A stretch of 64,000 bases of DNA from an uncultured Eubacteriales bacterium. GTDB lineage: Bacteria; Bacillota; Peptococcia; Peptococcales; SKKY01. A program made the position numbers and the translations under genes. The notes under the pieces are model-generated. The model saw only the letters and a program-made list of their open reading frames with translations, did not search any database and was not told where the DNA came from. The stretch lies in contig CAZNNQ010000006.1 in the NCBI GenBank assembly GCA_964574445.1, positions 1,322 through 65,321 on the forward strand, in the 5' to 3' direction. This document shows positions 1 through 64,000 of the stretch, piece after piece; within the stretch, counting starts at the first letter, position 1; each line of letters starts with the position of its first letter.

Positions 1-974
1 CTCTTAGCTTTAAATCTGTCTCTCATAGTTCTAGCCCAGATTCTTCTAGCAGCACGGAACTTAGCAACTTCTTCTAATAAATCGTTGTGAGCATTAAAGA
101 AGAATGATAAACGTCCTGCAAAAGCATCAACATCAAGTCCTGCTTCGATAGCAGCTTGAACATAAGCAATACCATCTGCTAATGTGAAAGCAACTTCTTG
201 AGAAGCAGTTGATCCAGCCTCACGAATGTGGTAACCGGAAATTGAAATTGTGTTCCACTGAGGAACGTTTTCTGAACAGAAACCAAAGATGTCAGTGATT
301 AATCTCATTGAAGGAGCTGGTGGGAAAATGTATGTACCACGAGCTGCGTATTCTTTAAGAATATCGTTCTGAATTGTACCTGTTAATTGGTCTGGAGTAA
401 CACCAGTTTTTTCAGCTGCAGCAATGTAGAATGCTAATAATACTGAAGCTGGAGCATTGATAGTCATTGATGTAGAAACTTTTCCTAAATCAATTCCACC
501 AAAAAGAACTTCCATGTCAGCAAGTGAGTCAATAGCAACACCTACTTTTCCTACTTCACCTTCTGCAATAGGATCATCTGAGTCATAACCAATTTGTGTT
601 GGTAAGTCGAATGCACATGAAAGACCAGTTGAACCACTTTCGATTAAGTATCTGTAACGAGCATTTGATTCTTCAGCAGTTGAGAAACCAGCGTATTGAC
701 GCATAGTCCAAAGCTTACCTCTGTAACCATTAGCTTGTACGTTACGAACAAATGGGAATTCACCTGGCATTCCGATATCTTCGTTGTAATCTAAATCTGC
801 GATATCTGCTGGAGTGTAAACTTGGTTCACCTCTGCACCAGAAACATTAAAAAACTTTTCTTTTCTTTCTACTTTTTTGCCTTTTTCAGCAGCTTTTGCT
901 TTTGCTGCTTCCCACTTAGTTTCATAAGCGGCAACCTCTTTTTTGATCTCTTCGATTTTTGCCTTATCAAACAT
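1..974 (-). CDS. methylmalonyl-CoA mutase catalytic (large/N-terminal) subunit; 5' portion only, runs off the window start
   Basis: My own minus-strand translation from the ATG at 972-974 gives [105 protein letters not shown]... The TMRQYAGF...ESN segment is typical of B12-dependent acyl-CoA mutases. A GGAGAG SD lies upstream. The gene is absent from the ORF track because it has no stop codon in the window. Confidence 0.85.
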
Positions 975-1074
975 ATTTTTTCTACTCTCCTTCCTTATAT
1001 AAAGCTGTTTATATTTTTTTTAGAATGCCCTAACTTAATAGAGCATCCTAAAATTTAAAAATCATAATAATTAA

Positions 1075-2583
1075 TTACTTAATTTTCATGCTTCCTGTTT
1101 CAACAAAACGTGCGTGCCAGCTTAATGCTTCACCAATAATATGTGGAGTATGTCCAATGCCTTTCTCTACTGTAGCAGCTTTTGCTCTGTCAAAGTAATC
1201 TTGAAGCATTGGCTTGTAATCAGGGTGAGCACAATTGTCAATAATTACCTGAGCTCTTTCTCTTGGTGATAGACCTCTTAAGTCTGCAACACCTTGCTCT
1301 GTAACAAATACCATAACATCATGCTCAGTATGGTCATGGTGAGATACCATTGGAACGATAGCTGAAATGTCACCATTTTTAGCTGTTGAACCAGTTAAGA
1401 AGATTGAAATAGAAGCGTTTCTAGTGAAGTCACCAGAGCCACCAATACCGTTCATCATTCTTGTTCCCATAATGTGAGTTGAGTTTACATTACCATAAAT
1501 ATCAACTTCTATAGCAGTGTTCATAGAAATAACGCCAAGACGACGAGCTACTTCTGGGTTATTACTGATTTCTTGTGGTCTTAAAATAATTTTATCTCTG
1601 TAGAAATCGATATTGTCGATAAATCTTTGTAATCCTGTTTCTGATGGAGTAAGTGATGTTCCTGATACAGCAACAAACTTTCCACAGTCAATTAAGTCAA
1701 AAGCAGCGTCTTGAATAACCTCTGAATAGAACTCAAGTCCTTCGAAGTCAGAATCAGCAAGTCCTGCAAGAACTGCGTTAGCAACGTTACCAACACCAGA
1801 TTGTAATGGAAGTAAGTTTGCAGGAAGACATCCTTTTTCAACTTCTCCTTTTAAGAATCCGATTAAGTTAGCTGCCATTTTTTTACTTTCTTCATCAAGA
1901 GGAGCAAGTGGACGAACTTTATCTGTAACATCACTCATTACAATTGCTGTAATTTTGTCTGGTCCACATTCAATATATGGAGTTCCAATTAAATCATTAG
2001 TTTTTACTATTGGAATTGGCTGACGATTTGGAGGATCAAGCGGAACATAAACATCATGCATTCCCTCTAATTTAGCTGGTTGAACAGTGTTTACTTCTAC
2101 TATAACAATGTCTGCTTCTTGTACAAAAGATGGGCTGTTACCCATTGAAGTTGTTGGTACGATATGTCCTTCTTCAGTAATAGCACAAGCTTCAATAATA
2201 GCAACATCAAGTTTGCCATAGTAGCCATTTCTGTACTGTTGAGCTGAATGGCTTAAATGTTGGTCAATGTATTCAACTTTGCCATTATTAAGAGCTTTTT
2301 GAAGGTCACCGTTAGTTTGATATGGAGCACGTTTCTTCATAACACCTGACTGAGTTAATCTTCCGTCAAGTTCAGGTCCTACTGAAGCACCTGTTAATAA
2401 AGTAATACCTACTTTTCTTCCTGCTTCCGCTTGCTTAGCAAGTGCTTCAGGAACTACTTTTGGATAGCCGCATGGTGTAAATCCACTTGTACCTACAACC
2501 ATTCCGTCTTGAATTAAGCTAGCCGCTTGGTCAGCAGTCATAATCTTGCTTTCCAGTGCTTTACATCTAATTCTTTCGTTCAT
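1075..2583 (-). CDS. acetyl-CoA hydrolase/transferase family CoA-transferase (succinyl-CoA:acetate / propionyl-CoA:succinate type)
   Basis: The 502-aa ORF has the family architecture (GTSGFTP..., ...NGIGGSGDF...) and a GGAGGAG SD. It sits directly upstream of the mutase gene on the same strand. Confidence 0.85.
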   Translation of the reverse strand: MNERIRCKALESKIMTADQAASLIQDGMVVGTSGFTPCGYPKVVPEALAKQAEAGRKVGITLLTGASVGPELDGRLTQSGVMKKRAPYQTNGDLQKALNNGKVEYIDQHLSHSAQQYRNGYYGKLDVAIIEACAITEEGHIVPTTSMGNSPSFVQEADIVIVEVNTVQPAKLEGMHDVYVPLDPPNRQPIPIVKTNDLIGTPYIECGPDKITAIVMSDVTDKVRPLAPLDEESKKMAANLIGFLKGEVEKGCLPANLLPLQSGVGNVANAVLAGLADSDFEGLEFYSEVIQDAAFDLIDCGKFVAVSGTSLTPSETGLQRFIDNIDFYRDKIILRPQEISNNPEVARRLGVISMNTAIEVDIYGNVNSTHIMGTRMMNGIGGSGDFTRNASISIFLTGSTAKNGDISAIVPMVSHHDHTEHDVMVFVTEQGVADLRGLSPRERAQVIIDNCAHPDYKPMLQDYFDRAKAATVEKGIGHTPHIIGEALSWHARFVETGSMKIK

Positions 2584-2873
2584 TGTTGTTCTCCTCCTAA
2601 TTATTTATATTAGCTAGATTAGAGCTGACGCCATAATCTAAATCCTTATAAACTAAATCAATATTAAAATTTCCGGTAAAGATTTTTATATGTAGAACAA
2701 AACTCCAATTTCAAAAAAAATCCCAGCTCAAGAAGAACCTAATGGTTAGTCAATCTGGCCAGGGTATAACTTGTTTTCTATCGAAGTTTTTTAAACTCTA
2801 TCAACAAATTATCGGCTATATTATATGTATTATTTATTTCCTCACCAATTAGTCTTTATTATATCTTTTTTGA

Positions 2874-3215
2874 TTACCTTTGTAAAATAGTTTTTTCTTT
2901 GGTACTTACCCATTTCTCATGAACTAATTTTAAAGCAGTTATAATAGCTTTTCTAGCACTACCTTGATATCTTATTTCAAATTCTTTAATTAGTTTTTCT
3001 GCACCTGACTCAATATTATGTCCTTTTACCACTCTTTTAAAAAAACTTCTTCCTAATTCTGTAGCAAGAGTACAATCACCATCAATTATCTCGCCAGTTT
3101 TAGGATCAACCTCCAAACCTATGGCAATAACTTGATATAGTTTTTCAGCAGTAATTGCAGTGGGAAGTTTAGCATAACCGGTAACAAAAATTGTATCTTT
3201 CCCTTCTTGTGACAT
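2874..3215 (-). CDS. small conserved protein, DUF3870-like
   Basis: The 113-aa ORF has a GAAGGAGAA SD. The DUF3870 assignment is from memory of the family pattern and has not been verified. Confidence 0.55.
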   Translation of the reverse strand: MSQEGKDTIFVTGYAKLPTAITAEKLYQVIAIGLEVDPKTGEIIDGDCTLATELGRSFFKRVVKGHNIESGAEKLIKEFEIRYQGSARKAIITALKLVHEKWVSTKEKTILQR

Positions 3216-3280
3216 AGCCCATTCTCCTTCTCTCTTTATTGTTACTAATTGAAAATGTATTGATTTAAGGCTCAGCTCTT

Positions 3281-3309
3281 ATTATAGAGATAATGTCAAA
3301 CCATTTCAA
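3281..3309 (-). promoter_or_regulatory. putative sigma-A promoter for the DUF3870-like gene
   Basis: The minus strand reads TTGAAA (3309-3304), a 17-nt spacer, then TATAAT (3286-3281). Confidence 0.5.
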
Positions 3310-3311
3310 GC

Positions 3312-4301
3312 TCAAATATAACTTCCATCTTCATTTCTTAACGAAACGTCTCCTGCCAATATTTTATTGTCTTTTCCTTCATCATCTTTTATTATCAAAT
3401 ATCCTTCATCATCAATCCTTTCAGCTATTCCTATAATTTCCCCATCAAAGGTAATTGCCTTTACTCTTTTTCCAAGGGTAATGTTATTTTCTTTCCATAG
3501 ATCTAAAATTTTATTAAAGCCTTCTTTCTTATATAATAAATAAATTTTTTCCATCTCTTCTATAATCTTTCTAAGTAGTTCATTTCTATTGATAATTTTA
3601 CCAGTATTTATTTTTAGTGATGTTGCTTTTTCCCGGATCTCCAGTGGGAAATCTGAAATTTCCTGGTTAGCATTTATTCCAATCCCAGCAACAATATAAT
3701 TTATTCTTTCCACTTCAGCAGATATTTCCGTCAATATTCCTACAATTTTTTTTCCATCTAATAAAATATCGTTTGGCCATTTGATTTTTACATCTTTATT
3801 AATATATTTTTTTATCCCTTCCATTATCCCCACCGCAACAACAAAAGTAATTTCAGAAGCTCTTACTGGCAGAATTTCAGGCTTTAAAATAAATGAAACC
3901 CAAATCCCCTTTCCATAAGGAGAAATCCAGTCTCTTCCCATTCTTCCCTTGCCTTTTGTTTGTTCTTCTGCAATAACAAACGTACCTTCTTCTTTACCTT
4001 CTCCAGCTAGTTTTTTTGCAATAGTATTAGTTGAATCAACTTGATCATATGTATAAATATTTTCTTTGTCCCAGTATTTAAGATTTAACTCTGTAATTAT
4101 CTCTGTCTTTAAAAGCTTATCAACTCTGTTTTTTAATAAATATCCTTTTCTAGGTATTGCTTCTATTATATATCCGTCTTCTTTAAGTGCATTGATTTGT
4201 TTCCATACTGCAGTTCTAGATACACCAAGACGCTCACTGATTTCTTCCCCTGAAAGATATTCTTTTTCTTCCAGTAATATTTTAAAAATCTTCTGTTTCA
4301 A
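3312..4301 (-). CDS. birA: bifunctional biotin-[acetyl-CoA-carboxylase] ligase / biotin operon repressor
   Basis: The 329-aa ORF has an N-terminal HTH (LSGEEISERLGVSRTAVWKQINALKEDGY) and the ligase motif GKGRMGRDW. Confidence 0.9.
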   Translation of the reverse strand: MKQKIFKILLEEKEYLSGEEISERLGVSRTAVWKQINALKEDGYIIEAIPRKGYLLKNRVDKLLKTEIITELNLKYWDKENIYTYDQVDSTNTIAKKLAGEGKEEGTFVIAEEQTKGKGRMGRDWISPYGKGIWVSFILKPEILPVRASEITFVVAVGIMEGIKKYINKDVKIKWPNDILLDGKKIVGILTEISAEVERINYIVAGIGINANQEISDFPLEIREKATSLKINTGKIINRNELLRKIIEEMEKIYLLYKKEGFNKILDLWKENNITLGKRVKAITFDGEIIGIAERIDDEGYLIIKDDEGKDNKILAGDVSLRNEDGSYI

Positions 4302-4358
4302 GTTTTTACACCTTCCTTTTTATCCTAATGATGTAATAATACTTATTATTATTATTAC

Positions 4359-4387
4359 TTGCAATAAGGAAACTTTAATGTTAAAAT
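4359..4387 (+). promoter_or_regulatory. putative sigma-A promoter for rpmB
   Basis: TTGCAA (4359-4364), a 17-nt spacer, then TAAAAT (4382-4387), preceded by TGt (extended -10). Confidence 0.5.
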
Positions 4388-4430
4388 CATCTAGTGGTTT
4401 TAGTATTGTTTTGAGAGAGGGGGTTTCATT

Positions 4431-4622
4431 ATGTCACGTGTTTGCGAGGTTTGCGGTAAAGGAGTATCAACTGGAATGTCAGTAAGTCACTCTCACATCC
4501 GTAGTAAGAAAAAATGGGCTCCAAATTTACAAAGCGTTAAGGCTGTAGTAAATGGTACACCAAAAAGAGTAAAACTTTGTACGAGATGCCTCCGTTCTGG
4601 TAAAGTCCAGAGAGCGGTTTAA
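4431..4622 (+). CDS. rpmB: 50S ribosomal protein L28
   Basis: The 63-aa [14 protein letters not shown]...SHSH.RSKKKW.PNLQ is a classic L28 sequence. A GAGAGGGGG SD lies upstream. Confidence 0.95.
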
Positions 4623-4640
4623 TAAATGAATACCAAGAAA

Positions 4641-4687
4641 AGGCCTGCTTAGACTAAAGAATTTAGTCTGAAGTAAGCCTTTTTTGT
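4641..4687. terminator. intrinsic terminator between convergent rpmB and hslO
   Basis: An imperfect long hairpin (AGGCCTGCTTAGACTA ... TAGTCTGAAGTAAGCCT) is followed by TTTTTGTTT. Confidence 0.7.
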
Positions 4688-4697
4688 TTGCCTAAAA

Positions 4698-5579
4698 TTA
4701 ATTATTATTTCTTGAGTCTATTATTTCCCTAAGTTCTTCTTCGCTAAATGTATGAACTTCATTGCAAAAATGACATCTTGTTTCGCATTTTCCATCACTT
4801 TCTAAAATCGAAGTCAATTCATCAGTTCCTAGGCTGTATAATCCATTTTTAAATCTTTCCTTGCTGCATTTACAATCAAATTTAACATCATGCTCTTCCA
4901 GGACTTTGAAATCTATCCCCTGAAGGTATTCTTCCATTAAACCTCTTGCATCTAATCCATTATTTATAAGAATACTTACACCCTTACCAAGTATTACTTT
5001 TTCTTCAATTAAATCTAGGACGTCCTCAGGAGCTCCTGGTAATGCCTGGATAATTACTCCACCACTTGCAATAACTTTATAGTCAATATCAACAAGCACT
5101 CCAAGTGCAACAAGGGAAGGTGTTTGCTCTGAATCAAGAAGATATTGGGCTATATCCTCACCTATTTCTCCAGAAACTATATCAGTTGTTCCTGAATATG
5201 GTTCTTTTAAGCCTAAATCTTTCATGATATTTAGCTGACCGCTTCCAATTGCTTTGCCTACATTAAGTTTTCCTTCTTCTGTAAGGGGGAGATCAACATA
5301 AGGATTCCCTACATATCCCCTTACTGTATAATCAGAAAATGCCTGAGATATAGCTCCTCCAATAGGTCCATCTCCTAAAAATCTAATAGACAAAGAACCT
5401 TCCCCTTTTAAACCCCAAGTCATTAAAAGGTTTGCTGTCATTATTCTTCCTAAAGTTGCACATGCCAAAGGTGAAAGGTTATGTCTTTGTCTTGCTTCTT
5501 CGACAATCCCCGTTGTTATAACCGATGATACTCTTACTGTATTATTTAATGCTGTTGCACGTATTAATCTATCCTTCAT
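4698..5579 (-). CDS. hslO: redox-regulated chaperone Hsp33
   Basis: The ORF has the C-terminal zinc centre CKCS...CHFC. I set the start at the internal ATG (MKDRLIRA) because AAAGGAG lies 7 nt upstream and the rpe stop codon lies 1 nt before it. Confidence 0.9.
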   Translation of the reverse strand: MKDRLIRATALNNTVRVSSVITTGIVEEARQRHNLSPLACATLGRIMTANLLMTWGLKGEGSLSIRFLGDGPIGGAISQAFSDYTVRGYVGNPYVDLPLTEEGKLNVGKAIGSGQLNIMKDLGLKEPYSGTTDIVSGEIGEDIAQYLLDSEQTPSLVALGVLVDIDYKVIASGGVIIQALPGAPEDVLDLIEEKVILGKGVSILINNGLDARGLMEEYLQGIDFKVLEEHDVKFDCKCSKERFKNGLYSLGTDELTSILESDGKCETRCHFCNEVHTFSEEELREIIDSRNNN

Positions 5580-5580
5580 C

Positions 5581-6225
5581 TTATTCTCCTTTAATTTCAT
5601 TAATTGCTTTTTTTCTGTCTTTTGCTCCGAATACTGCGGAACCTGCTACTAAAATATCTGCTCCTGATCTAATTACTTCAGCAGCATTGTCTTTATTAAT
5701 TCCTCCATCAACCTGAATTTGTAGTGATGGATTTTTTTGATTTGCTAAGGCTCTCAACTTCTTTATTTTTTCGATAGACTCAGGAATAAAAAATTGTCCG
5801 CCAAAACCTGGGTTCACGCTCATAATTAATACCATATCTATATCAGGTAGTATGTGCTCAAGAGTCATTACCGAAGTTGCTGGGTTAAGTGAAACACCTG
5901 CTTTACATCCCATTGATTTAATTGTCTGTATTGTTCGGTGAAGGTGTTTTGTGCTCTCCTGATGTACGGTTATCATATCAGCTCCAGCATTCTTAAATTC
6001 TTCAAGATAAAAGTCTGGATTCTCTATCATTAAATGAACATCAAAAAAAAGATTTGTATGTTTTCTTAATGTTTTTACAATCATTGGACCAAAACTTATA
6101 TTTGGTACAAAATTGCCATCCATTATATCAAGATGCAACCAATCTGCACCTGCCTTTTCTATTTCTTTAACCTCTTTTTCAAGATTACCAAAATCTGCAG
6201 ATAATAATGATGGAGCTATAATCAT
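5581..6225 (-). CDS. rpe: ribulose-phosphate 3-epimerase
   Basis: The 214-aa ORF begins IAPSLLSADF and contains HLDIMDG, DVHLM and VNPGFGGQ motifs. Confidence 0.95.
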   Translation of the reverse strand: MIIAPSLLSADFGNLEKEVKEIEKAGADWLHLDIMDGNFVPNISFGPMIVKTLRKHTNLFFDVHLMIENPDFYLEEFKNAGADMITVHQESTKHLHRTIQTIKSMGCKAGVSLNPATSVMTLEHILPDIDMVLIMSVNPGFGGQFFIPESIEKIKKLRALANQKNPSLQIQVDGGINKDNAAEVIRSGADILVAGSAVFGAKDRKKAINEIKGE

Positions 6226-7124
6226 TAGTATTGACTCCCTTCACGATTTTTTAATTCTTCGACTAGATATTTATAATTTTCGTATCTTTCCTTGCTTAAA
6301 ATTCCTTCTTCTATTTTTCTTTTTATTTCACAATCTGGTTCATCAATATGAAAACAATTATTAAACTTACATAAATGGCTGTATTTTAAGTAATCATTAT
6401 AAACCCGGGGAAGCATTTCTGGCTTAAAGTCCATCGGAAAATCTAAGGAACTAAACCCAGGAGAATCAGCTAACCAAGATTTTTCTCCTATCTGTATTAA
6501 CTCCGTATGCCTTGTGGTGTGTTTCCCCCGCTTTAGCTTTTCACTTATTTTACCCACAGCTCTGTCATCTCCACCATCCAGAATATTAATAATACTGGTT
6601 TTACCTACCCCAGAGATACCCGCTAAAATATTAATTTTATTCATCAAAATTTCTTCAAGTTCTTTTCTATATAAAGGAATTTTTTCTGTTTCTAGTGTAC
6701 TTATAAAAAACATCTCCGCCTCTGATTCTTGATATCTATTTTTAATTGCTTTTGTTTCTTCTTCATTAACCAAATCAATTTTATTAAAGACCAATACAGG
6801 ATCAATATTTTTGGATACTGCGACGGCCATTAAACGATCGATCAACATAAAGTCAGGGGATGGTTCTTTCATAGAACTAGTTATTATAATTTGATCAATA
6901 TTTGCAACAGGGGGTCTTAGGAGAAAGTTTTTTCTTTCTAAAGTTCTTTCTATTACTCCCTCAGATTTATCTTCATTCGTAATTGTAATTTCAACCAGAT
7001 CTCCTGGATAAAAATCATTTTTTCCTAACCGACTCCTACCTCTTAAAGAACAAGAAATTATTCTGTCACCTGTATCAACATAATAAAAACTACTATATCC
7101 TTTTATTATTGTACCTTTTAACAT
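6225..7124 (-). CDS. rsgA: ribosome small-subunit-dependent GTPase A
   Basis: The 299-aa ORF has circularly permuted GTPase motifs (NKIDL ... GISGVGKTS) and a C-terminal zinc knuckle (CKFNNCFHIDEPDC). Confidence 0.9.
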   Translation of the reverse strand: MLKGTIIKGYSSFYYVDTGDRIISCSLRGRSRLGKNDFYPGDLVEITITNEDKSEGVIERTLERKNFLLRPPVANIDQIIITSSMKEPSPDFMLIDRLMAVAVSKNIDPVLVFNKIDLVNEEETKAIKNRYQESEAEMFFISTLETEKIPLYRKELEEILMNKINILAGISGVGKTSIINILDGGDDRAVGKISEKLKRGKHTTRHTELIQIGEKSWLADSPGFSSLDFPMDFKPEMLPRVYNDYLKYSHLCKFNNCFHIDEPDCEIKRKIEEGILSKERYENYKYLVEELKNREGSQY

Positions 7125-7138
7125 CTACATCATCCTTT

Positions 7139-8956
7139 TTATGGAACTTGAACTTCGTTAATTTTGTTATTATTTAAAAATACGATAATTCTTCCTTCTC
7201 CATAATAATCAACCTCAACGCTAAAGAATCCTTTTTCTCTAGTTTCTTCTAAAAATATGCTTTCACCCATTATATCTTGTACAACTATTTTTAATATTCC
7301 ATCCACTTCGATGTTCACAGGTATAGCTCTAGTGAACTTTCTTGGTCCTGGACCAGAGCTTATTAAAAGATCTATCCTGCTATTCTCCTGTACAATTACA
7401 TCTGGTAAAGGATTTTGACTTACAACTGTGCCTTCACTGTATTCTGTGCTTTCTATCATTGTAACATTTCCCGGTTGGAGATTAAGCTTTGTTATTATCT
7501 CTAAAGCAGAATCTTTACTAAATCCGATTAAACCTGGAACAGGAAAATCTAAGGGTTTTTTACCTTTGCTGATAACAAGGTCTATGGAGGAACTTGGAGC
7601 AACCTTTGTTCCTCTGGCAGGTTCCTGATAAATCACTTCACCCTGTGCAAAATCTTCATTATAAATTTCTTCTTTGCTTTTTATAACAATATTGTTTTCA
7701 CCTAGAATTTTCTCTGCATTTTCAATACTGCTGCCAACTATATCCGGAACGATAACATACTCATCTCCAGCACTCACAACAACACTAACAGTGGATCCTT
7801 TTACCACTTTTTCACCTTTAAGGGGATCTTGGGAAATAATTATTCCCTTATCTGTTTCCTCAGTAAAATCTTCTCTTGCAATATTAATTACTAAATCGAT
7901 TAAACTAAGAGCATCTTCTGCGGCTGGTACCGTTAACCCACTTAAATCTGGGACACTTTCTTTTGTATCAAACATTAAGGCAAAAAAAGTAAGGAGGATT
8001 AGAAAAGCAAAAATAAAAATCAAATTTCTTTTTTTATTGTTTTTATTATTTGCTCCTTTGGCTTTTCTTTTTTGAACCATTGTATTACTAATTTTTAATT
8101 CTTCTAAATTTTTATCAATCTCTATTTTATTAAATCCAGAAGCTTTTCTGTAATTAAGCAATGCTTCTTTAAATTCTTTTGCACTTGCAAAACGATATTC
8201 CGGATTTTTGCCTAGCCCTTTAAGAATTATCATTTCAATATTATAAGGTATATCAGGATTATACACTGATGGATTAATCGGTCTCTCTTGGACATGTTTT
8301 AAAGCAATCGAAAAGTGTGATTCTCCTGAAAACGGAAGTCTTCCGGTGAGCATCTCATAAAGAACTATCGCTAATGAATATATATCTGACCTTTCTGTTG
8401 CTCTTTCTCCTTTGGCTTGTTCTGGGGAAAAATATTGAACTGAGCCGAGCATACCCCCTGCATGAGTTATCGTTGCAGAAGAGATTGCTTTAGCAATACC
8501 AAAATCTGTAACTTTCACTTTACCTTTTGTATCAACAAGGATATTATGAGGTTTTATATCTCGGTGAATTATTTTCTTTTGATGTGCATGTTCTAATGCA
8601 TTACAAACCTGAATTGAAATATCTAACACTTCATGTAATGGCATTTTCCCATTATTCTTGATAAGCTGATCAAGAGAATTCCCTTCAACAAACTCAAGAC
8701 TAAGATAATGTAATCCATCAACTGAACCATAATCATATAGTTTAACTATATTTTCATGATTCAATTTTGCAAAAGCTATAGCCTCCTGCATAAAACGGTC
8801 GACAAAATCTTTATCTCCAGAAAATTGGGTTTTTAATATTTTAAGGGCAACAATATGGTCCTTTTCTATATCTAAAGCTTTATAAACATGGGCCATTCCA
8901 CCCTCTGCTATTAGGCTAATTATCTTATACCTTTTATTAATAATTTGACCTGTCAT
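7139..8956 (-). CDS. prkC: Ser/Thr protein kinase with extracellular PASTA repeats
   Basis: The 605-aa ORF has an N-terminal Hanks kinase domain (HRDIKPHN, DFGIA), one TM segment, then repeated PASTA-like modules. Confidence 0.9.
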   Translation of the reverse strand: MTGQIINKRYKIISLIAEGGMAHVYKALDIEKDHIVALKILKTQFSGDKDFVDRFMQEAIAFAKLNHENIVKLYDYGSVDGLHYLSLEFVEGNSLDQLIKNNGKMPLHEVLDISIQVCNALEHAHQKKIIHRDIKPHNILVDTKGKVKVTDFGIAKAISSATITHAGGMLGSVQYFSPEQAKGERATERSDIYSLAIVLYEMLTGRLPFSGESHFSIALKHVQERPINPSVYNPDIPYNIEMIILKGLGKNPEYRFASAKEFKEALLNYRKASGFNKIEIDKNLEELKISNTMVQKRKAKGANNKNNKKRNLIFIFAFLILLTFFALMFDTKESVPDLSGLTVPAAEDALSLIDLVINIAREDFTEETDKGIIISQDPLKGEKVVKGSTVSVVVSAGDEYVIVPDIVGSSIENAEKILGENNIVIKSKEEIYNEDFAQGEVIYQEPARGTKVAPSSSIDLVISKGKKPLDFPVPGLIGFSKDSALEIITKLNLQPGNVTMIESTEYSEGTVVSQNPLPDVIVQENSRIDLLISSGPGPRKFTRAIPVNIEVDGILKIVVQDIMGESIFLEETREKGFFSVEVDYYGEGRIIVFLNNNKINEVQVP

Positions 8957-9678
8957 TTTACTTCACGCTCTCTATTTTCAGTAATTTCTCCTGCGATAAC
9001 AAAAGTAATGTTATCGCTACCACCCTTATCTAGAGCGCTTTGCAAAAGACTTTTACCTGTTTCTTCAATATTATAATTGTTTCTAATAAATATATTTACA
9101 ATCTCTTGATCAGAAAGCAAACCGTGTAAACCATCAGTAGAAAGAAGGATATAATCTCCTTCTTCTATTCTAAAAACTTTTTCTTCGATATTTATGGACT
9201 TTTCTACACCTAAGGCTCTACTAAGAACGTGTTTATACGGGTGATCCTTAGCCTGCTCTAGTGTGATACCTTCTCTTTTAAGTAATTCATTAACCATTGT
9301 ATGATCTGTTGTCAATTGCATTATTTTATCATTCCGTAAAAGATATGCTCTGCTATCACCTATATGACCTAGTAATATTTTATCCTCAATTACTTTTACT
9401 AAGGTAAAAGTTGTACCCATACCCCTGAATTTTTCGTTTTCTTCACCACAAAGAATAATTGCATTATTGATTTCTTGGAAGACCTTGTTAAACCCTTTCT
9501 CTTCAATATCATTATTGTTTTCTAAATACTCTCTAACTCTTTGGCTTGCAATTTCACCAGCCTTGTGTCCTCCCATACCATCAGCCACAGCAAGAACTTT
9601 CCTCGATAAATCAAGGAACCAGGAGTCTTCGTTTATTTTTCTTTGATATCCTACATCTGAAAAGGCTACACCTTTCAT
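8953..9678 (-). CDS. stp: PP2C-family Ser/Thr phosphatase
   Basis: The 241-aa ORF contains the motifs ADGMGGH and GGSDNIT. It overlaps prkC by 4 nt. Confidence 0.9.
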   Translation of the reverse strand: MKGVAFSDVGYQRKINEDSWFLDLSRKVLAVADGMGGHKAGEIASQRVREYLENNNDIEEKGFNKVFQEINNAIILCGEENEKFRGMGTTFTLVKVIEDKILLGHIGDSRAYLLRNDKIMQLTTDHTMVNELLKREGITLEQAKDHPYKHVLSRALGVEKSINIEEKVFRIEEGDYILLSTDGLHGLLSDQEIVNIFIRNNYNIEETGKSLLQSALDKGGSDNITFVIAGEITENREREVK

Positions 9679-10709
9679 TAATGTTTCCTCCCTTTACCCT
9701 TTAGCTGTCCACAAGCTGCCTCTATGTCAGATCCTCTTTCCTGCCTGACTGTAGATTCAATGTTCTTTTTCTTTAGCTCTGAAGCGAAAAGTTCCGCCTT
9801 CTCTGATTTTTTGTATTCTTCCTCGGTTTCATTAATAGGTATTAAATTGACATGTACTTTTAGTCCTTTGCAAAAGTCTATTAATTTTCTTAAATCTTCC
9901 GGACGGTCATTAAAACCTTTTATCATTGCATACTCCAAAGTTACTCTTCTATTTACCTTGGAAATATAGTGAGCAATTGCTTTTTTTAGCTCTTCCAAAT
10001 TAAACCTTCTGTTTACTGGCATAATGCTACTTCTTTTGGTATCGTCCGCAGAATGTAAGGATATTGCTAAAACAACATCTAATTCTTCTTCGGCAAATCT
10101 GTGAATTTCTGGAACAAGGCCACATGTGGATATAGTAATTTTTCTGATACCAATATTTAAGAATCTTTTTTCATTTATTATTTTAATGGCTCTTAATACA
10201 TTATCATAATTTAGAAAAGGTTCCCCCATTCCCATAAAAACGATATTGTTTATTTTAATTTTTTCAATTCTTTCTACGTCAGTAATTTGAGCAATAATTT
10301 CAGCAGTTTTAAGGTCCCTTTCAAAACCATTTTGACCTGTTGCACAAAAAGAACAGTTCATCGGACATCCTACTTGAGTAGAAATACATAAAGTTTTTCT
10401 TATGCCCTCATTTTCTTTTTTTTGTCTGAGTAATACTGTTTCGATTAACTCACCATCCTCTAGGGCAAAAAGATATTTCTTTGTTCCATCTTTTGAAGTT
10501 TGTGAAGTTCTAAGTTTAAGAGAATATATCTTCGCATTTTCTTCAAGCTTCTGTTTAAGTTCTTTTTTGAAATTAGTAATATCATCAAACTGCCTAAGCT
10601 TTTTGTCATAAACCCATTTAGCAAGTTGTTCTGCTCGATATCTGGGTTCATCTATGCTTTTAAAGAACTCTTCAAGTTCAAAATAATTCATTCCTAGTAT
10701 ATCTTGCAT
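9678..10709 (-). CDS. rlmN: 23S rRNA/tRNA (adenine-C2)-methyltransferase, radical SAM
   Basis: The 343-aa ORF contains CPMNCSFCATG and the C-terminal GSDIEAACGQL. Confidence 0.9.
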   Translation of the reverse strand: MQDILGMNYFELEEFFKSIDEPRYRAEQLAKWVYDKKLRQFDDITNFKKELKQKLEENAKIYSLKLRTSQTSKDGTKKYLFALEDGELIETVLLRQKKENEGIRKTLCISTQVGCPMNCSFCATGQNGFERDLKTAEIIAQITDVERIEKIKINNIVFMGMGEPFLNYDNVLRAIKIINEKRFLNIGIRKITISTCGLVPEIHRFAEEELDVVLAISLHSADDTKRSSIMPVNRRFNLEELKKAIAHYISKVNRRVTLEYAMIKGFNDRPEDLRKLIDFCKGLKVHVNLIPINETEEEYKKSEKAELFASELKKKNIESTVRQERGSDIEAACGQLKGKGRKH

Positions 10710-12056
10710 TTATAACCCTCTTTTTCTCAGTTTTACAATAAAAAATCCATTTTTGTTATCTCTAAAGGGGAGTGTCTGCATGTTTCCTTCTTCATCAAAA
10801 AATTCTTTATATTTTTCAGGAAGAACTACTTTTTCAAAGTTAGGATTTTTTAAAAGAAATCTATTTACTACATTTTTATTTTCTTCATTATTTAAGGTAC
10901 ATGTGGAATACACAAGTATCCCTCCAGCTTTTAGGGTTTTTGCTGAACTATATAAAATTTCTTCTTGAATACTGACAATTTCATCAAGTTTATAAATATC
11001 TGCGTGATACTTAAGATCTGGCCTTTTTCCTAAAACTCCCAATCCTGAACAAGGAACATCAGCCAAAACCCTGTCAAACTCTTCACTATATTTATTATGG
11101 ATTTCTCTTGCATCTCCTACTTCTACTTCAACAATACTTATTCCGTTTCTTTTACTATTATCTTCTATAGTTTTTAATCTATGTCCATATAATTCAATTG
11201 CTTTAACTTTCCCTTTGTTCTCCATTCTCTCTGCAATGAAGGTGGTTTTCCCCCCTGGAGCACTACAAACATCTGCAACATTTTCTCCAGGTTGAGGATC
11301 TAAAATATCAACTGCGAACATGGAGGTTTCATCTTGCAGTGAAAAAAATCCTTTTTTATATTCCTCAGTATTCATAACAGGAAACCCATCAACTATTTGA
11401 TATCCTTCTGCTACATACTTTGATTTTTCTATTTTTATTTCTTTTAATGAAAATAGTTTTTCAATTTCTTCAACATTAGTTTTTAGATTATTAACTCTAA
11501 TCCAGGTTGGTGGAACTTTGTTAAAGAATTCTAACATCTTTTCTGTATTTTCATAATTATAAAGATTTATAAAATGTTCTATCAGCCATTTTGGAAAAGA
11601 GTATTTTACACTTAAATATTCTAAAGGATCTTTATCTTCTTTAGGTAATTTTATCTCTTCTTTCTTTCTAATAATATTTCTTAACACTGCATTCACGAAC
11701 TTTACACTGCCTTGATGAGAATACTTTTTTGTTAAATTTACTCCTTCATTTACAGCTGCGCTCTCCGGTATTTTATCTAAAAATAAAATTTGATATGCAG
11801 AAATTCTTAAAATGTTTCTAACCCAAGGTGAAAGTTTTTCTAATTTTTGTTTTGAAAATTGCTGAATAATATGATCTAGATACAATTTATTTTTTATTGT
11901 ACCGTTTACAATTTCTGTAACTAAAGATACGTCTCTTCTGTCCTTCAATAAGTTTTTGGATAATTCTTTATCCATCGCAACATTAGAAAAAGCTCCATCT
12001 TCATTTATTTTATATACTATTTGAAGCGCTGTCTGTCTCGCTGACATATTGTTCAT
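10710..12056 (-). CDS. rsmB: 16S rRNA (cytosine967-C5)-methyltransferase
   Basis: The ORF has a NusB-like N-terminus and a SAM methyltransferase core (DVCSAPGGKT, PCSGLGV, YSTCT). I chose the ATG 5 nt after GGAGG; the track start is a TTG. Confidence 0.9.
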   Translation of the reverse strand: MNNMSARQTALQIVYKINEDGAFSNVAMDKELSKNLLKDRRDVSLVTEIVNGTIKNKLYLDHIIQQFSKQKLEKLSPWVRNILRISAYQILFLDKIPESAAVNEGVNLTKKYSHQGSVKFVNAVLRNIIRKKEEIKLPKEDKDPLEYLSVKYSFPKWLIEHFINLYNYENTEKMLEFFNKVPPTWIRVNNLKTNVEEIEKLFSLKEIKIEKSKYVAEGYQIVDGFPVMNTEEYKKGFFSLQDETSMFAVDILDPQPGENVADVCSAPGGKTTFIAERMENKGKVKAIELYGHRLKTIEDNSKRNGISIVEVEVGDAREIHNKYSEEFDRVLADVPCSGLGVLGKRPDLKYHADIYKLDEIVSIQEEILYSSAKTLKAGGILVYSTCTLNNEENKNVVNRFLLKNPNFEKVVLPEKYKEFFDEEGNMQTLPFRDNKNGFFIVKLRKRGL

Positions 12057-12813
12057 ATTTCCCTCCAAGAAAGAAGTCGATTGCTTCCTTTACTTTTTCT
12101 AAATCTACTTGTGTATTATAGCAAGGACCATTAGGTCTTTGGTTGAGAACTCCGATAACTGGTAATTGCTTTACATCTTGAATTCCTGAAGTCAAATCTC
12201 TTTCACAGGCTACTGCCACAATAGCTTTCGGCCTTTTTTCGATGATTGCTTTTCTTGCCAATGTTCCACCTGTTGCAACTACTAATTGTACACCTGTTTC
12301 TTTTTTTATTTTGAGTAATTCTCCTATTGAACAAAGACCACATTGCCTACAATTTTCAATATTAATAGTAATCTTATGTGGACATTTTGCATTTTGGAGA
12401 CAATGGGGAGTTAGTATTAAGATTTCTTCTGGTTTTAAATTAAATTTCTTTGTTCTTACTACTTGATTACAAACATTCACATAAGATCCCTTAATTTTAT
12501 CTTTATCTATACCAAGAATTTTTCCAATAGACAGGGATAAAGGAAAAAGGAAATCTATAACACCCTTAATCATTTTGTTTGTTTTAGAATAGCTCTTTTC
12601 ATTAATTAAGCTAATAATCAAAATCCCAATAGCAATAACAAAGATAATAATTGCTATAAATAAAATAACTGAAAAAGTACTAAATATTCTGTTTGTAATT
12701 ACTGGATCATCCAGCTTTTGAATATATCTTACCCCAGCCCAAATCAGTGCAAAAAAGAAGACTGATAATAATAGGAGAGCAATGTATATTCTTTTTTTAT
12801 TTAAATTATCCAT
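12010..12813 (-). CDS. DUF116-family membrane protein with a Cys-rich motif
   Basis: The 267-aa ORF has two N-terminal TM segments, then CLQNAKCPHK...CRQCGLCSIG and VVATGGTLARK...VACERDL, which is typical of DUF116. Confidence 0.7.
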   Translation of the reverse strand: MDNLNKKRIYIALLLLSVFFFALIWAGVRYIQKLDDPVITNRIFSTFSVILFIAIIIFVIAIGILIISLINEKSYSKTNKMIKGVIDFLFPLSLSIGKILGIDKDKIKGSYVNVCNQVVRTKKFNLKPEEILILTPHCLQNAKCPHKITINIENCRQCGLCSIGELLKIKKETGVQLVVATGGTLARKAIIEKRPKAIVAVACERDLTSGIQDVKQLPVIGVLNQRPNGPCYNTQVDLEKVKEAIDFFLGGKYEQYVSETDSASNSI

Positions 12814-13753
12814 TGTTTTTTCCTAGCACTTCTCCTTTATTTACTTTATAACCATTTACAAAGTCCTTGAAATCCAGCTGTTTTTTTCCCGCAGGTTGTA
12901 CTTTTTCTAGAGCCAATAGTCCATTTTCTGTTGCAACAAGAATACCAGCAGAAGAAAAATCTATAATTTCACCTGGTTTTCCCTTTGTTAGACAATTTTC
13001 CTCAATTAAGCTGCTTTTATGAATCTTTAATCTCTCATCTCGGAAAAATGTGTATACCCCCGGCCAAGGATTCATACCTCTAATTTTATTATGCAAATTT
13101 CTTGCTGACATATTCCACTGAATTAGCTCATCATCCTTAGTAAGCATAGGAGCATAAGTTGCTTCATTATTATTTTGTTTTATGGGAACAATGCTATCTT
13201 CTTTTATTTGGTCTAAGGCTTCAATTAGAAGTTTTCCTCCAAGAGTTGCCAATCTTTCAAACATTTCTCCAGTATGAGCATCTTCAGGAATATCTATTTT
13301 TCCTATTAAAAGAATATCCCCCGTATCCATACCTTCATCCATTTGCATAATTGTAATTCCGGTCTCTTTTTCACCATTTATCACTGCCCAATGGATTGGA
13401 GCAGCTCCTCTGTATTTTGGAAGGATTGATGCATGAATATTTATACAGCCATAAGGAGGTAGTTCTAACATCTCCTTCGGCAAAATTTTTCCATAAGCAG
13501 CTACTACAATAATATCAGGATTAAGATCTTTTAGAACTTTAAGACTTTCTGAATCCCTTATTTTTGTAGGCTGATATATTGGAATTCCTGCTTCCAATGC
13601 TATTGTTTTAACAGGAGGATTCGATAGTTTTTTTCCTCTTCCCTTTGGTTTATCCGGTTGGGTAAAAACAGCTACAACTTCATGTTCTGAATTTAATAAT
13701 GATTTAAGTGCTTCCCCTGAAAAATCCGGTGTTCCCATAAAGACTATTCTCAT
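12806..13753 (-). CDS. fmt: methionyl-tRNA formyltransferase
   Basis: The 315-aa ORF begins MRIVFMGTPDF and contains NIHASLLPKYRGAAPI. Confidence 0.95.
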   Translation of the reverse strand: MRIVFMGTPDFSGEALKSLLNSEHEVVAVFTQPDKPKGRGKKLSNPPVKTIALEAGIPIYQPTKIRDSESLKVLKDLNPDIIVVAAYGKILPKEMLELPPYGCINIHASILPKYRGAAPIHWAVINGEKETGITIMQMDEGMDTGDILLIGKIDIPEDAHTGEMFERLATLGGKLLIEALDQIKEDSIVPIKQNNNEATYAPMLTKDDELIQWNMSARNLHNKIRGMNPWPGVYTFFRDERLKIHKSSLIEENCLTKGKPGEIIDFSSAGILVATENGLLALEKVQPAGKKQLDFKDFVNGYKVNKGEVLGKNNG

Positions 13754-13756
13754 TTG

Positions 13757-14215
13757 TTACTCCTTTTCCTTTGGAGTTGATTTATCAATAAAAAGTACTC
13801 CCTTTAAGTGATCTATCTCATGCTGCAATACAATTGCAAGGAACCCTTCAGCCTCAAATTCTATTTCTTCTCCTAGTTCGTTTAAGGCTTTAACTTTTAT
13901 TTTTTCTGCTCTCTTAACAATCCCATATTCTTCGGGACAACTAAGGCATCCCTCTTCTGAATCTACCAAACCCTCAGAGGTAATAATTTCTGGATTTATT
14001 AATGCAAAGGGCTCTTCATCTTGAGTATCAATAACAATAATCTGTTTTAGTATTCCAATTTGAGGAGCCGCTAGTCCCACTCCCGTGTCGGTAGTGTACA
14101 TTGTATCAAACATATCATCAATGATTTTTTTAACCTTATCATCAATATTTATGACCTTCTTTGCCTGTTTTCTAAGTAAAGGATCCTCTTTTGTTATTAT
14201 TTTATATATTCCCAC
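13757..14215 (-). CDS. def: peptide deformylase
   Basis: The 152-aa ORF contains GVGLAAPQIG, EGCLS and QHEIDHL. Confidence 0.95.
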   Translation of the reverse strand: MGIYKIITKEDPLLRKQAKKVINIDDKVKKIIDDMFDTMYTTDTGVGLAAPQIGILKQIIVIDTQDEEPFALINPEIITSEGLVDSEEGCLSCPEEYGIVKRAEKIKVKALNELGEEIEFEAEGFLAIVLQHEIDHLKGVLFIDKSTPKEKE

Positions 14216-14246
14216 TCTAAAAACCTCCTTATAAATCTTTTAATCC

Positions 14247-16616
14247 TTAGAGGATCAAAAAGGGATCAACATCAAAAAGAACTCTCATTCCTTCTTTTTG
14301 TCCTTCATTCTTAAATTTATTATAATTCTCCTTTAGATAATTGTGTAGAAAATTATCCTTTGTTTTTATAATAAAGTGATATCTATAGCGATTTTTTATT
14401 TTACTTATTGGTGCTTCTCCAGGTCCCAGAATTTCCTCTTTGTTAAGTATTCCCTTAAAAGCACCAGCTAATTTTTCAATATATTCCCTTGTTTTATTCA
14501 TATTTTCACCAGAAACCAAAATTCTTACTAGTTTAGTATACGGGGGATAGTCCATCAATTGCCTTTGCTTAAGCTCTTGGTTATAAAAAGATTCAAAATT
14601 ATGATTTTTTGCAGAGGTAATTGCAAAATGTTCTGGATTATATGTCTGGATAACTACAAAACCTGGGAGTTCCCCTCTACCCGCTCTACCTGCTACCTGG
14701 GTTAATAGCTGAAAAGTTCTTTCAGAAGAATAAAGGTCAGGCACGTTTAATGATAAGTCTGCTGAAATTATACCCACCAAGGTAACGCGGGAAAAATCTA
14801 ATCCCTTTACTACCATTTGAGTTCCAAGAAGAATGTCTGTTTTTCCCTGGGAAAATTCTGATAAAAGTTCTTCATGTGAATTTTTGTTTTTTATTTGATC
14901 TTGATCCATACGAGTCACTTTTACCCCTGAAAAAGTTTCAAGCAATAGCTCTTCAATCTTTTGTGTGCCCATACCCATATCTTTTATAAATTTACTTGAG
15001 CAAACAGGGCATTTGTGTGGTATTGAGGTAATTCTTTCACAATAATGACATTTTAATATATCTGGTGATTTATGCATTATCATAGGTACGGAACATTTCG
15101 AACATGTAATTACATGACCACATTCTCTGCATAGAATAAACCTCGAAAATCCTCTTCTATTCAAAAATAATATTATTTGCTCTTTTCGATCGAGAGTGTC
15201 CCGAATTCGATTTTCAAGAACACGACTAAATATTGATCTATTTCCATGTTTGAACTCATCTTTTAGATCAATAATTTCTACTTTGGGGAGCTTTGAATTT
15301 ATTGGCCTGTTTCTAAGCTTTACAATCTGAATATCACCACAGGACCCTCGATAATATCTTTCCAGAGAAGGGGTAGCACTGCCTAAAACAATTTTCGCTT
15401 TTGAAAACTCTCCCCTTTTTAAAGCTGCTTCAACTCCATTATACCTTGGATCAGGTTCATTCTGTTTGTATGAAGTTTCATGTTCTTCATCTACAATAAT
15501 TAAACCTATATTTTTTACTGGGGCAAAAATTGCACTTCTCGCACCTACAATAATGTGAGGGATTTTTTGTTGAAGTTTTTCCCATGAATGCATTTTATCT
15601 TTATCCGACATGTTACTATGCCAATGAATTATTTCTTTATTAATTTTTTCTTGTATTCTTCTCACAGTTTGGTTAATTAAAGATATCTCTGGGACCATGT
15701 ACAGAACGCTTTTTCCACTATTTAAGGTATCTCTCATTAACTCTATATATATTTCCGTCTTACCGCTTCCTGTTACACCAAAAAGCAAGGTTGGTTTTTT
15801 TTCCATTTTTATTTTTAGCAAGGCTTCCTCTTGCTCTTTTGTAAGAAGAGTTCTATTTTTAAAAAAATCAACTTCCTCTATGTTAGTAATATTTTCTAAA
15901 TCAATTTCTTTTTTTATAACCCCATTGAGTTTTATGAGATCTCTTAGGGCTTGGGAATTATATTCTTCTCGAATTTTAAAATCATCAAGTAAAATAGATT
16001 TTTTTTCTTTTAAAAATTGGTATACCTTATCTTTTTTTGTCCCTTTACGAATGTTTAACTCAACATCCGGATTATAGGAAAGTTGAACTACAATATTTTT
16101 CGTTGATGGAAGAACAAAGCTTTGAGCTAACTCAAGAAAACCATTATTTTCCAAATTCTCAAAAACCTTATATAAGTCTGGATTGTTTTTGATTGAAAAA
16201 TAGGTTTTTTTTCCTTCCTCTATGGTCTTTAATAGGTGTTTTTCCTTTTCAGACAACAAAAGCTTTTGGTTTTCATCTGCTTTAACAACAATCTCAGTTA
16301 TTTTTTTTACTTTTACAGCATCTGGAAAAGAGAGCTGAACAACTTTCATTAGAGGGGTAAGATAATAGTCAGAAATAAATGACTGCAATTTTAAAAGTTC
16401 TTCACTAATTATTGGCTCTTCATCCAAAACGGCAATCAGCTCTTTTAACTCTTTAAATTCACTTGTTTCTTTAATTCTTTTAACTATACCCATCACTTCT
16501 TTGTTCATTAAAGATACTACTACTCTTTTCCCAGTTAAATTTTTTGTAAAATCTTCTGGAACCTTGTAATCAAGAAGGTCTCTGCCTCCTATATTTACAA
16601 TCACTTCTGCAACCAT
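14247..16616 (-). CDS. priA: primosomal replication-restart helicase PriA
   Basis: The 789-aa ORF has Walker A (GVTGSGKT), a DEEH box and a Cys-rich zinc region (CRECG...CSKCS...CHYC...CPVC). Confidence 0.95.
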   Translation of the reverse strand: MVAEVIVNIGGRDLLDYKVPEDFTKNLTGKRVVVSLMNKEVMGIVKRIKETSEFKELKELIAVLDEEPIISEELLKLQSFISDYYLTPLMKVVQLSFPDAVKVKKITEIVVKADENQKLLLSEKEKHLLKTIEEGKKTYFSIKNNPDLYKVFENLENNGFLELAQSFVLPSTKNIVVQLSYNPDVELNIRKGTKKDKVYQFLKEKKSILLDDFKIREEYNSQALRDLIKLNGVIKKEIDLENITNIEEVDFFKNRTLLTKEQEEALLKIKMEKKPTLLFGVTGSGKTEIYIELMRDTLNSGKSVLYMVPEISLINQTVRRIQEKINKEIIHWHSNMSDKDKMHSWEKLQQKIPHIIVGARSAIFAPVKNIGLIIVDEEHETSYKQNEPDPRYNGVEAALKRGEFSKAKIVLGSATPSLERYYRGSCGDIQIVKLRNRPINSKLPKVEIIDLKDEFKHGNRSIFSRVLENRIRDTLDRKEQIILFLNRRGFSRFILCRECGHVITCSKCSVPMIMHKSPDILKCHYCERITSIPHKCPVCSSKFIKDMGMGTQKIEELLLETFSGVKVTRMDQDQIKNKNSHEELLSEFSQGKTDILLGTQMVVKGLDFSRVTLVGIISADLSLNVPDLYSSERTFQLLTQVAGRAGRGELPGFVVIQTYNPEHFAITSAKNHNFESFYNQELKQRQLMDYPPYTKLVRILVSGENMNKTREYIEKLAGAFKGILNKEEILGPGEAPISKIKNRYRYHFIIKTKDNFLHNYLKENYNKFKNEGQKEGMRVLFDVDPFLIL

Positions 16617-16649
16617 TATCTCACCTCCCTTATTTTTAGATACAAGTTT

Positions 16650-16674
16650 AAAAAGACCCCTGGTTGAGGGGTCA
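16650..16674 (-). terminator. intrinsic terminator after coaBC
   Basis: The minus strand reads GACCCC-TCAACCA-GGGGTC followed by TTTTT. The coaBC TGA stop forms part of the stem. Confidence 0.7.
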
Positions 16675-17868
16675 TTTTTTTATCAGTAATAATATTTCGT
16701 CAATAATTTTTTTTGCAACTTCACTTTTGGACATTAAGGGAAGATTTTTTTCATGACCATCAGCAAAATATAAATTTACTTTATTAGTATCTCCTTTAAA
16801 ACCTGCACCCGGTTCAAGAATATCGTTCGCAACTATAAAATCAAGATTTTTTCGATTAATTTTATTAAAAGCATTCTCTTTTAAATCATTAGTTTCAGCT
16901 GCAAAACCTACAAGAATTTTATTATCTTTATGTTCTCCAAGGTAAGCAAGAATATCTGGATTTCTTTCTAAAAGTATCTGCATATCTTCGTCTTTTTTCT
17001 TAATTTTTCTATCAGCTGCTTTTTTTGGCCTATAATCTGCTACTGCTGCAGATTTTATCACTATATCTGCATCTTGAAAATTTTCAATTACTTTTTCAAA
17101 CATATCCACTGCTGATTCTATATTTATTACTGTTACTCCCAGAGGAGCTGGTAGATTTGTTTTCCCCGAAACAAGAGTAACTTCTGCTCCTCTTTTTGCT
17201 GCTTCTTCTGCAATGCTATAACCCATTTTCCCTGAAGAATGGTTTGTAATATATCTTACTGGGTCAATTTTTTCTATAGTTGGTCCTGCGGTAACCAAAA
17301 CTTTTTTGCCCATCAGATCTTTTTTGAAATCCAAAATTTCGAGAAGTTGATTTACAATTTTTTCTGGATCTTCAAGCTTTCCTTTACCAGTGTAACCACA
17401 GGCTAACATTCCTTCTGCCGGTTCAATGAACTTATATCCAATTCTTTGAAGCTTTTCGACATTTTCTTTATATATTGGATTTTCCAGCATATTTACATTC
17501 ATTGCTGGAGCAAATATAACTGGAGCTTTTGTTGCCATAATTGTTGTGCTTAAAAAATCATCTGCAATTCCATTAGCAACTTTGCCAATAATATTTGCTG
17601 TAGCTGGTGCAATAAGATATGCGTCAATAGCATCTGCAAGACCAATGTGTTCAACATTCCATATTTTTGGTTCTTGAAACATATTAACTGTTACAGGATT
17701 AGAAGTTAAGGTCCTTAAAGTCAGTGGAGTAATAAACTCTGTGGCTGAAGATGTCATTACACAATGAACATCAGCACCAAGTTTTTTTAACCTACTAGCT
17801 ATTTCTGCACTTTTATAAGCTGCTATGCCACCAGTTATTCCCAAGGCAATTACTTTTCCTTTAAGCAT
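16672..17868 (-). CDS. coaBC: bifunctional phosphopantothenoylcysteine decarboxylase / phosphopantothenate-cysteine ligase
   Basis: The 398-aa ORF has an N-terminal flavoprotein domain (GITGGIAAYK) and a C-terminal CoaB domain. Confidence 0.95.
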   Translation of the reverse strand: MLKGKVIALGITGGIAAYKSAEIASRLKKLGADVHCVMTSSATEFITPLTLRTLTSNPVTVNMFQEPKIWNVEHIGLADAIDAYLIAPATANIIGKVANGIADDFLSTTIMATKAPVIFAPAMNVNMLENPIYKENVEKLQRIGYKFIEPAEGMLACGYTGKGKLEDPEKIVNQLLEILDFKKDLMGKKVLVTAGPTIEKIDPVRYITNHSSGKMGYSIAEEAAKRGAEVTLVSGKTNLPAPLGVTVINIESAVDMFEKVIENFQDADIVIKSAAVADYRPKKAADRKIKKKDEDMQILLERNPDILAYLGEHKDNKILVGFAAETNDLKENAFNKINRKNLDFIVANDILEPGAGFKGDTNKVNLYFADGHEKNLPLMSKSEVAKKIIDEILLLIKK

Positions 17869-17877
17869 TTTCTCTCC

Positions 17878-18072
17878 TTATCTTACAATTAAGATTTTAT
17901 CTTCATTTATTTCATTTAATGCAATTGTAACGGATTTATTCGATAGTTCATCCAAATCAACTAGTGGGAGATCTCCATCCACGATTTGTCTTGCTCTTCT
18001 TGAGGCTGCAATTACAAGACTGTATTTACTGTCTACTTTCTTTAACAAATCATCAATATATGGTCTATTCAT
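17878..18072 (-). CDS. rpoZ: DNA-directed RNA polymerase subunit omega
   Basis: The 64-aa ORF has the [14 protein letters not shown] motif and sits in the conserved position after gmk. Confidence 0.9.
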
Positions 18073-18074
18073 TC

Positions 18075-18689
18075 TTACTCCCCCTTATTTAATAAGTTCA
18101 TGATTTCGTGATTTCTGCTAGTTCTTAATTTTTCTGCTGTAATAATAGCTTCAACCTCACGAACAGCATCTTCTATTTTATCATTTATAATCACATAATC
18201 ATAGTTTGGCATATTTTTGAATTCTCTTTCAGCATTACCTAGTCTTTTAGCTATTTCCTCAGGTTTTTCTGTTCCTCTAAATGTGAGCCTTTTTTTAAGT
18301 TCTTCCATTGATGGAGGAGCAATAAATATAAAGACTGCATCTTCCATTTTTTCCTTAATTTGCATAGCACCCTGGGGATCAATTTCAAGAATACAATCAT
18401 AACCTTGATTAAGAATATCCTCTACATAATCTCTAGGTGTTCCATAATAATTGTCATACACTAGGGCATATTCTAAAAACTTTCCATCCTTAATTTTTTC
18501 TTCGAACTCTTCTTTTGATAAAAAGAAGTATTCTCGACCTTCTCTTTCAATAACCCTTGGCTTTCTTGTTGTTGCGGATATAGAATATTTCATATTTTCT
18601 AATCTTTTTCGCATTTCATGGCACACAGTACCTTTGCCAGCACCTGAAGGACCCGATAAAACTAATAGAACACCTTTCCTCTTAAGCAA
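18075..18689 (-). CDS. gmk: guanylate kinase
   Basis: The 204-aa ORF contains GPSGAGKGT and ATTR.PR..E..G.EY. Confidence 0.95.
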
Positions 18690-18711
18690 AATATACCTCC
18701 TAATTTATTAA

Positions 18712-19593
18712 TTATTCAATATTCTGGACTTGCTCCCGAACTTTTTCCAATTGAGCTTTCATCTCAACAACTAATGAAGAAATTTCAGAATCATTAGCCT
18801 TAGAACCAATTGTATTTATTTCTCTGTTAATTTCTTGTATTAAAAAATCTAATTTTCTACCAACTGGCTCTTCAAGATTTAAGTTTTTCATAAATTGATT
18901 GAAATGACTATCTAATCTTACAAGTTCCTCAGCGATACTTGAGCGATCAGCAAAAAATGCAACTTCATTTTCTAATTTATCTTCATTAATAATTTCTTTC
19001 TTTTCAAGTAGTTCTTCTATTCTCAATCTTAGTTTTTCTTTATATTCAATGGTAACCTGGGGACTTCTCAAAGAGATTTGTTCCTTCATCTTTTTTAGGT
19101 CTTCAATTCTTTGAATAAAGTCTTCTTTAAGATGTTGCCCTTCTTCAATTCTCATAACAGTATTTTGTTCAAGGGCTTCTCTTAAAATCTCTTCATAATG
19201 TGTCCAGATTTGATTGATATCTTCTTCTTTTTCCTCAATGCTAATAATTTCTGGAAGGGAAATTATTTTTTCTAAAGACAAATTATTCTCTAATTTTAAT
19301 AACTGGCTTAATTCATTTAGTGAATTATAATATGTCATGGCAACTTCTTTGTCAACTTTAACATTAACCTCTTGTTGTTCAACATTTTTTACTTTAACAA
19401 AAACTTCAACATGGCCTCTTTTTATATAATCTGAAATTATTTTCCGAACTTTTTCTTCCATCTTCAAATATTTTCTTGGATGCCTTAAACTTACCTCTAA
19501 ATATCTGTGATTTACACTTTTCAATTCAAGAGAAAATCTTTTCCCTAAAGCCTCTTTTTCTCCTCTTCCATAACCTGTCATGCTTTTAATCAA
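18712..19593 (-). CDS. YicC/YloC-family stress-induced protein (endoribonuclease-like)
   Basis: The 293-aa ORF begins MIKSMTGYGRGE and ends with ...REINTIGSKAN. It has an apparent TTG start with GAGGAG 9 nt upstream. Confidence 0.85.
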   Translation of the reverse strand: MIKSMTGYGRGEKEALGKRFSLELKSVNHRYLEVSLRHPRKYLKMEEKVRKIISDYIKRGHVEVFVKVKNVEQQEVNVKVDKEVAMTYYNSLNELSQLLKLENNLSLEKIISLPEIISIEEKEEDINQIWTHYEEILREALEQNTVMRIEEGQHLKEDFIQRIEDLKKMKEQISLRSPQVTIEYKEKLRLRIEELLEKKEIINEDKLENEVAFFADRSSIAEELVRLDSHFNQFMKNLNLEEPVGRKLDFLIQEINREINTIGSKANDSEISSLVVEMKAQLEKVREQVQNIE

Positions 19594-19642
19594 AAAACAA
19601 CACTCCTCGCCATTTTTGCTAACTTATATAATACCATAAAAA

Positions 19643-19676
19643 ATAAAAAAAGAAGCACGGAATTCTGTGCTTCTTT
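19643..19676 (-). terminator. intrinsic terminator after dapL
   Basis: The minus strand reads AGAAGCAC-AGAATTCC-GTGCTTCT followed by a T-run of 7 or more. Confidence 0.8.
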
Positions 19677-19694
19677 TAATTCCTTTATTCTTTT

Positions 19695-20867
19695 TTAAAA
19701 ATCAAATTTACCAAACTCTTTTTTTATTCTAGAAAAAGCTTCCTCAATTTTATCTTTCTCAACTGTTAAAGAAACTCGGAAATATCCTTCTCCAAAATTA
19801 CCATAACCTAATCCGGGAGTAATAATTACTCCTGTTCGTTCTAAAATTTCTTCTACAAAAGATGTTGAGTCATAACCTTTTGGAACCTTACCCCAAATAT
19901 AAAAGCTCCCTCTCGGTTTCTCAATATTCCATCCTAAATTTCTCATTGCTGCTATTGCTACATCTCTTCTTTCCTTATAAACAACTTGGTTTTCTCTAAT
20001 CAAGGCCTCAGCATCATCTAAACCTTCAATAGCAGCTTCTTGAATAGCCTGAAATACTCCTGAATCAATATTGGATTTAATTGTTGCTAAAGCTTCTATT
20101 ACATCTTTTCTTCCTACCCCATAGCCAATTCTCCACCCAGTCATATTGAACGGTTTTGATAATGAACCAAATTCTATTCCAACATCTAATGCTCCTTCTG
20201 ATTCAAGAAAGCTTAGAGGTTTATCTTGTTCATCGTAATAAACTTCTGTATATGCTGCATCATGACAGACTATTACATTATTTTTTTTAGCAAAAGCTAC
20301 AACTTTATCAAAAAACTCCATGGTCGCAACAGCGCCTGTGGGATTATTCGGATAATTAATAAACATTAATTTTGCTTTTTCCGCTATATCTTGTGGTATC
20401 TTATCTAAATCTGGAAGAAAACCATTCTCTTCTGTAAGTGGCATTGTGTAGGATGTCCCCCCAGCCAGTAATGTTCCTATTCCATAAACTGGATAACCCG
20501 GCTCTGGAACAAGATTTACATCTCCAGGATCAACGTAGCATAAAGAAATATGTCCAATCCCTTCTTTTGAGCCGATTAATGATACAACCTCTGTAACAGG
20601 ATCTAATATAACATTGTGTCTATTTTTATAATAATTAGTCACTGCTTTTCTAAAACTCAACAATCCTGAACTCGAGGGGTACTGATGATTTTCTGGATTA
20701 CGAGAAGCCTCTGCAAGCTTATCTATAATTTTTTTGGGAGTTGGTCTATCCGGATCTCCTATTCCTAAACTAATTATATCTATCCCCTGTTCTTTTTTTT
20801 CTGCAATCTTTTTTTCTATTCTTGCAAAAAGATACGGTGGTAATTTTTTTATTCTTTGAGCTTTCAT
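19695..20867 (-). CDS. dapL: class I/II aminotransferase, probable LL-diaminopimelate aminotransferase
   Basis: The 390-aa ORF has an N-terminus ([11 protein letters not shown]...[11 protein letters not shown]) and an SLSK PLP-lysine region like DapL. It lies immediately downstream of dapF. Confidence 0.75.
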
Positions 20868-20887
20868 AATTTTCCTCCTTTTATTTA

Positions 20888-21685
20888 TTATTTATCTTCA
20901 ATTTCCCCCCAAAAAACTAATTCAGCGGGACCGGTCATGTAAATATTTTTTTCTTCGGGCCATTCAATTTCAAGAGTTCCTCCAGAAAGAATTATTTTAG
21001 CTTTATTATTTGTTTTTTTATTAATTACTCCTGCAACTAGTGTTGCACATGCTCCAGTTCCACAAGCTAAAGTTATTCCAGCTCCTCTTTCCCAAACCTT
21101 CATTTTCATTGTATTTTCATCTATTACTTGCACAAACTCAACATTAGTCTTATTCGGAAAGATTGAATCCTTTTCGATAAGTTGTCCCCACTTAGAAACA
21201 TCCACCTTACATAAATCATCTACAAATATTACGCAATGAGGATTTCCCATGCTTATATTTGTTATCTCAAAATCCATACCCCCAAAGATTTCTTTTCTAG
21301 GAAGAGAATATTCCGGAACCCCCATATCTACCTTGACTCCTGTGAATAAACCATCTTCTAAGATTATTTCTGGAATAATCGTACCAGCAAGAGTTTCTAC
21401 TTCAATTTTTGCTTTTTGAACGACTTTCTCTTCGTATACAAAACGAGCAAAACATCTAATACCATTGCCACACATTTCTGGTTCTGAACCATCCGGGTTA
21501 AATATTCTCATTTTTATATCATTTTTTTCTGATGGTAAAACAAGTATCAAACCATCAGCACCTATTCCGAAATTTCTATCGCATAATCTAACAGCTAATT
21601 TGCTGTAATCTTCTGATATACTTTGTGTGAAAGTATTAATAATTACAAAATCATTCCCAGCACCATGCATTTTGGCAAATCTCAT
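20888..21685 (-). CDS. dapF: diaminopimelate epimerase
   Basis: The ORF contains MHGAGNDF, and both catalytic Cys motifs are present (MCGNG, ACGTGA). I set the start at the ATG 6 nt after AGGAGG. Confidence 0.9.
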
Positions 21686-21809
21686 TACAGCACCTCCTAT
21701 TATTGTCAAAGGACAAGTTATAACATATCATACAGGGGATCCCTTTTTAGTAAAATAAATTCTTGGGATGTATTTTGTATATTTTTTGTATAGCAAGGGA
21801 GAAATTAAA

Positions 21810-23540
21810 ATGCCATTAGACGGTTTTACCTTATCATTTTTATGTAAAGAAACTGCTACTCTTTTGACTGGTTCAAGGGTGGATAAAATTTATCAAATGG
21901 ATAAATATTCATTATTAATAAACCTAAGGAATGAAGGGAAAAATCATAAGCTATTTTTATCAGCCCATCCACAAATGGGGCGTTTTTGCATAACTAAATT
22001 AAAGTATGAAAATCCTGAAAATCCCCCTATGTTCTGTATGGTTTTAAGAAAGTATCTTGAGGGTGGCAGACTCCTAGAGATTAAGCAAATTGGAATGGAG
22101 CGAATTGTTCACTTTATCTTTGAAACAACTAATGAATTAGGAGATAGGGTCACTAAAATATTAATTGGAGAATTCATGGGTAAACATAGCAATATTATGC
22201 TTATCGATGAAAATGAAAAAATAATCCATGATTCTTTGCAAAGGTTTCCTCTTTCTGAAAATAGTTTCAGAGAGATTACTCCAGGCAAAAAATATTATGA
22301 CCCACCAGCTCAAAATAAATTTCTTATGAGTGAAATCGGTCCTGATAATATTAAAGAAAGTTTTATTAAAAGATTTCATGAAGATTCTGTGGAAAAAGCA
22401 GTTTTATCAATTATTTCTGGAATCAGCCCAATATGTGCAAAAGAAATTTCTCTGAGAAGTGGACTTGAGCCTGGTACTCTTGTCGAGTTTTTAGGCGATA
22501 TAGATTATCAAAGGCTAGAAGAAACATTAAGGAATTTAAATTTATTACGAGAGAATAATCAAAATCAACCTTATATGATAAAAGATGGGGATCGTTATAT
22601 AGATTTCACACCATTAAAATATGAAGTCTATCAACACTTAGAAAACATCCCTTATGAAAACATGAATACTTTAGTTGAGGATTTTGTTGGTGGACGGGAT
22701 CGGTTAAATAAAGTCCAACAAAAAAAGGATCATTTAAAAAAGATTATAGAAAAAGAAATCTTAAAACTTGAAAAAAGGTTTGATATTAATCAGAAAAAGA
22801 TAAGCGACCTTAAAGAGAGTGAAAAATATAGAATCTGGGGAGACCTCATTACAGCTAATCTTTATCAACTAAAACAGGGAAAAGAAGCAGTTGTTTTAAA
22901 TTATTTCTCACCAGAACAAGAAGAAATGACTATAAAAATGGATGAACAACTGTCACCTAATCAGAATGCCCAAAAGTATTATAAAAGATACAACAAAGCA
23001 AAATCCGGAGCAGAAAATGCAAATCTTCAACTTGATCTTATTTCTCAAGAAATGAAATATCTTGAAAGTATTCTTACAAGTATAGAAACAGCTAAGGACT
23101 CAAAAATTCTTGATGAAATTCAACGAGAGATGATTGAAGAGGATTATCTTAAAAAGGATTTCAAAGAAAAAAAAGGGAAAAAGAAGGAAAAGGAAGTTAC
23201 CCTAGATAAAATTGAGTTTATGGGTTTTGATATTTATGTTGGACACAACAACAAACAAAATGACTATCTTACGATGAAGTTTGCTTCTTCATCCGACTTA
23301 TGGTTCCATGTTAAAGACATGCCCGGATCACATGTTCTTGTAAGAAATCCAAACCGGGAAGAAATTCCAGAAGATGTCTTAAATAAAGCAGCTGAGCTAG
23401 CCGCCTTAAATAGTAAAGGGAAAAATGCAAAGATTGTCCCTGTAGATTACACCCTTAAAAAACACGTAAAAAAACCAAAGGGAGGCAAACCAGGATTCGT
23501 TACTTATGAAAACGCAAAAACTATTCAAATAAGACTGTGA
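21810..23540 (+). CDS. rqcH: NFACT-family ribosome quality-control protein (RqcH / FbpA-like)
   Basis: The ORF begins MPLDGFTL, has central coiled coils, and carries a C-terminal NFACT-R region (DLWFHVKDMPGSHV). I set the start at the ATG after GGGAGA. Confidence 0.85.
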   Translation: MPLDGFTLSFLCKETATLLTGSRVDKIYQMDKYSLLINLRNEGKNHKLFLSAHPQMGRFCITKLKYENPENPPMFCMVLRKYLEGGRLLEIKQIGMERIVHFIFETTNELGDRVTKILIGEFMGKHSNIMLIDENEKIIHDSLQRFPLSENSFREITPGKKYYDPPAQNKFLMSEIGPDNIKESFIKRFHEDSVEKAVLSIISGISPICAKEISLRSGLEPGTLVEFLGDIDYQRLEETLRNLNLLRENNQNQPYMIKDGDRYIDFTPLKYEVYQHLENIPYENMNTLVEDFVGGRDRLNKVQQKKDHLKKIIEKEILKLEKRFDINQKKISDLKESEKYRIWGDLITANLYQLKQGKEAVVLNYFSPEQEEMTIKMDEQLSPNQNAQKYYKRYNKAKSGAENANLQLDLISQEMKYLESILTSIETAKDSKILDEIQREMIEEDYLKKDFKEKKGKKKEKEVTLDKIEFMGFDIYVGHNNKQNDYLTMKFASSSDLWFHVKDMPGSHVLVRNPNREEIPEDVLNKAAELAALNSKGKNAKIVPVDYTLKKHVKKPKGGKPGFVTYENAKTIQIRL

Positions 23541-23545
23541 GGTGG

Positions 23546-23687
23546 AGGGGACGCTTCCATCTGGTTCGTTTTATCCACAGGTTCAAAAAAGCTAGGCCCT
23601 TAGCATTTGAAAACGCTAAGGGCCTAGCTTTTTTTATATAATTTATTTTTTCCTGTGGATAAGTTGGGTCAAATGGAAGCGTCCCCT
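23546..23687. repeat. 142-bp imperfect palindrome containing two inverted DnaA-box 9-mers
   Basis: The outer arm AGGGGACGCTTCCAT (23546-23560) pairs with ATGGAAGCGTCCCCT (23673-23687). The inner arm TTATCCACAGG (23571-23581) pairs with CCTGTGGATAA (23652-23662). The 10 nt between the arm segments do not pair. Confidence 0.8.
23585..23635. terminator. bidirectional intrinsic terminator between rqcH and pflA
   Basis: A perfect 15-bp stem AGCTAGGCCCTTAGC / GCTAAGGGCCTAGCT has a 10-nt loop and is flanked by A6 and T7 runs. Confidence 0.9.
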
Positions 23688-24394
23688 AAGCGTTTTTCGA
23701 ATTCTTTTGCTTCTTTGTTGGTTGTTTCTGGATGATTTTCCAAATTATACCCTAATCCTAACTCTTTGTATTTATAACTTCCTAACTGATGAAAGGGTAA
23801 AATTTCCACCTTAATTAAATTATCTATACTTATTAATATATTTTTTAATTTTTGAATTCCCTCTTCTTGATCATTGATTCCACTAACTAGAACATATCTA
23901 GCCCAAACTTTTTTATTATATTTATTTAAAATTCTTATAAATTCAGGAAGATCATATTTTTCTCTACCTGTCATTCTCCTATAACTATCCCTATCGGAAC
24001 CTTTTATGTCTAGAATAACTTGATCAGACAATTCTATAATTTTTTCCAATTTTCCTATATCTGGTATCAATATACCTGAAGTGTCAACAGCTGTATTAAT
24101 CCCTTCTTTTTTACAGGCCTCTAAAATTTTTATCAGAAAGTCCCACTGCATAAGAGGCTCTCCACCAGAAAAGGTGACTCCTCCTCCTGATGCTTTATAA
24201 TAATTTTTATACTTCAAAATCTTTTCCATTAGCCTGGAAACAGTATATTCTTTCCCTTCGTTAAAACTCCAAGTGTCTGGATTATGACAATAAATACAAC
24301 GCAGTGGACATCCTTGAAAAAAAATTACAGTCCTGATTCCTGGCCCATCAAAAAATCCACTTGTTTCAATTGAATGTATATATCCTTTATCCAT
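23669..24394 (-). CDS. pflA: pyruvate formate-lyase activating enzyme (radical SAM)
   Basis: The ORF contains FFQGCPLRCIYCHNPDTW and GGVTFSGGEPL. I chose the ATG (MDKGYIHS); the track start 12 nt upstream is a TTG that overlaps the end of pflB. Confidence 0.9.
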   Translation of the reverse strand: MDKGYIHSIETSGFFDGPGIRTVIFFQGCPLRCIYCHNPDTWSFNEGKEYTVSRLMEKILKYKNYYKASGGGVTFSGGEPLMQWDFLIKILEACKKEGINTAVDTSGILIPDIGKLEKIIELSDQVILDIKGSDRDSYRRMTGREKYDLPEFIRILNKYNKKVWARYVLVSGINDQEEGIQKLKNILISIDNLIKVEILPFHQLGSYKYKELGLGYNLENHPETTNKEAKEFEKRLGDASI

Positions 24395-24399
24395 TTCTA

Positions 24400-26628
24400 T
24401 CAGCAACCCATGGAGTAGTGAAAAGTTCTATTTATAACTTCTTTCTTTTGTTCTTCTGTAAGTCTATTAAAATGAACAGCATATCCTGAAACTCTTATAG
24501 TAAGATTAGGATATTTCTCCGGATTCTCCATTGCATCTAAAAGTTTTTCTCTCTGAAGAACATTTACATTCAAATGATGTCCCCCTTGCATAAAATATCC
24601 ATCGATTAAAAATGAAAGTTTTTCTGATCTTTCTCCTTCATCTTTGGATAAAGCAGTTGGAACAATTGATAAGGTGTTAGATACCCCATCCTGACAAACA
24701 CACTTGTAAGGAATTTTTGCAACGGAATTTAGTGCTGCAAGTGCACCAGAAACATCTCTGCCATGCATTGGATTTGCCCCCGGAGCAAAAGCTTCACCTG
24801 ACATCCTTCCATCTGGAGTTGCACCAGTCTTTTTACCATAAACAACGTTAGAAGTTATTGTTAGAACCGACAAAGTGTGTTCAGCATCTCTGTATAATGG
24901 ATGCTTTTTTAATTCTCCAACAAAATATTCAAGCACCTCAAGAGCTATATTATCTACCGAATCATCGTCATTACCATACTTAGGAAAATCTCCTTCAGTA
25001 TTAAAATCAACTGCAATTCCATTCTCTCTAACTGGTCTAACTGTAGCAAATTTAATTGCACTTAACGAATCTGCTACAACAGATAAACCAGCTACACCAA
25101 AAGCCATATATCGATGTATCTCGTTATCGTGAAGGGCCATCATTATTTTTTCATAAGCATATTTATCATGCATGTAATGGATAATGTTCATTGCGTTAAC
25201 ATACTGCTCTGCAACATATTCAAGAACTTTATAATAGTTTGCCTTTACCTTTTCATAGTTAAGTTCTTCATCTTCGATTTTTTCAATTCCATCTATAATT
25301 TTTTTACCACTTTTTTCATCAATACCACCATTTATTGCATATAAAAGAGATTTTCCAAGGTTACACCTTGCTCCAAAGAATTGCATTTCTTTACCAATAC
25401 GCATTGCTGATACACAACAAGCAATTGCATAATCATCACCATAAATTGGTCTCATTAAGTCATCGCTTTCATACTGTATTGAATCAGTTTCTATAGAAAT
25501 CTTTGCACAATATTCTTTAAAGCCCTTAGGTAATTTTTCAGACCAAAGAATAGTTAGATTAGGCTCTGGGGCAGGACTTAAATTAGTTAGAGTATTAAGA
25601 ATTCTAAAAGAACTTTTTGTTACAAGAGTTCTTCCATCTTCAGACATGCCTCCAACTGATTCTGTAATCCAATTTGGATCTCCCGCAAAAAGCTCATTAT
25701 AATCAGGAGTACGAAGATGTCTCACAAATCTAAGTTTCATAACTAATTGGTCCATTAGTTCTTGAGCACCAGATTCATTTAATAAACCTTTTTGTATATC
25801 TCTTTCAAAATAAATATCAAGGAATGTACTTATCCTACCAATACTTGTAGCAGCACCATTATTTTCTTTTACACTAGCTAGATATGCAAAATATAAAAAT
25901 TGAACCGCTTCTCTGGAGTCTTTAGCTGGTAGACTTATATCAATTCCGTATTCCATAGCCATTAACTTCAGCTCTTCTAAAGCTCTTATCTCTTCTGAAA
26001 TTTCTTCAATTCTTCTAATGTTTTTTTCATTTATTAACTTGATATTTTTCTTATCTTTTTTCTTTTCACTGATTAATCTATCCACACCATATAAAGTAAC
26101 TCTTCGGTAATCACCAATTATTCTTCCTCTACCATATGCATCTGGAAGACCAGTTAAAATTGCAGCACTTCTCAGGTTTCTTATCTCATCTGTATAAACA
26201 TCAAAGACACCTTTATTATGAGTTTTTCTTATAGTATCAAAAATATCGAGAACACCATCTTGTGCTTCATAACCATAAGCTTCTAAGGACTCTTCTACCA
26301 TTCTAAGACCACCATAAGGATTCATCATTCTTTTTAGTGGAGCGTCTGTTTGAAATCCTAGGATTATTTCATTTTCTTTATCTAAATATCCAGCTTTAAA
26401 ATTATTTATTCCAGATATATTTTTTGTATCAATATCGAGAACTTCTTTTTCTAACTCCTCTTTTAAAAGCCTTTCGGATTTTCCCCATAACTCTTTTGTC
26501 TTTTCCGTTGCTCCAACCAAAAATTCTTCGTTACCTTCATATGGAACATAATTTTTTTGAATAAAATCCCTTACGTCAATATTATTATTCCAGTTCCCTG
26601 TATTAAATCCATCCCATTGTTTGAACAT
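24400..26628 (-). CDS. pflB: formate C-acetyltransferase (pyruvate formate-lyase)
   Basis: The 742-aa ORF has the active-site CCVS and the glycyl-radical motif RVSGYAV near the C-terminus. Confidence 0.95.
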
Positions 26629-26649
26629 TCTAAATATTTACCTCCTAAA

Positions 26650-26758
26650 AAATAAAATCCACCTGGGCTTTAAACTCAAGTGGCCCAGGCGGTCGGCAAA
26701 TTCAAGATCATACTTCCTTGTGGTTAACTCCACTTCCGCCAGTTGTAAGATCATTTAT
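26650..26758 (-). ncRNA. ZTP (ZMP/ZTP, pfl-motif) riboswitch with intrinsic-terminator expression platform
   Basis: The minus-strand RNA reads AUGAUCUUACAACUGGCGGAAGUGGAGUUAACCACAAGGAAGUAUGAUCUUGAAUUUGCCGACCGCCUGGGCC. It contains the conserved ACUGGCG, the GUGG-loop-CCAC P2 hairpin, and the 3' CCGACCGCCUGGGC element. CCGCCUGGGC can alternatively pair with downstream GCCCAGGUGG, which is followed by AUUUUAUUUUUU. Confidence 0.9.
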
Positions 26759-26771
26759 CTAATTAGTTGAT

Positions 26772-26800
26772 AATTTACCAGTAAAAAACCCTTTTGTCAA
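26772..26800 (-). promoter_or_regulatory. putative sigma-A promoter for the ZTP riboswitch and pflBA
   Basis: The minus strand reads TTGACA (26800-26795), a 17-nt spacer, then TAAATT (26777-26772). Confidence 0.55.
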
Positions 26801-26802
26801 AG

Positions 26803-27684
26803 TTATTTAATGTATGTGGTTAAAACACCAAGTTGGTCAATTTCACAACGAATTACATCATCTTTATTTACAAATTTATATGGTTTAAATCCTAGTCCTA
26901 CACCTGAAGGAGTTCCCGTTAAAATAATATCTCCACTTCTAAGAGTTAAACCTCTAGAAAGATCACTTATGATATGAGGTATTGAAAACACCAAATCTTT
27001 TGTGTTTGCATTCTGTCTTAACTCATCATTCACATAACATTTTAATTGTAAATTACTAGGATTTTTTAATTCATCTGCAGTCATTATATAAGGACCCATT
27101 GGAGCATAATTATCAACTGACTTACCTTTAAACCATTGGCCATGTTTACCTTGAAGATTTCTTGCTGACAAATCATTTGCTATTGTATATCCGAATATAT
27201 AATTAAAGGCTTTATCTTCACTTATATTTTTTCCTTCTTTTCCTATAATAACCGCCAACTCAACTTCATAATCGAGCATTTTTGTAAGTTCTTCATCGTA
27301 CTCAATCGATCCCTTGTCTTCGAAGGCGGGATATGCTATTTTACTGAAATATACAGGAAATTTTGGAATATTTGGTTTTTTATCCGTTTCTGTAAAAGCT
27401 ACTTCCTTAGCATGATCAGCATAATTCATACCTAGACAAAAAAGATTTCTACGAGGATATCTTATAGGAGCAAGTATTTTTACTTCCTCCAATAAATGAT
27501 CCTTTCCCTCTTTAAATTCCTTCAGAGCTAAAAAATCAATTTCATCTTTCTCTCCAACAATATCTATTAATTCCAACATATTTTCAAAAGGTTTATCTTC
27601 TTGTAACCCTATCTCCACAACTTTGTTACCTTCAATATAACCTACTTTTTCTTTTCCTTCTGCAAAAAATGTTACAAGTTTCAT
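26803..27684 (-). CDS. fumarylacetoacetate hydrolase (FAH) family protein
   Basis: The 293-aa ORF has the FAH fold pattern (DYEVELAVIIGK, GTPSGVG). Confidence 0.85.
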   Translation of the reverse strand: MKLVTFFAEGKEKVGYIEGNKVVEIGLQEDKPFENMLELIDIVGEKDEIDFLALKEFKEGKDHLLEEVKILAPIRYPRRNLFCLGMNYADHAKEVAFTETDKKPNIPKFPVYFSKIAYPAFEDKGSIEYDEELTKMLDYEVELAVIIGKEGKNISEDKAFNYIFGYTIANDLSARNLQGKHGQWFKGKSVDNYAPMGPYIMTADELKNPSNLQLKCYVNDELRQNANTKDLVFSIPHIISDLSRGLTLRSGDIILTGTPSGVGLGFKPYKFVNKDDVIRCEIDQLGVLTTYIK

Positions 27685-27740
27685 ATTATCAACCCTTTCT
27701 GCATTACTTAAATCTATTATATTATAATACTTTCTTTAAT

Positions 27741-27775
27741 AAAAAAAACCCCGTTTTATAAACGGGGTCTTTTCT
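27741..27775 (-). terminator. intrinsic terminator after serA
   Basis: An 8-bp GC-rich stem ACCCCGTT / AACGGGGT has a 5-nt loop and is followed on the minus strand by T8. Confidence 0.85.
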
Positions 27776-27778
27776 GTA

Positions 27779-29386
27779 CTACATTATTACTAATTTAGCC
27801 ATTGTAATATTTTCAAGTTTTCCAATTTTTTCAAGAGATTCCTTTGAACATTCATTATCTATGCCCATTACCATTAATGCTTTTCTAGTTTCTAAGTCTC
27901 TTCCTACCTGCATTGTTGCAATATTGATTTCTTCTTCTCCAAGTAAAGTTCCAAGTTTTCCGATAACCCCTGGAACATCAAGGTTCTTAATAAATAGCAT
28001 ATATTTACTTGGAGTTAAATCCATTGAATATCCTTCAATTTCTAGTATCTTTGCTTCTCCTTTTGAGTCAACATTACCTGCAATGGAAAATTTGTCAGCT
28101 TTTGATTTAATACTTATTTTTACAAATTCGTTAAACCCAGCATATGCCTCGGCATTTTTCTTTTCATTTATTGTAATTCCTCTTTGTTCAGCTATTAATT
28201 TTGCATTTACATAATTTACTTTATCTAAAATTACCGGTTCTAGAACCCCTTTAACAGCTGCTAAAGTAAGCATTTCTGTTTCTTGTGAAGCCAATTTTCC
28301 GTAATATTTCACCGTAATTGACTCGATTGGTTCGCTTTTCAGCTGGAAGTATATTTTGCCAAATTTTTCTAAAGCAAGAATATATGGTTTTAAAGCTTTC
28401 ATATCTTCTCTGTTCAATGTAGGAAGGTTAACTGCATTTGCTACAACCTCACCATTTAATGCTGCAATAACTTGATTTGCAATTGTTACGCCAACATTTT
28501 CTTGAGCTTCATCTGTATCGGCTCCAATATGTGGTGTTACCACTACATTAGGTCTTCCCATCAAATTATGATTATCACTTGGTTCTTTTTCGTGAACATC
28601 TAAAGCAGCACTTCTTACTTTACCACTATCTAAATATTTAATAAGGGCAGATTCTTTAATAATTCCACCTCGTGCATCATTAACAAGACGAACACCTTGC
28701 TTCATTAATTCAAATTGAGGTTCATCAATCATCCCATTTGTCTCTGGTGTTTTAGGGGTATGAATTGTGATAATATCTGATCTTTGAAGTAATTCTTCAA
28801 GAGTATCTACTTTTTCTGCTCCAAATTGCTTAAATCTTTCATCCGTTATATAAGGGTCATAGGCAATAATCGTAGTTTGAAAAGATTTCAATCTTGTTGC
28901 AACAAGAGATCCTATCTTACCCAAGCCAATAACTCCTATTGTTTTTCCAAATAATTCCGTACCTTTAAAAAATGAACGGTCCCATTCTCCCGATTTAAGC
29001 TGACGATCCGCTGCAGGTATATTTCTAGCAGAAGCAAGAAGAAGAGCTACTGCATGCTCAGCAGCAGAAACTGTATTACTTTCAGGTGTATTTGCCACAA
29101 CTACACCATACTTTGTTGCTTCATCCAATACGATATTATCAATTCCATTACCAGCTCTACCAACAACTTTTAATTTTGAAGCTTTGGACAGAAGTTCTTC
29201 GTTAACCTGAGTTGCGCTTCTGACAATTAAAGCATCGAACTCGCCGATTACATCCAGAAGTTCCTGCCGGCTCATCTTCGTACCATCAACTACCTCAAGA
29301 GATTTTTTTAATACTTCTAAACCTTCATTAGACATAGCTTCTGATACAATAACTTTAAATTTTTCCATTTGAAGAATAGCCCCCAT
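27779..29386 (-). CDS. serA: D-3-phosphoglycerate dehydrogenase (long form with ASB and ACT domains)
   Basis: The 535-aa ORF has the NAD-binding GLGKIGS, the catalytic HIGA/TPH region and a C-terminal ACT domain. An alternative start at Met7 is possible. Confidence 0.9.
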   Translation of the reverse strand: MGAILQMEKFKVIVSEAMSNEGLEVLKKSLEVVDGTKMSRQELLDVIGEFDALIVRSATQVNEELLSKASKLKVVGRAGNGIDNIVLDEATKYGVVVANTPESNTVSAAEHAVALLLASARNIPAADRQLKSGEWDRSFFKGTELFGKTIGVIGLGKIGSLVATRLKSFQTTIIAYDPYITDERFKQFGAEKVDTLEELLQRSDIITIHTPKTPETNGMIDEPQFELMKQGVRLVNDARGGIIKESALIKYLDSGKVRSAALDVHEKEPSDNHNLMGRPNVVVTPHIGADTDEAQENVGVTIANQVIAALNGEVVANAVNLPTLNREDMKALKPYILALEKFGKIYFQLKSEPIESITVKYYGKLASQETEMLTLAAVKGVLEPVILDKVNYVNAKLIAEQRGITINEKKNAEAYAGFNEFVKISIKSKADKFSIAGNVDSKGEAKILEIEGYSMDLTPSKYMLFIKNLDVPGVIGKLGTLLGEEEINIATMQVGRDLETRKALMVMGIDNECSKESLEKIGKLENITMAKLVIM

Positions 29387-29442
29387 TCATTTTTTATTCC
29401 TTCCGTGAAAAACAAATGTTTTCTCAGAAAAAACTTTTACAT

Positions 29443-29470
29443 ATTATAACACATTAAGTTCCTCTTTCAA
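29443..29470 (-). promoter_or_regulatory. putative sigma-A promoter for serA
   Basis: The minus strand reads TTGAAA (29470-29465), a 16-nt spacer, then TGtTATAAT (extended -10, TATAAT at 29448-29443). Confidence 0.55.
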
Positions 29471-29521
29471 GTCTTTAAATTTATTATAATAATTACAATT
29501 TCAGAAGATTCGGAAAAAATG

Positions 29522-29550
29522 TTGACTTTTTACCCATAATGTTGTAATAT
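29522..29550 (+). promoter_or_regulatory. putative sigma-A promoter driving the unclassified RNA unit
   Basis: TTGACT (29522-29527), a 17-nt spacer, then TAATAT (29545-29550). Confidence 0.55.
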
Positions 29551-29556
29551 TTAGTT

Positions 29557-29852
29557 ACCAGAAAGGGCAATAGCTCTGACTGGAGGTGCAAGCTTACAAT
29601 TATCTCACTCTGGAACTCTAAGAATTCAGAGGATAAATCCAGAAAATTGAGTTGGGAGCGACTTAAATGCTCAGAATAGTTAAAGTTTTCGGTATTCAAG
29701 GGGCAATGAAAGAGGAGAAAAACTAAGAATGACACCTAATAATAATAAAGGAGGTACTGAATTTGCAGTACAGCCACTTATTAAAGGATCCGGCGAAAGT
29801 TTAAGCTGACTTTACAAAGTTAGAATAAACGATTAACCGGATTCCTTTTTTT
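29557..29852 (+). ncRNA. unclassified structured RNA of about 300 nt (candidate riboswitch leader or stand-alone sRNA) ending in a terminator-like helix plus T7
   Basis: The unit lies between the promoter above and the GGATCCGG (29786-29793) / CCGGATTCC (29837-29845) helix, which is followed by TTTTTTT (29846-29852). It contains a repeated motif pair: AGGGCAAT...GGAGGTGCAAG, and GGGGCAAT...GGAGGTACTGAA. I could not assign it to a known family by eye. Confidence 0.4.
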
Positions 29853-29901
29853 ATTAAAAACTGTTATAATTCCCATACAAAAATGAGAAGGAAGGAAAAA
29901 C

Positions 29902-30411
29902 ATGAATAACAACAAAGAATTGTCTCTCACGAGAAAATTAACATTAACAGCTTTAATCTCAGCATTAGTCACCGTATCAACAATGATAATTCAAATTCCA
30001 ATACCTAGTGGTTACATTCATGGTGGAGATACAATAATTATTTTTGCCGCTGTTTTTTTCGGTCCACTTTATGGGGCTGTTGCAGCCGGAATCGGTTCAA
30101 TGCTTGCTGATATCTTAACTGGTTACGCTATATGGGCTTTCCCGACTCTTATAGTAAAAACTATTATGGCCCTTATTATTGGTAAATTAGCTTATCAAGG
30201 TTCTATACCAATTTTTAATCTTAAAACTTATGTAGGTATAATTGCCGGAATTCTTTGGATGGTTATAGGATATTACCTACTAGGTGGCCTATTAGTAGAT
30301 AGTTTTGAAATAGCCCTTGCCTCAATACCATTTAATATTATTCAGGGTATTGGAGGAATGATAATTTTTATTCCTATAGGATTAGCCTTAAAAGGGAAAA
30401 TAAAATTCTAA
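29902..30411 (+). CDS. ECF-transporter substrate-binding (S) component, substrate unknown
   Basis: The 169-aa ORF has 5-6 TM segments and the pattern GD..II.AA.FFGP..GA.AAGIGS.LADILTGY, typical of ECF S components. A GAAGGAAGGA SD lies upstream. No ecfA or ecfT gene is adjacent. Confidence 0.8.
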   Translation: MNNNKELSLTRKLTLTALISALVTVSTMIIQIPIPSGYIHGGDTIIIFAAVFFGPLYGAVAAGIGSMLADILTGYAIWAFPTLIVKTIMALIIGKLAYQGSIPIFNLKTYVGIIAGILWMVIGYYLLGGLLVDSFEIALASIPFNIIQGIGGMIIFIPIGLALKGKIKF

Positions 30412-30413
30412 TA

Positions 30414-30806
30414 CTAAATTAACCATGGGAAAAAATAATGTACGAATATAGCAATTACCGTAACTAGGCCTCCGACTTTATGGAACTTTCTCCATTTAGT
30501 TCTGAGGCTTTTTGTTTTTCCACCTAGAAAGGTTAAAAGCATAAATATAAGGGCCATTATTATTAGGGATCCCGTGTGTAATCTAAGGCCTCCTAGCATT
30601 AAATAACCATGATAACTTCCTAGGATTATCGATACTGAGGCGAAAATCGGATGTATTTCCCTTAATATTTTATATATTTTTTTATAGATAGGATTTGGTT
30701 TTTTTGATAGTTTTTTTACAAAAAAATACTTATAAACTACAAAAGATACAACCCAGAATAAAAGAAATAATGTAAAATAGCCTAAAAGTCTCGGATCAAT
30801 TAACAT
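30414..30806 (-). CDS. small integral membrane protein, function unknown
   Basis: The ORF has 4 predicted TM segments and overlaps the end of the upstream Na/Pi transporter gene. I chose the internal ATG as the start. Confidence 0.55.
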   Translation of the reverse strand: MLIDPRLLGYFTLFLLFWVVSFVVYKYFFVKKLSKKPNPIYKKIYKILREIHPIFASVSIILGSYHGYLMLGGLRLHTGSLIIMALIFMLLTFLGGKTKSLRTKWRKFHKVGGLVTVIAIFVHYFFPWLI

Positions 30807-32505
30807 TCTCTCCAACCTCATTTCCTTTTAAATTACTATCTTTACAGTATATATAATTACCCACAATTTCATTTATATTAAGCTGAACTTTAAAAAAATT
30901 ATCTCCAATGTTTTTTACAACGTAATTTATGTAGTTTATATTGTCATAGTAGCTAAACTTTTTAACTGTAATATTTTTTAGTTCTTTATTAATTACATCG
31001 GCCTTTGCCTTATTTACAGTCAAAGCCTCTAAATATTCATCTTCACCTGTTTCAATTATTTTCTTACATATTTCAATACTTTCAATAGTTATTTCTCCTA
31101 ATTCATTAATCTTTTCATAAAAAAACTCAGGAAGAAAAATATCATTTTCTTTTTTATAAATAATGGTCTCTATAATGTTTTGAGCATAGTCCCCAATTCT
31201 TTCAAGTCCCTTTATTGTATCGAAAATAAAAAACGTGTTTTGAGAAGCTTCTCTTTCTTTAGCCCCATTACCCTTAATTTGGACTGTATAATCCCTTATA
31301 TTTTCTCTTAAAGAATCTATCGCATTTTCTAACTTTTCCCCTTTATTTATTAACACAGGTAAGGTTTTTTGTGTACTGTTTAAGACTCCTAAAGCATTTT
31401 CAATGCTATACTTGGTCAGTTCAACCATGTGCAAAATTTCCTTACTTACATTTTTATAAGCAAGATATGGGGTTTCAAGAAGATTAAGGTCCAAGTTAAT
31501 TTTATATATCCCTCTATCATCATCTTCAGCTGGCTTAACCACTTTCTCTACTAATTCTTCTAAAAAGCCAAGAATAGGTATAAAGGCTAAAGCATATCCT
31601 ATTCTAAAATAAGCATTTAAGGATGCTACCTTCATCTTTCCATCTAAAAAATCCCAATTCCCTATAAAACTTTCATATATAAACTCCATACTGTTCAAAT
31701 AAAAACCCGAAATAAACAATGGCATAAAAAATAGTGCCCCTACAATATTAAAAAGAAAATGAAATGTCGCTGCTTTTCTTGCCTCAATTCCAGTATTGAG
31801 ACTCGCCAAAGCTGCAGTAATTGTTGTTCCTACCGCCGTACCTAATAAAACAGGAATCAATTGATTTAATGTTATAACTCCTTGATAAAACATCTCTTGC
31901 AAAATCCCAACCATAGCACTACTTGATTGTATAATTGCTGTAAGAATGGTTCCCACAATAAGTCCAATAATAGGATTAGTCTCCACTGTACCTAAAAGCT
32001 GATTAAAATAATGGCTCTCTTTAAGTGGGAACATGCTTTCTCCCATTAAATTCATTCCAAAAAAAAGAATACCAAAGCCAAATATTGCTCTTCCATATTC
32101 TTTCCTAATCTTATTTTTTCCCATCATTCTAAAAAACATTCCAATAGCAACAAAAAGTAAGGAATAATTACTTAACTTTATACCAATAATAAAGCCAGTA
32201 ATTACAGTTCCAATATTAGAACCGATAATCAAGGTGGCTGCTTGCCTAAAATTAATAAGCCCCGCATTCAATAGACCTATAACAAGTACAGTTGTTCCAC
32301 TTGATGACTGAATCAAAGCAGTAAAAATCGCACCAGAAACTAGCCCCCTGAAGACAGTCTTGGTGGAATGTTCAAGATAATATTTTATTCTCTTTCCGGC
32401 AACCCTCTGTAGAGATTCACTCATAGCCATTAATCCATATAGAAAAAAGCCTAGGCCTCCAAAAAAAGTTATGAGAACAATTGTATAATTATCATTAACT
32501 TCCAA
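30796..32505 (-). CDS. Na+/phosphate cotransporter family protein with C-terminal PhoU-like domains
   Basis: The 569-aa ORF has an N-terminal polytopic domain with repeated QSSS.T/QSSSA motifs and a soluble helical C-terminus. Confidence 0.85.
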   Translation of the reverse strand: MEVNDNYTIVLITFFGGLGFFLYGLMAMSESLQRVAGKRIKYYLEHSTKTVFRGLVSGAIFTALIQSSSGTTVLVIGLLNAGLINFRQAATLIIGSNIGTVITGFIIGIKLSNYSLLFVAIGMFFRMMGKNKIRKEYGRAIFGFGILFFGMNLMGESMFPLKESHYFNQLLGTVETNPIIGLIVGTILTAIIQSSSAMVGILQEMFYQGVITLNQLIPVLLGTAVGTTITAALASLNTGIEARKAATFHFLFNIVGALFFMPLFISGFYLNSMEFIYESFIGNWDFLDGKMKVASLNAYFRIGYALAFIPILGFLEELVEKVVKPAEDDDRGIYKINLDLNLLETPYLAYKNVSKEILHMVELTKYSIENALGVLNSTQKTLPVLINKGEKLENAIDSLRENIRDYTVQIKGNGAKEREASQNTFFIFDTIKGLERIGDYAQNIIETIIYKKENDIFLPEFFYEKINELGEITIESIEICKKIIETGEDEYLEALTVNKAKADVINKELKNITVKKFSYYDNINYINYVVKNIGDNFFKVQLNINEIVGNYIYCKDSNLKGNEVGENVN

Positions 32506-32524
32506 TATATATCACCCGCCAAAA

Positions 32525-33199
32525 CTATCTGACTTTCTTTTTAATAAGATTCTTTCTTTCTTTAAACAATGCAATTGCCGCAAATATAGGAATACCAATT
32601 GTAACAATCATACTGATTTTGTTTATTGTTCTTGTTTCTAAGTAAATCTTTGTTTTTCCTGATTGATTAATTTTCCAAGTATAAATATCTTCGCTATCTT
32701 TTATTTCATCAGCATTGTTTTCTTCTGCTTTATTAGGCAAAGTCAAGGAAAAATTCATAGAATTAAATTTTACTTCATCAAGTCCAAGCTCACGAGAAAG
32801 AAACTCTTTAGCTATGTCAATGTCATATTCAAAATCAAAAATATATTTAGTTGAAAGCCAATTTTTTGAAAATTCAAGAGGAATTCTACCATCTTCGTTA
32901 CCCATAACTGCTGTAGGATCAAATATTGTTCTAAACCTAGGAAGATAAACACTAGCATTTACAACTATAAACTCTCCTAAATCTCTTTTTTCCACTGTAT
33001 AAAGATTTTCTTCAAGCTTTTCAATATAATCTTCTAATAATTCTGGATCGTATGTTCTTTTATCTATAACCATTGCATAAGAAAGGTCTCCCGAACCATC
33101 TCCATTAACTTTAATATCAACTTGTCCATCTACACAACCAGAAGTAATTAATGCTCCAATTAACAATATTAATACAAAAAAAACTTTCTTATTAAACAT
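32525..33199 (-). CDS. putative lipoprotein with a C-terminal TM anchor, function unknown
   Basis: I chose the start MFNKKVFFVLILLIGALITSGC (lipobox LITSGC), which has GGGAGA 8 nt upstream. It overlaps the sdaAA stop by 8 nt. A hydrophobic helix lies near the C-terminus. Confidence 0.65.
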   Translation of the reverse strand: MFNKKVFFVLILLIGALITSGCVDGQVDIKVNGDGSGDLSYAMVIDKRTYDPELLEDYIEKLEENLYTVEKRDLGEFIVVNASVYLPRFRTIFDPTAVMGNEDGRIPLEFSKNWLSTKYIFDFEYDIDIAKEFLSRELGLDEVKFNSMNFSLTLPNKAEENNADEIKDSEDIYTWKINQSGKTKIYLETRTINKISMIVTIGIPIFAAIALFKERKNLIKKKVR

Positions 33200-34073
33200 T
33201 TTTCTTTTCTCCCTTAACTCTTTTTTCAATTTCTAAGCCCGTTGGCGTAATTGCCAAACCGCCCTTTCCTGTTTCTCTTAAAATTGCCGGTAAAGTTTTG
33301 CCTATTGTATCCATTGCAGAAATAACCTCATCAAGAGGAATGACGCTTTCTACCCCAGCAACTGCCATTTCCGCTGAAACCAAAGCAAGAGTTGTTCCCA
33401 TTACATTTCTTTTAGCACAAGGCACCTCAACTAAACCGGCAACGGGATCACAAACAAGGCCAAGAACATTTTTTAAAACCATAGCAGCAGCATTAGAAGA
33501 ATCCTGTGGCGTTCCTCCTATAAGTTCTACCGCTGCTGCGGCTGCCATTGCAGCAGCAGATCCGCATTCTGCTTGACATCCACCCTCAGCACCAGAAATA
33601 GATGCTCCTTTTGCAATAATAATACCAAGACCTGAAGCAGTAAACAAAGCATCAACTATTTCTTGATCTGAGGAATCATATTTTTCCGCACAAGCCATCA
33701 TAACTGCTGGAATTATTCCAGCAGAACCCGCTGTAGGAGCAGCAACTATTTTACCCATAGAAGCGCTGACTTCTGCAACAGCCAAAGCTCTAGCAGCAGA
33801 TTTAAGATAAATATCATTGCTTTTGTTTTTTTCCATGTAAGAAAATATTTTTTTACCTTCTCCACCAATGAGTCCACCCATAGAAATTTGAGGTTCTTCT
33901 AATCCTTGAACCATCGCTTCTTGCATAATTTTCCATTGCGAGCTCATTAACTCAACAATATTCTCTATATTTTTTTCCTGTTTTTCCTCTTCCCAATCCT
34001 TAATTACTTTACTAATTTTGCAATTTTCCTGCTCTGCTTTTCTTACTATTTCACTAAAATAATTATAATTCAT
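33192..34073 (-). CDS. sdaAA: L-serine dehydratase, iron-sulfur-dependent, alpha subunit
   Basis: The 293-aa ORF contains AAPTAGSAGIIPA and GGCQAECGSAAAMAAAA, typical of SdaAA. Confidence 0.9.
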   Translation of the reverse strand: MNYNYFSEIVRKAEQENCKISKVIKDWEEEKQEKNIENIVELMSSQWKIMQEAMVQGLEEPQISMGGLIGGEGKKIFSYMEKNKSNDIYLKSAARALAVAEVSASMGKIVAAPTAGSAGIIPAVMMACAEKYDSSDQEIVDALFTASGLGIIIAKGASISGAEGGCQAECGSAAAMAAAAAVELIGGTPQDSSNAAAMVLKNVLGLVCDPVAGLVEVPCAKRNVMGTTLALVSAEMAVAGVESVIPLDEVISAMDTIGKTLPAILRETGKGGLAITPTGLEIEKRVKGEKKNV

Positions 34074-34161
34074 TCTTTTTACACCTTTTTCTAGAATATA
34101 TGTTTTATTATATCTCTTTAATGGTTATAAATACATAAGAAATTAAAAGGAGGTAATTACT

Positions 34162-35841
34162 ATTATTAAGAATATTTTAATCTCCGGAGCTGCCGGACAG
34201 GGTATCGATACAGCTGCTGGTATATTAGAAGATGCTCTTTTCAAATCAGGATTTCATGTTTTTAGCAATAAAGATTATATGTCTAGAGTTAGGGGCGGAA
34301 ATAATTTTATACAAATAAGATTTTCTTCTGATGAAGTTTACAGTCAAAGCAATGATTTTGATTATATCATTCCTTTAGATGCCCTTGCTTATGAACAAAA
34401 CAAACATTTATTAGATGAAGTGCCTTTTATAATGGACCTTACTTTAATTCAAGATTCTCATGAAAATGCTCTAATTGAAGATTTTAAAGGAATTGCAAAA
34501 GATGCTGGGAATGAAAAGGCTATAACTAGTGCCTTACTTGGTTATCTATGGAAAGTTTTTGGACTTGATGCTGATATCCTTGAAGAAACTATAAAAAAGA
34601 CCTTCCCAGAGAAACTTGCAGAAATTAACATTTTAGCAAGTAAGGGTGGCTTTAAAAAAGCAAAAGTTCAAGAACAGCTTTTATCTAAAGGAACTTCAAA
34701 AGATTACATTTTCATAAATGGAAACCAATCTATCGCCTTTGCTGCATTAATGGCAGGATGTAAATTTTATTCTGCATATCCAATGACTCCTTCAACCTCA
34801 GTAATGAATGAATTAGCTACATATTCAGAAAAATATCCAATTATCGTTGAACAAGCTGAGGATGAGATAGCAGCTATCAATATGGCAATAGGTTCTTCCT
34901 TTGCTGGTGTAAGATCTATGACTGGAAGCTCAGGAGGGGGATTTTCTCTTATGGTGGAAGGTCTAGGGTTAGCTGGAATTAGCGAAACACCTCTGGTTAT
35001 CGTTGATTCTCAAAGACCAGGTCCTGCAACAGGCTTTGCTACAAGAACTGCTCAAGGCGACTTAAGTTTTGTGCTAACTGCTTCTCAAGGTGAATTTCCT
35101 AGAGTAATACTCGCACCTAAAAATCAAGAAGATTGCTTTAATCTTACTTTTAAAGCCTTTGATATTGCTGAAAAATATCAGGTTCCAGTATTTATAATGA
35201 CGGATCAATTCCTTTCAGATGCAAGAAAAACAATTGAAGCTTTTGATCAAGATGACTACAAAAATACTTCATATTTTGCCGATTTAGAAGGCAGCAGTGA
35301 TTACAGTTACGAGAGATACAAAATTACCGAAAATGGTATTAGTCCCAGAATTTATCCTGGCCAATTTAACAACCAATGTGTACTACAAGATAGTTACGAA
35401 CACGATGAAAAAGGCCATGATACAGAAAGTGCATATTTTGGTAAGGCAATGATGGAAAAAAGAATGAAAAAACTAAATAATTTTTATGAAGATATAATGG
35501 AGCCAGAGATAGTTGGGATTCCTTACTCCGAAATAATGATTCTTTCTTGGGGATCAACATATGGTCCTCTAAAAGAAGCAATAAAAAAATTAAATGATGA
35601 AGATATTAATATTTTCGCACTGCACTTTAACTATATATGGCCTCTACCAAAAAAACATCTTGAAAAATTTTCTAGTAGAGTTAGCAAAATTATTACTGTT
35701 GAACACAATTATACGGGTCAACTAGGCAAATTAATTAAACAAGAAACTGGCATCTCAATAACCGATAAAATCACTGCATACGATGGGCGACAAATGTCTC
35801 CCGAAGAAATATACAACAGGATCAAGGAGGTGCTGAAATGA
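34162..35841 (+). CDS. 2-oxoacid:ferredoxin (acceptor) oxidoreductase alpha subunit with fused N-terminal gamma domain; apparent ATT start
   Basis: The reading frame is open from the TAA at 34144. It encodes IIKNILISGAAGQGIDTAAGILEDALFKSGFHVFSNKDYMSRVRGG (gamma-domain signature) upstream of the first ATG (34279). No ATG, GTG or TTG occurs in that stretch. AAGGAGGT lies at 34147-34154, and the ATT at 34162 is 8 nt downstream of it. Confidence 0.75.
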   Translation: MIKNILISGAAGQGIDTAAGILEDALFKSGFHVFSNKDYMSRVRGGNNFIQIRFSSDEVYSQSNDFDYIIPLDALAYEQNKHLLDEVPFIMDLTLIQDSHENALIEDFKGIAKDAGNEKAITSALLGYLWKVFGLDADILEETIKKTFPEKLAEINILASKGGFKKAKVQEQLLSKGTSKDYIFINGNQSIAFAALMAGCKFYSAYPMTPSTSVMNELATYSEKYPIIVEQAEDEIAAINMAIGSSFAGVRSMTGSSGGGFSLMVEGLGLAGISETPLVIVDSQRPGPATGFATRTAQGDLSFVLTASQGEFPRVILAPKNQEDCFNLTFKAFDIAEKYQVPVFIMTDQFLSDARKTIEAFDQDDYKNTSYFADLEGSSDYSYERYKITENGISPRIYPGQFNNQCVLQDSYEHDEKGHDTESAYFGKAMMEKRMKKLNNFYEDIMEPEIVGIPYSEIMILSWGSTYGPLKEAIKKLNDEDINIFALHFNYIWPLPKKHLEKFSSRVSKIITVEHNYTGQLGKLIKQETGISITDKITAYDGRQMSPEEIYNRIKEVLK

Positions 35842-36683
35842 ATTCAACATTTAATAATGATTTTGAAATTGCCTGGTGTCCTGGTTGTGGGAATTATGGA
35901 ATCTTGAAAGCTCTTAAAAAAGCTTTGGAAATGTCTGGTAAAAAACCTTCTGAAGTCACAATCGTTTCTGGTATTGGACAATCAGGAAAAACTCCACATT
36001 ATGTAAATACAAACGGTTTTAATGGCCTTCATGGCAGAGCATTACCTTTAGCTACAGGAGTAAAAATTTCAAATCCAGATCAGCTTGTTATTATACATGG
36101 TGGAGATGGGGATGGTTATGGTGAAGGAGGAAACCACTTTATCCATTCCATGAGAAGAAATCTAAATCTGAATTATTTTGTTCATAACAATCAAATTTAT
36201 GGGCTTACAAAAGGTCAAGCTTCTCCAACCAGTGCTATGGGAACTAAGTCTGGAATTCAGCCTGCAGGAACAATTATGGAACCAATAAACCCATTAAAGC
36301 TTGCAATGAGTATGGATTGTGGTTTTATAGCCCGTGGCTTTTCAGGAGATACTGATCATCTTGCTAATCTAATGGTAGAAGCTTTTTCTTATGAAGGATT
36401 TGCATATCTTGATATACTACAACCTTGCGTTGTCTTTAATAAGGTCAATACTTTCCAATGGTACAAAGAAAAAGTATATAAACTAGAAGACGACTATGAT
36501 TATACTAATCAGGAGAAAGCTTGGGAAAAAATTAATGAATGGGATAATAAAATACCTCTTGGAATAATATTCAAAAAAGACAAGAAGGAATATTTTGAGA
36601 AAGCCTCCTTAGCTAATCCTCCTCAAGTAAAAAACACTGATCCTAAAATTTATTGGAATGAATTAATTGAAATGTATAAATAA
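35838..36683 (+). CDS. 2-oxoacid:ferredoxin oxidoreductase beta subunit (TPP-binding)
   Basis: The 281-aa ORF contains WCPGCGNYG and GDGDGYGEGGNH. It overlaps the alpha gene by 4 nt. Confidence 0.9.
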   Translation: MNSTFNNDFEIAWCPGCGNYGILKALKKALEMSGKKPSEVTIVSGIGQSGKTPHYVNTNGFNGLHGRALPLATGVKISNPDQLVIIHGGDGDGYGEGGNHFIHSMRRNLNLNYFVHNNQIYGLTKGQASPTSAMGTKSGIQPAGTIMEPINPLKLAMSMDCGFIARGFSGDTDHLANLMVEAFSYEGFAYLDILQPCVVFNKVNTFQWYKEKVYKLEDDYDYTNQEKAWEKINEWDNKIPLGIIFKKDKKEYFEKASLANPPQVKNTDPKIYWNELIEMYK

Positions 36684-36687
36684 ACTA

Positions 36688-36725
36688 AAAGGTTCCGTTT
36701 CTTAATTTTCAGAAACGGAACCTTT
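36688..36725. terminator. bidirectional intrinsic terminator between the oxidoreductase beta gene and ppnP
   Basis: A 15-bp stem AAAGGTTCCGTTTCT / AGAAACGGAACCTTT has T-rich sequence on the plus side and A-rich sequence upstream. Confidence 0.85.
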
Positions 36726-36728
36726 ATT

Positions 36729-37007
36729 TTAACTATAATAACATGAATAAACTACATCTGTTTTTGCATTAACTTTAAAAGACTGTTTAGCCTCTACTTC
36801 AAATTCTTGACCTTCTTTTAGGTCAATTATCTCTTCTCCGGGTATCTTAACCTCAAGATTCCCTGAGATTATTACCATTCTTTCATGAAACTCTGTTGAA
36901 AACTCATATTCACCAGTCTCTATAATTCCAATGGTCATGTGTCCATTATCGTTGTTAAAACCCAGACTTTGAACCTTGCCTTCAAAATAATTATTGTGTT
37001 TTATCAA
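36729..37007 (-). CDS. ppnP: pyrimidine/purine nucleoside phosphorylase PpnP (DUF1255)
   Basis: I chose the TTG start 7 nt after GGAAGGGG. This gives MIKHNNYFEGKVQSLGF..., which matches the PpnP N-terminus and length (92 aa). The ATG in the track has no SD. Confidence 0.8.
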   Translation of the reverse strand: MIKHNNYFEGKVQSLGFNNDNGHMTIGIIETGEYEFSTEFHERMVIISGNLEVKIPGEEIIDLKEGQEFEVEAKQSFKVNAKTDVVYSCYYS

Positions 37008-37072
37008 CCTAATTCCCCTTCCATTAAAAACTAACATAAATTATTTAATAATTTTTAATATTTTACCAGAAA

Positions 37073-39685
37073 CTAGGCCTTGTGTCTAACAACAAAATAG
37101 CCGTGAGAATTTTTGTCAATCAGAACTTTTTCTCCCTCAGTTATCTCACCTTTAATAATCATTCTAGCAAGCATTGTTTCAATACTATGTTGAATAAATC
37201 TTTTTAAAGGTCTTGCACCATAAATAGGATCATAGCCTTCTGTTGCAGTTTCCTCTATTGCTTTTTCTGTAAATTCTATTTCGATGTTTTTCTCCTTTAA
37301 ACGTTTATTCAAATCATTCAAAGTAAGTTTAACAATTTGAGAAATCTCATTTTTCATTAATGGTTTGAAAATTATAATATCATCTATTCTATTTAAAAAT
37401 TCTGGTCTAAAGTTCATTCTAAGTTGTTGCATTACCTTTTCTTCAGTGCCTTCACTAAAGGTCCTATCCTCTTTAATTCCTTCAAGAAGAAATTGTGAAC
37501 CAAGGTTAGAGGTCATAATTATTACTGTATTTTTAAAATCAACTGTCCTGCCCTGAGAATCAGTAATCCTTCCATCATCTAGGACTTGAAGAAGAATGTT
37601 AAACACATCATTATGAGCTTTTTCTATTTCATCTAGTAAAATTACTGAATAAGGTTTCCTTCTAACTGCTTCGGTAAGTTGGCCCCCTTCTTCATATCCT
37701 ACATATCCAGGAGGAGCTCCTATAAGTCTTGATACAGAGTGTTTCTCCATATATTCACTCATATCAATTCTTACAATGTTATCTTCTGAATCAAATAATG
37801 CTTCCGCTAAGGTTTTAGCTAACTCAGTTTTTCCGACTCCTGTTGGACCAAGAAATACAAAGGAACCTATAGGTCTTCTTGGATCTTTAATCCCAGCTCT
37901 AGCCCTTATGATTGAGTCTGCTACCAAAGAAACCGCTTCATCTTGACCAATAACTCTTTCTTTTAATATTTCATCCATTTTTAATAACTTTTCTCTGTCA
38001 CTTTCAGCAAGTTTGGATAAAGGAATTCCAGTCCATCTTGAGATTATCTCTAAAATTTCTTCTTCGCTTACCTCTTCTCTTAATAATGAGGTATCTGTTT
38101 TTGATAACTTAATTTTTTCTTCTTCTTCCCTTAACTTACTTTCAAGAAGTGGCAATTTACCATACTTTAATTCTGCAGCTTTGTTTAAATCATATTCTCT
38201 CTCTGCTTTTTGAATTTGATAATTAAGATCATCTAATTCTTCTTTGATTTTTTGCAATGAGTTAATTGCATTTTTTTCATTTTCCCACTGCATTTTCATA
38301 GATCCATATCTATCCTTAAGATCAGCAAGTTCTTTTCTTATTTTTTCAAGCCTTTCTAAGCTTTTGGGATCTTTTTCTTTTTTAAGAGCAGCTTCTTCTA
38401 TTTCTAATTGCATTATTTTTCTATGAACATCATCAAGTTCAGCCGGCATAGAATCAATTTCTGTACGAATCATTGCACAGGCTTCGTCAACTAGATCTAT
38501 GGCCTTATCGGGAAGGAAACGATCTGTAATATATCTATGAGAAAAAACTGCTGCACTAACTATTGCACTATCCTGTATTTTTACACCATGGAACACCTCA
38601 AAGCGTTCTTTCAAACCTCTTAAAATAGAAATAGTGTCTTCTACTGTTGGTTCATCAACCATAACTGGTTGAAATCTTCTTTCTAGTGCAGAATCTTTTT
38701 CAATATATTTCCTATATTCATCCAAAGTAGTGGCACCTATACAGTGAAGCTCTCCTCTGGCAAGCATTGGTTTCAGCATATTACCAGCATCCATGGAGCC
38801 TTCTGCTTTTCCTGCACCAACAATAGTATGAATTTCATCAATAAAAAGTATTACTCTTCCTTCAGCATTCTTAACTTCTTTTAAAACAGCTTTTAATCTT
38901 TCTTCAAATTCTCCTCTGAATTTTGCACCTGCAACTAAAGAACCCATATCCAAAGAATAAATTTCTTTATTTTTTAATCCTTCTGGCACATCACCTTTTA
39001 CAATTCTGTGAGCTAACCCTTCTGCAATTGCTGTTTTTCCTACTCCTGGTTCTCCAATCAAAACAGGATTATTTTTTGTTTTTCTGGATAAAATTCTGAT
39101 TACATGCCTTATTTCATTATCTCTGCCTATAACAGGATCAAGTTTATTGTTTTTAACTGCCTGAACTAAATTCTGAGCGTATTTCTCCAATGCTTCATAG
39201 GTAGCTTCCGGATTATCACTTGTAACTCTCTGGTTACCTCTAATGCTTGCTAAACTAGTTAGTACTTTATTTCTATCTAATTGAAATGCGTCAAAAATAG
39301 ATTTTAATCCCGTTTTTTGACCTTCAGATATAATGGCTAACAATAAATGTTCAACAGAAATATAATCATCTTTCAAAGATTTCTTTTCCTCTTCTGCCTG
39401 TGCTAATGTCTTTTGCATATTTCCGGAAACATAAATTTTTCCTTCTTCAGTCCCTGCTATTTTTACTGATGGTCTTTTTGAAAGTTCTTTTTCTACCGAT
39501 AATAAAAAGTTTTCTGGACTGATTTCAAGTTTTTGTAAGATCCTAGGAACCAAGCCTGATTCCTGGGTTAATAATGCAACTAATAAGTGTTCAAGATCTA
39601 TTTCTTGATGACTGTTTAATAACGCAATATTCTGAGCTTCCTGTAAAGCTTCTTGAGATTTTTGGGTAAAATTATTCAAATTCAT
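37073..39685 (-). CDS. clpB: ATP-dependent chaperone/disaggregase ClpB
   Basis: The 870-aa ORF has two AAA+ modules (GEPGVGKT and GPTGVGKT) with a long middle coiled-coil domain. Confidence 0.95.
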
Positions 39686-39697
39686 ATCTCCACCACC

Positions 39698-40639
39698 TTA
39701 ATTAAATATTTCTTTTGCTTTTTCAATAAATTCAACTTGTTCATGGGTTAAATCTTTAGGTATTTTTACTTTAATTTCTAAAAACAAATCCCCTTTTCCA
39801 TCTTTTGATGGCATCCCCATATCTTTTATTCTTAATTTTTGGTTGCTTTGTGTTCCTGCCGGTATTTTAATTTCTATATTTTTATCGAATATATTTACAT
39901 TTTTTTTAGTACCTAATATCGCCTCATAAAATGGTATTTCAATAGTTCTAATAATATCTTTACCATCAAGTCTATACTTACTATCATTTGCTACTACAAT
40001 TTCTATTATCAAATCACCAGATGGTCCACCACCAAGTCCTGGATCTCCCATATTTTTTAATCTTAATTTATTACCAGTTATAGAACCCGGTGGTATATTA
40101 ACTTGATACTTTTTTTGTTCCGGTGTATTTATTACTATTGTTTTTTGCCCTCCATTATAGGCTTCTTTAATACTTAATGTAATCTTAGCTTTTCTATCTG
40201 AGCCTTTGGTTCTAAAAACTTCACGACTTTGTTGCGATCCTCTTCCTCTACCACCAAAATCTGAAAACCCAGAAAAACCACCACCGAAAATTGATTCAAA
40301 AAAATCACTAAATCCAGATGAACCCACCCCCCCAGAAGAATAGGTGTATTGTTGATATCCACCTGGAGCACCTCTGAAACCAGCAAAATCACCTGGATTA
40401 AAATCTTGACCACTTTGCCAGTTTTCTCCAAATTGATCATATAACTTTCTTTTTTCAGGATCCTTCAATACTTCATAGGCTTCGTTAACCTTTTTAAAGG
40501 TCTCTTCTGCATTCTTTGATTTATTTACATCAGGATGGAATTTTTTTGCCATTTTTTTATATGCGTTTTTTATTTCATCCGCAGTTGCTTTTCTTTCTAT
40601 TCCTAAAATTTTATAATAATCTTGGTATTTTACAGACAA
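39698..40639 (-). CDS. J-domain co-chaperone lacking the zinc finger (CbpA-like DnaJ homologue)
   Basis: The 313-aa ORF has a J domain (YYKILGI...KKFHPDVN), a G/F-rich linker and two C-terminal beta domains. It has no CxxCxGxG repeats. Confidence 0.85.
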   Translation of the reverse strand: MSVKYQDYYKILGIERKATADEIKNAYKKMAKKFHPDVNKSKNAEETFKKVNEAYEVLKDPEKRKLYDQFGENWQSGQDFNPGDFAGFRGAPGGYQQYTYSSGGVGSSGFSDFFESIFGGGFSGFSDFGGRGRGSQQSREVFRTKGSDRKAKITLSIKEAYNGGQKTIVINTPEQKKYQVNIPPGSITGNKLRLKNMGDPGLGGGPSGDLIIEIVVANDSKYRLDGKDIIRTIEIPFYEAILGTKKNVNIFDKNIEIKIPAGTQSNQKLRIKDMGMPSKDGKGDLFLEIKVKIPKDLTHEQVEFIEKAKEIFN

Positions 40640-40677
40640 GGATAAAACCTCCCATTAATTAGTTTTCTATGTATAAT

Positions 40678-40705
40678 ATTATAACACAAGGTCAATAAAG
40701 GTCAA
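40678..40705 (-). promoter_or_regulatory. putative sigma-A promoter of the cbpA-like/clpB operon
   Basis: The minus strand reads TTGACC (40705-40700), a 16-nt spacer, then TGtTATAAT (TATAAT at 40683-40678). Confidence 0.6.
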
Positions 40706-40725
40706 TAGGTCAAAGAAGGTCAAAT
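40690..40725 (+). promoter_or_regulatory. two tandem CtsR operators (four GGTCAAW heptads)
   Basis: The sequence reads GGTCAATaaaGGTCAATaGGTCAAAgaaGGTCAAA. The second pair matches the CtsR consensus (A/G)GTCAAANAN(A/G)GTCAAA exactly. The heptads overlap the -35 box of the clpB-operon promoter. Confidence 0.8.
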
Positions 40726-40796
40726 TATTAGTTCTAAACATTTCTTTAAAAATTAAGTATACTAATATTAAATTAACTCAGAAGAGAGGTTCTTCA

Positions 40797-41471
40797 ATGA
40801 AAAATTTTAGCGTATTTGATATTATCGGTCCGGTAATGATTGGACCCTCCAGTTCTCATACTGCAGGAGCTGTTAGATTAGGTAAAATTGCTCGTGGTAT
40901 AGCTGGTAATGAAACTCCTATTTTAGCAAATATTTATCTTCATGGTTCCTTTGCTGAAACATATAGAGGTCACGGAACTGATCTAGCATTAATATCTGGC
41001 TTATTAGGTTTTGAAACCGATTCTCCGAATATAAAAAATGCTTTTAAATTTGCAGCGGAAGAAGGTTTAACCTTCAATTTTTTTCAAACTGATCTTGGAC
41101 CAGACCAACATCCTAATACTGTAAAAATTTCATTACAGAAAAAGGATGGTTCCGAAATTGCAATTATTGGTAAATCAGTTGGTGGTGGCAATATTGCAAT
41201 AACTGAATTAGATGGATATGAAATATCTCTAAAAGGAGATCTCCCAACACTTTTTACTAAGCATGAAGATATCCCGGGAATTATACATCAAGTCTCCGGG
41301 ATATTATGTGACAATAAAATAAATATAGCTTTCATGAAAGTCTTTAGAAAAGAAAAACGCCTTGAAGCTATAATGGTACTAGAAACTGATGATATAATAC
41401 CGGAAAACATCATTAAACAAATTCAAGATATTCCAAGTATCCTTAGTACTCATTACCTAGATCCAGTATAA
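40797..41471 (+). CDS. sdaAB: L-serine dehydratase, iron-sulfur-dependent, beta subunit (with ACT-like C-terminus)
   Basis: The 224-aa ORF begins VFDIIGPVMIGPSSSHTAGA, typical of SdaAB. Confidence 0.9.
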   Translation: MKNFSVFDIIGPVMIGPSSSHTAGAVRLGKIARGIAGNETPILANIYLHGSFAETYRGHGTDLALISGLLGFETDSPNIKNAFKFAAEEGLTFNFFQTDLGPDQHPNTVKISLQKKDGSEIAIIGKSVGGGNIAITELDGYEISLKGDLPTLFTKHEDIPGIIHQVSGILCDNKINIAFMKVFRKEKRLEAIMVLETDDIIPENIIKQIQDIPSILSTHYLDPV

Positions 41472-41478
41472 GTCTAAA

Positions 41479-42954
41479 CTAAACTCTCTTTTCAAAAGCC
41501 TCAATAATCTTTTTCATAGCTTTTATTCTTCCGTATTTTTTAGAGTTGAATTCAATAATATTCCAAGGTGCATATGAGGTGCTTGTTCTGTAAAGCATCT
41601 CATCCACCGCTACCTTATACTCTTGCCATTTTTCTCTGTTTCTCCAATCTTCCTCAGTGATCTTCCACTGTTTGTATTCTGTTTCTTCCCTTGCTTTAAA
41701 TCTTTCTAATTGTTCTTCCTGATCTATATGCAACCAGAATTTTAAAACAATAGTGCCAAAATTAACTAAACTTTTTTCCATTTCATTTATTTCTTTATAA
41801 GCTCTTTTCCATTCTTCCGGTTTGGCAAGGTTTTCTACTCTTTCTACAAGAACTCTGCCATACCAGCTTCTGTCAAAAATATGGATATTCCCTTTGCTAG
41901 GGAATTCATTCCAAAATCTCCACAGGTAATGATGATCTTTTTCCAAATCATTAGGCTTTCCTATAGGTATTACATTATAAAATCTTGGATCAAATGCTGA
42001 GGTGACCCTTCTTATAAGCCCACCTTTTCCTGCAGCATCCCAACCTTCTAATAGAATCAGAGCTGGAATACCCTTATTATAAAGCTCATAAGCAAGGGAA
42101 CTTAATCTCCCTTGGCATTTTTCCAATTCTTTTTCATATTCATCTTTATCAATATCAAGTGTAAGGTCTACTCTATCTAGGATAGAAGAATTTAAATCTG
42201 CTATCTTTGAATCAAACATTTTTACCCCAGAATCTTCTATCGATACATTGCAATTTTCTTTAAGTTTACTTTCCATTACATTAATCAAAAGCATTAATAC
42301 TTTGATAGTTGCAAACTCTAAATCATTGCCCTCAATAAAAGCCCAAGGAGCATAATCACTATCTGTAGATTCCAACATCTCTTCAAAAGCATTTATATAT
42401 TCATCATATTTTTCTAGTTTTTCCTTTAAATTCTCTTTTAATATCTGAGGAAAATTTTCTTCTCTTTTTAAATCATCTATGCGATTTTCTAGTTTTTTTT
42501 CTGATGTATGAATAAAAAACTTGACTAAAACATTGCCATCTTTAGCTAACTGTCTTTCAAAAGCTTTTATTTCTGGATAACTTGCTCCATTATTTTCTTT
42601 TTTTTCTACTCTTTTCAAGACAATTTCTTTATACCAGCTTTTATCCATTATACTTATCCCACCTTTAGGTGGGGTCTTATTCCAAAATCTCCATAAAAAT
42701 GGTTTGCTCTTTTCTTCCTCATTTGCTTCTTTTATATAAAAAAATTTAAATCCTCTAGGGTCTAGACTTTGAAGAAGATTGTTTATAATTAAAGATTTTC
42801 CTCTTGCATCAAGTCCCTCAAATATAATTATTAAAGGAATATTTTCTTCTCGGTACTTTCTTTGAAGTTCTCCTAGTCTGTAAGTTAGCTCTTCGTATTT
42901 TTCTGCATATTCTTTTTTGCCCATTTTTTTATTAAGATCTATTTTTTCTAGCAT
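41479..42954 (-). CDS. two-domain PPK2-family polyphosphate:nucleotide (AMP/ADP) phosphotransferase
   Basis: The 491-aa ORF carries two PPK2 repeats, each with a Walker-A-like motif (FEGLDARGKS and LEGWDAAGKG) and W.RFW lid motifs. Confidence 0.85.
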   Translation of the reverse strand: MLEKIDLNKKMGKKEYAEKYEELTYRLGELQRKYREENIPLIIIFEGLDARGKSLIINNLLQSLDPRGFKFFYIKEANEEEKSKPFLWRFWNKTPPKGGISIMDKSWYKEIVLKRVEKKENNGASYPEIKAFERQLAKDGNVLVKFFIHTSEKKLENRIDDLKREENFPQILKENLKEKLEKYDEYINAFEEMLESTDSDYAPWAFIEGNDLEFATIKVLMLLINVMESKLKENCNVSIEDSGVKMFDSKIADLNSSILDRVDLTLDIDKDEYEKELEKCQGRLSSLAYELYNKGIPALILLEGWDAAGKGGLIRRVTSAFDPRFYNVIPIGKPNDLEKDHHYLWRFWNEFPSKGNIHIFDRSWYGRVLVERVENLAKPEEWKRAYKEINEMEKSLVNFGTIVLKFWLHIDQEEQLERFKAREETEYKQWKITEEDWRNREKWQEYKVAVDEMLYRTSTSYAPWNIIEFNSKKYGRIKAMKKIIEAFEKRV

Positions 42955-42987
42955 CCTATCACCTCACTGAACTTACTTACCCTTTTT

Positions 42988-43677
42988 TTAATAATTATAT
43001 TTTAAGTCTGAAATAGTAAAGATAAACCATGTGAATTTATTGTCTCCCAAAATCCATGATGCTTGTAATTTAACTGGGATTTTTACCCCATTTACAGTGT
43101 CTGTGTCTAATACTTCTGCTATCCATTCTGTCCTGTTTTTATCCTTTATATCTTTGTAACGATATGAAGTAAACTTACGCAAGTTTCCTTCCTCATCAAA
43201 AGAAAAAATTCCTTTACCTATGGTGCCCATATAATTCATTGTAGCTTCAGCAGTATTATTGTCTATATGCCTCCAGGATATGTATGAACTTAAGGCGGCA
43301 CTTGGAAACCAAATTATTTCTCCCAAGTATCTTTGAAGGGTAGATTCGTTAAGTTTTGGGTCATCTTTTAGATTTACAACAGGTATTATTCCAGCAATCC
43401 TTATCTTCATACTCCCTTTACCTTTTTGAAAAATATCTCTTCCAGATACAGGCAGACCTTTCATCGATGTCTTTAATTCCCAGATAAAAGAAGGCTCATC
43501 AATATTAAATTCTTGCTTAGCTTCTGCATCTGACCATTTTTGATCTGGTTGTAACCTTAGTTTTCCCTTTTGTTTCAAAGATACCTCTTTTATTCTTTCT
43601 TTTCCAATTATTCCCGAGTTCCCCAGCCAGTTCCTAACCGCCACTGGATAGTCATTTACCATTTCCAAAAAAATCAT
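42988..43677 (-). CDS. conserved hypothetical protein (DUF6544-like)
   Basis: The 229-aa ORF has an ATGA start/stop overlap with murI. Its similarity to DUF6544 (..LQRYLGEIIWFPSAAL..) is recalled from memory and has not been verified. Confidence 0.55.
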   Translation of the reverse strand: MIFLEMVNDYPVAVRNWLGNSGIIGKERIKEVSLKQKGKLRLQPDQKWSDAEAKQEFNIDEPSFIWELKTSMKGLPVSGRDIFQKGKGSMKIRIAGIIPVVNLKDDPKLNESTLQRYLGEIIWFPSAALSSYISWRHIDNNTAEATMNYMGTIGKGIFSFDEEGNLRKFTSYRYKDIKDKNRTEWIAEVLDTDTVNGVKIPVKLQASWILGDNKFTWFIFTISDLKYNY

Positions 43678-44432
43678 TTTTGTTTTTGCAAAAAGGACAG
43701 ATATTCTTGAAATTCTTCTTTATTAGATTTTTTCCCAGAGGAATAAAATTCTATTGAACCTGTTCCTTTTTGCATATTCACCCCTTTCAATTTACTAATT
43801 AAATTATTAATTGTTCCAATATTACCATCGATAATATCTATATGTTTTGGTAATACCCTTCTGATTATTTCTTTAAAATATATAAAGTGAGTACACCCTA
43901 AAACCAGAGTACCAAATTCCTCCAACTTAAAATCTTTAATAGATTGAATAATATAATTTTCAACTTCTGTTCCAGAAAACTTTTTTTCTTCTGCAAAAGT
44001 AACTAATGAGGGCATGGGAACGCCTTCTACTCTTCGATCACCACCTGTTATATGCACAAGTTTTTTAAATTTTTCCTCTTTCAAAGTTAGGGCTGTTGCC
44101 ATAACCAATACTTTTTTATCTTCATCCTTCTCAAGGGCTATTTTTACTGCTGGTTCCATTCCAATTACTGGGAAACTATACTTATTTCTTAACTCTTCTA
44201 TTCCAATACTTGTAGCTGTGTTGCAGGCAACTAAAAGTGCATCTATATCTTTTTTATACAAAAAATCTCCAACATTCATAACTAAAACCTTAACTTCTTC
44301 TCTAGTTTTCGTCCCATAAGGAACATTTTCCGTGTCTGCATAATATATAAAATCCCCTTGAGGATATTTTTTAATCCCTTCAGCTAAAACAGTTAAACCC
44401 CCTATACCAGAATCAAAAATTCCTATCTTCAT
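43674..44432 (-). CDS. murI: glutamate racemase
   Basis: The 252-aa ORF contains IGIFDSGIGGLTV, ACNTA and GCTH. Confidence 0.9.
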   Translation of the reverse strand: MKIGIFDSGIGGLTVLAEGIKKYPQGDFIYYADTENVPYGTKTREEVKVLVMNVGDFLYKKDIDALLVACNTATSIGIEELRNKYSFPVIGMEPAVKIALEKDEDKKVLVMATALTLKEEKFKKLVHITGGDRRVEGVPMPSLVTFAEEKKFSGTEVENYIIQSIKDFKLEEFGTLVLGCTHFIYFKEIIRRVLPKHIDIIDGNIGTINNLISKLKGVNMQKGTGSIEFYSSGKKSNKEEFQEYLSFLQKQK

Positions 44433-44506
44433 CTACTATTCCTCCTCATATATAACAACTAAATTTTACTCCTAAGAATTGTTCCTTTCAACTTTTTAAA
44501 AAATTA

Positions 44507-44549
44507 TTGACATTTTTATATAGTTGTTATACTTTATATATAACAGTTA
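44507..44549 (+). promoter_or_regulatory. putative promoter overlapped by a palindromic operator for the GntR/YtrA-type regulator
   Basis: TTGACA lies at 44507-44512 and TGtTATACT ends at 44533 (the spacer is only 15 nt). The inverted repeat TAGTTGTTATA (44521-44531) / TATAACAGTTA (44539-44549) matches at 9 of 11 positions and overlaps the -10. A further half-site, TATATAACAAC, lies at about 44449-44459. Confidence 0.45.
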
Positions 44550-44568
44550 TAACGAATGGAGGAAGGAA

Positions 44569-44958
44569 ATGTTTATAAAAATTGATTTTCAATCAGAAAT
44601 TCCAATATATACTCAACTATATAATGAAATTATTAAAGGAATTGCCAAAAAGGAACTTCTTCCCGGAGAGGCTTTGCCATCGGTAAGAGTTTTGTCTCAA
44701 GATTTAGGGATAAACATGCATACTGTAAATAAGACATACGGATTACTTAAACAGGATAATTTTATACAAGTGCATAGGCAAAAAGGTGTAGAAATTAATC
44801 CCGATGGATTCCCTCCTGCTGATGAAGTTTTTCTTAACAAATTTAAAGAAAATTTAGAGCCTCTGTTTGCTGAAAGTATCGCCAGAGGAATGAATCATGA
44901 AGAGATACTAAGAGAATGCTCAAAAGTTTTTGAGACACTTAAAAAGAAAGGAGACTAA
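44569..44958 (+). CDS. GntR-family (YtrA subfamily) transcriptional regulator
   Basis: The ORF has a winged HTH (LPSVRVLSQDLGINMHTVNKTYGLL) and a short C-terminus. I chose the ATG after GGAGGAAGGAA. Confidence 0.85.
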   Translation: MFIKIDFQSEIPIYTQLYNEIIKGIAKKELLPGEALPSVRVLSQDLGINMHTVNKTYGLLKQDNFIQVHRQKGVEINPDGFPPADEVFLNKFKENLEPLFAESIARGMNHEEILRECSKVFETLKKKGD

Positions 44959-44964
44959 AATCCA

Positions 44965-46074
44965 ATGGATATAAATATTATGTATATAAGTTTATTTGCC
45001 ATTTTCTTATTGCCAGGAATTATGTATGCATTTATGCCCTATCTTACGAGAAAAACTGAAAGCTTTGGGGTCACTGTAACTGAAGAAATCTACAATTCAG
45101 AAAGAATGGTTAAAATCAGAAAAAAATATACTTTAGAAGCACTTATTGCAGTTGGAGTTACTTCTATATTTACAATATTTTTATTTTTTAAATATCCAGA
45201 GCCACTAAATATATACATCTACACTGTTGCACTTATAGTAATGCTTGGTATTCTTTTTCTAATTTATCTAAAATATCACTTTATAGTTAAGAAAATAAAG
45301 GAGAAAGAGGGATGGACCGAAGGGAAAAAACAGGTAGTCCTAACGGACATGTCTTTCAGAAAAAGAAAAATTCAATATTCCAATGTATGGTTTTTGATTC
45401 CCCTAGTTATAACTGCAGCGACTGCTTACCTTACTTACATTAACTACGATCTTATATCAGAGCAAATTGCCATGAACTATGACCTTATGGGTAATCCTAC
45501 AAATTTTAAAGAAAAATCCTTCTTTACAGTCTTTATGCCAACAATAACTCAGCTTTTAATGATCGGACTGTTCATATTTATTAATAATATAATAAGCAAA
45601 GCTAAACAGCAGATTGACCCCGCTGATCCGGAAAATTCTGCAAGGAGAAATGAAATATTTAGAAGAAAATGGTCTGCATTTATTATAGTAACCGGAATAA
45701 TAATGATCATTCTTTTCTCTGTTATGCAAGTAAGTTTCTTTATTCCTATAGAGCCCAGACTTTTGTTTGCAATTACTATGGGAAGCACACTGTTGATTAT
45801 ACTTGGAGCTTTTTATCTTTCATTTACCATGGGTCAGGGAGGCAGCAGAATAAGGACAAGCTTCAATAAAAAGGGAGAAGAAATTGACCGAGATAATGAT
45901 GAACATTGGAAACTGGGACAATTTTATTATAATCCTGAAGATCCAGCTGTATTTATTGAAAAAAGGTTTGGAATTGGCTGGACCTTAAATTTCGGCAGTA
46001 AAAAAGGCTGGATTTACATTGGGATACTACTTATTTTTATTATAGCCAGTCTTTTAACAGAACGGCTCGGGTAA
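44965..46074 (+). CDS. polytopic membrane protein (DUF1648 / SdpI-like N-terminus, DUF5808-like C-terminus)
   Basis: The 369-aa ORF has about 8 TM segments and is probably co-transcribed with the YtrA-type regulator. The family labels are from memory. Confidence 0.65.
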   Translation: MDINIMYISLFAIFLLPGIMYAFMPYLTRKTESFGVTVTEEIYNSERMVKIRKKYTLEALIAVGVTSIFTIFLFFKYPEPLNIYIYTVALIVMLGILFLIYLKYHFIVKKIKEKEGWTEGKKQVVLTDMSFRKRKIQYSNVWFLIPLVITAATAYLTYINYDLISEQIAMNYDLMGNPTNFKEKSFFTVFMPTITQLLMIGLFIFINNIISKAKQQIDPADPENSARRNEIFRRKWSAFIIVTGIIMIILFSVMQVSFFIPIEPRLLFAITMGSTLLIILGAFYLSFTMGQGGSRIRTSFNKKGEEIDRDNDEHWKLGQFYYNPEDPAVFIEKRFGIGWTLNFGSKKGWIYIGILLIFIIASLLTERLG

Positions 46075-46591
46075 AAGCCCCTTCGCTCCCCTCAATTTTA
46101 ATGGGGGGAGCGAAAATAAAATACTCCCCTTCCTCTACACTTATAAGATCAAGATTCTCAATTATACCAATATTCCTTTCCAGCAAAAAGCCATGTACTC
46201 CATTATCACCTATAGTTTCAAGCTCTGTGCCAATTGTCAAAAATCCCCTATTTATAATTTTTTTACTATCCTCTATACTTAATTCAGTTTTTCCCTTTAA
46301 TAATAAAATTTTTATATCTTTCTTAAAATTAGCATCATCTATATTTTCATAACCAGATACAAGGCATTTACCAATAAACCTCTCTAAAGGCAATTTATCA
46401 ACAGAAGCTCCAGAATTAAAATAATGTTTTGGACTATCTATATGAGTTCCTGTGTGTAAACTTGCTTTTAATACTGACAAGTTAAAAGCATCACCTTCTT
46501 CAAGGCTGGCAATTTTTATTAATTCTGGGTCTGGATCACCAGGATAAACTGGGGTTGAAAAGACCCCTTTAGAAATATCAATTATTTTCAT
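46040..46591 (-). CDS. cyclase-family protein (kynurenine formamidase-like metal hydrolase)
   Basis: The ORF contains HTGTHIDSPKH (the HxGTHxDxPxH motif). I chose the start MKIIDIS, which follows GGAAAGAAGG. Confidence 0.8.
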   Translation of the reverse strand: MKIIDISKGVFSTPVYPGDPDPELIKIASLEEGDAFNLSVLKASLHTGTHIDSPKHYFNSGASVDKLPLERFIGKCLVSGYENIDDANFKKDIKILLLKGKTELSIEDSKKIINRGFLTIGTELETIGDNGVHGFLLERNIGIIENLDLISVEEGEYFIFAPPIKIEGSEGAFTRAVLLKDWL

Positions 46592-47450
46592 ACATAAGCC
46601 TTCTTTCCTGAGCCAAATTAAGAAATTCAGTAAAAGCTTTAGTTTCTGAAAGGTTCTTTTTATAAACGAAGACTGTGTTAAGTTCACCATATTCCTTTGG
46701 TATCTTTTTAATTTTAAGATCTTTATTTAAACCCATTTTATCAATTACTGACAAGGGAAGAACCGTGTAACCCAAACCCGCTCTGACACAACCAAGTATC
46801 GCCTCTAAAGATCCGAATTCCAATGCTCTTCTATATTTTATTTCTTCCTTTGACATCCATTTCTGAAACTGATTTCTATAGCTACATCCCTTTTTAAAAG
46901 TAATTATATTGGACTCTTCAATCTTTTCTCTAGAAAAAGGATATCTTCCAACTATAAAAAGCTCTTCTTTAACAAAAAGTTTCTTACTCAAAAAATTTGT
47001 GCTCTCTGTTTCAGCAACAAAAGCTCCCTCAAGATCCCCATTATTTATTTTCTCTATTAATATTTCTGTAGGACCTGTCTCGATAAACAAATCTACTTCA
47101 GGAAAAGCCAGAGAATAATTCATTAAAATTTCTGGCAATCTTATAGCAGCAGTGGTTTCCATAGAGCCAATTTTAATTGTTCCAGAGGGAACATCTTTAT
47201 ATTTGATTCCCTTTTCCGCTTCATCAAAAATAGATATTATTTTTTCAACATATTCCAAAAAATCTCTTCCCTGAGGAGTAAGCTTTACACCGGTTACATT
47301 ACGATAAAAGAAACTTGTACCAAAATAATTTTCCATTTTTTTTATCTTATTAGTTATTGTTGACTGAGCAAAACCACTTTTTACACTGGTTTTTGATATA
47401 TTTTCTTCCTCTGCAACCATTTTGTATATTTTAAGATCATTTATATCCAT
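46578..47450 (-). CDS. LysR-family transcriptional regulator
   Basis: The ORF has an N-terminal HTH (ISKTSVKSGFAQSTITNKIKKME) and a C-terminal substrate-binding domain. The alternative start at 47465 cannot be excluded. Confidence 0.85.
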   Translation of the reverse strand: MDINDLKIYKMVAEEENISKTSVKSGFAQSTITNKIKKMENYFGTSFFYRNVTGVKLTPQGRDFLEYVEKIISIFDEAEKGIKYKDVPSGTIKIGSMETTAAIRLPEILMNYSLAFPEVDLFIETGPTEILIEKINNGDLEGAFVAETESTNFLSKKLFVKEELFIVGRYPFSREKIEESNIITFKKGCSYRNQFQKWMSKEEIKYRRALEFGSLEAILGCVRAGLGYTVLPLSVIDKMGLNKDLKIKKIPKEYGELNTVFVYKKNLSETKAFTEFLNLAQERRLMYENN

Positions 47451-47565
47451 AATTATCCATCCCATCTGTTTTGTTGATATAAAGCATCAGATATAATCAT
47501 TTTACATGATACCTTTTTCTGTATATTATTATACTTATCAAAAAGATTCAAGAGGGAGCATTACA

Positions 47566-48726
47566 ATGATCTTAATTAGAAAATACAAAGCCTTGCTTGC
47601 AGGGACATTTACACTTTTAATAGTTATGGGATTAAGCCGTTTTGCATATACTCCTATCTTTCCCATGATGCAGAGAGAGCTAGGTTTTACAGATCAATTT
47701 GCCGGTTTTCTTGCTTCCATTAATTACGCCGGCTATCTTCTTGGATCTGTATTTGCAGGATATTGGAACTGGAAAAACAGTCGTGCCAGTTCTCTGAAAA
47801 TCTATTTAATAATAAACTCTTTATCTATAGTTCTAATGGGTATTAGTGATAACTATACATTTTGGTACTTTTTAAGATTTATAGCTGGATTAACTGCTGG
47901 GATAATCTTTGTATTAATTTCAAGTATTATAATGGACTATCTTACAGAAAAAAACATGACTCACCTTACAGGATTTTTTTACGCAGGTGTTGGTACCGGA
48001 ATCTTTTTAGGAGGCATTTTCGTTCCTTACTTGGCTGACTTCTTTGGTTGGCAAGGTACATGGTATGGTGTTGGTGCTCTTGCTTTTCTTCTCACATATT
48101 TTGTATCTCGCTGGGTTCCTGATGAGAAAAAATCAACAAGCAGTGCTCCCGCAAAAATTGAAAATAAAGAACATAAACAGATTTCACTGCCCTGGCTTAT
48201 AATCGCATATACCGCTGAAGGTATTGGATATATAATCAGTGGAACTTTTTTAGTTGCAATAGTAAGTAATATTCCTGGCTTTAACTCCCACTCTGCATCT
48301 TTGAGCTGGGCTTTTGTAGGACTTGCTGCCGCTCCTTCATGTATCCTCTGGGTAAGGCTTGCAGATCATTTTGGTAAAATTCCTATGCTAAAGCTTGCTT
48401 ATATAATTCAGATTTTTGGTATATCTTTACCATTAGTATTTCAAAATAATATCGGCGCTTTTTTAGGAGCACTGCTTTTTGGTGGAACATTTATGGGGAT
48501 TACAACTTTAAGTATTGCTACAGCTAAGATTCTTTTTCCTGAAAATAGCTCCAGAATTATTGGGCAACTGACCTTCTTTTACGCAGGTGGGCAAATTATA
48601 GGTCCAATTGTTGCAGGTTATCTTACAAAAAGTACCGGTAATTATAATTCGTCAATAATTTTTGCATCAATCGTATTAATAATTGGGGTTATTTCCCTTA
48701 CTCTAGGAGAAAGGAGGAAAGCTTAA
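47566..48726 (+). CDS. MFS transporter (YbfB/YjiJ-like)
   Basis: The ORF has 12 predicted TM segments. I chose the start after GAGGGAG. It is transcribed divergently from the LysR gene. Confidence 0.8.
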   Translation: MILIRKYKALLAGTFTLLIVMGLSRFAYTPIFPMMQRELGFTDQFAGFLASINYAGYLLGSVFAGYWNWKNSRASSLKIYLIINSLSIVLMGISDNYTFWYFLRFIAGLTAGIIFVLISSIIMDYLTEKNMTHLTGFFYAGVGTGIFLGGIFVPYLADFFGWQGTWYGVGALAFLLTYFVSRWVPDEKKSTSSAPAKIENKEHKQISLPWLIIAYTAEGIGYIISGTFLVAIVSNIPGFNSHSASLSWAFVGLAAAPSCILWVRLADHFGKIPMLKLAYIIQIFGISLPLVFQNNIGAFLGALLFGGTFMGITTLSIATAKILFPENSSRIIGQLTFFYAGGQIIGPIVAGYLTKSTGNYNSSIIFASIVLIIGVISLTLGERRKA

Positions 48727-48929
48727 TGCCATATGTAAACATTAAAATAACAAAAGAAGGTGCGACACCAGCACAAAAAGCCGAACTAATTAAAGGTGCA
48801 ACTCAACTTCTTGTTGACGTACTAAACAAAAATCCAAATACTACAGTTGTTGTAATTGACGAAGTTGATACTGATAACTGGGGAATTGCTGGAGAGACAG
48901 TAACAAATAGAAGAAAAGAAGGAAAATAA
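48726..48929 (+). CDS. 4-oxalocrotonate tautomerase family enzyme
   Basis: The 67-aa ORF begins MPYVNIKI (catalytic Pro1 after Met removal). It overlaps the MFS stop codon (TAATG). Confidence 0.85.
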   Translation: MPYVNIKITKEGATPAQKAELIKGATQLLVDVLNKNPNTTVVVIDEVDTDNWGIAGETVTNRRKEGK

Positions 48930-48945
48930 AATAACAATAATATAA

Positions 48946-48994
48946 CAAAAAGGGATAATCCTCCATAAGGGGAGATTATCCCTTTCTTTATTTT
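48946..48994. terminator. bidirectional intrinsic terminator between the tautomerase gene and glyS
   Basis: The stem AGGGATAATC...GATTATCCCT is flanked by A5 and TTTCTTTATTTT. Confidence 0.8.
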
Positions 48995-49020
48995 AGATTT
49001 TTGATAACTTCGAACAAATG

Positions 49021-51087
49021 TTAAACAACAATTTTAGTTATATCTCCAATATCTTCTGGAAGAAGACTGATCGATTTAACTAAAGCAAGTCTATTGTTTT
49101 TAATTTTTTCATCTTCAACCATAACCATAACATTATCAAAAAAATCATTAATTTCTTTTTCTAAAGATGCAATTTCAACAAGAATTTCATAATACTTCTC
49201 TTCTCTTAGAAGTTCCATTACTTTTATCTGCACTTCGATATATGCATTATACAAATTCTTTTCAAACTGATTTTCTAGAAAATCTTCATTGATCTCTGAA
49301 GCCTCACATTTTTTAGTTATATTGTTAGCTCGTAGAAATCCTGCAAGTAGTGCTTCAAATTCCTCTGATTCTTTAATTTTTGAAAGAGCTGCCGCCTTTT
49401 TAATTACTCTAGAAAGCGCTGAATAATCTTTCGCCAGTACCCCATCGATTACATCATAGGAGTATCCTTGTTCTGTAAGAATATTTCTCATTCTTAAACC
49501 AAAGAAATCATAAAGTTTTTGAATAGTTTCTTCTTTTATATCAATTTTACCTTCAAAACTACTTACTGCAATATTTAGAAGTTCTCTTAATGGAAGTTTT
49601 AAATCTCCCTCAATAATTATTTTACATATCCCTTGGGCTTGTCTTCTTAATGCATATGGATCTTGAGAGCCTGTTGGTTCTACTCCAATAGCAAAAGAGC
49701 CTGTAATTGTATCAATTTTATCAGCAATACTGATAATCTTTCCTTCTAATGTTTCAGGAAGAATATCTTCAGCATTTCTTGGAAGATAATGTTCAAAAAT
49801 TGCTTTTGATACTACTTCTTTTTCTCCTGACAAACGAGCATATTTTTCACCCATAATTCCTTGAAGTTCTGGGAATTCATATACCATATTTGTTACAAGA
49901 TCAGCCTTTGCAAGAGTAGCTCCTCTTTCCGCATTTTCTTTTATTTCTTCTGAAACACATAACAATTCGGAAATTTTGGAAGTATTTAAAATTATTCTTT
50001 GTACTTTCTCAAAGATTGTACCTAATTCTTCTTGATACACTACTGTCTTAAGCTTTTCAAGGTTACTTTCTAATGAATTCTTTTTATCTTCTTCATAGAA
50101 AAATTCAGCATCCTTTAATCTTGCTGTAAGTACTTTCTCATTTCCTTCCTTTACTGTTTCAATATGTTGGTTATTACCATTTCTTACAGTAATAAAGTGA
50201 TTTGCAAGATTTCCTTCTTTATCAAATACTGGAAAATATCTTTGATGTTCTTTCATTGGCGTGATAACTGCCTCAGAAGGTATTTGTAAAAAATGTTCTT
50301 CGAAGTCACCAACAAGAGCAGTAGGGTATTCGACTAAATGAACAACTTCCTCTAAAAGATCTTCATCTTCACCAATAAGGAAACCATTTTCTTCTTCAAG
50401 GACTTTCATTTGCTCTACTATTATGCTTCTTCTTTTATCTTGGTCAACAATTACATAGTTCTCTTCAAGTTTCATAAAATAGTCTTGTACGCTTGAAACT
50501 TCAATTTCCCCTTTACCTAAAAAACGATGACCTCTTGTTTTATTACCACTCTGCACACCTTCAATTCCAAAATCTATGAATTTATCTTCATAAATACCAA
50601 GTAACCAGCGAATTGGTCTTGCAAATTTAAAGTCAAAACTCTCCCAACGCATAGGCTTAGGAAAATGTAACCCTACAATCATGCTTACAAAAAACTCAGG
50701 AATTATAACTTCTACATTTTCCCCTTTTAACTGTTTTAAGGCATAGATATACTCTACTCCATCAAGTTCTTTTTTAATTAGCTCTGAGGGGTCTACACCC
50801 TGTCCTCTTGCGAATCCTGCTCCCGCTTTGCTCGGGCTTCCTTCTTCATCAAAGGCTATTTTTACCGCTGGCCCTTTAACTAATTCTTCTATATCACTCT
50901 GCTTTTCCGCAAGACCTTCTACCAATAAAACTAATCTTCTTGGTGTCCCAATAACTTTTATGTTATTAAACTGAATTCTTTTTTCATTAAGATATTTATC
51001 TGCATTTTCCTTTAATTCCTTAATTGCAGAAGGCATAAATCCAGCTGGAATTTCTTCTGTTCCAATTTCCAATAGTAAATCTTTCAT
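49021..51087 (-). CDS. glyS: glycine-tRNA ligase beta subunit
   Basis: The 688-aa ORF begins [15 protein letters not shown] and is typical of GlyS throughout. Confidence 0.95.
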   Translation of the reverse strand: MKDLLLEIGTEEIPAGFMPSAIKELKENADKYLNEKRIQFNNIKVIGTPRRLVLLVEGLAEKQSDIEELVKGPAVKIAFDEEGSPSKAGAGFARGQGVDPSELIKKELDGVEYIYALKQLKGENVEVIIPEFFVSMIVGLHFPKPMRWESFDFKFARPIRWLLGIYEDKFIDFGIEGVQSGNKTRGHRFLGKGEIEVSSVQDYFMKLEENYVIVDQDKRRSIIVEQMKVLEEENGFLIGEDEDLLEEVVHLVEYPTALVGDFEEHFLQIPSEAVITPMKEHQRYFPVFDKEGNLANHFITVRNGNNQHIETVKEGNEKVLTARLKDAEFFYEEDKKNSLESNLEKLKTVVYQEELGTIFEKVQRIILNTSKISELLCVSEEIKENAERGATLAKADLVTNMVYEFPELQGIMGEKYARLSGEKEVVSKAIFEHYLPRNAEDILPETLEGKIISIADKIDTITGSFAIGVEPTGSQDPYALRRQAQGICKIIIEGDLKLPLRELLNIAVSSFEGKIDIKEETIQKLYDFFGLRMRNILTEQGYSYDVIDGVLAKDYSALSRVIKKAAALSKIKESEEFEALLAGFLRANNITKKCEASEINEDFLENQFEKNLYNAYIEVQIKVMELLREEKYYEILVEIASLEKEINDFFDNVMVMVEDEKIKNNRLALVKSISLLPEDIGDITKIVV

Positions 51088-52001
51088 TATTCTGCCTCCT
51101 TTTTATCTAAGCCTAATTTTGCTCTTTCTTCTAAATCCTTTAATAAAGGGTATCCCAAAGCTTCTCTTTGCTTAACATATGCTTTTGCACATTCTCTTGC
51201 CATGTTTCTTACTCTTGCAATAAAGCCAGTTCTTTCAGTTACAGAAATAGCACTGCGGGCATCTAAGAGATTAAATGTATGCGAACATTTAAGTACATAA
51301 TCATAAGCAGGAACAACTAAACCTTTTTCAAGAACTCTCATTGCTTCTTTTTCATAGCTATCAAAAAGTGTGAATAAAAGATCTGTATCTGCGACCTCAA
51401 AATTATAATGTGAAAAATCTACTTCATTTTGCTTATATACATCCCCATAAGATATTCCATCTACCCACTGGATATCATACACACTATTTATTTTCTGAAT
51501 AAACATTGCAATTCTCTCAATTCCATAAGTTATTTCTCCAGCTACTGGTTTACAATCAAGGCCACCACACTGTTGGAAATAGGTAAATTGAGTTATCTCC
51601 ATTCCATCAAGCCAAACTTCCCAACCAAGACCCCAAGCACCTAAGGTTGGAGACTCCCAATTATCTTCAACAAATCTTATATCATGCTTTAATGGATCAA
51701 TACCAATAGCTTCAAGACTTTGAAGATAAAGCTCTTGGAAATTATCTGGAGAAGGTTTTAATATTACTTGGTATTGAAAATAGTGTTGTAACCTATTCGG
51801 ATTCTCACCATAACGACCATCTGTTGGTCTTCTTGATGGTTCTACATATGCAGTTTTCCATGGCTCTGGACCAAGTGCTTTTAAAAATGTTGCAGGGTTC
51901 ATTGTTCCTGCACCTTTTTCAATATCATAAGGTTGCAATATTATACATCCTTGGTCACCCCAAAATTTATTTAAAGCTAAAATTATCTCTTGAAAGTTCA
52001 T
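51087..52001 (-). CDS. glyQ: glycine-tRNA ligase alpha subunit
   Basis: I set the start at [19 protein letters not shown], which follows GGAGGAAGAAA. The 38 extra codons in the track run through the T-box terminator and are not coding. Confidence 0.95.
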
Positions 52002-52027
52002 TTTCTTCCTCCTTATATTCTTTTTCG

Positions 52028-52222
52028 AAAAAATAAAAACCCCGCCTCTGTCATAATATGACAGGGACGAGGTATACCCGCGGTTCCACCCTAATTGACA
52101 GAAAAAACTGCCCACTTAATAAATACATGACTCTGGAATGCCTTCCCTTGTTTTCACCAGGCTCTCACCACCCCTAGTTCGCTTTATAATAAACAAAGTA
52201 CTTATTTCCTTCATTGCCTTTT
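52028..52222 (-). ncRNA. T-box riboswitch (glycine, GGC specifier) controlling glyQS
   Basis: On the minus strand, the Stem I base reads GGCAAUGAAGGAAAUAAGUA. The specifier region reads GGGAAGGCAUUCC, with GGC followed by A. The T-box sequence is AAUUAGGGUGGAACCGCGGG. A terminator helix (CCCUGUCAU...AUGACAGAGG.GGGG) is followed by UUUUUAUUUUUU. Confidence 0.9.
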
Positions 52223-52259
52223 CCATATTCTTTTTTACATTATTGTTAATTTAACAAAA

Positions 52260-52997
52260 TTACTTTTTTATGTCAATAGAGTCATGGGGATAAGAAAATA
52301 TTTTTAGTTCTTTTCCAATTGTTGCATTTATTTGATTTTGAATAAAGTTGCCAATAGACAAAAGAATCTTAGGAGAAATTTTAAGTCTCTCTATATCTTC
52401 AAGATTCTCATTGATAAAGAAACAAAGTATTTTGAGTGCTCCTTTATCTAAATATTGATCCGTTTTTACTTTTGCACACTGGCTACATAAACAATCTCCA
52501 TTTTCAGTAAAGTAAATCATATCCTCACTTTCACAGATACTACACTTGGTATCTTTAGCCAAAACACCCATCTGATGTAAAAGCTTCGTTTCAAATACTC
52601 TTAATGTTTTTTCTGTTTCTTTATGAGCTAAATAAGCAAAACCCGAAATAGCTAATTTGAAGATTTCCTCATCCTTTTCTTCTTCCATCAATAGTTTATC
52701 TAGAATTTCTGACCATTCAGAGGCCGCCAGAAGTTTCTCATAATTTTCTCTAATTTCAATAAATGATTTCACACAATTTGTCTGGATCATCCTGTAAAAA
52801 TTTTTCCCCTTGTATAATTCTAACTGTACAAAAGAAAAAACCTGAGATCCTCCCCTGATCTTACTTTTACTTCTTCGTACTCCCCGAGCCATAACTTTTA
52901 TTTTACCTAAGTCTTTCGTTAAAACAGTAAGGATCTGGTCATAATCAGAATAATTAAAACCTTTTAAAATTATTCCCTGCGTTTTTATAATCTTCAA
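52260..52997 (-). CDS. recO: DNA repair protein RecO
   Basis: The ORF has an OB-fold N-terminus and a zinc motif (CSICE...CSQC). I chose the TTG start (MKIIKTQGIIL), which lies 1 nt after the feoB stop and has an AAAGGA SD. Confidence 0.85.
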   Translation of the reverse strand: MKIIKTQGIILKGFNYSDYDQILTVLTKDLGKIKVMARGVRRSKSKIRGGSQVFSFVQLELYKGKNFYRMIQTNCVKSFIEIRENYEKLLAASEWSEILDKLLMEEEKDEEIFKLAISGFAYLAHKETEKTLRVFETKLLHQMGVLAKDTKCSICESEDMIYFTENGDCLCSQCAKVKTDQYLDKGALKILCFFINENLEDIERLKISPKILLSIGNFIQNQINATIGKELKIFSYPHDSIDIKK

Positions 52998-52998
52998 G

Positions 52999-54966
52999 TC
53001 AACTCGTCCTTTTTCTTTCAATAATTTTACCTGTAATAAACACAACTACAATTAGTAAAGTAACAGTAAACCAAATCCCCGTAGCTTCATTTGAAAACAA
53101 ACCTGTAAGTTTATTAATAAATCCTCCTGCCAAAAAGGCTACTATGAATGTTGTTAGCCAAATGATTGCACCCTCTTTTTTTGATAATTCTTTAAACATT
53201 ACAAGAACTGTTGCTATACAAGGAACAAAAAGTGTAATCGTTATTAAGGATACCAGGGTAGACATCGGGTCAAGACTAAGTTCTGTAAGTCCTGCAGCAC
53301 CGAAGTCTCTTCTAATTATTCCCATAACAAAGGCTGTCGCAGCTTCTTTTGGAAGATTTAATAGTCCCACTGTAACTGGAGCAAACATATCTTGAACAGC
53401 AGTTAAAAAATTCGTAACTTCCATTATACTTATTAATATAGCCCCAAAAATAAAAATTGGGAAAGCCTCTTTGATAAAAGCTATACTTTTATTAAATGTT
53501 TTCTTAAAAATATTATCAAATCCCGGAATTCTTAAAGGTGGTATATCGATTAATAAGTCTGTTGACTCCCCTGGTATTATTCTGTTTAATAGGGTACCAG
53601 ATATTGCTAAAATTGAAAATATTGTTACTACGTAAAGTAAGATATATTGTGCTCCTAATCCAGAAAGCATCCCAATTATTACCCCAAGTTGTGCTGAACA
53701 TGGGATTGTAAGCACTAAAAGAAATACTGCTATTTTTCTTTCTCTTGATGAACCGAGAAGTCTGGTTACTATGGTTGCTAAAGTAACACATCCCAGCCCA
53801 AGAATGAAGGGAATGACTGCCCTTCCATTTAATCCCATTCTAGAAAGAACTCTATCTGTTAAAACTGCAAGTCTAGGAAGATATCCAGAATCTTCAAAAA
53901 AAGAAAGAAAAAGATAAAATCCTAAAACAAGAGGTAGAAGTAAACCAAAAACATAAGTAATAGCCATCGTCAGTATTCCATATTCACCAATAAGGAAAAA
54001 TCCTGCTAAAGAATCTGGATCAATAACTTTAGAAACAAGATTAATAATTATGGGTTGATAAATCCCTTCCATAACCCTCTCTTCCGTAAAACCTACTATA
54101 TCTTGAGCTACAAAATCTCCGATAAATTTATACATTATATACAGTGCAAAAAAGAGAATGGGAAATCCTGTTTTTTCTTGAAGCATCCACCCACTTAATT
54201 TATCTTTAAAATTTTCTTTATTGTCTGAATGAGTTATTACGTGACTTATGATATCATTTATTTTTTTTCTTCTATTTAGATAAATTTCATCCCTTTTATT
54301 TTCTATCGGAATACCATGTCTTTCAGCTATATATTGATCCCCTTCCAATACCAAAAGTGCTTCACCTTTGCTAGCAACTTTTTTTTGCATTTCTGAAAGG
54401 TCCTTTTCAAGCTCAATACTAGATATTTTTCCCAAACGAGCAAGATTATATTCATTCTTTACTTTTTCTACTCCCTTGCCTTTTACAGCAACAGCTTTAA
54501 TAATTGGAACATCTAATAGATCTCCAAGAAGATCAATATCAATGTATATGCCTTTTGCAGATGCTTCGTCTAACATGTTTAAAACAACTATTATAGGGAC
54601 CCCAGTATCAATAATCTGCTGAGTAAGAAACAAGTCTCGCTCCAAGTGTACCGCATCAACTATATTTATTACCAAATCTGCTTCTAAAATAACATCTCTG
54701 GCAATTCTTTCTTCATCATTAAAGGAAGATATTCCATAAACACCAGGAGTATCTATAATCAAATCATCCTTATATTTTCCATAAGATATGTCTAAGGTTG
54801 TACCCGGATAATTAGAAACATCAACATATAGGCCTGTTAAAGCGTTGAAAAATACAGATTTCCCTACATTGGGATTTCCTGCTAAAACTACCTTCCTTTT
54901 ATGAGGAGGAAGATTTATTTTTATTTCTCCAAAATGAGAATGAATATTTCTCTTTTTTTCTTCCAA
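52999..54966 (-). CDS. feoB: ferrous iron transporter FeoB
   Basis: The 655-aa ORF has an N-terminal G domain (GNPNVGKS, DTPG, NMLD) and a polytopic membrane domain. Confidence 0.95.
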   Translation of the reverse strand: MEEKKRNIHSHFGEIKINLPPHKRKVVLAGNPNVGKSVFFNALTGLYVDVSNYPGTTLDISYGKYKDDLIIDTPGVYGISSFNDEERIARDVILEADLVINIVDAVHLERDLFLTQQIIDTGVPIIVVLNMLDEASAKGIYIDIDLLGDLLDVPIIKAVAVKGKGVEKVKNEYNLARLGKISSIELEKDLSEMQKKVASKGEALLVLEGDQYIAERHGIPIENKRDEIYLNRRKKINDIISHVITHSDNKENFKDKLSGWMLQEKTGFPILFFALYIMYKFIGDFVAQDIVGFTEERVMEGIYQPIIINLVSKVIDPDSLAGFFLIGEYGILTMAITYVFGLLLPLVLGFYLFLSFFEDSGYLPRLAVLTDRVLSRMGLNGRAVIPFILGLGCVTLATIVTRLLGSSRERKIAVFLLVLTIPCSAQLGVIIGMLSGLGAQYILLYVVTIFSILAISGTLLNRIIPGESTDLLIDIPPLRIPGFDNIFKKTFNKSIAFIKEAFPIFIFGAILISIMEVTNFLTAVQDMFAPVTVGLLNLPKEAATAFVMGIIRRDFGAAGLTELSLDPMSTLVSLITITLFVPCIATVLVMFKELSKKEGAIIWLTTFIVAFLAGGFINKLTGLFSNEATGIWFTVTLLIVVVFITGKIIERKRTS

Positions 54967-54971
54967 TTGAA

Positions 54972-55202
54972 CTACCCTCCTTTTTTGACCTCAATTTTTT
55001 CTGCTAATCTTCTTCCAATTGCAATTTCTTGATTACTTTTCTTAATAACTACTGGTCCATTTTTAAAGACTTGAGCTACATAAATATTTTCTCCAGCCTC
55101 AATCCCAAAACGAATCCCTTGGGATTTTACATCACCTTCTGGAAAAGAGACTATTTCTAATATTTCTCCAACTTTTGCTTCACCTAAATGCATGTTAACC
55201 AT
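54972..55202 (-). CDS. feoA: FeoA-family protein
   Basis: The 76-aa SH3-like FeoA pattern lies immediately upstream of feoB. Confidence 0.85.
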   Translation of the reverse strand: MVNMHLGEAKVGEILEIVSFPEGDVKSQGIRFGIEAGENIYVAQVFKNGPVVIKKSNQEIAIGRRLAEKIEVKKGG

Positions 55203-55244
55203 TCCTAACTATTAGTATTAAATAAATCCTTAGCATCTAAGATA

Positions 55245-55892
55245 CTAAGGAAAGATAATCTCTTTTGCGGAACTTGCGCCAATCCTGTCTGCACCAGCCT
55301 CAATAAGTTCTAGTGCAAAATTTCTTGTTTTAATTCCCCCAGAGGCTTTGATTTTTTTTGTATCCCCTACAATTTCTCTAATTAATTTTATATCTTCAAC
55401 GGATGCTCCTCCAGTTGAAAAACCAGTGGAAGTTTTTACAAAGTCAGCATCAGTTTTCAAAATTATCTTACATATTCTTTCTTTTTCTTCTTCTGTTAGT
55501 ACCGCAGTTTCAATAATAACTTTTAATACTTTGCCTTTTCTTTTTGTTAAATTTGCGATTTGATTTATATCTCTAAATACAAAGTCATCTTGTTTATCTT
55601 TTAAAGCACCTATATTTATTACCATATCTAATTCATCTGCCCCCAGAGCTAGAGCTCTTTCCGCCTCTATTAACTTAACCTCAGGAAATGTTGCTCCTAA
55701 AGGGAAGCCAATGACTGTACATAAAGCGGTTTCGCTACCCTCAAGAATCTCTTTACACTTTTCAATATAAATTGGATTCACACAAACTGCTTTGAGGTTC
55801 CATTTTACAGCTTCATGGCATAAATTTGCAATTTGCATTTCACTTGCCTCTGCTTTGAGTAATGTGTAATCAATATATTTTTCGAGATTCAT
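55245..55892 (-). CDS. deoC: deoxyribose-phosphate aldolase
   Basis: The 215-aa ORF contains IDYTLLK, the DMVI region and the Schiff-base lysine context FVKTSTGF. Confidence 0.9.
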   Translation of the reverse strand: MNLEKYIDYTLLKAEASEMQIANLCHEAVKWNLKAVCVNPIYIEKCKEILEGSETALCTVIGFPLGATFPEVKLIEAERALALGADELDMVINIGALKDKQDDFVFRDINQIANLTKRKGKVLKVIIETAVLTEEEKERICKIILKTDADFVKTSTGFSTGGASVEDIKLIREIVGDTKKIKASGGIKTRNFALELIEAGADRIGASSAKEIIFP

Positions 55893-55903
55893 CTTAATTC
55901 CTC

Positions 55904-57259
55904 CTATATAACAAATAATAAAATTGAAGCTAAGGTAGAATAAATAATTAAACCTAGTACATCAATTGCAGTAGTAATAAACGGAGCTGATGCAACCGCT
56001 GGATCAATACCTACTCTTTTAAAAAACAGAGGTACCAAGGTTCCCATTGTTGCGGCAGTGAAAATATTAGCCATCATAGATAATCCAACAACTATTCCAA
56101 GTTTCATATCGTATTGCCAAAAATAAGCTAAAACTGCGACCATTGAACCCATAATCCCACCAATAAGTACGCCAATCTTCAATTCTCTGGTAATGGTCTT
56201 TCTTACTGTTTCTCTGTTTATAAAACCAGTAGCCAAACCCCTGACTGTAACTGTAGATGACTGTGTTCCTACATTCCCCCCCATACCTGCAAGAAGAGGA
56301 ATAAAAAAGGTTAAAACTACCATTTTGTCTAGTTGACCTGAAAAAGCAGCTAAAACGTTTCCAGATATAAATCCTCCTAGTAAAGTTACAAAAAGCCAAG
56401 GTAATCTTGATTTTAATGTGGAGGTTATTTTTGCATTAATATCATCTTCAAGGCCTGATACACCGGCCATTTTATATATATCTTCTTCGGCTTCTTCGTG
56501 AATAACGTCAATTACGTCATCGACAGTAATAATTCCTAACAAATGGTTTTTATCATCAACAACAGGAACAGCAAGGAAGTCATATCTTGCAACAACTTTC
56601 GCAACTTCTTCCTGGTCATCATTTACATTCACACTTATAATGTTGCGCTTCATTACTTCTGAAACCATAAGTTCTTGACTTGCTATTATTAATTCTCTTA
56701 ATGAGATAACTCCCATTAATTGATTTTTTAGGTTAATAACATAGACATAATAGACGGTCTCTGCATTAACTGCATTTTCTCTTAATGCTTTTATAGCTTT
56801 ATCTACAGAAATATTATATGGAATGGCAATAAATTCTGTAGTCATGATACCACCGGCGGTATCATCTTTATAGGATAAAAGTTCCTGAACATCTTCAGCA
56901 GAAGAAATATCAAATAAATCCAGGTATCTCTCTTTGTCACTATCAGGTAGTTCTCCTAAAAAGTCAGCAGCATCATCATAAGGCATATGTTCAAATACTT
57001 CTGTTACTTTTAGGTCTGGTAGAAAAGACAGTAATTGAGCTATTTCTTCTGACTCTAATTCATTTAATACTAATGCAGCTTTTTCTGATTCTAAATGTTC
57101 TATTAAGACTTTTTTATCTTTAAGGCGATTAAGACTTTTTAAAACATCCGCAATATCCGCTTGGTGAGTCTTAGCCAAAATTTCTTTTATTAATGAAAAG
57201 TTCTGCAGAATAACTGCATTTTTTAACTTTTTTTGATCCTGTAATCTAGAATTAACCAT
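55904..57259 (-). CDS. mgtE: magnesium transporter MgtE
   Basis: The 451-aa ORF has the MgtE N domain, tandem CBS domains and a 5-TM channel domain (GMGGNVGTQS). Confidence 0.95.
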   Translation of the reverse strand: MVNSRLQDQKKLKNAVILQNFSLIKEILAKTHQADIADVLKSLNRLKDKKVLIEHLESEKAALVLNELESEEIAQLLSFLPDLKVTEVFEHMPYDDAADFLGELPDSDKERYLDLFDISSAEDVQELLSYKDDTAGGIMTTEFIAIPYNISVDKAIKALRENAVNAETVYYVYVINLKNQLMGVISLRELIIASQELMVSEVMKRNIISVNVNDDQEEVAKVVARYDFLAVPVVDDKNHLLGIITVDDVIDVIHEEAEEDIYKMAGVSGLEDDINAKITSTLKSRLPWLFVTLLGGFISGNVLAAFSGQLDKMVVLTFFIPLLAGMGGNVGTQSSTVTVRGLATGFINRETVRKTITRELKIGVLIGGIMGSMVAVLAYFWQYDMKLGIVVGLSMMANIFTAATMGTLVPLFFKRVGIDPAVASAPFITTAIDVLGLIIYSTLASILLFVI

Positions 57260-57350
57260 AGCTCCTCCTTATTCAGAGCTATCCCTTTCGAAGAAAGCTC
57301 TGTTATTGTTTTTTCGATCGGGGTATTACTTCCATTTTACATTCTCCTCC

Positions 57351-58244
57351 TTAATAGTTTTTATTATCATATCCAAAATTACTCAAGGTTGTATTTTTAT
57401 TTCTCCAGTCTTCTTTTACTTTAACCCAAAGATCTAGAAATATTCTTGCACCTAAAATATATTCAAGCTCTCTTCTAGAATCTTGACCAATTGTTTTCAA
57501 TAGTTGACCTTGTTTACCAATAATAATTTTTTTCTGAGAACTTCTTTCTACATAAATCGAAGCAATAATATTTAGCACTTCACCATTTTTCTTTTCTTCA
57601 AGTTGTTCAATAACCACTGCCACTGAGTGTGGAATCTCTTCTTTTGTTCTTTTTAATATTTTTTCTCTGATGATTTCTGAGATAATAACTTTTTCTGGTT
57701 GATCAGTAACGGTATCGGAAGGATAAAACATTGGCCCTTCTTCAAGGTAGTCTTTAGCTTTCTCTATTAATTCCTCAATATTATCTTTCTTTAAAGCAGA
57801 AATAGGAAAAATCTCAGCAAATTCTAATTTTCTCTGCCAAAAGTCTATTTTTCTCAATAAGTCTTCCTTTGAAATAAGATCTATTTTATTTAATATTAAA
57901 AAAATAGGAAGTTTACTGTTTTTAAGTCTTTCTACTATATATTCTTCCCCACCCTTAAAATCTACTGATGCATCAACTAAATAAAAAACAAGGTCAACAT
58001 CACGAATAGTTTTTTCTGCTACATCTACCATGTATTCTCCTAAACGATGTTTAGGTTTATGAATACCCGGTGTATCAAGAAAAACCATTTGTACATCATC
58101 TTTAGTATATATACCAGTTATTCTATTTCTAGTTGTCTGGGGCTTGTCTGACATAATAGCAACTTTTTTTCCTAATATTTCATTCATAAGAGTAGATTTC
58201 CCAGCATTAGGTCTTCCTATAAGTGCAACAAATCCTGATTTCAT
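57351..58244 (-). CDS. era: GTPase Era
   Basis: The 297-aa ORF contains GRPNAGKST, DTPG, NKID and a KH domain. Confidence 0.95.
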   Translation of the reverse strand: MKSGFVALIGRPNAGKSTLMNEILGKKVAIMSDKPQTTRNRITGIYTKDDVQMVFLDTPGIHKPKHRLGEYMVDVAEKTIRDVDLVFYLVDASVDFKGGEEYIVERLKNSKLPIFLILNKIDLISKEDLLRKIDFWQRKLEFAEIFPISALKKDNIEELIEKAKDYLEEGPMFYPSDTVTDQPEKVIISEIIREKILKRTKEEIPHSVAVVIEQLEEKKNGEVLNIIASIYVERSSQKKIIIGKQGQLLKTIGQDSRRELEYILGARIFLDLWVKVKEDWRNKNTTLSNFGYDNKNY

Positions 58245-58639
58245 TAATTCCCTTCTTTCAGATCATATTCAAAAGCCATAGGTAAAAGCTGTCTTAAAGT
58301 AACAGTTTTTATACCATTCTTCCACTTGATTGTTACTTCTAGATCATCTGCAAATTCTTTTAACACTTGGAGACATGCTCCACAAGGGGTTACGATTGTA
58401 TCAGCTTCTGTGACAAGTGCTAATTTTTCAAAACACTTTTGCCCCTGTCCTACAGCTGAAAAAACAGCGTTCCTCTCTGCACATACAGTCATACCAAAAC
58501 TTACGTTTTCAATATTTGTTCCCGTATATACCTTTCCATCACAACCTAAAAGAGCAGCCCCTACTTTAAATTTGGAATAAGGTGAGTAGGATTTTTCCAT
58601 CACTTTTTCTGCCAAAATCATCAATTCTTCATTAGTCAC
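58244..58639 (-). CDS. cdd: cytidine deaminase
   Basis: The ORF contains CAERNA and PCGACLQ zinc ligands. I chose the GTG start 9 nt after AAAGGA; the track start is a TTG overlapping dgkA. Confidence 0.9.
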   Translation of the reverse strand: MTNEELMILAEKVMEKSYSPYSKFKVGAALLGCDGKVYTGTNIENVSFGMTVCAERNAVFSAVGQGQKCFEKLALVTEADTIVTPCGACLQVLKEFADDLEVTIKWKNGIKTVTLRQLLPMAFEYDLKEGN

Positions 58640-58652
58640 AAAATCACATCCT

Positions 58653-59003
58653 TTACGCAATTAAAAATATTAAAAATCCATTAATAACAGCAACAATACT
58701 TACAACAAGAACTGCTCCCGCAGCCATATCTTTTATTCTTTTTGCCTCTATATTATAATCTTGCACAATTAAATCTACTGTTCTCTCAAAAGCTGAATTA
58801 ATTACTTCAACAGATATAACCATTCCAATTTGAAGAAAAAGAAGCACCCACCTTATTGCAGAAAGTTTAAAAAACAAACCTAAAACAATAACAGTTATCA
58901 TCGCCAAAAAATGAATTTTAAAATTTTTTTCATTTTTGAAAGCAAAGGTCATCCCAGAAAAAGCATGTCTAAAGCTTTCAAGTAGATTTTTCGATTTATA
59001 CAT
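58653..59003 (-). CDS. dgkA: diacylglycerol/undecaprenol kinase (DgkA family)
   Basis: The 116-aa ORF has 3 TM segments and contains NSAFE and KD.AAGAVL. Confidence 0.85.
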   Translation of the reverse strand: MYKSKNLLESFRHAFSGMTFAFKNEKNFKIHFLAMITVIVLGLFFKLSAIRWVLLFLQIGMVISVEVINSAFERTVDLIVQDYNIEAKRIKDMAAGAVLVVSIVAVINGFLIFLIA

Positions 59004-59011
59004 ATTTTACA

Positions 59012-59482
59012 CTACCTTGTCAGAGAAAATTTTTCTAAAATCGCTTCTTCTCTAGAACGCATTTCTTTTTTTTCGTCTTCTTCAAGATGATCATGACCCA
59101 ATAGATGTAGCATACCATGAACGAAAAGATACATTAACTCTCTTCTAAAACTATGTCCAAATTCCTTACTTTGTTCATCTACTCTTTCTAAGGAAATAAC
59201 AATATCACCGAGAAGGATCTGCTCAAGTTGTGTACCATTTTTTAAATTATCTAATTCATCCTCTTCATATATAGGAAAAGACAATACATCTGTTACTGAA
59301 TCAATTTTACGATATTCTTTATTTAATTCTTTAATCTCTTCATTATTAGTTAGAGTAAGGCTAACTTCTACGGAGGAAGGCAAATTTTCTGCCCTAATCA
59401 TCTCTGAAAAGATTTTTTCAATAATCTTAAAATCTTCCTCTGTTAAGTTAATCTTTTCCTGTTCATTGTTGATCTTTATCAT
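59012..59482 (-). CDS. ybeY: rRNA maturation endoribonuclease YbeY
   Basis: The ORF contains the HGMLHLLGHDH zinc motif. The start is ambiguous; the alternative is 59494. Confidence 0.9.
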   Translation of the reverse strand: MIKINNEQEKINLTEEDFKIIEKIFSEMIRAENLPSSVEVSLTLTNNEEIKELNKEYRKIDSVTDVLSFPIYEEDELDNLKNGTQLEQILLGDIVISLERVDEQSKEFGHSFRRELMYLFVHGMLHLLGHDHLEEDEKKEMRSREEAILEKFSLTR

Positions 59483-61613
59483 TGTTATTACCATCCTGAA
59501 CTTTTTTCATTTCTTTTAATACACCCTCTGGATATTCAATTCTAGTATGATAAATTCCTTGAAGAATTTTTACAAAAGTCTTAATTATCATTTCAATTTC
59601 TTTCATTGTTAATTCACTTTCATCAAGTTGGCCATCGTAGAGCTTATCCTTCACTATATTTCTAACCATATTATCAATTTTAATTGGGTTTATGTCTTTT
59701 ATTGATTTTACTGCAGCTTCAACACTATCAGCTAACATTAATATCGCTGTCTCTTTTGTATTAGGTTTTGGGCCTTCATATCTAAAATCATCTCCTGAAA
59801 CATCAGGATTAATCTCCTTTGCCTTATGAAAGAAAAAATTCATTAAACTAGTTCCATGATGCATTGGTATAAAATCTAAGATTTTCTGAGGTAACTTATA
59901 TTTTTTACCAAGTTCAACCCCTTCTTTAACATGTGCTTGAAGAACAATAACACTAAGGCTAGGATTTAATTTTTCATGAGGGTTCTCACCTACTTGATTT
60001 TCTACATAAAAAAACGGTCTTTTTAACTTCCCAATATCATGATATGCCGCTCCAACTCTTACTAAAACGGAGTTAGCACCAATAGCTTCTGCAGCTCCTT
60101 CAGCCAGGTTTCCTAGGATAATAGAGTGATGATATGTCCCAGGAGCTTCAGTGATAAGTTTTTTAAGTAATGGATGGTTCGGATTAAATAGCTCTAATAG
60201 TTTTATTATTGTTGTTTTATTAAACAAATCTTCCAAATAAGGTAGTATTCCTATTGTTAACACGGTAGCCAGAAATCCATTTATAGCACCAAAGGCTAAT
60301 GCAGTAAGATAGAATGTATAACCTTCATTTACAGTAAGGAGCCATGCAGCAATGCTCAAGCAATTTGCAAGGGAAATAAAGAATCCTGCTTTTATAAGAT
60401 CTCCTCTTTGGTTAATTTTAGCAACTAGATATATCCCTATATAACTACCAATAAATGAAGTGTATACATAGGCCATATCTTCAGTAATAAGCCCTATGTA
60501 AATACTTATTATTGCAGCTGAAATATAAGCCAGTTTATCATCAAGAAGAATTGCAATCATCATTGCAATTGCAGCTGAAGGTATTAAAAAACTAACCAGT
60601 GGTGCAAAAATACTTGTGGAATAACCCTGAATAGTTATAAAGATCTTAACTAATATTAAGGCCATATAAAACAATACCATGAGTAGTAGTATGTTTTTAT
60701 CTTTTCTATACATTTCTGGCCTATAATTTTTAAGAAAAAGTGAAACCAATAGTATAAATAGTAAAGTATATAAAACTATACTTAATATAATTCCTGGAAT
60801 ATTTTCCTCATCGGAATAACCTAACCAGTTAATAATTTCAATTTGTCTAGAAGTTAATACCTCACCTTTGCTAACAATTCTTTCATTCTTTTGAACTACA
60901 ATTCTAACAGGGTCAACTTTTTCCAGTTCTTCAGCAACCTCTTTTGCTGTTGCCTCTTCATCTGGAATCAGATTTGGAACCATATTTACAGTATTCATCA
61001 AATTTGTAGTAAACTTCTTGTAAACTGGATTTATATCTAGAAGCTCTATATCAGATTTAATTTTTTCCATTGTAAATAATATATTCTCATTATTTACTCC
61101 ACCGGCAAAATTATTTCTGATTATTACTTCTAGTCTTCCCTTCAGAGCATCAATTTGAGACTCGGAAGTTTCGCTTAGGGTTTCAACATCAATAAGTGTG
61201 AAATTAAATCCTAGTCCTGAAAGAATATTAACTTTTTGATTAAGTAAAATATCCTTATCATAAATTATTTGCTTTATTTTATCTGTCATATTATTAAGTT
61301 GAGATTGAAATTCTTCTACAACAGATGGTTCAAGTCTATAAACTGTCTTCACTTTAGAAGCAACTTCTGCTTTTTTTATTTCTGTTGCTTCTTCGTCAAC
61401 AAAAGAAAGATATCTATCCGCTTCTATTGTAACTGGAGACACATCTCCTTCTGCTAAATCTACTACATTAGGTATCATGCTTCCAGAAATTAAAGCTACA
61501 ACCATAATAGTAAAAATAGTCACATATAGCGCTCTGCGATAGACATTATTATTTTCAAAAAACTTATAAACCCTATTTCTTTTTATTCTTTTCAAAAGAC
61601 TCATAGATACCAC
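59463..61613 (-). CDS. pgpH: 7TM-receptor HD-domain phosphohydrolase (PgpH/YqfF-like, c-di-AMP phosphodiesterase family)
   Basis: The 716-aa ORF has an extracellular N-terminal domain, 7 TM segments and a C-terminal HD domain (HHSIILGNLAE...YHDIGK). Confidence 0.85.
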   Translation of the reverse strand: MVSMSLLKRIKRNRVYKFFENNNVYRRALYVTIFTIMVVALISGSMIPNVVDLAEGDVSPVTIEADRYLSFVDEEATEIKKAEVASKVKTVYRLEPSVVEEFQSQLNNMTDKIKQIIYDKDILLNQKVNILSGLGFNFTLIDVETLSETSESQIDALKGRLEVIIRNNFAGGVNNENILFTMEKIKSDIELLDINPVYKKFTTNLMNTVNMVPNLIPDEEATAKEVAEELEKVDPVRIVVQKNERIVSKGEVLTSRQIEIINWLGYSDEENIPGIILSIVLYTLLFILLVSLFLKNYRPEMYRKDKNILLLMVLFYMALILVKIFITIQGYSTSIFAPLVSFLIPSAAIAMMIAILLDDKLAYISAAIISIYIGLITEDMAYVYTSFIGSYIGIYLVAKINQRGDLIKAGFFISLANCLSIAAWLLTVNEGYTFYLTALAFGAINGFLATVLTIGILPYLEDLFNKTTIIKLLELFNPNHPLLKKLITEAPGTYHHSIILGNLAEGAAEAIGANSVLVRVGAAYHDIGKLKRPFFYVENQVGENPHEKLNPSLSVIVLQAHVKEGVELGKKYKLPQKILDFIPMHHGTSLMNFFFHKAKEINPDVSGDDFRYEGPKPNTKETAILMLADSVEAAVKSIKDINPIKIDNMVRNIVKDKLYDGQLDESELTMKEIEMIIKTFVKILQGIYHTRIEYPEGVLKEMKKVQDGNNNDKDQQ

Positions 61614-61618
61614 TCTTT

Positions 61619-62581
61619 TTAATTAGATTTATAGTACTTATCATAAGCTTCAATAATCTTCCTTACCACTTTGTGTCTTACCACATCTGTACTTTTTAAG
61701 AAAGAAAATCCAACCTCATTTATATCTTTTAAAATTTTTTGAATAAGTATCAAACCCGATTCTGAGTTTTTGGGTAAATCGACTTGCGTAACATCTCCAG
61801 TAACTACAACCTTCGAATTTAAACCAATTCTTGTTAAAAACATTTTCATCTGTTCAGGAGTTGTATTCTGTGCTTCATCAAGAATAATGAAACAATCTTC
61901 AAGCGTACGCCCTCTCATGTATGCCAAGGGTGCTATTTCAATTATACCTTTTTCAATATATTTTAATGCAAGGTCCAAACCTAATACATCATAAAGTCCG
62001 TCATAAAGTGGTCTCAAATATGGATCTATTTTTTCCTGAAGATCTCCAGGTAAGAAACCAAGCTTTTCCCCAGCCTCAACAGCAGGTCTAGTTAAAACTA
62101 TTCTAGAAACTTTCTTTTCCCTAAGATATTTTACTGCCATAACCACTGCTAGATAAGTTTTACCTGTTCCAGCAGGTCCAATTCCAAAAACAACATCTTT
62201 TTCCTTTATTTTTTCTATATATTCATACTGTCCTTTTGTTTTAGCCATTATTTTTTTGCCCCGGACTGTCATGTATATTACTTCTTTTAAAAGATTAGAA
62301 ATTTCTTGATTTTCTTCTTTCATTATAATTGCATAATCTATATCAGTAAGGGAGATTACCCTATTATTTTCAACTAAATTTATCAAATGTTTAAAAATTC
62401 TATCTGCTAACTCAACATCTTCTTTTTCGCCACTAATGATTATCTGATTACTTTTTGCCACTATCTCTACAGGAACATTTTCTTTAACTATATTTAAGTA
62501 TTCATCATTTGTGCCATAAAGCATTTGAGCAATTTGATTATTACTCAAATTTATAATCTTTTCCTGTTGTTGCAAATTCAA
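61619..62581 (-). CDS. phoH: PhoH-family ATPase (YbeZ-like)
   Basis: The 320-aa ORF contains GPAGTGKTY and the DEAQN box. It appears to start at TTG; an alternative TTG lies 6 nt downstream. Confidence 0.9.
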   Translation of the reverse strand: MNLQQQEKIINLSNNQIAQMLYGTNDEYLNIVKENVPVEIVAKSNQIIISGEKEDVELADRIFKHLINLVENNRVISLTDIDYAIIMKEENQEISNLLKEVIYMTVRGKKIMAKTKGQYEYIEKIKEKDVVFGIGPAGTGKTYLAVVMAVKYLREKKVSRIVLTRPAVEAGEKLGFLPGDLQEKIDPYLRPLYDGLYDVLGLDLALKYIEKGIIEIAPLAYMRGRTLEDCFIILDEAQNTTPEQMKMFLTRIGLNSKVVVTGDVTQVDLPKNSESGLILIQKILKDINEVGFSFLKSTDVVRHKVVRKIIEAYDKYYKSN

Positions 62582-62591
62582 TCCCCCTCTG

Positions 62592-62624
62592 AAAAAAAGT
62601 GCCTTTTATATGAAAAAGGCACTT
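62592..62624 (-). terminator. intrinsic terminator upstream of phoH (ends the floA-side transcription unit)
   Basis: The minus strand reads AGTGCCTTTT-tcata-AAAAGGCACT followed by T7. Confidence 0.85.
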
Positions 62625-62634
62625 ATGACTGATA

Positions 62635-62820
62635 TTATAATAAATTTTTCATCGTTATTACAAAATATACTGTTACTATAACTAGAATTATTCCCAATAC
62701 TGAATTAAAAATATTGAGAAGTTTTTTATCTATAATTATTTTGTTAAAAATGAAGCCTGTTATTACCCCGATTGAAATAATAACTACCCAACCAGCAAAT
62801 AGTAGGAACAATTCTCTCAC
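62635..62820 (-). CDS. small two-TM membrane protein, function unknown
   Basis: The 61-aa hydrophobic ORF overlaps the upstream ORF by 4 nt and is followed by a strong terminator. Confidence 0.45.
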   Translation of the reverse strand: MRELFLLFAGWVVIISIGVITGFIFNKIIIDKKLLNIFNSVLGIILVIVTVYFVITMKNLL

Positions 62821-63275
62821 CTTCTGTAGGGCATGCCAATTCTTTTAGAAACTGGTTTACCTATAATTTCAGAATAAACTATCGCCTTTTTTAAACTCTT
62901 TCGGTCTAATTGATAGTCGGATCCCTCATTATTATAGTATATTTCCTCTTTTTTTTCATCTATTACTTTATTGATTTTTGTTATTGGCTCTGGCTTTATT
63001 TCATTTTCAGAAGAAACTATTTCTTGAATTGGCCTTAGTTTCTTTTTTTTCTTTACGGGTTCTTGAGAAAGTTCTTCTAATTTTTTAATTTGCTCCAGTG
63101 CTTCTTCGAGAAATGTTTTTTTCTTTTTTGTCTTTTTTCTTTTTTCAATTATAACAGCAGGAGTTTCTTTCTCGGGATCTTTCTTTTTTTTCCCGGGAAA
63201 GGCTCCTGAAATTAGCTTAAAAATGAAAATATAGAAAGCAATATTAAAAAACGTCGCAATTAAATCTTCCATCAT
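62817..63275 (-). CDS. membrane-anchored lysine-rich protein, function unknown (floA-associated)
   Basis: The 152-aa ORF has one N-terminal TM segment followed by K/E-rich low-complexity sequence. Its start overlaps the floA stop (ATGA). Confidence 0.55.
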
Positions 63276-64000
63276 TTATCCTCTTTAGAAATATTTTCTC
63301 TCATTGTGGTATCTGCTATAACATTCTGCATATTATAATAATCCATAACACCTAGTTTCCCAGATTTGAATGCTTCTGCAATTCCAATAGGAACTTGAGC
63401 TTCTGCTTCTACTACTTTTGCTCTCATTTCTTGTACTCTTGCTTTCATTTCTTGTTCTTCAGCAACAGCCATTGCTCTTCTTTCTTCAGCTTTTGCTTGA
63501 GCAATATTTTTATCAGCTTCTGCCTGATCAGTTTGTAATTCTGCACCAATGTTTTTACCAACATCAACATCAGCGATATCAATCGAAAGTATTTCAAATG
63601 CTGTTCCTGAGTCCAATCCTTTGCTAAGCACTGTTTTGGATATACTATCTGGATTTTCTAATACATCTTTGTGTGATTCTGCACTACCTATAGTAGAAAC
63701 AATACCTTCACCAACTCTGGCAATAATGGTTTCTTCTCCAGCTCCACCAACAAGTCTGTCAATGTTTGCTCTAACAGTAACTCTAGCAGTTGCCTTTACC
63801 TGAATACCATTTTTTGCCATTGCTGCAACTACTGGAGTCTCAATTACTTTTGGAGTAACACTTAATGTAACGGCTTCCCTTACATCTCTTCCCGCTAAGT
63901 CAATAGCAGCTGCTTTTGAGAAATTTAAGTTTATACCAGCTCTTTGTGCCATAATTAGAGCATCTACAACTTTATCAACATTACCACCAGCAAGATAATG
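63272..64000 (-). CDS. floA: flotillin-like protein FloA (YqfA family); 3' portion, runs off the window end
   Basis: The frame stays open to position 64000 (...[26 protein letters not shown]...). The A/E-rich C-terminal coiled region is typical of FloA. Confidence 0.85.

What the first reader, a model, noticed from the sequence alone, without database searches (positions are those of the whole stretch)
29522..29901. Unclassified ~300-nt promoter-to-terminator RNA unit (with a 26-codon sORF) upstream of a lone ECF S-component gene
Seen in sequence. (a) The 515-bp serA / ECF-S gap is the largest non-coding stretch in the window. (b) A good sigma-A promoter (TTGACT-17-TAATAT, 29522-29550) fires toward the ECF S gene. 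(c) About 295 nt later, a helix GGATCCGG (29786-93) / CCGGATTCC (29837-45) with a 43-nt branched loop is followed by T7 (29846-52). (d) Between that terminator and the gene lies a second, extended -10 promoter-like element, TGtTATAAT (29862-29870). The RNA could therefore be either a leader or an independent sRNA. (e) A motif pair occurs twice: AGGGCAAT (29564-71) with GGAGGTGCAAG (29582-92), and GGGGCAAT (29700-07) with GGAGGTAC (29750-57). The second pair is followed by a hairpin GTACTG-AATTTG-CAGTAC and then GCCACT (29773-78). (f) An sORF at 29729-29809 encodes MTPNNNKGGTEFAVQPLIKGSGESLS. It has GAGGAG 11 nt upstream and reads through the 5' arm of the terminator helix. Established knowledge: solitary ECF S-component genes are very often riboswitch-controlled (TPP, cobalamin, FMN, THF, preQ1, SAM or T-box). 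This genome also encodes a B12-dependent mutase at the window start. Inference: pieces resemble cobalamin strings (AAAGGGcAA, GGUGCAAG, GCCACU) and TPP strings (GGAGGUGC ... GGAUAAA, with the same 49-nt offset as in thiM). However, the key invariant elements are absent: no B12 box, no CUGAGA, and no UGGN T-box bulge. It may therefore be a divergent or new regulatory RNA class, or a translation-coupled attenuator that uses the sORF.
Basis: partly seen in the sequence, partly recalled or inferred. Interest (0 to 1): 0.6.

Follow-up and report, generated by a model that had tools for sequence, protein, structure and literature searches.

The report
Unclassified structured leader RNA before ECF transporter
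A roughly 295-base RNA with its own promoter and terminator, sitting just before a vitamin-type transporter gene, is real, conserved and folded in related uncultured bacteria, matches no catalogued RNA family, and most likely controls that gene, though what it senses is unknown.

Summary
The promoter (29522-29550), the long terminator hairpin with a T7 run (29783-29852) and the extended -10 (29862-29870) are all present. They are conserved upstream of every orthologous S-component gene of 70% identity or more (11 distinct leader types).

No Rfam 15 family matches the window or any orthologue, even at E<=10.

The RNA is strongly structured, with compensatory changes in:
- a 5' hairpin;
- a three-way-junction domain closed by a long interrupted helix (29584-29737);
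- a three-tier terminator hairpin.

A 30-nt block (29747-29776) is identical in all 11 types. It is a perfect 9-nt Shine-Dalgarno followed by a hairpin that shows a UUG in its loop.

The resemblances to cobalamin, TPP and T-box RNAs fail.

A different 13-codon UUG ORF (29763-29804), which ends inside the terminator, is present in all types, but the statistics for it are weak.

No RNA antiterminator is evident. Two lineages lack the second promoter, so there the gene must be read through from the leader.

Best reading: a lineage-specific, cis-acting attenuator or orphan riboswitch candidate, possibly gated by the ribosome. The main rival is an independent sRNA. The ligand is unknown.

The parts
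29496..29510 (.). CodY-box-like palindrome (CAATTTCAGAAGATT) between the divergent serA promoter and the leader -35; context, possible protein control of the leader promoter
   Evidence: 3 mismatches to AATTTTCWGAAAATT in the window, not significant alone. The homologous position in L001 has 1 mismatch and in L017 2 mismatches, in each case the only such site in about 6.4 kb. Visible in most orthologues.
29522..29550 (+). Leader promoter (-35 TTGACT, 17 nt, -10 TAATAT); inferred start near 29557
   Evidence: TTGAC[AT] is invariant in all leaders. It is the only + strand promoter-like site upstream of the gene in L014 and L020.
29558..29583 (+). 5' hairpin P1 (CCAG..GGGC-AAUA-GCUC..CUGG)
   Evidence: Every one of the 11 leader types folds a hairpin here (-6.4 to -12.5 kcal/mol) from a different sequence.
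29584..29737 (+). Three-way-junction domain. A long interrupted closing helix: P2a 29584-89/29732-37, P2b 29593-96/29724-27, P2c 29603-06/29715-18, P2d 29610-15/29695-700. Then P3 GG 29631-32 / CC 29639-40, and P4 29642-48/29684-90 enclosing the P5 hairpin 29656-72. Conserved junction strands: GAAUUCAGAGG (29622-32) and CGGUAUU (29690-96).
   Evidence: On an unfitted MAFFT alignment, 93.6% of cells pair against 38-52% when partners are slid, and 8 pairs change on both sides. A covariance model built without L046 and L017 finds both (83.7 and 34.2 bits). On the model alignment, 15 pairs change on both sides.
29747..29776 (+). Invariant 30-nt module AAAGGAGGUACUGAAUUUGCAGUACAGCCA: a 9-nt perfect Shine-Dalgarno (AAAGGAGGU), then the hairpin GUACUG-AAUUUG-CAGUAC with UUG in the loop, flanked by GG/CC and tandem A.G pairs, and enclosed by the helix UAAUAA/UUAUUA (29740-45/29779-84)
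   Evidence: Identical in all 11 leader types while every other helix varies; 8/8 pairs never vary. -11.3 kcal/mol, z = -4.0. Single copy in the window.
29763..29804 (+). Candidate 13-codon leader ORF (UUG; MQYSHLLKDPAKV; stop UAA 29802-04) that reads through the 5' arm of the terminator
   Evidence: Present in all 11 types. The stop lies 8 nt (0 nt in L017) past the 5' arm, even though L017's terminator has a different sequence. Openness of the frame is not statistically compelling.
29783..29852 (+). Three-tier terminator hairpin: lower stem AAAGGAUCCGG / CCGGAUUCCUUU, middle GUUUA/UAAAC, top CUGACUU/AAGUUAG, followed by a U7 tract
   Evidence: The architecture is kept in L017 with a different sequence (-29 kcal/mol).
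29862..29870 (+). Extended -10 promoter-like element TGTTATAAT (second promoter, start expected near 29877)
   Evidence: TG[CT]TATAAT is kept in 9/11 leader types while its flanks vary. It is deleted in L014 and L020.
29870..29896 (+). Pyrimidine stretch directly after the -10 (UUCCC, 29870-74) that can pair with the S-gene Shine-Dalgarno (GAAGGAAGGA, 29887-96). It would be present only in transcripts that read through from the leader.
   Evidence: The pairing covaries between lineages: GCCCAU/AUGGG (L001, L044), UCUCAC/GUGAGA (L023), GCUUCC/GGAGGC (L017).
29902..30411 (+). ECF transporter S-component gene (169 aa)
   Evidence: PF07155 E 2.9e-36. Closest solved relative is 4HZU chain S (PdxU2/HmpT), E 1.5e-9. 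Closest named relative is PdxU2 at 42% identity. Scores below the cut-off of TIGR04002.

Best explanation
The region is a lineage-specific, cis-acting transcription-attenuation leader of the ECF S-component gene, that is, an orphan riboswitch-type element.

Shown:
- A sigma-A promoter (29522-50) starts a roughly 295-nt RNA.
- The RNA folds into a 5' hairpin, a three-way-junction domain (29584-29737), an invariant module (29747-76) and a long three-tier intrinsic terminator (29783-29852).
- By default the terminator forms, because nothing in the RNA competes for its 5' arm.

Inferred:
- Read-through into the transporter gene needs an outside input.
- The input I think most likely is a ribosome. 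The invariant module is a perfect 9-nt Shine-Dalgarno with a UUG 8 nt downstream. The 13-codon frame it opens runs over the terminator's 5' arm and stops inside the terminator, so a ribosome on it would prevent termination.
- The three-way-junction domain would gate that ribosome loading. One possible route is docking of its conserved junction strand GAAUUCAG on the hairpin's CUGAAUUU, which covers the UUG. The gate would respond to a small molecule related to the transporter's (B6-type?) substrate.
- The ligand is unknown.
- The second promoter gives leader-independent basal expression in most lineages.
For: Not a known family:
- No Rfam family in the window or in orthologues.

Conservation and distribution:
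- The leader is conserved upstream of all S-component orthologues of 70% identity or more that were recovered.
- It is absent from homologues of 39-55% identity, several of which instead sit directly downstream of a Crp-family regulator gene, with a gap of about 140 nt.
- The one extra copy found in JGI metagenomes also precedes the S gene.

Structure:
- Covariation supports the junction domain and the terminator.
- Held-out divergent leaders are recognised by the model.

Operon link:
- In L014 and L020 the second promoter is deleted and the terminator abuts the gene's ribosome-binding site. The leader promoter is then the only promoter for the gene.

Terminator default:
- The terminator's 5' arm stays unpaired in truncated folds of most orthologues.

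Ribosome gating:
- The invariant block contains AAAGGAGGU. From established knowledge, this is complementary to the 16S rRNA 3' tail ACCUCCUUU, an invariant partner, which would explain why it shows no covariation.
- The UUG frame is open in all 11 types and ends 0-8 nt after the 5' arm, including in L017, whose terminator sequence is different.
- The junction strand and the hairpin are complementary by 7-8 bp in all types, and A-to-G changes in the junction strand give G-U pairs.
Against: - An extended -10 promoter conserved in 9/11 types lies between the terminator and the gene. That is unusual for a riboswitch and would bypass the leader.
- In those lineages, read-through transcripts also carry a covarying anti-Shine-Dalgarno. 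This looks more like insulation than activation.
- No mutually exclusive antiterminator was found.
- The mini-ORF is short, two of three frames are open there, and the substitutions show no clear coding bias.
- The junction-hairpin complementarity is not unique within the leader.
- Only 11 leader types from one narrow clade are available, so some covariation statistics are inflated by relatedness.
- There are no transcript data and no ligand.
Confidence: 0.45

Rival explanations
1. It is an independent small RNA gene. The leader promoter makes a roughly 295-nt structured RNA that ends at a strong terminator and acts elsewhere, in trans or as a protein or ribosome partner. The S gene is expressed from its own extended -10 promoter. 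Adjacency reflects conserved synteny in a narrow clade.
For: - It has its own conserved promoter and a strong terminator with U7.
- TGnTATAAT is conserved right after the terminator in 9/11 types.
- A covarying anti-SD would silence read-through transcripts.
- No RNA antiterminator was found.
- The terminator hairpin's three-tier architecture is conserved beyond what termination needs, as in stable sRNAs.
- Synteny on both sides is largely conserved, so linkage alone is weak evidence of coupling.
Against: - In L014 and L020 the gene has no promoter other than the leader's, and the hairpin directly abuts its ribosome-binding site.
- The RNA was never seen without the S gene.
- Sister-clade homologues lack the RNA and several sit directly downstream of a Crp-family regulator gene instead, which suggests a swap of regulators.
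Confidence: 0.3
2. It is a conventional metabolite riboswitch. The three-way-junction domain, perhaps together with the invariant hairpin, is an aptamer, and ligand binding alone decides whether the terminator forms, without any ribosome.
For: - A complex junction with conserved single-stranded nucleotides and covarying helices.
- Its position before a micronutrient transporter gene.
- A terminator directly downstream.
Against: - No alternative pairing competes with the terminator in any orthologue except L017.
- The invariant helix is sequence-constrained rather than structure-constrained.
- The perfect 9-nt Shine-Dalgarno is unexplained.
- A second promoter lies downstream.
Confidence: 0.15
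3. It is a protein-dependent antitermination leader. The invariant hairpin is the binding site of a sequence-specific RNA-binding protein, as with RAT/LicT, PyrR or ANTAR-type systems, which blocks the adjacent terminator.
For: - Absolute sequence invariance of a 30-nt irregular hairpin next to the terminator, while all other helices covary.
- From memory only, its outline resembles RAT hairpins (UACUG-loop-CAG with flanking GG/CC).
Against: - The hairpin ends 6 nt before the terminator arm and does not overlap it.
- There is no second copy in the window and none in JGI metagenomes outside this locus, so there is no regulon.
- No RNA-binding protein gene is among the annotated neighbours shown for the loci.
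- It does not explain the roughly 150-nt junction domain.
Confidence: 0.07
4. It is a divergent member of a known class (cobalamin, TPP, glycine or T-box), or a translation-coupled attenuator that uses the reader's 26-codon sORF.
For: The sORF is present in the window.
Against: - No such Rfam hit at E<=10 in the window, L017 or L046. The same tool finds a true T-box and a ZTP riboswitch in the window.
- The strings lie in non-conserved positions.
- The sORF start is missing at the homologous position in all 10 other leader types, and its frame is broken by an indel.
Confidence: 0.02

Closest known systems
Transcription-terminating riboswitches upstream of solitary ECF S-component genes (TPP-ThiT, FMN-RibU, THF-FolT, preQ1-QueT, cobalamin-CbrT); named from general knowledge
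   Same: A promoter, then a conserved multi-helix junction domain, then an intrinsic terminator, placed directly upstream of a lone S-component gene. The helices covary.
   Different: No match to any Rfam model. No recognisable antiterminator. An invariant Shine-Dalgarno/UUG hairpin sits between the junction domain and the terminator. A conserved extra promoter and an anti-SD lie after the terminator. Distribution is limited to one narrow clade. The ligand is unknown.
Ribosome-mediated transcription attenuation leaders (enterobacterial trp/his/pheA leader peptides; Bacillus bmrB-bmrCD; Salmonella mgtA leader with mgtL); from general knowledge
   Same: A short ORF with a strong ribosome-binding site, whose translation overlaps a terminator element, so that ribosome position could decide termination. 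The mgtA leader also combines a structured sensing leader with a short ORF.
   Different: No run of regulatory codons. The peptide is not conserved beyond MQYS. The start codon is displayed in a hairpin loop. A 150-nt junction domain lies upstream. No 1:2/2:3/3:4 alternative hairpins. Translation has not been demonstrated.
Riboswitch-derived or terminator-bounded stable RNAs that coexist with a downstream gene (Listeria SreA/SreB, Enterococcus/Listeria EutX/Rli55); from general knowledge
   Same: A promoter-to-terminator transcript that may accumulate as an RNA of its own while lying upstream of a gene.
   Different: Those contain known aptamers (SAM-I, cobalamin) and have known trans partners. 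Here neither an aptamer class nor a target is known.
PdxU2/HmpT ECF S component (PDB 4HZU chain S; pyridoxamine shown as substrate in PMC4860826)
   Same: The downstream protein belongs to the same Pfam family (PF07155), and 4HZU_S is its only solved relative (E 1.5e-9). In S. salivarius, pdxU2 and serC-serA are both CodY targets (PMC5966866). Here the gene is next to serA with a CodY-like box between them.
   Different: The similarity is distant (42% identity to the nearest protein named PdxU2). The protein scores below the cut-off of every NCBIfam model. Substrate specificity cannot be transferred.

Membership tests
Cobalamin riboswitch (RF00174 / RF01689) | Match to the covariance model (core junction, B12 box, GCCACUG) | tested here: not met
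   No hit at gathering score or at E<=10 on 29380-29960. None in L017 or L046. The GCCACU string is part of the invariant hairpin module, not of a cobalamin core.
TPP riboswitch (RF00059) | Match to the covariance model (CUGAGA, ACCUGAUCUGGAUAAUGCCAGCG core) | tested here: not met
   No hit at E<=10.
T-box leader (RF00230) | Stem I with specifier loop, and the T-box sequence with a UGGN bulge in an antiterminator; covariance-model score | tested here: not met
   No hit at E<=10. The same search finds a genuine T-box at 52060-52223 (95 bits). The block reads AGGU, not UGGN.
Any Rfam 15 family | Score at or above gathering, or a weak hit shared by divergent orthologues | tested here: not met
   Only unrelated chance hits were found, and they differ in each orthologue.
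Riboswitch (generic kind) | Conserved, covarying structured domain in the 5' region of a metabolite-related gene | tested here: met
   junction domain; transporter gene.
Riboswitch (generic kind) | Expression platform with a terminator and a mutually exclusive antiterminator | tested here: inconclusive
   The terminator is present and covaries. No conserved competing pairing exists for its 5' arm: pairing probabilities are mostly below 0.4 in truncated folds, and only L017 differs.
Riboswitch (generic kind) | Direct, specific ligand binding | not testable with these tools
   Needs in-line probing, ITC or transcription assays.
Ribosome-mediated (leader-peptide) attenuator | Short ORF with a functional ribosome-binding site, conserved among orthologues | tested here: met
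   AAAGGAGGU, an 8-nt spacer and UUG are invariant. An 11-13-codon ORF is present in all 11 types.
Ribosome-mediated (leader-peptide) attenuator | ORF overlaps the terminator or antiterminator so that ribosome position matters | tested here: met
   The ORF covers the terminator's 5' arm and stops 0-8 nt after it, in both terminator sequence types.
Ribosome-mediated (leader-peptide) attenuator | Coding-type conservation or regulatory codons | tested here: inconclusive
   No codon runs. The peptide varies after MQYS. By eye, variable sites fall roughly 3:3:5 over codon positions 1:2:3, read from the alignments. Another frame is also open.
Independent sRNA gene | Own promoter and terminator, with the downstream gene on its own promoter | tested here: inconclusive
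   Met in 9/11 leader types. Not met in L014 and L020, where no promoter lies between the hairpin and the gene.
RAT/LicT-type protein antitermination | RAT hairpin overlapping the terminator, a PRD antiterminator protein and a PTS sugar operon | not tested
   The resemblance of the hairpin outline is from memory only. The hairpin does not overlap the terminator arm, and the downstream gene is not a PTS gene.

The most novel reading that the evidence does not exclude
It is a new riboswitch class for a B6-type vitamer (or another micronutrient carried by PdxU2-like S components) that works in an unusual way. The ligand-bound three-way junction docks on an invariant hairpin that presents a perfect Shine-Dalgarno and a UUG. 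This blocks translation of a 13-codon leader ORF whose ribosome would otherwise keep a long terminator from forming. It would be a ligand-gated, ribosome-executed transcription attenuator in a Gram-positive-type anaerobe.
Probability: 0.1. Interest if true: 0.85.

Novelty: new member of a known kind. Interest (0 to 1): 0.55.

Why it matters
If it is a true cis-regulator, it adds an uncatalogued structured RNA class to the small set of RNA elements that control ECF vitamin transporters. It would do so for a transporter family (PdxU2-like) for which I know of no RNA regulator or natural riboswitch ligand, and none turned up in the literature searches run here. The absolutely invariant Shine-Dalgarno/UUG hairpin placed between a sensor-like junction and a terminator would be a testable case of a structured RNA that gates a ribosome, which in turn decides termination. 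That combination is documented mainly in enteric Mg2+ leaders. If it is instead an autonomous sRNA, it is still a new, well-folded 300-nt RNA of unknown function in uncultured anaerobic-digester and wastewater Clostridia-type bacteria.

Tried and rejected
1. Known RNA families. Rfam at gathering score on the window and 24 loci, and at E<=10 on the window, L017 and L046 leaders, gave only unrelated chance hits.
4. A wider distribution.
   - A metagenome scan with AGGAGGTAC-N10-GTACAGCCA found 1 true and 11 random hits.
   - A viral scan found none.
   - The covariance model found nothing upstream of the homologues of 39-55% identity or elsewhere in the window.
   - Homologues of about 50% identity have short gaps.
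5. An RNA antiterminator.
   - Truncated folds show the terminator's 5' arm free.
   - Hand-searched pairings were either too weak or not conserved: CC/GG extension of the helix around the invariant block, CUCUAA/UUAGAG, and A[AG]AGG motifs against the 3' arm.
6. A local hairpin CUCU/AGAG, or UUGAA/UUCAG, in the junction strand. This was dropped because G-to-A changes are uncompensated. It was replaced by P2d (CUUGAA/UUCAAG), which does covary.
7. The hairpin CCAGA/UUUGG from the single-sequence fold. This was replaced by P3 and P4, which are supported by L046's 9-bp insertion and by compensatory changes.
8. Protein coding on either strand. No conserved ORF was found, and the 80-aa minus-strand ORF is window-specific.
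9. Literature searches for PdxU2, TIGR04002 and a riboswitch candidate for ECF/B6 found no description of such an RNA.
Full report
**What is there**

The 515-bp gap between serA (27779-29386, minus strand) and a 169-aa ECF S-component gene (29902-30411, PF07155, E 2.9e-36) is the largest internal ORF-free stretch of the window.
- TTGACT-17-TAATAT at 29522-29550;
- the helix 29786-93 / 29837-45 followed by T7;
- TGTTATAAT at 29862-70.

The inferred transcript (about 29557-29852) folds far better than shuffled sequence (-86 kcal/mol, z = -6.3).

**Not a known RNA**

Rfam 15 finds a T-box (52060-52223) and a ZTP riboswitch (26676-26756) in the window, but nothing in this region at gathering score. 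At E<=10 on 29380-29960 it finds only unrelated chance hits. No orthologous leader has a hit either, and the two most divergent ones share no weak hit.

**Conservation and distribution**

Protein relatives of the S component were used to fetch loci. Every relative of 70% identity or more has a gap of 460-570 nt upstream containing the same element. After removing duplicates there are 11 distinct leader types:
- the window;
- L001, L049, L002, L036 and L044, which are close to it;
- L014, L020 and L023;
- L046 and L017, the most divergent.

Relatives of 39-55% identity have short upstream gaps and no such RNA. Those at about 50% (L025, L027, L053) instead sit directly downstream of a Crp-family regulator gene.

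A scan of JGI metagenomes for the most conserved block, with its centre degenerate, gave one further true copy (L036), again before the S gene, plus 11 random matches. A viral scan gave none. The element is therefore single-copy and confined to one narrow clade of uncultured bacteria, labelled Clostridia, Eubacteriales or Peptococcia in the records.

**Structure**

*5' hairpin.* A 5' hairpin (29558-83) is formed in every type from a different sequence.

*Junction domain.* A three-way-junction domain spans 29584-29737. Its closing helix is long and interrupted. Helix sequences below are written in L001 letters, with the covarying variants from other lineages:

| Helix | L001 pairing | Variants |
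|---|---|---|
| P2a | AGGUGC/GCACCU | AAGUGC/GCACUU (L014); GUGUC/GACAC (L017) |
| P2b | CUUA/UAAG | CACC/GGUG (L046); CCUGG/CCAGG (L017) |
| P2c | CCUCC/GGAGG | UCUUCU/AGAAGA (L014); UAUCU/AGAUA (L020) |
| P2d | CUUGAA/UUCAAG | UUUAAA/UUUAAA (L014) |
| P3 | GG-loop-CC | minimal GG-GUAA-CC (L017); 9 bp (L046) |
| P4 | GAAAAUU/AAGUUUUC | GGAAAC/GGUUUCC (L017); GGAAAUC/GAUUUUC (L044) |

- P4 encloses an almost invariant hairpin P5 (GAGCG...UGCUC).
- The conserved unpaired junction strands are GA[AG]UUCA[AG]AGG and CGG[UC]AUU.

*Tests of the junction domain.*
- On a plain MAFFT alignment of nine leaders, this structure pairs 93.6% of cells, against 38-52% when partners are slid. Eight pairs change on both sides. 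No shuffle out of 500 reaches the observed covariation.
- A covariance model built from those nine leaders recognises the held-out L046 (83.7 bits, E 3e-13) and L017 (34.2 bits, E 8e-4) and nothing else.
- On the model alignment of all 11, 15 pairs change on both sides. That alignment is fitted to the structure, and the sequences are related, so these numbers are generous.

*Terminator.* The terminator is a three-tier hairpin of about 70 nt (-25 kcal/mol, z = -5.9). L017 keeps the architecture with a different sequence (-29 kcal/mol). On the unfitted alignment, 10 of its pairs change on both sides.

**The invariant module**

Between the junction domain and the terminator lies AAAGGAGGUACUGAAUUUGCAGUACAGCCA (29747-76). 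It is identical in all 11 types, although every other helix varies. All 8 of its pairs never vary.

It folds as GG / tandem A.G / GUACUG-AAUUUG-CAGUAC / CC (-11.3 kcal/mol), inside a flanking A-U helix.

Its first nine bases, AAAGGAGGU, are a perfect complement of the 16S rRNA 3' tail (established knowledge). Eight bases later, in the hairpin loop, is UUG (29763).

The frame from that UUG is open in all 11 types:
- 13 codons, MQYSHLLKDPAKV in the window;
- 11 codons, MQYSQKRKKDR in L017.

The frame runs over the 5' arm of the terminator and stops 8 nt past it (0 nt in L017).

I regard this as suggestive, not proven. The frame is short, another frame is also open, and the substitutions show no clear third-position bias.

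- The 26-codon sORF (29729-29809) has no start codon at the homologous position in any of the other 10 types, and it is broken by a 1-nt indel in all of them.
- The 'motif pair that occurs twice' falls in the variable 5' hairpin and a variable internal loop, and is not conserved.
- The strings recalling cobalamin, TPP and T-box RNAs have no support.

**Leader or separate RNA?**

For a cis-acting leader:
- The RNA is never found without the gene.
- In L014 and L020 a deletion of about 40 nt has removed the second promoter. The hairpin then abuts the gene's ribosome-binding site, and the leader promoter is the only promoter-like site upstream. In L014 the U tract is also largely lost.
- The sister clade lacks the RNA and has a neighbouring protein regulator gene instead.

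For a separate RNA:
- TG[CT]TATAAT after the terminator is conserved in 9 of 11 types, including L017 and L046.
- The 6-7 nt between that -10 and its expected start are complementary to the gene's Shine-Dalgarno, with clear covariation: GCCCAU/AUGGG, UCUCAC/GUGAGA, GCUUCC/GGAGGC. Only read-through transcripts would therefore have a masked ribosome-binding site.
- No RNA antiterminator exists. In folds truncated before the 3' arm, the 5' arm is mostly unpaired.

**Mechanism I commit to**

I put 45% on a cis-acting attenuator whose default state is termination.

Because no RNA competitor for the terminator exists, and the only absolutely invariant element is a perfect ribosome-binding site with a start codon, I infer two things. 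A ribosome translating the mini-ORF is what prevents termination. The junction domain gates ribosome access, possibly through the 7-8 bp complementarity between its conserved strand GAAUUCAG (29622-29) and CUGAAUUU (29757-64), which includes two bases of the UUG.

That complementarity is kept in all types, with A-to-G changes giving G-U pairs. However, it is not unique within the leader.

The sensed signal is unknown. A B6-type vitamer is a guess from the distant PdxU2 relationship (PMC4860826).

Rival explanations and their weights:
- independent sRNA: 30%;
- ribosome-free riboswitch: 15%;
- protein-mediated antitermination at the invariant hairpin: 7%;

**Context noticed**

A CodY-box-like palindrome lies just upstream of the leader's -35.
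- It has 3 mismatches in the window, which is not significant alone.
- It has 1-2 mismatches at the same position in L001 and L017, in each case the only such site in about 6.4 kb.
- In Streptococcus salivarius, CodY directly controls both serC-serA and pdxU2-pdxK-pdxU (PMC5966866). This fits a shared amino-acid/B6 logic for the serA / leader-S-gene pair.

**Verdict**

This is a real, conserved, covarying RNA element of about 295 nt that no catalogue covers. It is probably a new cis-regulatory leader (an orphan riboswitch or attenuator) for a PdxU2-like ECF S component. It has three unusual features: an invariant Shine-Dalgarno/UUG hairpin, a three-tier terminator, and a downstream promoter with an anti-SD. 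Its narrow distribution and the lack of any transcript or ligand data limit the claim.

Noticed in passing
window 26676-26756 (-): ZMP/ZTP riboswitch (pfl motif, 63.6 bits) directly upstream of the pyruvate formate-lyase-like gene 24400-26628 (-). The same arrangement occurs in the related contig L036 (9374-9454).
   Followed up: no
window 52060-52223 (-): T-box leader (95 bits, just above the gathering score of 93). It served as a positive control for the Rfam search. Its downstream gene was not examined.
   Followed up: no
window 29496-29510; L001 2589-2603; L017 1462-1476: A CodY-box-like palindrome is conserved just upstream of the leader's -35, between the divergent serA and leader promoters. 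It has 1-2 mismatches in orthologues and 3 in the window. In S. salivarius, both serC-serA and pdxU2 are CodY targets (PMC5966866).
   Followed up: partly
window 29870-29896 and the homologous positions in L001, L023, L044, L046, L017: The bases between the second promoter's -10 and its expected start pair with the S gene's Shine-Dalgarno, and the pairing covaries (GCCCAU/AUGGG, UCUCAC/GUGAGA, GCUUCC/GGAGGC). Only transcripts coming through the terminator would carry this mask.
   Followed up: partly
window 29754-29771 (-): Read on the minus strand, the invariant hairpin followed by CTCCTTTATT is scored as a terminator-like site, in the window and in L014 and L020. This is probably incidental.
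   Followed up: no
window 30414-30821 (-): A 135-aa predicted membrane protein with no Pfam or NCBIfam match lies convergent to the S gene and overlaps the start of the Na/Pi-cotransporter gene (30796-32505) by 26 nt. A 128-130-aa counterpart, also without a Pfam match, is present in several related contigs (L017, L045, L046, L049, L051).
   Followed up: no
L025, L027, L029 and L053, upstream of the S-component homologue: S-component homologues of about 50% identity lack the leader and sit about 140 nt downstream of a Crp/Fnr-family regulator gene. This may be a protein-based replacement of the RNA control.
   Followed up: no
L029 163-308: An RT-14 RNA (RF02921, 75.9 bits) lies next to a reverse transcriptase and a bAvd-like gene, which looks like a diversity-generating retroelement in an unrelated contig.
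   Followed up: no
L014 about 3975-4000; L020 about 2640-2671: Two lineages have lost about 40 nt between the terminator and the gene (the second promoter and the anti-SD). L014 has also lost most of the U tract, yet the three-tier hairpin itself is kept. This suggests the hairpin has a role beyond termination.
   Followed up: partly
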